This document shows positions 1-29,788 of a stretch of 29,788 bases of DNA, one piece after another; the stretch's first letter is position 1; each line of letters starts with the position of its first letter. The notes beneath the pieces were generated by a model. That model was not told the origin of the DNA. It worked only from the letters and a program-made list of their open reading frames with translations, and searched no databases. The stretch lies in the NCBI GenBank assembly GCA_000182565.2, contig KQ257463.1; one strand, 5' to 3'. The stretch comes from Spizellomyces punctatus DAOM BR117 (lineage: Eukaryota). Made by a program: the position numbers and the translations under genes.

Positions 1-1171
1 GGCATCGGAAATCCATCTGATCAAAGAGAAGTTGTTAGAGTGACGAATTCCCTTAGGTGCAGAAAGCAATATAATCACCGACTCTGGTATCACGAGCTTA
101 TCCGTTTTGTTTGAGTAGTTCGACGATGGGTTGGCTCTCATTCATGAACCTGAGCAGAGTCAGTAATCTTTGTCGTGGCCAAAATAATGCAAGACCACCC
201 AAGTCTACCTACTTTGTATATTTTTCGCTGACACCAGTGGAATCCAATCCCGCACTCCCTTGTTGAATTTCTACCCTGCAGACATCACACAAAGGAACCA
301 TGTTCGCAGTTTTGTCCTTTATCGTGTAAAGAGGTCATTCCCAACATCGTGACCATGTCGAACGTTCTCAGAATCGAAGAATCCATACCAACATTGCAAA
401 ATCGAGTGCCGAGAACTCCTTGTTACATACTGGACACTTGTAAGGCATGTTGGCCATTTGCTACGGTGATCGGGACAATATATTATATCCAGCGCACGAA
501 TGTACGTCAAACGAGCAGGGCACAGAAATAGTACCATTTGAACCTCCTTCTCTATCATTTTCCCGATCTTGTAGATCTTCCATTTGACTACATCAACAAA
601 GTGCTTGTAATCGATATAGTAGTAAGATCTGTTGATCTTTCTTTGAGGCCTATTCTCCACCGCTGGACCGATCTGCTCCCCTCGCGCTTCGCTGCAGAAC
701 TCTATCAGAAGAAAGCTCGCCAACGAGTGTCACATCCAAGAACAGCTATCTTACACTTTCACGAGTCCATCCGATTTTAGCTTTCCGCAGACCTTGTGGA
801 GCTCTTTTGACTGTACTCTGAGTGCTCTGGCCAGTTCCTCATCTCGCTGGCTGCAAACCAATGTGGGATAAATTCAGCGAATGGTACACAGTTCCTGTCG
901 GACAATCAAGACTCTAGATAATGTCACAGACTTCACAGCCAGCCCATGAATCCACCATTTTCCCTTCTCAGTATGATGCACACTTGCTATACGATGGTTG
1001 TGGACATCAATGTCAAGTCATGGCAACTTACGAATTGACTCGAGACAGCAAGTCGAGCACTATTATGTGCTTTGGTTCATAGTAAGCCCGTGCTACTAGA
1101 GCGACGAGCTTTCGTAGAATTCCCTTAGCTGCTGCCGTTTCTTTGGCAGTTGGTGGTGCTATCGTCGACAT
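1..1171 (-). CDS. TFA1: Transcription initiation factor TFIIE alpha subunit (multi-exon, 3' end runs off the window)
   Basis: Spliced translation from ATG 1171: MSTIAPPTAKETAAAKGILRKLVALVARAYYEPKHIIVLDLL...QRDEELARALRVQSKELHKVCGKLKSDGLV...RSYYYIDYKHFVDVVKWKIYKI...YKCPVCNKEFSALD...FVCDVCRVEI...FMNESQPIVELLKQTD. This is the winged-helix plus zinc-ribbon pattern of TFIIE-alpha, with GT-AG introns. Confidence 0.93.
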
Positions 1172-1374
1172 CCTGCTCGTCAACGTTATGATGGAGAGGC
1201 TTTTGGGGGTTCAGTTCTGCTATTCAAGCGACTTCAGATTAGCAGGACGATTGATGAGTCATCACGCACCCGACCTTACAGGCTTTGCAAGATCGCCGTT
1301 CATTTTCGGCGAGCTTCACATCCAAACGAACGGCACACCACCTTGGACAACTGCGAGGTTAACGATGTGGCGAC
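1172..1374. promoter_or_regulatory. Short divergent intergenic region, probable bidirectional promoter for TFA1 and WDR24
   Basis: Only ~200 bp separates the head-to-head start codons at 1171 (-) and 1375 (+). Confidence 0.5.
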
Positions 1375-4300
1375 ATGAAGAAGGCAGTGCTTTCCAACAT
1401 TGTGCCATCTAAAGGGTCAAGCATACGGCAACAGTTACTTGGCTCGACGGATAGTGGGGGACAGCCTTCCGAAACTGCCTCAACGTCGCGACATGGCGGT
1501 AATTGTTCGAGTTTCTTCCTTTTATTATGGCGGGTGGCTTTCATGTCTAACGATCTCCAATAGTAGGTGAGAGCCTCACAGGTAGCCAGTCATTGGCAAG
1601 CACGGGTCCAGGAGGCGATAAGACGGCAGTGCCCTCTACCTTACAGCGCCCAGTGCGCTTCCGGTTGACCGGAGCATTAAGCGCTCTATCGGCCTCTCCA
1701 GAGCAGGACTGGGTAGCAGTGGCCGGCCGAGAAGGTAGGGAGTGTAGGCTTTGGCAGTCAGAACTTTGGAGATTGGAGGTGAACTGATATGCGCCATTTC
1801 AGTCTTGAAGATATTATCTGTGTATGACAAGGATGTAAAAGAGGTCCTGAATCTTCGTGGGGGAGTCAAGCTCAACCTTAACTTCAGTATAAATGATGTG
1901 AAATGGGGAAATATATGTACGTATTGGCGTTTGCTTCAAGCAGCGCGAATTCCTAACCTAGTGATCAAAATACATAGTTGCCAAAAGCACAATAGCTACA
2001 GCCGCGACCAACGGTGCCGTGGCTATATGGGATTTGAATCGTCCAAATGCTCAGAAATTAGGTATTAATCAGCGAGATCCGTTCGCGGCACTTCTGTGTA
2101 GCTGATGACCCATCTTTAGAGAGGATATTGACGGAACACACACGGGCGGTGAATCGTATAAATTTTCATCCAACCGAACCTGTTCTTTTGTTGAGTGCTT
2201 CGCAGGACGGGACGATGAGACTTTGGGTAAGCATAGAGTGCACCCACTTCACAGTCTCCAAACTTACCTTTCCGCATTTAAGGACCTGCGCGCTAAAAGC
2301 ATTGCCCGAAACGCCTTTGAGGGAAAGGCCGAGAGTGTTAGAGATGTACAGTTTAGTCCGACGAACACGTTCGAGTTTGTAGCGGCTTTCGAGAATGGAA
2401 CTATCCAAGTAATAATATTGGGTTCGATGCAACAGAGGCCAGTCGTATTAACCCTTTCAATAGAAATGGGATATCCGCTACCCCACGCAATATGAGCGCA
2501 AATGGAGTGCCCACAATGGGTTGGCCCTTACGGTGGATTGGCACCCGGAGGGTCGCTGGGTGGCAAGTGGAGGGCGTGATCGACAGATAAAGGTCTGCAC
2601 TTAGCATGGGCATCTGAGTCCCAAGAGACCTTTATATACTGAGCTTCTATATTACTTGGACAGATTTGGGATATGAAGTCTGACAGCCGAAAGCCGCTTT
2701 ACGCGATTCAAACTATTGCGCCTGTGTCTCGTGTAAACTGGCGTCCAGGACATGAAAGTCAGCTTGCCTGCTGTGCCCTGTCAACGGACTTCCGGATCCA
2801 TACGTGGGATGTCGGAAGACCGTATATTGCCCAACATTCCATTGAGGCTCATGATGGAGTTATAACCGGTACGCAAGTCACTGCCGATGAATCTCCGCAT
2901 AACCGTTTGTGACTCTTCTTCAGGATTTTTATGGCGAGATGCGAATAGCATATGGTCCTGTTCAAAAGATCGCACTTTTGCACGCCATGATATCCGTACA
3001 GGCTACAAGCCTCTCAGTCTACTGAACACCTGCGCCGTGAATTGGAACGTCAATGGCGATATAACCTTTGCCATTGATGAGCGCCGACAGGATCCCGCGA
3101 TGGAAGACAGCAGGGCAATGCCCACGGGGTCAAATTATCCCCTGCGAAGAGCGTTTCGTAAACCGATGGTGCCCGAGCGCAGCACAAGCGATGATAAGGT
3201 GAGATTCTTCGAGCATTGCCTGTCCATTTTTCCCATCTTATACCTTGGCAATGCGAAATTTTACCCGCAAAAATAGATTCCGCAACATCGACCGCGTCAG
3301 AAAGTAGGCGTCGTGGATACCGAAACGTTCGATGACTATGCGTTTGTTGTGCTCGCTCAAGATTATGCGATAGAGAGCGACGATATTTGGTCGTCCTGTC
3401 AGCACAACGCGGAGGTGAGGGGGATATCATCAAAATAACGAAATCCCACCGCTGACCCTGGTGTAATTAGGTCGCCATAGATCTTGAACTGCACCGAACA
3501 GCACAGACATGGAAAATCTTGCAGTTATTGTACGGAACTGAACCATCGGAATCTCGGAATTTGACAAAACTCTTCGGACATCCAAACAAGCAGGATGACC
3601 ACAATTGGGATCGTCAAGCAGGTTCGCTGGAGGTTACTGTTAGAGTTTCCAATATCGGTCGCTCATCGTCTCATGTTTATAGGAAACACCCCCGTCGGCA
3701 GGGCTACAGACGTCGATCCCCAGTTAACTGTCGGTAGCGCGCAATCGGATTCTGCGCTGCTGACCGAGATGATGAGGCCAAATGCGGAAGGATGGATGAG
3801 AGACTACGTTGTGCCGCACGGGTCTCAGCGACGCGGTTCGCTATCACCACACCACGATCAACAGGAATTGGTCACGGAAAGTGACATTGATAGCGATGAA
3901 GGATATACGGAGGAAGAACAGCATGACGATGACGGAGATTCAGATGACTCGGAGTCGTCCTTCACATATGGCCTGAAAGTGGGCGCCGGACGAAGAACAT
4001 TGGCTCGTTTCGGAATTGGGACAAACAAAATCTTGAAGCCTTTTTATGGCGGAAAGTCAAACCAGAACCAGTCGCATAGCAAACGTGACAGCAGCAAAGG
4101 GAGACACAAGCATAGTCAACGCACGGTGAAGAGTGCCAAAGTTGTTCATCAAGACGTGGTGATTCCACTTTGGAATCCGGAGGACTTGGTGAGGGATATG
4201 TTAGAATACTATGCGGAACAAGCCAATGTCCAGATGTGTGCCACCATCCTGTTAGTATTAAAGGATCGAATCAGGGCAGGAGAGGAGAAAGAAGAGCTAT

Positions 4301-4925
4301 GGTTCTGTTCCTACATTGGTAAGAAAGAGAATTCGGTTCGACGACGCCCATCGCCCATTGATGCACTCTAATCTTTTGCAGATCTCTTGCATAGGTTTAA
4401 ACTTTGGACAGCTGCTACAGCAATTATTCGAGCGTGTCCTTTGGCCTCCGTGAGGGTTCGCAATCAGGTAGGAACGCTGTCTATGCATGCATTTCACAGG
4501 CGAATATTGATTGTCGCAATCCTGTGCCTAGGAATCCACAACACTCCACACAATATGTTGCCATTGTGGGAAGCCTATGCCGAACATACACACTCCAAAT
4601 TGGGCTTGCGAGAGTTGTGGGAAATTACAAAATCCTTGCTCCTTTTGGTACGTTGAAGCAATCCGGTTCTGAGGCCCAAACATACTAACCTAGGACACTT
4701 GCAGCCATAAAACAGCAAAAGGGTTGTATATATGGTGTCAAGGCTGTGCACATGGTGGACACCTAGACTGCTTAAAAGGTGAATTGGACAAGCTGGAACT
4801 CACTCGTCTACGCTGGTATTAACACACTGCGTTTAGAGTGGTTTTCGCATAGTTTAGAGTGCTGCACAGGGTGTGGGCATCAATGTGTATCAAAATTCTT
4901 TGCACTTCCACGCGGTGTATTATAG
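1375..4925 (+). CDS. WDR24: GATOR2/SEACAT subunit WDR24 (Sea2/Rtc1): N-terminal WD40 propeller and C-terminal RING-like zinc domain, multi-exon
   Basis: Exons encode VAVAGRE/VLKIL, NFSINDVKW, TEHTRAVNRINFHPTEPVLLLSASQDGTMRLW, AESVRDVQFSP, FENGTIQ/KWDIR, AHNGLALTVDWHP, IQTIAPVSRVNWRP, DMLEYYAEQANVQMCAT, WCQGCAHGGHLDCLK/EWFSHSLECCTGCGHQC. Stop TAG at 4923-4925. The start at 1375 is inferred. Confidence 0.92.
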
Positions 4926-5022
4926 GCAAGATCAATACGTAAGGGATTACTGTACAGTGAAATAATGGGTGTAACGCTAACGCTGACATACGTCGCATGA
5001 TGATCTCCATGACATTATGGAA

Positions 5023-6349
5023 TCAAAAAGATAATGGCTTCTTTGCAGGAGCCCTGCTGATTTCCAACCGTTCGTACCCTTTACAGATCAGTACATTTTT
5101 TAGCCTCTCAAAGTTACGGGGCGCCAACCCCTGAATATCCTTCATGACCACCTTTCGCAATTTGGCCATCCTTAATAACCAGTCCATTTCGCGACCGGAT
5201 GACAGTCTCATCTTGGATGCAACAAAGATTTCTAAGCTTTCACCAGAATGAGGATATGAGCCCTGATTTACCTCGGCCCAACCACCGCTCGACACCTTGG
5301 TTCCACTCATATCAAGTTCGCGAAGACGAGAACAACGAAATAGTAGCGGTCCAATGCAAACATTATCGAACTGAGGACAATCCCTCACGGAAAGTACTTC
5401 GAGAAAGGCCATGTCTCCCAGTGCAACAAATCCGACTTGTGCAATATTGAAACACTCGGTAAGATTCAGGTGTTTGAGGTGTCGAAATAGATGAAGAAAA
5501 ACGCATAGATCGGTGGAATTCAGTCGCTTACATCCGCTGAGGTTCAGCGTTTCGAGCTTTCCGTGGGTGAAGGTCAATCCATTGTTTCGACCCACAATGG
5601 CTAGTGTCTTGGTCAGATTTTCCAATTTATCACATCCGGAAAGGTCCAAGCTTCTCATATTTGGGCAATTACTGATAAGAAGAGCGATGGATGCAGATCC
5701 AAGAAACTTTGCAGGATCCCATGTATGTTGGAGGACTTGCACCGTCTCCACCCATTGCCGCGCTCCCCGCTGTGATCTCGATGGATTTCCCTCCAGTAAA
5801 AGACGTAGAGTTTCCACACGTATCATAGAGCAACAGGCACCCAAACTTGTCAGATCGAGATGCTTCCAGAAGGGCGCCATGCAAGCCGCAAAAGCAAACG
5901 ATGGCCAATACGCATACCAGCCCTTGTTCAGGAGTCGAAATTTGAGGACAGTAGGAAGATCATCCGCATACAACATGATCAATGCCAAGAGTTCGAGAGG
6001 TAAAGGACGGCGGGTCGTTTCTTTGGGCTCCTTGTTGTTCCCGCGAGCCAGCGGGGAGGCGGAGCACAATGGCTCTGCAGTAGTCCCCAATTGTGATTTA
6101 CTGCACAGGATGCGGCCGCGACGTGATGACTTTCGTGATATGAGATCCAACTGGTTCCCGTCCACTGATAACCAGAGACTATGAATACACCAAGCATGTC
6201 ACGTCGGAATATTCGCAAGGTTCAAACTCACCTCCTCCCAGCTCCTTTGTTTGCACGACATTAACAGTAAGAGGTTCCGATTTCGACAGCTTGAGACGAC
6301 GGCGACGACGAGGAGAGCCTATTATTCTATAAATCGTACTGACAAACAT
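5023..6349 (-). CDS. F-box and leucine-rich-repeat (AMN1/FBXL-type) protein
   Basis: F-box motif LPLELLALIMLYADDLPTVLKFRLLNKGW, then Cys-containing LRRs (MRSLDLSGCDKL, LETLNLSGCKRL, LKHLNLTECFNI, LEVLSVRDCPQF, LRELDMSGTKV). Probable first exon 6232-6349 (MFVSTIYR...ELGG) joins in frame through a GTGAGT...TCAG intron at 6165-6231. Confidence 0.8.
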
Positions 6350-6517
6350 GTCTATGCCGAGGAGAAAGGAGCGAGGAAGGATGGTGTTTGAAGAACGCTT
6401 GAAGGCTGCGCACGCGAATACCAATATTTACGTGAAGGTCGCGGGGGTTACACGGAGGTGAATCTCGTGACCTCGCTATTAAAATCCAATAATCACAACT
6501 GCAACCTATTAATAGGC

Positions 6518-6604
6518 ACAAGTTGGTTATTTGAATTATTTACTTATTTGACATCTTTTGAAAAGTGGAAACGAAATTAGAAACTATCTGCATAAAAACA
6601 ATAA
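6518..6604 (+). repeat. Direct repeat copy 1 (87 bp, AT-rich)
   Basis: ACAAGTTGGTTATTTGAATTATTTACTTATTTGACATCTTTTGAAAAGTGGAAACGAAATTAGAAACTATCTGCATAAAAACAATAA matches 9896-9981 with 5 substitutions and 1 indel by manual alignment. Confidence 0.95.
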
Positions 6605-7216
6605 GTCGACTTGCAAGAGGACCTGGTTGACTGGGATAGAGTTCCTTACTTTCGCAGCACATAGCCCCAACAGCTCGGTCACAATATTCTGTTAACTGTC
6701 TCTGCGGCTGAACAAGAACTCTACATAGGACATCTGACGGATATCTCACCATACCAGTCAGTATTTCACAGAAAGAAATTGTAGCGCCGGCCAGATAGCA
6801 GATCCAAGCACTGGATAGTCGCTTCCACAAGTTCTATTTGTACTTGGAAATGCCTTCGAGCGATGTGCGTTGGGAGAACAGACGCCGTACCCCGAGCCCA
6901 AAACATCACACCTAGGAAACCCTCACTCAAATCTATCAGAAACCTGCCTTGCAACCAGAGCGCACCGCACCGGTGAATTGCATGAAAAAGAATAGCATCT
7001 ATTTTAAGCATCCCGTCTATCAAAACCATTAAGTGCGCATGGTTTGACAGGCAAATGCTACTATTAATAGAGATAATGTCACTACTAATACGTTGAGAAT
7101 TTCGACCGACCATTAATGTTATTCAATGCCTCTGACAGCTGCTGCCATAGATAGGCAGCTGCACAGGAGGAGAACCCGATACGTCTTCGGCTGCCATCGC
7201 TTCTTAGCGCATTAAG

Positions 7217-9781
7217 ATGGCCCACATCCATATTCTTGAGCAACAGCACTCAAGTTATGTGAACGAATTTCTCTTAAATACACGCGGAATGCCTCCCTTG
7301 CCAGAGTGCACACCTGACCAAGACCCTCGCAAGGACTTGAACATTCACAGAACCTATCACGAGACATCGACATCGTTCACAACCCAGAGAGAATTCTTGC
7401 AGAACTGGATTGATCAATGTCGTTCATTGGCTAGAGGAGAACCTGCCTTTGTAGCAACGGAGTGCCGGGTTGGCAACGTCGGGAAGGTCAGATTCTTTGG
7501 TGTTTGTGATAAAACCACCCTATTGGCGTTGGGATACGTCTGTGAGCTGATTTTGACGGATCCGAAAGGGGAGGCTGCCGTCAGAACCTACTTTACCAAT
7601 TATGGGACGGTGCTGAAGCGACATATGATGGCAATGGGAAAATCCAGCAAACGCAATGACACCCGCAGTGCCGGCTATTTTGGGGAAGGGGTCAAGGTGG
7701 CTATTAACCGACTAACTGCCGAGGGTGCCCGCGTGCGATATTTCACTGGATGGAATCTGTGGACCTTTGAGTACGACCAGGAAGATATTTTACAACTCAG
7801 GTTCCAACACCTTTCCAGCCCACAGGCCACTACCGCAATAGTTGATCTGCTGAACGATTCCGGAGTACGCTTTCCTCTACGGCGAAACTTCACGCTTCGG
7901 CCCATTGACACCGCCGACTATCTATTCCTGCATCGAGCCGCATACCCGAACATCCAAACCAATATTCTAAGGACTACGGACATCGAAGTGATTGTTGATG
8001 TTCCGGAATTATTCGGCAACTTGTACGTGAAAGACATCAAATGCATCGCAGATACAGACCTCCGCGTGAAAGGCCGTGTGGACGGGAAGAGTGTTGAGTG
8101 GGGATTTGCTGTGAATTATATCGGGCCACAGACGAACTACAATTTGTTAGGGTTGAGTCGGGACCGAAACACTCTGTATCCGGGCAAAATCCTACGCTTT
8201 GTTCCCGGTTTATTCAGTTCACTCGATACACTGATCTCGCCAAGCGATAAGCGCACGTTCGCTGCCTATCTATTAAAGATGTTGATGCAGCAGTCTCAAA
8301 CATCTGGGGGGCTTTCCAACCAACTCCGCAACTCTAATGATAGAAAGGTCGACCAGATCTTTGCAGATTACATCTTTTTTGCCCTCGCATCGTCTGTTGC
8401 CATGCGTCCGCTAGTCGAAGACGATCTTCAGCACTTCTTTCCTTTCTTGAAATACGAGCAGGATGATGCGAAACAGGCAACTTATCTGGGAGCCTACGTC
8501 ATTGAAGTTCCGCAAGATGTGTTCAACATCCTTGAACTCTCCAGATTTTATCAGAAGCTTACCCAATTATGGGACCGGAAGAAAGAGGAGGCAAAACGAC
8601 AGCCTGACTATGACCTTTCGCCGATTGCCGCATTTGCAGATGATTTATGTAAAGCTATCTATTCATTCTTCCAAATCCCTCGTGAGGCCATCGCATTCAA
8701 GGCTTTCCCGATCAATCGCGAAAACCCGAACCAGACCGTTGTCATCGACGTCCCTGTTCCAAATCTTCCTAGCGGCAAGGGATATATCATTGACGGGAAC
8801 TTATTAAATCGACCCGCTGCACACCGAATTCAACGTAAGCAGACTGGGGAGAAATGTGATAGGACTGATTGTATGTGTGTGCAGATGTGCGTTATTGATG
8901 CGTTGAAGGTGCTTCTGTCAAACGGAAACCGTTCCATGCAACGTAAACTGGAGAAAACGATGTTGAGGAGGAGTTTAGAGGGCTTCATGCAAAACTTGCC
9001 CCCCTCTGTTGCGCAAGAAGAGGAAGAGCAGCAGAAGATTGGAAGCGCCTTCAGTAATCCGAGGGAGCAAGAGACGAATCCTGGTGGCACCCCTTTGCGC
9101 TCATCCTCAACAGGCGAAGCGGGCAATCGCCGCCATACGGGTACCAAAACTCAACCTCCACCCGATATTGCGCAGGACACCGGTGATGAAGGCCCTCGTC
9201 TTCCTGTCAAGCCAACTGACTTGGAATCCTTGGCGAATGATATTGTAAGAGACGTCCAAGAATATGCGCGCAATGCCAGCTCTAGTGCCCCAGACTCTAT
9301 CCTCCACGTCGCGAATCCAGTCAAGAAATGGAAACTGGTGACGTGTGACGGATGTCCTTGTTTGAACCTCGTAAAAGTTCACAATCTCTACATCGACGCC
9401 AATACCACTTCCCCACCCGGAGCAGAAATTCTTAACCTTCGTGATGTCTTCTGGGACCTCGTTCTCGCACCTCTGGCAAATCTCTTCAAATATCCGAAAA
9501 CCAAGGTGCACATATTTTGGGAAGGTAAGGGTTTGATAGCGTTCAACAAAGGCGGAATCCTCTACTACAACCTTCGATATTTTGATGTGCTGCACCGGAA
9601 GAGAGTCGAGTCGTATGAGATTCCGGAGGTTTTGATGTGGTGGTTCGTCATATTTGCCCATGAATGCGCACACAATGTAGCATCCGGACATGACAAAGAA
9701 CACGAATGGGCAGAGGAGATTCTGATTCAGAAACATTTATCAGATTTGATGGAGTTATGTACGACGTACAAGAACTATTAA
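7217..9781 (+). CDS. Intronless 854-aa protein: N-terminal GHKL (Bergerat-fold) ATPase-like domain and C-terminal HExxH zincin (WLM/SprT-like) metallopeptidase-like domain
   Basis: Uninterrupted 2565-nt ORF. N-box REFLQNWID (aa 58-66), G1-like TNYG, G2 box MGKSSKRNDTRSAGYFGEGVKVA (GYFGEG at aa 153-158). C-terminus IAFNKGGILYYNLRYF...WWFVIFAHECAHNVASGHDKEH (HECAH at aa 815-819). Internal His/Cys clusters HRIQ...CDRTDCMC and CDGCPC. Confidence 0.82.
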   Translation: MAHIHILEQQHSSYVNEFLLNTRGMPPLPECTPDQDPRKDLNIHRTYHETSTSFTTQREFLQNWIDQCRSLARGEPAFVATECRVGNVGKVRFFGVCDKTTLLALGYVCELILTDPKGEAAVRTYFTNYGTVLKRHMMAMGKSSKRNDTRSAGYFGEGVKVAINRLTAEGARVRYFTGWNLWTFEYDQEDILQLRFQHLSSPQATTAIVDLLNDSGVRFPLRRNFTLRPIDTADYLFLHRAAYPNIQTNILRTTDIEVIVDVPELFGNLYVKDIKCIADTDLRVKGRVDGKSVEWGFAVNYIGPQTNYNLLGLSRDRNTLYPGKILRFVPGLFSSLDTLISPSDKRTFAAYLLKMLMQQSQTSGGLSNQLRNSNDRKVDQIFADYIFFALASSVAMRPLVEDDLQHFFPFLKYEQDDAKQATYLGAYVIEVPQDVFNILELSRFYQKLTQLWDRKKEEAKRQPDYDLSPIAAFADDLCKAIYSFFQIPREAIAFKAFPINRENPNQTVVIDVPVPNLPSGKGYIIDGNLLNRPAAHRIQRKQTGEKCDRTDCMCVQMCVIDALKVLLSNGNRSMQRKLEKTMLRRSLEGFMQNLPPSVAQEEEEQQKIGSAFSNPREQETNPGGTPLRSSSTGEAGNRRHTGTKTQPPPDIAQDTGDEGPRLPVKPTDLESLANDIVRDVQEYARNASSSAPDSILHVANPVKKWKLVTCDGCPCLNLVKVHNLYIDANTTSPPGAEILNLRDVFWDLVLAPLANLFKYPKTKVHIFWEGKGLIAFNKGGILYYNLRYFDVLHRKRVESYEIPEVLMWWFVIFAHECAHNVASGHDKEHEWAEEILIQKHLSDLMELCTTYKNY

Positions 9782-9793
9782 CAAGAACTATTA
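9768..9793 (+). repeat. 13-bp perfect tandem duplication overlapping the stop codon
   Basis: ACAAGAACTATTA twice (9768-9780, 9781-9793), followed by a partial ACTATT. Confidence 0.9.
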
Positions 9794-9895
9794 ACTATTT
9801 TGCGTTGGTGGTAGGCAATACCATTAGAGCGGGCGTATCAGATTGTATCAGGGATTTGTAGTGTGCTAATGTATATAGGTTATCACCCCAATCGT

Positions 9896-9981
9896 ACAAG
9901 TTGGTTATTTGAATTATTGATTTATTTGACATCTTTTGAAAAGTGAAACGGAATTAGAAACTGTCTGCATGAAAACAATAA
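9896..9981 (+). repeat. Direct repeat copy 2 (86 bp)
   Basis: ACAAGTTGGTTATTTGAATTATTGATTTATTTGACATCTTTTGAAAAGTGAAACGGAATTAGAAACTGTCTGCATGAAAACAATAA, about 93% identical to 6518-6604 and in the same orientation. Confidence 0.95.
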
Positions 9982-10720
9982 TGCAAATGCATTCTGCTAG
10001 TTGGAAATAGGTTTGTTAGGTAGCCTGTCAATCGCGTACGGATTTCCTTCATCAAATGGTATGCTAAATATCATGTCGAAATCGAGCATTTTATTTAGGC
10101 ATTGACTTGGGATCACCATCTTTTGGCAAGAACCCTTTTGGCATCATAGTTTATCTGACATGGTGCATCATGATAATCCTACTCCTCAGCTATCGTGATG
10201 TCCATCTTTCAGAATCCCCTGCTATTAACTGTAATATCTGCCTACTTTAGACGTTACCATGAAGGATGGTTAGAATATTTGTTCAGAATGGATCCACAGA
10301 TATCAACCTTGCTGTAGCAATGATATAGCATAATAATGTGCCATCTCTGACACTTGCAAAATACGGTAATGGCCTCAATCCCACATTAGAACTGCCATTG
10401 TAGCGGTTAAGCAAGTTGGAGTGCGTAATAGTACCAGCAATTGTCGGCTGCGTTTCTGGCCAATTAGCCAAATCCCTTGTTGCGCTTTAAGGACGAGAAT
10501 GAACATACTAATCGACGTGAGTCAAGTAGAACTTTCGATCGTTACAAAGAATCATATTCACCTCCTGAACCCAACTGAATCCGAGTACTTGCAAGGAAAA
10601 TAACAAATGCAATGTTGCAATTTGACCATTAAGGATATCAATACGACATATCGCCCGCCTCTCATACATGCTCCTAGTTTCATATATACACCATCTAATG
10701 CAATCGCTATCGCCGTGCTA

Positions 10721-12555
10721 CTACGCTTGATCATTTTGAAACGCTCGCTTTATCCAGGCCAATTCCACAGCTTCGTACCCGGCCGCCCGGTTCAATCCTA
10801 GTATTATATCTACCTCTCTTGTGGTCACGACAGAATCACACTGTGCTGTCGGGCATTTTACAATATCCTTGGTTCTCATACTTTCGACTATGCGTTTCCT
10901 GAAGCATTTCGTGCATATCGTGTGCTTGCAAGTCAATATGATTCCCTCTCCGCGTTGGCAGGCTACCCGGCAATCACAACAGTCGAATCCCTAGTGAAAC
11001 AATGTGAATGAGCAGAGGATTCAAATGTAGATGAACATCCTCTCAACGTACAGCCAAACACAATTTTAAATCTCTGGCAAGCCTAACGGCCTCCCGATCA
11101 TTCGTCATCCACTTCGTGTTCATCTGTTTCCGCTCACAGAAGCGCTTATATTTTTCATGGAGATCATCACCGCTTGACCTGTTGGACGTTGCGGACGGAG
11201 GAGTAGACCGGCGCGGCTGACCAACTGAGGACCCACCAGAACTGGAGGAGGATGGGCCTGATTCAGACAATACATTTTTGTTCCAACGTGATCGCCGCGG
11301 AGAACGCATCCGATGGGAACTGTCGCTTGAACCAGATGCAGGCGTGCTTGCACTGCCTACCAAGCCCACTGTTTGATCAAAGCGTGAAGCCAGATCCGTG
11401 AGCCACGGGGAGCGACCTCCTCTGTTCCCTGATCTTGCGTTTGCGCCGTCTGCGTTTGTTGTGTCCGGTGCATCAAAGGAGAAACCTGTTGAAAGACCGC
11501 TTCCGAACGTGAAGGTCGCCGGAGGTTCTTGTGGGGGAGGTACTGGTGGTTCACTTGGTGCGAATCTCCCACGCGGGCGGGCGATACGCCTTCGAGTCGG
11601 ACTGGAAGGAGGGTTGTTACCTGTGGTTCCGTTCGTTGGATTGGTAGAGTGCCCTTATGATACACGAAAATGAGCACCTTTTGCGGACCGGCAAATAGCG
11701 TGCACTTCTCACCTTGCTCTGAAGTCGAAACATCACTGTCATGGTCTCCATCCCTCGGGCTCAACATAGAGACGCCAAGCCTGCGCCCATCGCTAAAAAT
11801 GACCTTGTCTGAAGGTTGAAAGCGAGGACGTTGAGTATCTGGCCCCGAGTTTCTGGACGATTCAAAGCGCGAACGCTGCGAGCCTGACGCCTGGTTCCCT
11901 GGGATTTGAGGACCAGGTCGACCTGCTATGACCTGAAAACCAGATACAAGTTGTGGTTCCTTAATACGCACTATTGGGTTACCCGTCACATCAAAATGCT
12001 TACATTGGTCAAGTCCAAAACTCCATCCCTGGACCTCACAGGTAGAGATGGAGACGACCCACTTGGCGTTTCTGCAATATGACCTCGCAGGTGATCAGCG
12101 AGATCTTGGACCTTGAGGCATGGGGATAATTCACGCACGGCAACCTTGAAAAATATGAGACTTGAGCCACTGCGGTATTCTCTACCGTTTGGTGTACCCA
12201 GCGTCGTACCTTTCTTGCGCATAACGGGCACTTTTGATAGCGTCGTAGCGACTGTTCAATGCAAGTCCTGCGCACGAAACCAGGAAAGCTATGATTGACA
12301 GTTGCTAGCCAGAGCAGATAGAGTGACATACCGGCAATACATATGATCACACGGCGTTCTTCTCACGTCGCGATACAGCTCAAAACAGATGCTGCACTGG
12401 AGCTCGTTTGTTATGGTTTCGATGAGCTTGGCGGCCCCGGTACTCTTGTCATGATTGTTAGGATGAACGCAATTTGATTGTGGACTCGTGTTCTGTGGTC
12501 CAGCTGCGGGGTCCTTTCCTTTAGACCTCCTTGGGTTGGCCAAGATGCGAGCCAT
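10721..12555 (-). CDS. Putative E3 ubiquitin ligase with two RING fingers separated by a long disordered linker (multi-exon)
   Basis: ATG at 12555 (MARILAN). N-terminal C3HC4 RING ELQCSICFELYRDVRRTPCDHMYCR/TCIEQSLRRYQKCPLCARK/VAVRELSP, then a Ser/Pro/Arg-rich linker. Last exon 10721-10990: GFDCCDCRVACQRGEGIILTCKHTICTKCFRKRIVESMRTKDIVKCPTAQCDSVVTTREVDIIL. Confidence 0.8.
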
Positions 12556-12820
12556 GATCGCAGGCACGCCAGATTGATAATGGTTGACAGGTTTCACCAG
12601 ATGGTGCGCAGCATTGATCGACATTACGTAATCAAAGCGTTGCATTTTCGAAAAACGCCCTGGTGCAAATAGCTGACGACAATTGGTCCGGTTTGAATAG
12701 ATGCATACTCAAATGAGTGACTACATTTACGGCTTCAGAATGTGCTTGTCAGCCAACCTAAGTACAATGTGATGATACAGCTATATAACACGTCCTATCG
12801 TCCTACGCAACCCGCTGTGA

Positions 12821-15292
12821 TCAGGAGGCGACGATCGAACAGACTGTTGCAGAATGCTCATGCGAGCCACATGTTTCGCATGTATGAAGGAAGCGGCACT
12901 GACTGCCGTTTCTACAGTATCCTTTGTTATTATTCCAATAGTGGCATGTTCTTCCGTTTTGCGGAACAGCATTGATGGCAGGCACGCTTTGCTTAAACTT
13001 GCGTGGTGTGGTTTCTTGCAATTGAATTTTGAACTTCTTGTTCCGACCTTCGCGTTCGCCAGTTTCCCCTTCATATCGGCCACGCTTGCGATGACTACCT
13101 ACGTCCATTGTCGCACTGTCAGACGTATGCTGCCGCGAACGGGGTGCGGGACTTCGTCGCCCGGCTGCAAAGCTCTCTTCCGGGTACGCGATCGGTGGAG
13201 GGACTGACCGATTCACATAACGGGTTACAACTACCGGACAATCTAAGCTGGGATGGGCACCGCCGCAATTTATGCATCGGTGAACTCGTTCTGAGTAATG
13301 ATGGGGTTAGTGTTATTGTCCGAGTTTATTTAGGCATCACATTCAACCATGATGTGTTGAGACAATGATCATTACACGTACTGCAGGTATCAAAGCCACA
13401 AAGTCCACTCGAGTTCCAGTTTTGACAAAAGTCCGTATACTTCCTGCCCGGCATTTCTGGCTTGACCTTGTCTTTATGAGGACACTCGAACATTCCATGG
13501 TCTCCATGACAAATCATACAGACATTCAAACGAGGGCACCGGCTTAGGTCGCAATGACTTTTGTTCCAGTGAAGACAGATTTGTGCCTTCCTGTCACACT
13601 CCACAAAGGTATGGGCAGACGAGCCGCAATAAGCGCATTGATGCAAATGGTAACAATTGCGATGAATGCAGTTGCCACGATTCCAATGTAGGCATACACG
13701 TTGTCGTTTTCCAGATGCGAGCAAATAGGGATTTGCACTAGTCCTCTCGGGACTACGGGACTTTTCCGTACGCCTGTTGTCGTTGCCTCGTGTTGGTGTT
13801 ACAGCGCGTGATTCTGACAAGGCCTGCTTCGAAGAATCAGTATCTCTCTCTATAATCGAAATTACGACAGGCCTCTCGTCAGTACGGCTTTCACCCTGCG
13901 GCTCAGAGCCTAATCTTCTAGGAGTCTGGGATATGCTTTCGAAAAGCTTTTGCACAGCATCTTCAAGAGGTGCCTCTGGTGCCGTCTCAATTTCCGAAAT
14001 CGGGGACCATCTGCTCTCAACAGCAGCTCCCTTGTTTTTCAAGATGGGTAACATCGCGCGATTAGAAGCATTTCCCTCAGTCTGCATCGCAATTTCATTA
14101 CTAGACAAAGGGGGTTTGCTTGTATCAAGCACATTTGAGTTGAGGGTGGACATCAACTGGTTTGGAATGCCTGTATGTTTTTCAAGGCTGGATATCCCAA
14201 GGGGTTGAACTCCCGCATTTTGACCAATTTGGACATATTTCAATCGAGCCAGTAGGTCAGCACGCTTTGTTGCGGCTTCAGCTTTCATTTCACCCAACTG
14301 TTGCTTCGACATTGCCAATTTTAGGGAAAGCTGATTCCTTGCTCCGTCTACACGCTGCTTGTGGGCTTCTTTTTCGACTAGTTCTTTTTGCAAGTTCATA
14401 ATGCGCGCTCGTAGAGAATCACATTCGTTAGCCAATCTCGCAATTTCAGCTTGATGCTGATAGGAGGCATTCATGTCTTCAATGAACTGATTTTCGACTA
14501 GATCCACTTTCTCCGAGTGCTCAAGTATCTCCAACTGTAATTGATAAAGCTCTCGCTGTTTAATTTCATCGTTCGCATTATGGATAGCGGCAGCGGTGCG
14601 ACCAAGCAGCCCGGATCCCTCTGGTCTGCAGGTGACCGGTTCTTCATTGTTACGTAAGGACACTCGTCCATTATCCACAGCTGCAAACAGTTTATCGCCT
14701 GCCTGTACAGTTGAACTTGCTGGTACAGACTCCAGTACACTTTGCATTTCACTTATGGGAGATCTCCCAACCGGCTTCGCGGTGGCGAAACGTGCCCATA
14801 TGTTCAGCAAGGCAGGAAAGGATGCAGCTGCGGTCTGAATATTTGTGGGCACCATATCAGACGCACCATTAGATCCTCCACTTGGTGAACCCATTCCGAT
14901 ATCATCTACTTCTGCCAAGCCGTTCAGGGGAGTTCTTATTCCGGCGGTAACGGGCTCATCGGCATGTACTCCCAGCATTTCGTATGACAAGGAGCGTGGG
15001 CTTGGTTCACAGTTGATGTCGCCTATACGAGATGTTGGGGGGCTTTCTGGTTCTTTTTTGGGTGTTACCCAATATGTGCCATTGCTCACCGTCTCATAGG
15101 TCGGTAGACGGTGCACTGCAGGAGTTGAGACTGGACGCTCCATAACAAAATGGATGGGTATCTGTAAGTCCGGAGGAACACAAGGTCGAAGGCTCAAGAA
15201 TTAACAGTCCAGACTTGCAAAATCAAAACACCTTCAAAAGCCAAATGCTACCTGATCACCGCAGATGGTTTCATCGCAAAAAGTTGTGCCAT
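12821..15292 (-). CDS. Coiled-coil protein with four tandem CCCH+CCHC zinc-finger modules (putative nucleic-acid binding)
   Basis: The large ORF 13326-15197 splices (intron 13291-13381) to a last exon 12821-13290. Modules: CLHWNRGNCIHRNCYHLHQCAYCGSSAHTFVEC, CLHWNKSHCDLSRCPRLNVCMICHGDHGMFEC, CQNWNSSGLCGFDTCKRVHRCINCGGAHPSLDC, CHYWNNNKGYCRNGSQCRFLHTCETCGSHEHSATVC. Heptad-rich central segment. The short first exon from ATG 15292 is tentative. Confidence 0.82.
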
Positions 15293-15311
15293 CGTCCACA
15301 GCAGAGTAATA

Positions 15312-15320
15312 TCACGTGAC
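15312..15320. promoter_or_regulatory. E-box (TCACGTGAC)
   Basis: Palindromic bHLH-type site ~20 bp upstream of the predicted ATG at 15292. Similar sites lie upstream of other genes in the window. Confidence 0.35.
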
Positions 15321-15551
15321 TACGATCACTTCATGTAATCCAGCAGGTAAGCAGGTCTCATTGTGCAAGTCAACTACTTTTGACTTTAGTACTTTACGAC
15401 ATGTATTCATTTAAACAGCAATTTGCAAAAGGCAATAAATGCAAACAATAAGCTCGCCTACGATTCACTTGCATCCCTCACTTGCGATTCAAGCTCCCAC
15501 GACACAATCAACGTTCTCATTTTTCTGATATTTTGTGAATCTTGACCTGGT

Positions 15552-16130
15552 TCACTCAACGGTCATATCATCTTTTGCAGAACCATCAGCATCTTCATTG
15601 AAATCGTTCGTTTGCATCCATGCGCGCTCTCCCCATTTTACACACTGTTCACATGTCGGAAGTACTTCCCGTCTCTGCACTTTTGAGAAGGAGCTTTTGA
15701 GCAGGATCCTGTAACAGCACTTGCATCGGAGATGAGTCTCAGGGGTTGCGGTACAGTCGATGCAAGCGTGATTGTGATGCCTGTTCTTGAGACGATCCTT
15801 GAAGGGGAACCAAGGACCAGGCGGCGAGGTGCAATGCATGGCTTGTTCTTCGGGCGAGAATCTAGGTGATTGGGTGAGAGTTGAAACATTGCCTAACTAT
15901 GCAAGTTAGGCGTACCTCGACTGTGGAAGTTGTTTTCGGCAGATATGGCAGAAGAGGCTTTTGGCAATGTTCGCCCGCCGAACGTTCATCATTTCTTGTT
16001 CAGCAATGTCGTAGGTTTCTGGTATGTCAAAATGTTAGCGTCGGTTGCGGTGCGAATCATTGGAACAGAATATACCATAGCTCATATCATCCCACCAGGA
16101 TGGTCCGGTTTTTTCTTGGCTGTCCGACAT
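15552..16130 (-). CDS. Stc1-like tandem zinc-finger protein, 155 aa, 3 exons
   Basis: Exons 16076-16130, 15916-16018 and 15552-15861 splice in frame (468 nt): ...LFCHICRKQLPQSRFSPEEQ...HACIDCTATPETHLRCKCCYRILLKSSFSKVQRREVLPTCEQCV..., then an acidic tail. This fits the Stc1 pattern CxxC..FS..Q..CxxCT..LxCxxC..FSKxQR..CxxC. Confidence 0.78.
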
Positions 16131-16435
16131 TATGTTTAATTCGCAAAAATGTGTAGTGCGAAATGGAAGAAGCTTCGCCAACAGAAAGGCTGTCAGTCAG
16201 TTAACCCACATGACACGTGACATGACTACAGGCAACCAGGACGATAACGACGCTTGGAGTCAAACGACATGTCCTGCGCAGTCACAGAAAAGCAAAAGAA
16301 AGTACAGGACTGAGGGCCATTGGTACGCAATATCTATTATATATTCCAAACAGTAGCCATAGGATAAAACTGCATATAAATCTCATTAAGTATGGATGAT
16401 CCCGCAGTCATCTCCAAGTATATACCAGCGGTCGA

Positions 16436-17679
16436 CTATGATTCCAAGCGCTCTTCATCTCCCCGTCCCGAAATGCTTGCTTCACGTTCTACCAAACTTC
16501 CACATCGTCCCTCAACTTTCAAGCACCAATTTCGGTGGGCAATCCATGACGCGCGCTGGCATTGTTTGCTATCACAAACAAGATTGCTAATGAGATGGAG
16601 AAATCTCTGAGAAAAAAGTAGTCTCAGACATACCTGCAATACACAACCCTTCTACACCGTGAGCATTTTAGAAATTCTCTTTCGATTTTTTCTACGCGCC
16701 CACAGGCGTTTTCGAATCTCTTTTCCGGTCCAAAGTTGCCGCATCTTCGAAAGGGCTGACATCCGTCGGATCTTTTGAACGCGTTTCTCATGCATATGAT
16801 TGCCCATCGTCGAATCTCTGGATTATATTGGGGACCGGTAAAGTGTTCCGTAAGTGCAAAAATATTGGGTGTGCTGCCATGGAGGTGTGCCCGGAGACTG
16901 GCGTATTTCGAGAGGTATGCAGTCAGCTTCAAGGCTGGCAGAAGCGTAGGATGTGTGGAGGCAGGTACAAGAGGAGTCGTGATTGAACTTGTCGTCGTCG
17001 TCGTCGTCGTCGTCGTTGTTGTTGATGTTGTCTGTTCTATATCTGCGGTGCTTGAGAGATTGGGACTCGGAAGACCAAGTAATGTCCCGTTGGAGTTATC
17101 TGGTGGAAGGGAATCTGCTGTAGTTGCGGATAGTTCGGGTTGCAACGATTGTGGGTACGTGGTAGGCATGTTGGGCGAACCATCCTGTGATTCAACGGCC
17201 ATGGCAGCCGCCGCCAGTGGAGAAAGGACATCCTGACCGTCCGCAGTCGTCTTTAGCGCAGGACCTTTCCCGCCTCCCGCCGCAAAGGCGCCGCTCAAAA
17301 CAACAATCAAGACCGGGATCACCTTGGCCTCCACCAAACGTCGCCGCAGTCGCTGATTTCCACGGACAGCAACGTTGCTCAGACAGCACACTCCGGCCAC
17401 AATGCACACTCCCCATTGCTGTGCTCGCGCTCCTTTGGCCACACTGACTTTCTGTACTCCTTTCAGCACAATCCTCACCAGACACTCTAGCCCGCCGTCG
17501 ACAGCCAGTACCTGCGCTATTCTTGCATGTGTGCACGTCAAGTACGTCAAGTTCAGCAGGCTGTGTGAAAGGGCAAGTGGGTCTGTACACGTCAATGCGC
17601 GTTTGTCATAGTGGTTGGGTGTCAGAGTTATGGCTCCTGTTGACGGGTGTAGGGAGGAAAAGTTGGACTGTCGAACCAT
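16436..17679 (-). CDS. MUB1: MYND-type zinc finger protein, Mub1/SamB family
   Basis: N-terminus MVRQSNF...ITLTPNHYDKRALTCTDPLALSHSLLNLTYLT...VDGGLECLVRI; ALKLTAYLSKY; WAIICMRN. MYND finger CGN...CGRVE...EFLKCSRCRRVVYC/SKQCQRASWIAHRNWC across intron 16569-16633. Confidence 0.92.
16991..17031 (+). repeat. (GTC)n/(GTT)n trinucleotide tract encoding poly-Thr in Mub1
   Basis: Eight GTC units followed by GTT units, read as a Thr run on the minus strand. Confidence 0.9.
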
Positions 17680-18488
17680 TGTCTTTCTAGGTAGGAGATG
17701 GGAAGGAGGAGGAGTGCTTGAAATGGACACTTTTCTTCGCGCTAGCTGGCCCGACCCCTCCAAAATATAAAGGACTGCGCGCGTTGTGTGTGCTCGGGTG
17801 TGCTGTGTCTGGGCTGGTTTCGTTTATAAACTCGTCGATGCGCAGTAACAAGTCAAAGCAGTTGTCTCGCCCCGATATTTTCTTCTTTTCTATTTCGACC
17901 CTTCTCCTTCCGCCAAACGACGTCAACAAAATCAAAGTTCAAATAGTGTCGTCACTTGTTTATTTTTTTTTTTTTGCTTGTGCTGCGCTCTCTCCTTTTT
18001 AGCTGGTTTGCATTTTCAACTTGAATGTGTGCTCCCTTGTCGCCAACTCTTGAAACCACGGCGTGCAAAACAAACGGGCCGTGACCAACAAATCACACTC
18101 AAGGCCCAAACGAACACACACACAGCAGCAGCAAAAACCTAGAGATTGCTTTCAAAACGGCCAGGAAACCGAGCATTTCGAAAACGTTTTTTTCTTTTTT
18201 TTCTTTGTTATTTTATATGTCTGTTTTTTTTGTTTTTTGATATCTCCCAAAACATAAACTTGATCATCTTCCCCCGGCCCATCCAAATCCATTCCAGCCA
18301 TTGAAATCTACTGAATTTTTATTTCTTGTTTTTTGCGTACATAAATCTAAGAGCAACTTCTAAACAGTAAACACAAAGCGGCCCGCGCTCCAGGTACACT
18401 GAAGTTTCTAAGTGTAAAAACTCGCCCGAGTGAAAGGGACGGGAGCGAAAGTTTCATAGAAGAACACCGAGCCCCAACTGTTGATATT

Positions 18489-19378
18489 TCAAGGAATCGG
18501 TTGGCCAACAAAGTTGCCGCTGTCAAAGCAAGAAAAAAGGATTAAAAACTTGGTATCCCTTATTAATAACGCAGGAGACATGTCAAAAAAACTCACGCAG
18601 GAAAGTACTCGCAGACAACAAATGAAAGCTTTTGGCCAGTTCCGTCATTCACACCGAGGGCACAACCCAATTCCTTTGTCGTGCCCCATACAACTTGAGA
18701 GTAATGTCCATAGGCGTGAAAGTCGCCATCGCCAATCAGCCCACTTTTGGGCATTAAGCTCTTTTCATCGTACCAACTCTGAACGGCAGGTCCGCACGCC
18801 TGATTCTCGTCGCCACTTGTTGAAGAGGCAAAAAGATTTTCACCAAAGGGACCTCCCGAATGTTCAAGATCAAATTTGCCAGAGGCCGCAAGCGTGTTGG
18901 CCCAGTTCTGAGCATGTGCAGCAGCCTTGGCTGACCACACGAGAGCGCCCTTGCCATCTTGAGCACGAAGGCGGTTGTGAGTGGCGAGACAATCATCCTG
19001 GAATGAGCCCTTTGGGACCGGTTTGGGCTCTGGCTTTGGAATAGGAGTCGGCGTGGGTTCGGGTTTGGGTTTGGGTACGGTGGGTACGGACACGAACTTG
19101 GCCGGTTCCGGTTTAGGTGTAGAAATAGGTTTTGGCGAATCGACGGGTTTCGGAGCGGGAAGCGCAGGTGTCGGCACGACTTTGGGCAGTTCCACATATG
19201 AAGGAGGTTCTGGCGTCGCTGTGGGAAAGACTGCGGCTGTTGATGTGACCCGCTTCTTGCAGTTTCCCTCGTGACGTGCAGCGAGCCGGCGCCTGCACTT
19301 TAGACCCGCAGCGGATACAGAGTCCGTCGCACTGAGAGCCGCGACGGCGATAACCATGATACTTGCCAACTTGACCAT
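18489..19378 (-). CDS. Secreted CAP-superfamily (PR-1/Pry1-like) protein with Pro-rich linker
   Basis: Signal peptide MVKLASIMVIAVAALSA and PKP/PEP linker. CAP motifs LATHNRLRA, LVWS, LEHSGGPFGENL, AVQSWYDE, GHYSQVVW, LGCA, VVCEYFPA/GNFVGQ. Intron 18520-18596, stop 18489-18491. Confidence 0.95.
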
Positions 19379-20019
19379 AATGAGAGAGGGCGACCTGCGC
19401 TTTACGTTCTATGTAATTCTATATATATAATACAGACGCACAAACACGGCAGTGCAAAGACCAGCTTGCAATCCGAAAGTGTTGAAATGAGGAGGAACAC
19501 GTTGGGGGGGAGGAAGCGGAGGTGCTGGCACTTTAATACCCATTTTTTTCCCTTCCTTCTTTTTACGCCTGCCGTTTTTTTTGCAAGTCGGCTGGTCGCA
19601 CGGATGAGCCGCTCACTAGCGCAAAAAATTACAATTTTTAAGTTTTCGGACAAACGGTACGGCTTACATAAGCATGTCGGACGGCCAATTCCGCTTGTGC
19701 GCATTGTAGTTGCCATGTCGTTGTGCATGGGCATTTTGTTTGTCAGTGCATGTGCTGCACTTGTTCGAGATGGGGGTTTGTAGGTCGATCGGTTAAGGGA
19801 GCTGGCGGCGTCAGCATTCTATTGTTCCCCTTTGGCAATAAAGGATCATTTCCCGTAGATACCCTCCATATTCCTTTGCCAATTAAATGTCATGACACTA
19901 TATTCGTAACATTCCTTGAATGGCCGAGTTTCTGTCCTGTATCATAGTGTGATTTTTTACTCATTGTGCCGGGAGACCTTGGACCACATACACATCTTTT
20001 GGATTCTCTGGACAAGAAC

Positions 20020-23000
20020 ATGAGCAGAAATCAACCTTTTCCACCAGATCCACATTTGGATGCAACAACATACTTTGAGCGAAATCACATTAATCAGATT
20101 TTAGAGGTCGGTGTTTGGCTCAAAAGTCCTTTGTTTTTGGGTGTCCATTGACACACAGTTTGTTTAAAGAGTATCGTGACGGGCCTGACCTTTACCAGGC
20201 CGGATGATCCACTTGCTTACATTGAAGACTGCGTGCATCGTATCCGCCTGGGGGATCTGCCTGGTGGAAAGGCAAAACTAAAGTGGGACATTTTCATTCC
20301 ATCATCAACGTCGACTTCAACTCAACGTAAAGAATTGCCCGGACGACAGCCAGAGCAAAGAAAATCTAAAGCGGTTGTTCCTCCCCTGCGAAAGAAACCG
20401 CCAGCCCCTCATACATTACCTCCTATGCAGCAGCAGTTCAGTCCAGTCGTGAGTGGGCCTGGGATCTTGCTGGATGTGTCATCCAAACCGCTCTTGCGAA
20501 GGAATGACAGTGGCGCCCGGGACACCGACGCTCGGCCAATCAAATCAGCCACAAAAAGGGTAGAAGAACGTAGTTTGGAACCAGAGTCGCCCCAGTCACC
20601 TCTTCCCAGTGGCACTGAGCCGATGACGACCCAAAGTCGTCCAGCAACAAGGACACTGGGAGGTCCAACACCTTTGCCTCCTATCAAAGCTGCCAACATC
20701 GCAGACGTACCTACACTAGACCAGCAAGTGCCAGTGCAGAGCGTTTCGACGTCGAGTGCACCTGAGCCCGTGCAAGTAAAGGAATCTGGGGAGGAAATCA
20801 CTCAGACCTTGGCGGTTCCTGAAAGAAAACAAGTGTTGGGCAAGGCTTGGGATAACATTGTGTTTGTATTGGGAGGCCCTGGATGCGGTATGTGGTCTTG
20901 TACTCTACCAGATATTTTCACGCAGCTGCGAAACTCAATCTGGAATTTACTGCCCCAGGAAAGGGAACGCAATGCGCACAGATTGCAAAGGACTTTAACT
21001 ACACTCATCTTTCCGCCGGGGATCTTCTCCGCGCTGAAGTCGCCACTGGCTCCGATCTTGGTAGAGAGCTGGACTTGATGATGCGCGAGGGAAGGATTGT
21101 ACCCATGGTATTCATTACAAAATGTCTTGCAGTTTTGTGTCCTGTGGTCAATCTCTCACACTCTAATACGCCAGCATGTCACGGTCCGACTCCTTCGTGA
21201 AGCCATGGAAAGAGCAGAGGCGTCAGAAGGATTTCTCATTGACGGGTTTCCGCGACAACTTGACCAGGCGACGGCTTTCGAAGAAGAGGTGCATATACTG
21301 GTCTCAATTCTTGACTGCAGATTGTTTGCTCACAGCATACTATTCTTCGAAATGCAGATTCGACCATGTAAATTCGTCTTGTACTTTGAGTGCTCTGAAG
21401 AGCAGCTCGAAAAGCGTTTACTGAAGCGTGGCGAGACAAGCGGACGAGCAGATGACAACATTGAAACTATCAAGAAGAGGTTCAGAACATTTATTGAAAC
21501 ATCGTTGCCTGTTATCCAAGATTTTGAAAGAAAAGGAAAGTGCATAAAGGTAAAAATGTGTTCAGTCACGGGTGTGTCTGACATTATCCGTACTGACATT
21601 TGTTGCGTGAGAATGTAGATATCGTCTGAACCACCTGTCGATGAAGTTTACAATACGGTGAGAAAACATTTTGAAGAACCGCTGCCTTTGAACCATCCAA
21701 ATGTCGTGTTCGTGCTCGGTAAGATATGTGCCTTGGCTTGTGCGGACGAAATTGATAGACTAATTGAGCTGAACTCACCATCAAGGCGGCCCCGGATCTG
21801 GTATGTCATCGAGTTACTAGTGCTCCCACATGCATATGTTTACCATGCTCTGCTCGTCTGCGAAGGCAAAGGCACACAATGTGTGCGGTTAGCGGAAGAA
21901 TTCGGACTTACGCATCTGTCTACCGGTGATCTTCTTCGGGCAGAAATTGGAAAAGCATCGGCGATCGGCAGAGAGGTTGAAGGAATCATGAAGGAGGGCA
22001 AGATGGTTCCGATGGTCGGTGACAAACTTTAGGAAGTCACTCGCCTCTATGTGTGGTACTCACAGGCTGAACGTTTTGGCAGCGCGTTATCATGCAGCTG
22101 CTTCGAAGTGCAATGGAGGGAAAGGGCCTAGATACACACGGATTCCTCATTGGTAATGTACCGAGATGCTGAGAGTAATGCCACATTGATGAAGTCCCCA
22201 AACCTAACAAGGATCCATATAGATGGATTTCCGCGCGCCATGTCGCAAGCCCATGAATTCGAAAAATCAGTATGTAAAATGCTTGGTGTTCGTGAGGCCC
22301 GTTGCTAACGATTTTCCCAAGATCGGGCCGTGTCGCAAAGTCTTGTTTTTCAACTGCTCTCTTCCAGTGTTGGAGCAGCGACTTTTGGAGCGTGGAAAGA
22401 CTAGCGGGCGAGTAGATGACAATTTGGAGACGATACGGAAACGCTTCCAAACATTCCAGGACGAGAGTGTGGAGGTCATAAATTGGTTTAAAGCCAAAGG
22501 CAAGGTCATAGAGGTATGTGTCGCTTGGCATTATGACAGCTTGTATTGTGGGTGAATCTAAGTCCTCACTGATGACGGATAAAACAATCAGATTTCCTCT
22601 GAGCGAGCCATTGATGAAGTGTATCAAGAAGCCAGAAAGGTGTTCATCTTGCCAGAGCCATTGAATCACCCCAACGTCGTGTTTATTCTGGGTGAGTCCT
22701 TATCTCTTAGTGTTACAGCTCCCTCAACTTCTAATGTTTTGTGCGTCCAATCGAAGGTGGCCCTGGGTCAGGTTAGTATCCCTGGCCATAGAACACACTA
22801 TCTGCAAGTCGTCTTACCTTGACTAGGCAAAGGCACACAATGCTCTCGCCTGGCTAACGACTACCAGCTGAAACATATCTCCACCGGTGATTTATTGCGA
22901 AATGAGGTCGCTAAGGGTTCTGAAATTGGTCAATTTGTGCAGAAAATCATGATCGAGGGGGGAATGGTTCCAATGGTATGAAACTGACGTCAGATGTCTA

Positions 23001-23583
23001 TACAGAGCATCTACCTAAACCTCATTTTTTCTTATAGAACGTAATGATGGGTCTGCTAGTCCAAGAGATAGAAGAAAACTTTGAAGCCAAAGGATTTCTT
23101 ATAGGTGAGGATGTGACAGCTTTTGTTAAACGTCCAGTNNNNNNNNNNNNNNNNNNNNNNNNNNNNNNNNNNNNNNNNNNNNNNNNNNNNNNNNNNNNNN
23201 NNNNNNNNNNNNNNNNNNNNNNNNNNNNNNNNNNNNNNNNNNNNNNNNNNNNNNNNNNNNNNNNNNNNNNNNNNNNNNNNNNNNNNNNNNNNNNNNNNNN
23301 NNNNNNNNNNNNNNNNNNNNNNNNNNNNNNNNNNNNNNNNNNNNNNNNNNNNNNNNNNNNNNNNNNNNNNNNNNNNNNNNNNNNNNNNNNNNNNNNNNNN
23401 NNNNNNNNNNNNNNNTCCTGTTGTTGAGTACTACAAGAGAAAGAATCGCTGCATTGAGGTATTCCAAGCAATAGTTCTATCGTCTTTTATCGTACTTAAT
23501 TTGATTCATTCTAGATTTCATCCATACCACCAGTGGATGAAGTGTATGCGGAAGCTAGGAAACATTTTGAGGAAGAAATGTAG
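20020..23583 (+). CDS. AK5-like adenylate/UMP-CMP kinase: N-terminal dimerization-docking (RIIa/Dpy-30-like) domain plus three kinase domains, many introns, spans an assembly gap
   Basis: DATTYFERNHINQILE/SIVTGLTFTRPDDPLAYIEDC (D/D domain). Three copies of VFxLGGPGxGKGTQC...H(L/I)SxGDLLR.E...GxxVPM...GFLI; LLxRGxTSGRxDDNxETIxKRF is visible in domains 1 and 2. Stop TAG at 23581-23583. Confidence 0.9.
23139..23415. other. Assembly gap (277 N)
   Basis: Run of N inside the third kinase domain. Confidence 1.
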
Positions 23584-23762
23584 GGAGGGTAGACGATGGG
23601 GTAAAATATACCAGCTTTTGGATGTCGCTGCTTTGGTCATCATTGAAAGCCACGTGATTATGATGATAAATATATACCTGGGAGATGATAAGCTACTGGC
23701 GCAGTCTAGCGAGAAAGACGAACAAGCATCCAAATTGTCCACAGAAACGGTCAACGAACGAG

Positions 23763-26700
23763 ATGGCAAGATACCGCTCTCGCTCACGTTCCCGTTCTCA
23801 GGACTCCAGAGACAAGGACGCCTCACCAGAGTATAAGCGACGAAAGCATGACGACGACGACCATGGCTCTCGTCGCAAGGAGCACAGGGACCGTTCAAGC
23901 AGAAAACATCGGTCAGAAAGGGACAGAGACAGCCGGCGGGATCGTAGCAAAGATCGAAGCAAAGACAAATCACGCAGTGAGAGATCTCGGCATTCCAAGT
24001 CCAAAGACGAGGATCGTGATGGCCATAAGGAGAAAGATCACCGCAGCGACAGAGAGCGGTCTGGGTCGGTGACACACCCTACGGTGGAATCCAGCACAAA
24101 TGGCCAGACACGGACAGAACACACGGTAAGAACTGATGGGAAGGAGAGCCCAAAGCGCCTCAGCGATGCTATGGACATCGATACCGTGGACCACCGGCAG
24201 CAAAATAATGGTCAGATGCATACAACAGGGCAAAATGTCGCCGTGAAGACCGGGTCAGCTGTCAAGGTATGTACAGTTTGACATTACTCACTCCTTGGAC
24301 AGTGGTATTTATGTGGCTTGCACGGCAGACCAACGAGTCAGGGAAAGACGAGAAACAGGTGCAGGTATGTGTTTCGATTGTGATTCATGTTCTCTCTCAC
24401 GGGCCTCCATATCATGCGTAACCCCATCATTTCAGGAGCAACCTGCTACACCAGTAACTGATGCAGAAGAGAAGTTGCGACAGCGACGAGAGCGAATTGA
24501 ACAGTGGCGACGGGAAAGAGCAGCAAAGGAAGCCGCAGAAAAAGGTGCCGAGGAGACCTCGACGGCGGAGGCGAGCCCGGTCTCGGTAAAGAAGGGAGAC
24601 GGAGTAATTCCGGAGAAGGATGGCAATATAACTACCAAGTCGCGTGGTGCAGTCGCAACAGGTAAGATGACCTAAATGCAGCTCAATATGACCGGCAACC
24701 AACTGAGCTTTACTATTTTGGTCAGGCGGGCCAGCACCCACAACCACATCACCAAATCATGTGGTCCGGAAGAGAGAATCATCTATAGCCTTTGGTGCTT
24801 CTGGATCAAAGCCAGGTCCCAAGTCGGTTGCAAAGTTCGGGTTTGGTAAATCGGTGAAATCCGGAATATCTATCAAACCGACCGTTATAGCCCCCAAGCC
24901 ATTAGCGATAAAGCCAAAGTCGGCCTTTAGCTTTGAAGCGGATGATGACGAGGCAGCAGTGTCTAGATTACCCAGTAAAAAGCTGCGGATGTTAGGCACA
25001 GACGATATGGAGGTGGATGCTGGCAAGGCCACCGAGAACGATGATGATCAGGATACTCTGGAAGCGTTTATGGAGGATGTAAACACTGAAGTTCAGAAGC
25101 TGAATGAGGATGACCAATTGGCGCAACAACAAAACGAACCTATGGACGTAAATGAAGCCAACGATCAAGAAGATGATCAAGAGGCCATGAGTGACGACCC
25201 TGATGATTTGATTGCAGCTGCTGCTAAAAAGCTGGCGGCGAAGCGCAAGGATTTGGCACCAGTCGATCATAGTACTCAACATTACGAGCCGTTCCGAAAA
25301 GATTTCTATATTGAACCACCTGAACTTGGGGATATGACTAATGAGGAAGTAGAACTAAAGCGAGCAGAACTAGATGGTATCAAGATTCGTGGAGTCAGGT
25401 GCCCCAAGCCAATTGAGAAGTGGACGCAGTTTGGTCTTCCAGGAGGAGTTGGTGAAGTGATAAGGAGGATTTTGAAGTATGACAGGCCCACACCAATTCA
25501 AGCGCAAGCTATACCGGCGGTTATGAGTGGGAGGGATGTCATTGGCATCGCCAAAACGGGATCGGGAAAGGTATGTATGTCTTGTCTACGTGTTGCATTG
25601 TTCATCTCATTAATGAACGACATGGTTGTAGACGATCGCTTTTCTGCTTCCAATGTTCCGACATATCAAAGATCAACGTCCTTTGGAAGCTCAAGAAGGA
25701 CCAATCGCGCTTATCATGACCCCAACACGAGAGCTTGCAGTGCAAATCCACAAAGAATGCAAACATTTTGCTCGGGCACTGAATCTCCGTGCAGTTTGTT
25801 GTTATGGCGGTTCACCGATTAAAGACCAGATCGCGGAACTGAAAAGGGGAGCTGAAATTATCATCTGTACACCAGGAAGAATGATTGATTTGCTGTGCGC
25901 GAACAGCGGCAGAGTTACAAATCTAAAACGTGTTACCTACCTTGTCCTTGATGAAGCGGACCGTATGTTTGACATGGGATTCGAGCCTCAGGTCATGCGG
26001 ATCGTTAACAACGTGCGCCCCGATAGGCAGACTATCCTGTTTTCAGCTACATTTCCGCGAAAAATGGAAGCGCTTGCTCGAAAGATTCTGCAAAAGCCAC
26101 TGGAAATTACCGTCGGCGGCAGGAGTGTTGTGGCGTCCGATGTCACTCAAATTGTCGAGGTGTTACAGGACGATAATGCTAAATTCTTACGGTTGCTCGA
26201 CATTCTTGGTCGCACATTCAATGAAGATCAGGATGCGAAAGTGTTGATTTTCACTGATCGGCAAGAAGCTGCGGACAACCTTCTCACCCTACTTCTTCGA
26301 AAGGGATATCCATGTCAGTCGCTTCACGGCGGAAAAGATCAAGCTGATAGGGATTCCACTATTTCCGATTTCAAAACAGGAAATACAAATATCTTGATTG
26401 CAACATCGGTGGCTGCTCGAGGTTTGGATGTCAAACAGCTGAAAGTCGTCATCAATTACGAATGTCCCAACCATATGGAAGATTATGTTCATCGTGTTGG
26501 ACGCACAGGCCGTGCGGGGAACAAGGGTACAGCGTACACATTCATTACGCCTGATCAGGAGAAGTTTGCGGTGGATATTGTAAAGGCGTTGACTATGAGC
26601 GAGGTGCAAGTGCCAGAGGATTTGCAAAAGCTTGCAGACTCATTCATTCAGAAGGTGAAGACAGGCGCGGCGCAGTATTCTTCGTCTGGGTTTGGCGGGA

Positions 26701-27436
26701 AAGGTTTGGAAAAATTGGAAAAGGAGCGGGACATGGTGAAGAAGCTTCAAAAGAAAGCTCATGGTGCTGCTTTCGATGACGAAGATGATGAGGAAGATGA
26801 AGACGTCAAGTTCGAGGCAAAGGCAGTGCCAGCGGGGGCAGCTCCTCCACCAGTCGCTGGGGATAGTACAGCCACGACACCAGCTGCCAATGGAGGCGGT
26901 TTGGCATCGGCGGCGGTCAAAGCTGCACAAGAGGCAGCCGCAAAAGTTAATGCCGCTGTGGGTGCGTCCGGAGCAGCCAGAGCTCGCGACATTATTGCGG
27001 AAATCAATGCAAAATTCAAGGATGCGGCTGCAGGAGTCGGCGGCGAGGACAAGAAGCAAGCATCAGAGGCTGCATATGCATATGAGATTGAAATCAACGA
27101 CTATCCGCAAAAGGCACGTTGGCGCGTTACAAACAAGGAGCAAATTTCACAAATCACCGAGCTCAGTGGTGCAGCCATTACAACAAGAGGCACCTACTTT
27201 CCTCCCGGCAAGCAACCTGGACTTGGAGAACGCAAGTTGTACTTGGTAAGTCAATTCTGTTGCATCCTCAAACACTGCCGATATGAATCTGACAAGATAC
27301 TCTATAGTTTATTGAAGGTGATACGCAGATCGTCATTGATAAAGCAAAGGCTGAAATCAAACGTATCATTACGGAGGCTACCATCTCCAGTATGGAGAGC
27401 GAGGCTGCGGGTGGTGCTCGCTACTCAGTTCTGTGA
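23763..27436 (+). CDS. PRP5: Pre-mRNA-processing DEAD-box RNA helicase Prp5/DDX46
   Basis: RS/RD-rich N-terminus, [86 protein letters not shown], and KH-like C-terminus [13 protein letters not shown]...RYSVL. Stop at 27434-27436. Confidence 0.97.
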
Positions 27437-28236
27437 TGTAACCTGCTCGACGCGGTGTGACGTCGCATGTAGATAAGTTTAGATTGCACCTGCATATATG
27501 GAAAACACGATGTTTTGTGTGTACTTTATTACTACAGAAGGAAATATCGTCTAGTTAATCAATTGTCTACGACTGCCGCAGGAAAGGTTCTGTAGACAGC
27601 GACAACCATGCAGGTTCAGTTGACCTAATCAGAGTCTGTAGATTGGAGAGACTCCATAAGAGGGGGCAAACCCACGCCAGCTGTTGAAGAAAATGCGGCC
27701 ATTCATGGAATTCCGGAAGAAGACCCGCATGTTACCATGGTCCTCCATGGCCACGAGCTGCCCCCGAGCTACGCGGACATTGACAAGCCACATGGTCCGG
27801 ATGGACAAGCCTACCACTCCCTCTCGCGACGTGCTAGATACGTGCGCCGTTTGTACCTTGCACTTCATGGAAGTCTCCCGCCCTCTGTGCCGACCATATA
27901 TATAGCTCCCGATGACGTTGTTTGTGTTGTTACCCTTGTTTGTTTGTGACTGGGTTTTCCAAAACTTCCCACGGTTTCTCTCACATCGCCCGTCGACCGT
28001 GTACTTCAGTGATGGACAGATCAATCGCGAGACACGCACCCAGTCTCAACCGTCGATATTAGGCCCGGCTGCTGATTTCCTAATCAGCCAGTGGTGCACG
28101 TCCGCATCGCCAAATGGGGTAAGGGAGCCCCACCGCGCGTAATTGGGAAGGATTTCGATTGCTCCTTCCCTGTGGTCGGACCAGCCGTGGGCGATGACCC
28201 AGTGCCATGTCTATCCTGCGTTCCGCCAGCACGATT

Positions 28237-28824
28237 CTAATTCACGTCGCTCGTGCTCATAGCTGCCTGCGTTCTGTTGTTGTTTATCTGCTCGGACGGC
28301 CGGTGTGAGCGGAGAACTTCCACCACACCACGATGGCAAACCATCCAAGGAGTCCCCCCATCGCGAGCAGCATCAAAACGCACCTCCTTGCTGACGCCGC
28401 CGTCGGTGCCGTGGATGCGTAGAAGGCCACCCCGACTTGTCGGCATACCTGTTGTCGCAGCAGGTAGACACGCGCGCCAACTTGCCGTCACCCTCTTATG
28501 CCCTGCTTGGAAGCAAGCAGAATCGCAGCAGGATTGACCGAGTGTATTCCGGTCGCTAGTGGCTGTCGGGTGCCGATGGTGGGCTTGCAATGATGCGTTG
28601 GTAAATGCCTGCCCTGGCGAACTAGTCTTCCACAGGAGCTCTTACTTCCTTTTTGGCCAAATCATCGCACTCATGGCGCTGATGGCTGACGCGTATTCTT
28701 TGCCTGTTTTGTAGTCGTCGAAGCGGATCTGGCTCCAATGGTGTTCCACACTCTGGGGAGGAGCGCTGAGGCAGTCAATGAGATTTATTGCAACCGGCGT
28801 TTGGTAGCGCAAGACTTGCGGCAT
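28237..28824 (-). mobile_element. Probable decayed Ty1/copia LTR-retrotransposon gag remnant
   Basis: Two same-frame ORFs (28642-28824 and 28237-28590) are split by a stop. EHHWSQIRFDDYKTGKEYASAISAM...K*ELLWKT...LQAHHR resembles my recollection of the copia gag (UBN2-like) segment W..LR..D(F/Y)K....Y.SA......LLEKT. No LTRs or RT recognised. Confidence 0.45.
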
Positions 28825-28829
28825 CGCTT

Positions 28830-29000
28830 GGAGTCACAGCCGCGAGTGGAGTTACAAGCGGACGTGTAGCTGCATTACGTGAAACTAAAGCAGCGCGTGG
28901 AGTCACAGCGGCGCGAGGAGTTACAACTGGGCGGCGTGTTGCTGCACCTCGTGGAACTACAGCAGCGCGCGGAGTCACAGCCGAGGGAGGAGCTGCAGGT
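28830..29000 (-). repeat. Degenerate codon-phased tandem repeat (69 nt + 72 nt + partial, built of ~18-nt subunits)
   Basis: GGAGTCACAGC starts at 28830, 28899 and 28971. The minus strand reads AAVTPR/PVVTPR/AAVVPR repeats. Confidence 0.85.
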
Positions 29001-29027
29001 GTGCGTGCAGCTGCACCGCGTCCCTGA

Positions 29028-29078
29028 GCATTTTGACATCCCCGGCATGACGCAGTCATGCCGGGGAAGTCAAAATGC
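29028..29078. repeat. Near-perfect inverted repeat, 24-bp stem with 3-nt loop
   Basis: GCATTTTGACATCCCCGGCATGAC-GCA-GTCATGCCGGGGAAGTCAAAATGC, with 23 of 24 positions pairing. Confidence 0.95.
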
Positions 29079-29567
29079 ATCCGAATTCTATACAGCTGCA
29101 CCTTTACGGAGCCCCAGAGGTTAATAGGGCTCTTCTTTCTAAAAAATACATGAAGTGAAAGACCAAAAACGGAAGAGAATTTCGATTGAAGAATTGAACT
29201 GATCATTAGGATTTGATGTTCGTTTCATTTATCCGCTATCCTTGTTTACAAAGTCAACCCTAAGGTTGCAACTGCGAGGTCTAACTTTCCATTCAATAAT
29301 CCTCAGAGCGCTGAAGTGCGTCAAAACTAGACCGCGAGTTCTTGTTGAGAAGGATTTTATGAAAGATGGTGTATTACGTGATAGACATGACTACTCCTGT
29401 CCTCCTTATCAAGGAGTTGGTGACTCAGCCGCAGTCACACACGGTGGCGTGACTTGCACCTGACTGATCATGTGACTGGTCATCTGACCCAGATCACAAC
29501 AAAGGACGCCGCACCTCCCCCACATTCAACAGTTCTGACTTCCTTGACCTGCGATCCTATCCGGAAA

Positions 29568-29788
29568 ATGTCCAAAGATATCGCGAAGCATAACCTCAGA
29601 TATGATAAGGTGGTACATTTCACCCTGCCAATGGAAATTCACGTGAATTCCGTTTCACTTGCCGGGCTGCTTGGAATTGGCATCCTGCTTTCGAGAAAAG
29701 GAACACGATTGCACCGCAAAATGGGTCGTGTCTGGGCTGGTCTAACGACATCTGGAACGGTATCCAGTTTCTTTGTCACGGAGTTCGC
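29568..29788 (+). CDS. DUF2306-like predicted membrane protein, 5' part (runs off the window)
   Basis: Open from ATG 29568 to the window end: MSKDIAKHNLRYDKVVHFTLPMEIHVNSVSLAGLLGIGILLSRKGTRLHRKMGRVWAGLTTSGTVSSFFVTEF. It carries the IH...LG......KGT.LHR.(L/M)GRVW....SSFF signature. It is absent from the ORF track because no stop falls in the window. Confidence 0.75.
   Translation, partial: MSKDIAKHNLRYDKVVHFTLPMEIHVNSVSLAGLLGIGILLSRKGTRLHRKMGRVWAGLTTSGTVSSFFVTEF

Follow-up and report, generated by a model that had tools for sequence, protein, structure and literature searches.

A gene of Spizellomyces punctatus encodes a protein that resembles an Hsp90-type ATPase followed by a Wss1-like zincin and belongs to a family spread across the eukaryotes

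We analyzed a stretch of 29,788 nucleotides from contig KQ257463.1 of Spizellomyces punctatus DAOM BR117 (the window) and found that one of its genes encodes a protein whose architecture can be read as an Hsp90-like GHL ATPase body (aa ~40 to 594), a disordered tether of about 100 residues, and a zinc protease that appears to be catalytically intact. The interpretation that we favor, at roughly even confidence, is that the protein is a dimeric GHKL clamp that closes on ATP and carries a flexibly tethered, active Wss1-like protease, and that it represents an undescribed family found throughout the eukaryotes. The features on which this interpretation draws are collected in Table 1. The frame and every motif quoted in the original prediction are present in the window, and its numbering of E59 and E816 is correct.

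Table 1. Features of the gene and its product, with positions in the window
Feature	Residues	Position	Strand	Basis
Whole gene, uninterrupted ORF including stop codon	854 aa	7217..9781	+	Homologues and transcription
First 24 residues, left out of the public gene model (830 aa, start M25)	1-24	7217..7288	+	
GHL ATPase module (Bergerat fold and transducer)	~40-361	7334..8299	+	Model pLDDT 89
Conserved LNxxxxY segment	41-47	7337..7357	+	Beta strand at model residues 14-20
Motif I/N-box REFLQNWID	58-66	7388..7414	+	ExxxNxxD with E59, N63, D66
Motif II position YFTNYGTVL		7589..7615	+	Placed from the order of motifs only
ATP lid and motif III, GKSSK...AGYFGEGVKVAINRL	141-166	7637..7714	+	Region matched by phrog_6077
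LSRDRN loop in transducer		8153..8170	+	R317 41/41, R315 37/41
Helical region	~362-463	8300..8605	+	Model secondary structure; part of body homologous to phage proteins
Alpha/beta domain	~464-594	8606..8998	+	VIA and full-length GRP94/TRAP1 alignments
H536/C547/C552/C554 cluster		8822..8878	+	H536 32/33; C547, C552, C554 34/34 each
Disordered acidic Pro/Ser-rich linker	~595-699	8999..9313	+	pI 4.7; 58% P/S/T/G/Q/N/E
Wss1-like minimal zincin module	~700-854	9314..9778	+	Model pLDDT 86, pTM 0.80
IAFN..G.L.YN.RYF strands, before active-site helix		9533..9583	+	N777, N785 conservation
Zinc site HECAHNVASGHDKEHEWAEE		9659..9718	+	H815-E816-x-x-H819-x5-H825
3' untranslated region		9782..10154	+	RNA depth 43.8 in 9798-10154, 0.19 after 10155

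The gene is transcribed as a single open frame. The ORF opens with the ATG that comes first downstream of the preceding in-frame stop, within a stop-to-stop frame that runs from 7208, and M1 is the likelier start compared to the M25 of the public model because alignments to the closest relatives (P0004, P0005, P0008) begin at residue 1 to 4. RNA reads at the 3' end of the gene reach depths of 67 and 44 on the plus strand and at most 0.4 on the other. These reads are 3' tags and showed splice joints nowhere, so that the absence of introns in this gene is read from its uninterrupted frame only. The neighboring genes had been described as spliced, and this stands for both of the neighbors examined, each of which has a canonical short intron: GTATGT...TAG at about 25571-25631, within the P-loop of the DEAD-box gene, and GT...ACTAAC...CAG at about 13345-13291 in the minus-strand neighbor at 12821-15200.

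In its predicted structure, the body spanning aa 25 to 600 resembles Hsp90, TRAP1, and GRP94. The model of the N body (pLDDT 89, pTM 0.85) gave 80 PDB matches at E<=1e-3 in Foldseek, and the best among these were full-length chains of the Hsp90 family (Hsp90, TRAP1, GRP94, HtpG), with Hsp90, TRAP1, and GRP94 on top (E 8e-9, probability 1.00) and 610 to 740 alignment columns. GRP94 and TRAP1 align over model residues 15 to 569; the Hsp90 alignments span the whole body, with rmsd values of 10 to 17 A and TM-scores of 0.22 to 0.32. VIA placed model residues 16 to 337 at Z 8.1 to 10.3 against T6 topoisomerase II, ParE, GRP94, TRAP1, MORC2, MutL, SMCHD1, and topoisomerase VI, whereas sacsin SR1 reached a Z of only 5.3. 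At the level of sequence and profile, the window protein matched none of the PDB chains, and the Pfam GHKL models (HATPase_c, HATPase_c_3, HSP90, SACS) gave no match at E<=10 in the protein and none at E<=1 in 41 relatives. Membership among the GHKL ATPases thus rests on fold and motifs, and the Foldseek and VIA results bear out the GHKL fold that had been proposed from the motifs.

The catalytic Glu, Asn, and Asp of the Hsp90 type and the GxxGxG motif are present in the window protein. Within the N-box, E59 is kept in 39/40 relatives, N63 in 38/40, and D66 in 38/39; by analogy with Hsp90 E33/N37/D40, which are listed in the accessible part of PMC9880540, E59 is the presumed general base and N63 the presumed Mg ligand. 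The motif II position reads N-x-x-T-x-L among relatives (N128 in 40/41, T131 in 38/41), and N128 stands at the place of the GHKL adenine-binding Asp (DxGxG), an equivalence drawn from motif order rather than from a residue-level structural alignment. An Asn in place of this Asp could alter nucleotide binding; the sacsin residue at Hsp90 D79 is described as "conserved," not invariant, in the accessible part of PMC9880540. Motif III, G153-Y-F-G156-E-G158, is nearly unchanged across the family (G153, G158, and K160 in 41/41, G156 in 40/41), and pLDDT dips at aa ~135 to 155, as is typical of a mobile lid. R317 and R315 are candidates for the basic residue that senses the gamma-phosphate, with Hsp90 R380 and sacsin R474 as their analogues (PMC9880540, accessible part). 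The LNxxxxY segment, with L41 in 35/37, N42 in 36/36, and Y47 in 37/37, is a candidate for the strand-exchange "strap" through which GHL ATPases dimerize.

The alpha/beta domain that follows the helical region may, judging by the model, be a degenerate zincin-like fold or else a domain like the C-terminal one of Hsp90, and the assignment is uncertain. Model residues 440 to 566 matched selecase, Wss1, and AQ_1354 at VIA Z 5.0 to 5.5, and the same stretch is also covered by the full-length GRP94 and TRAP1 alignments. Sequence similarity between this domain and the C-terminal module (C-module) was looked for, and none was found. Its His/Cys cluster is a probable structural zinc site. The linker beyond it is weakly conserved and varies in length among relatives, with pLDDT below 50 for aa 690 to 711.

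The closest structural matches of the C-module are to Wss1. The four Wss1 structures took ranks 1 to 4 of 481 chains, and Wss1 also held ranks 1 and 2 of 48,161. The Z-scores were 8.2 for 5xbn/5xbv (rmsd 3.0 to 3.2 A, 106 aligned), 7.4 for 5jig, 7.2 for 5ln5, and 6.0 for both SPRTN and selecase; the value of 8.2 is not far above the 7 to 8 that the tool gives as its background for best matches, and Foldseek E-values for the module were weak (best 0.054). The likeness to Wss1 consists of the minimal zincin fold and the HExxHx5H motif, at an rmsd of 2.6 to 3.2 A over 95 to 106 residues and with only 13 to 15% identity. The zinc motif HECAHNVASGHDKEHE (aa 815 to 830, nt 9659-9706) lies in a site that can be aligned with HExxHxxGxxH of adamalysin, the third His of both falling at the same position, and H815, H819, and H825 are the presumed zinc ligands, with E816 as the presumed general base. 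Among full-length relatives, H815 is kept in 33/33 and E816 in 30/33, and 133 of 139 C-modules retain the complete HExxHx5H. N777 and N785, in the preceding strands, are invariant in alignment A2 and kept in 31/34 and 32/33, respectively, in alignment A1. The module ends at a median of 6 residues from the C terminus of the protein. The window's own module had no match to Pfam WLM (PF08325) at E<=1, and the gathering threshold was not reached; sub-threshold matches among relatives were to WLM (25/44, best E 1.1e-4), Reprolysin_5 (11/44), and YgjP-like (3/44). The C-module is WLM-like but is not filed as a Pfam WLM member, and the zincin with a WLM/Wss1-type motif foreseen in the original prediction is supported by Wss1 as the top structural match and WLM as the commonest sub-threshold one.

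We considered that the C-module might not be a protease at all. It could be a YbeY-type metal-dependent nuclease, or a client-binding or dimerization domain that would make the protein an Hsp90/sacsin-like chaperone. YbeY is not known to have the general-base Glu of HExxH, whereas this residue and the full motif are retained by most relatives at the frequencies given above; it is lost in P0014 (HGLAH) and P0127 (HVLAH). YbeY and AQ_1354 did score Z 5.7 to 6.1 against the C-model, and Hsp90 C-terminal domains 5.2 to 6.5, but Wss1 stands about 2 Z units above YbeY and superimposes more closely (rmsd 3.0 A versus 3.9 A). The weak Pfam matches were to peptidase families. Even though the Wss1-like fold inside Tiamat is reported as catalytically dead in the accessible part of 10.64898/2026.09.30.754977, we regard a nonproteolytic C-module as unlikely.

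Wss1 (WLM) and SPRTN are DNA-dependent proteases that remove DNA-protein cross-links. The SHP, VIM, SIM, and ubiquitin-like parts of Wss1 were not seen in the window protein (Pfam, no match). According to the accessible part of PMC4559962, Wss1 relies in trans on an AAA+ ATPase, Cdc48, whereas in the window protein the protease is fused to its ATPase; conversely, Hsp90 has no protease.

The same order of parts, with a GHKL-type ATPase at the N terminus and the module at the extreme C terminus, occurs in fungal proteins of ~1,600 to 1,850 aa that carry SACS (PF25794) and DUF3684 (PF12449), such as Auricularia subglabra EJD52006.1 (P0071). These proteins end in IAFN...FFN...W...HExAHNxxxxHxxxHE, and their C-modules are homologous to that of the window protein (hhalign 99.7%, E 1.3e-25, aa 675 to 853), in agreement with the resemblance of the tail to fungal DUF3684 proteins that had been noted earlier. 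The phmmer matches fall at residues ~1,600 to 1,710 of P0071, P0105, and others, outside their Pfam domains, and the accessible part of 10.64898/2026.09.30.754977 contains an InterPro-based mention of a metallopeptidase that ends ATPase-DUF3684 fusions. The Asn at the motif II position is also common to both groups and is near-invariant in the SACS+DUF3684 proteins. However, the window protein is half their size and lacks their ~1,000-residue TPR-like core, and neither SACS nor DUF3684 matched it or five full-length relatives. When the N termini were compared with hhalign, only the N-box aligned (21 columns, E 0.0026, probability 11%), so the comparison does not place the ATPase demonstrably in the sacsin/Tiamat clade.

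The ATPase body shows homology instead to proteins of the phage family phrog_6077. The phrog_6077 HMM matched the N body of the window protein at E 4.6e-12, covering profile positions 47 to 127 of 366 only, and was matched by 40/41 relatives (best E 2e-17). Escherichia phage 4MG gp176 (YP_008857389.1) shows homology that runs from the Bergerat fold through the transducer into the helical region (hhalign 99.2%, E 3e-19, aa 38 to 443); it serves here as an example of the group made up of phrog_6077 and similar stand-alone proteins of the MPN635_N (PF25856)/HATPase_c_3 type. The phage relatives share the N-box, the GK[ST][ST]K...G.FGEG.KV lid, and the DRDRN loop with the window protein, which supports the earlier remark that its lid recalls phage stand-alone GHKL-type proteins, and phage-type proteins are the best BFVD fold matches of the N body (E 7e-13 to 3e-11). 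They are 360 to 450 aa long, and gp176 lacks the HExxH, the Cys cluster, and the protease module.

The family is broad. At E<=1e-3, 507 cluster representatives match the protein, 17 of them at E<=1e-30; all three profile regions occur in 47/157 relative proteins, and many of the others are fragments. At least 13 named eukaryotes, whose lineages lie very far apart, have the full architecture, with members in Chytridiomycota, Sanchytrium, Amoebozoa (two in Planoprotostelium, and Balamuthia), Mesostigma, Tribonema (two), Chromera, Palpitomonas, Pharyngomonas, and Ancoracysta. Because the family is found across most major eukaryotic lineages, the gene looks old and vertically inherited rather than recently imported. 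Both active sites appear to be under purifying selection across the family. There is no Pfam model or name for this family, and a literature search on GHKL with WLM or MPN635 found nothing relevant. Among the relatives, the shared ATPase body is followed in P0030 by a DnaJ domain, a sacsin-like logic given the J domain of sacsin itself, and P0059 has TRAFD1/XAF1-type zinc fingers.

The original prediction had suggested that the intronless gene was possibly acquired horizontally or through retroposition; as sources of a transfer, we considered phages, giant viruses, and bacteria. An uninterrupted ORF beside two neighbors with short introns, together with phage homologues of the ATPase body, would fit a recent arrival, but a neighboring gene also has an uninterrupted exon of 1.9 kb, and L004, a distant relative, consists of a single open frame too (764 aa). 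Full-length eukaryotic proteins are the closest relatives (P0003 with 41% identity over aa 31 to 846, chytrid P0004 with 44%), and the architecture is spread over distant eukaryotic lineages. Composition is native (GC 0.485, GC3 0.535), codon usage correlates with that of the neighbors at 0.62, within the neighbors' own range of 0.19 to 0.70, and no trace of a poly-A tail was seen, with A-runs in the downstream 1 kb reaching at most 4. In pattern scans, which are limited to the patterns used, the N body had no relative in a prokaryotic genome and the C-module occurred in no viral contig. We consider a recent arrival very improbable, and this part of the original prediction is not supported. 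A vertically inherited orthologue of an already characterized family had been named as the contrary case; inheritance does look vertical, but the family is not already characterized.

Folds, catalytic-residue conservation, homologies, distribution, and transcription are results of the analysis; dimerization, coupling of the ATPase to the protease, and the nature of the client are inferred. We hypothesize that ATP binding would close the lid and that the N-terminal domains would dimerize via the conserved strap, as in Hsp90, MutL, MORC, and topoisomerase II, to give a client-capturing clamp, in which the tethered protease may cut the captured client or itself. We favor a client of the housekeeping kind, as for sacsin and Wss1; it would be a protein that is misfolded or bound to nucleic acid. 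For the related SACS/Tiamat clade, an active ATPase and a predicted dimeric clamp are described in the accessible part of 10.64898/2026.09.30.754977.

A less probable alternative, though one that merits attention, is that the protein is a conflict or immune effector whose ATPase body, in line with a proposal for Tiamat, senses a ligand that is viral or non-self and thereby switches on the protease, which might, for instance, cleave host or viral proteins or start a proteolytic cascade. The homology of the ATPase body to phage proteins is consistent with this alternative, but the phage relatives have no protease. The C-module is common to SACS+DUF3684 "Tiamat-like" proteins, and peptidase-bearing Tiamat-like proteins and a Wss1-like fold in Tiamat appear in the accessible part of 10.64898/2026.09.30.754977. 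The ESM Atlas neighbors, phage and Bacillota clusters with MPN635_N/HATPase_c_3, offer a lead only, and the zinc fingers of P0059 and the two copies in several species (Tribonema, Planoprotostelium) point the same way. However, the broad, deep eukaryotic spread and the conserved active sites fit a housekeeping gene better than an immune gene that evolves rapidly, and the neighbors (an LRR protein and a DEAD-box helicase) provide no clear defense context. The PADLOC defense models, whose Tiamat model may not reach eukaryotic relatives, left the window protein unmatched and gave 2 stray weak matches among 41 members.

In summary, what would be new is a conserved, eukaryote-wide family that combines two intact active sites, a GHKL motor and a Wss1-type protease, in one chain. 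ATP-dependent proteases (Lon, FtsH, Clp, HslUV, proteasome) are not known to be built on anything other than an AAA+ ring. More tentatively, the protein might be an autonomous ATP-dependent protease with a GHKL clamp of the Hsp90/MutL type at its core, in which ATP-driven dimerization would trap the client and the tethered, live zincin would degrade it; it would then be the active counterpart of the dead Tiamat fold, with an ATPase body exchanged with phages deep in evolution. GHL ATPases with exchangeable C-terminal effectors, peptidases included, have already been described, as the accessible part of the 2026 bioRxiv preprint 10.64898/2026.09.30.754977 indicates. If the two activities are coupled, the family would represent a new design of ATP-regulated protease, in which a GHKL motor takes the place of the AAA+ one. 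The family links Wss1/SPRTN biology, the sacsin/Tiamat/NO VEIN group, and a large set of uncharacterized phage GHKL proteins. The function of the sacsin/Tiamat/NO VEIN group is a long-standing, disease-linked puzzle, and at 854 aa and with no introns, the S. punctatus protein is tractable for biochemistry and structure in a way that sacsin (4,579 aa) is not.

The gene's family, found across eukaryotes, is unnamed and uncharacterised. The whole protein gave no Pfam domain, with Reprolysin_5 (E 0.32, on the HExxH helix) as the sole match. Searches of PDB sequences by phmmer and with profiles returned no match for the ATPase body (the N body, aa ~25-600) and only HExxH-helix matches for the C-terminal zincin (the C-module, aa ~700-854), and two runs of a word-indexed homologue search recovered the protein itself only. 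When 1.84 billion cluster representatives were searched exhaustively with phmmer, 507 proteins matched at E<=1e-3, 103 of them at E<=1e-10 and 17 at E<=1e-30. Full-length relatives are 750-960 aa long (e.g., the stored relative P0003, 41% identity over aa 31-846). We scored 157 stored proteins, the target's own included, with local profiles of the ATPase, middle and C-module regions: 47 carried all three, 85 the C-module only, 10 the ATPase only, 8 ATPase plus middle, 6 middle plus C-module and 1 ATPase plus C-module, and many of the short proteins in this census are fragments off short contigs. Carriers of the ATPase body, some of them fragments, are named as Quaeritorhiza, Thoreauomyces, Sanchytrium, Planoprotostelium (two genes), Balamuthia, Tribonema (two genes), Chromera, Mesostigma, Palpitomonas, Pharyngomonas, Ancoracysta and 'Eukaryota sp. 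TZLM1-RC'. We take Quaeritorhiza and Thoreauomyces to be chytrids, Planoprotostelium and Balamuthia Amoebozoa, Pharyngomonas Discoba and Ancoracysta Provora (four of the lineages were checked). The ESM Atlas also contains an Ascomycota-dominated cluster of 815-aa proteins.

Several relatives depart from the common make-up. In P0030 (1,121 aa), the family's ATPase body is accompanied not by the protease module but by a DnaJ domain (E 1.6e-17) plus a weak SAP-like match, a sacsin-like combination of ATPase body and J domain, and P0059 (1,022 aa) has TRAFD1/XAF1-type zinc fingers behind a truncated or divergent C-module. These accessory domains hint at protein quality control and signalling both. 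None of the PADLOC defence models matched the target protein, and we consider a role in conflict or immunity rather unlikely. P0007 (Planoprotostelium PRP77152.1), with Peptidase_M16_C/PqqF-like domains ahead of the family body, is possibly a merged gene model, and the source label of P0023 (Balamuthia KAL6076901.1), 'Mg2+ and Co2+ transporter CorB', looks like a mis-annotation of a family member.

The open reading frame of the original prediction and all the motifs quoted in it were borne out, each at its residues. In the protein collections, the public gene model begins at Met25; Met1 appears the likelier start because the closest relatives (P0004, P0005 and P0008) align from residue 1-4 of the protein. 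A sequencing run labelled with the same species supplied RNA reads from a 3'-biased library, which gave splice joints for no gene at all and is therefore no test of the gene's intronlessness. Plus-strand depth was 67 and 44 over the final 340 nt of the ORF and the ~370 nt after it, compared to at most 0.4 on the opposite strand over the gene's 3' end, so the gene is transcribed in the sense direction. Depth falls to 0.19 past 10155, and the minus-strand neighbours show a mirror-image pile-up at their own 3' ends. The low RNA signal around the start codon could be the transcript's 5' end or a separate upstream RNA. That the neighbouring genes are spliced, as had been claimed, holds for the two examined, the DEAD-box helicase gene and the minus-strand gene with the 624-aa frame, both of which have canonical short introns. 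An apparent GC dip at 23001-24000 is due to a run of N.

Features of the gene and its surroundings (nucleotide positions in the window unless marked aa)
Feature	Position	Strand	Remarks
ORF	7217..9781	+	854 aa; opens at the first ATG past an in-frame stop
N-box REFLQNWID	aa 58-66		
Lid/G2 box	aa 141-166		
His/Cys cluster	H536, C547, C552, C554		
Acidic low-complexity linker	aa ~595-699		
Predicted zinc-site motif HECAHNVASGHDKEHE	aa 815-830		
LRR-protein gene	4800-6198	-	LRR_4/LRR_6/LRR_1; highest 3'-end RNA signal in the stretch examined (depth 107 over 4800-5156); loose poly-T ends at 4899 = its poly-A site
Low RNA signal	6585-7298	+	Depth 1.7-3.6, before and over the start codon; exceeds depth inside the ORF body
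Gene with 624-aa frame	12821-15200	-	1.9-kb uninterrupted exon; no Pfam match to the frame; RNA 3'-end signal at 12654-13010, minus strand
Its intron, GT...ACTAAC...CAG	~13345-13291	-	ACTAAC = branch site
Run of N	23139-23415		277 N; assembly gap or masked stretch
DEAD-box helicase gene	24707-27476	+	C-terminal KH_12 domain
Its intron, GTATGT...TAG	~25571-25631	+	~61 nt; splits the P-loop, parting Walker A between GSGK and T
Tandem repeat	28821-29021		72-nt unit, 2.9 copies, 77% matches; within the GC-rich window end

The N body has the fold of a GHL ATPase. An AlphaFold2 model built from 41 aligned relatives (pLDDT 89, pTM 0.85) gave 80 Foldseek matches in the PDB at E<=1e-3, with full-length Hsp90, TRAP1 and GRP94 on top (E 8e-9 to 1e-6, probability 1.00, 610-740 columns, TM only 0.22-0.32). 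A structure search independent of Foldseek placed model residues 16-337 with GHL ATPases that include the transducer (T6 topoisomerase II, ParE, MORC2, MutL, topo VI and SMCHD1; Z 8.1-10.3), extended the match to GRP94 and TRAP1 over residues 15-569 (Z 9.9-10.0) and scored sacsin SR1 at Z 5.3. No Pfam GHKL model matched the protein or any of the 41 relatives. The N-box is conserved at E59 (39/40), N63 (38/40) and D66 (38/39), the GxxGxG lid at G153 (41/41), G156 (40/41), G158 (41/41) and K160 (41/41), and T177 is kept in 37 of 41, a pattern of residue conservation that fits a functional ATPase. Asn128 (40/41) takes the place of the adenine-binding Asp in the GHKL motif II, DxGxG, the position being set by motif order only. 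In the transducer loop, R317 is invariant (41/41) and R315 is kept in 37/41; by analogy with Hsp90 R380 and sacsin R474, as described in PMC9880540, these arginines may sense the gamma-phosphate.

The noted likeness of the lid to stand-alone GHKL proteins of phages proved right. The phage family phrog_6077 (function unknown) matches the protein at E 4.6e-12, as well as 40 of the 41 relatives, and hhalign aligned the family profile over aa 38-443 with gp176 of Escherichia phage 4MG (probability 99.2%, E 3e-19), a 382-aa 'hypothetical protein' surrounded by small hypothetical genes. The N-box, the GK[ST][ST]K...G.FGEG.KV lid and a DRDRN loop are common to gp176 and the family, whereas gp176 is without HExxH and without the Cys cluster. 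Phage 4MG was also the one match in a phage tblastn search (E 6e-4). The N body's best fold matches in BFVD come from uncharacterised phage proteins, 363-437 aa long (E 7e-13 to 3e-11), with rIIA proteins ranking behind. Its ESM Atlas neighbours are clusters of phages and Bacillota, a minority of whose members carry MPN635_N/HATPase_c_3; this is a lead only. By these profile comparisons, the N body has true sequence homologues in phages, and it is likely that phages and eukaryotes exchanged the ATPase body in the distant past, in one direction or the other.

A recent arrival of the gene is a different matter. Its composition is native (GC 0.485, GC3 0.535), as is its codon usage (r = 0.62 with the neighbours; the neighbours themselves span 0.19-0.70), no poly-A remnant was found at the gene, and a distant relative on a metagenome contig (L004) is likewise encoded in one uninterrupted frame (764 aa). 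These data do not support recent horizontal transfer or retroposition, and we regard recent acquisition as highly improbable. The original interpretation stood in its domains and in both noted resemblances, to DUF3684 tails and to phage lids, but not in its idea of origin. Scans of the N body against prokaryotic genomes (20 stretches, 0 confirmed) and viral contigs (2 weak loci) and of the C-module against viral contigs (16 stretches, 0 confirmed) each used one peptide pattern, so they are no evidence of absence. A metagenome scan for the family gave 3 loci, of which L005 and L006 are fungal-looking (DUF7580 and peroxidase neighbours) and add little. Their 440-aa frame at 5608-6930(+) has the family's N-box and lid, without the protease module in that frame; it could represent a eukaryotic form that stands alone or a single exon from a spliced gene.

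Behind the ATPase core lies an alpha/beta domain (aa ~464-594), which may be either a degenerate zincin or an Hsp90-C-terminal-like domain. The full-length Hsp90 alignments reach this stretch too, with their C-terminal part. A structural zinc site is suggested by H536 (32/33) together with three invariant cysteines (34/34 each). The fold of this domain resembles selecase, Wss1 and AQ_1354 (Z 5.0-5.5), recalling the catalytically dead 'metalloprotease-like fold' behind the ATPase core of Tiamat, an internal Wss1-like fold without HExxH according to the preprint (10.64898/2026.09.30.754977). The whole case for reading the middle domain as a degenerate copy of the C-module consists of these fold scores and of Atlas rows at TM ~0.5-0.6 linking it to phage proteins; hhalign detected no sequence similarity between the two (E ~0.2).

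The C-module was modelled from 44 aligned sequences (pLDDT 86, pTM 0.80; residues 690-711 disordered). Foldseek E-values were weak (best 0.054), with the minimal zincins selecase, abylysin, jannalysin and Wss1 in the top rows. In an exhaustive structure search of 48,161 chains, Wss1 of S. cerevisiae ranked first (Z 8.2, rmsd 3.0 A, 106 residues) and that of S. pombe second (Z 7.2). Rescoring Foldseek's 481 candidates put all four Wss1 entries at ranks 1-4 (Z 8.2, 8.2, 7.4 and 7.2), followed by ERAP2 (6.5), the TRAP1 C-terminal domain (6.5), AQ_1354/YbeY (6.1/5.9), SPRTN (6.0) and selecase (6.0). Best Z values of 7-8 are commonly seen with this tool, so the fold evidence by itself is moderate. 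Pfam WLM is the commonest sub-threshold match of the C-modules (25/44 relatives, best E 1.1e-4), and the target's own C-module had no WLM match at E<=1. All 44 aligned sequences keep H815, E816, H819, H825 and H829. The HExxHx5H spacing, which is that of WLM and the metzincins and in the profile sets the third His in register with adamalysin HExxHxxGxxH, occurs in 133 of 139 C-modules; in the other six, the Glu is lost (P0014, P0127), the spacing is changed (P0033, P0050) or the module is cut or divergent (P0059, P0152). We consider it quite improbable that the module is non-proteolytic. The C-module lies a median of 6 residues from the C-terminus.

The tail had also been likened to fungal DUF3684 proteins, and the C-module indeed recurs at the far C-terminus of ~1,600-1,850-aa fungal SACS (PF25794) + DUF3684 (PF12449) proteins, outside both Pfam models (hhalign 99.7%, E 1.3e-25, aa 675-853). 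Between the two families' ATPase parts, only the N-box aligns (21 columns, probability 11%), and therefore the protease module is common to both architectures, whereas a shared motor is not demonstrable. A quick maximum-likelihood tree of 121 of the 139 C-modules (leaving out the near-duplicates P0153-P0158 and rows of <110 profile positions) has the architecture labels strongly clustered, given that the compact type takes 9 changes compared to a shuffled mean of 35.6 (0/500 shuffles as low). The compact type sits on the deeper, more divergent branches; the tree is unrooted with many long branches, so no direction of transfer was drawn. All 11 SACS+DUF3684 proteins have a Cys upstream of the zincin core (C1556 of P0071, in a YCD motif), which resembles the regulatory cysteine switch that PMC4559962 reports in Wss1. 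Such a switch was dropped for the compact family, in which the Cys (C710) occurs in only 3/28 rows.

One chain unites two folds, two conserved active sites and a flexible tether, with the protease C-terminal and an LNxxxxY strand conserved at the family's N-terminus. ATP-driven N-terminal dimerisation is established for the GHL proteins Hsp90, MutL, MORC and topo II. We hypothesize, from this behaviour, that an ATP-closed clamp would retain a client for the tethered Wss1-like protease, and we regard this mechanism, with a housekeeping client, as about evenly balanced. A docking prediction of aa 25-600 with aa 700-854, alignments unused, scored 0.01 (mark 0.34) and bears neither way. The Tiamat preprint (10.64898/2026.09.30.754977) describes an active ATPase, a predicted dimeric clamp and a swappable C-terminal effector with peptidases among the alternatives, and thus the general design is already known; we found no mention of the compact family in the part of its text examined. 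Our protein is a variant on this 'GHL ATPase plus effector' design, and what distinguishes its family is the pairing of a phage-related, Hsp90-like motor with a predicted live Wss1-like protease.
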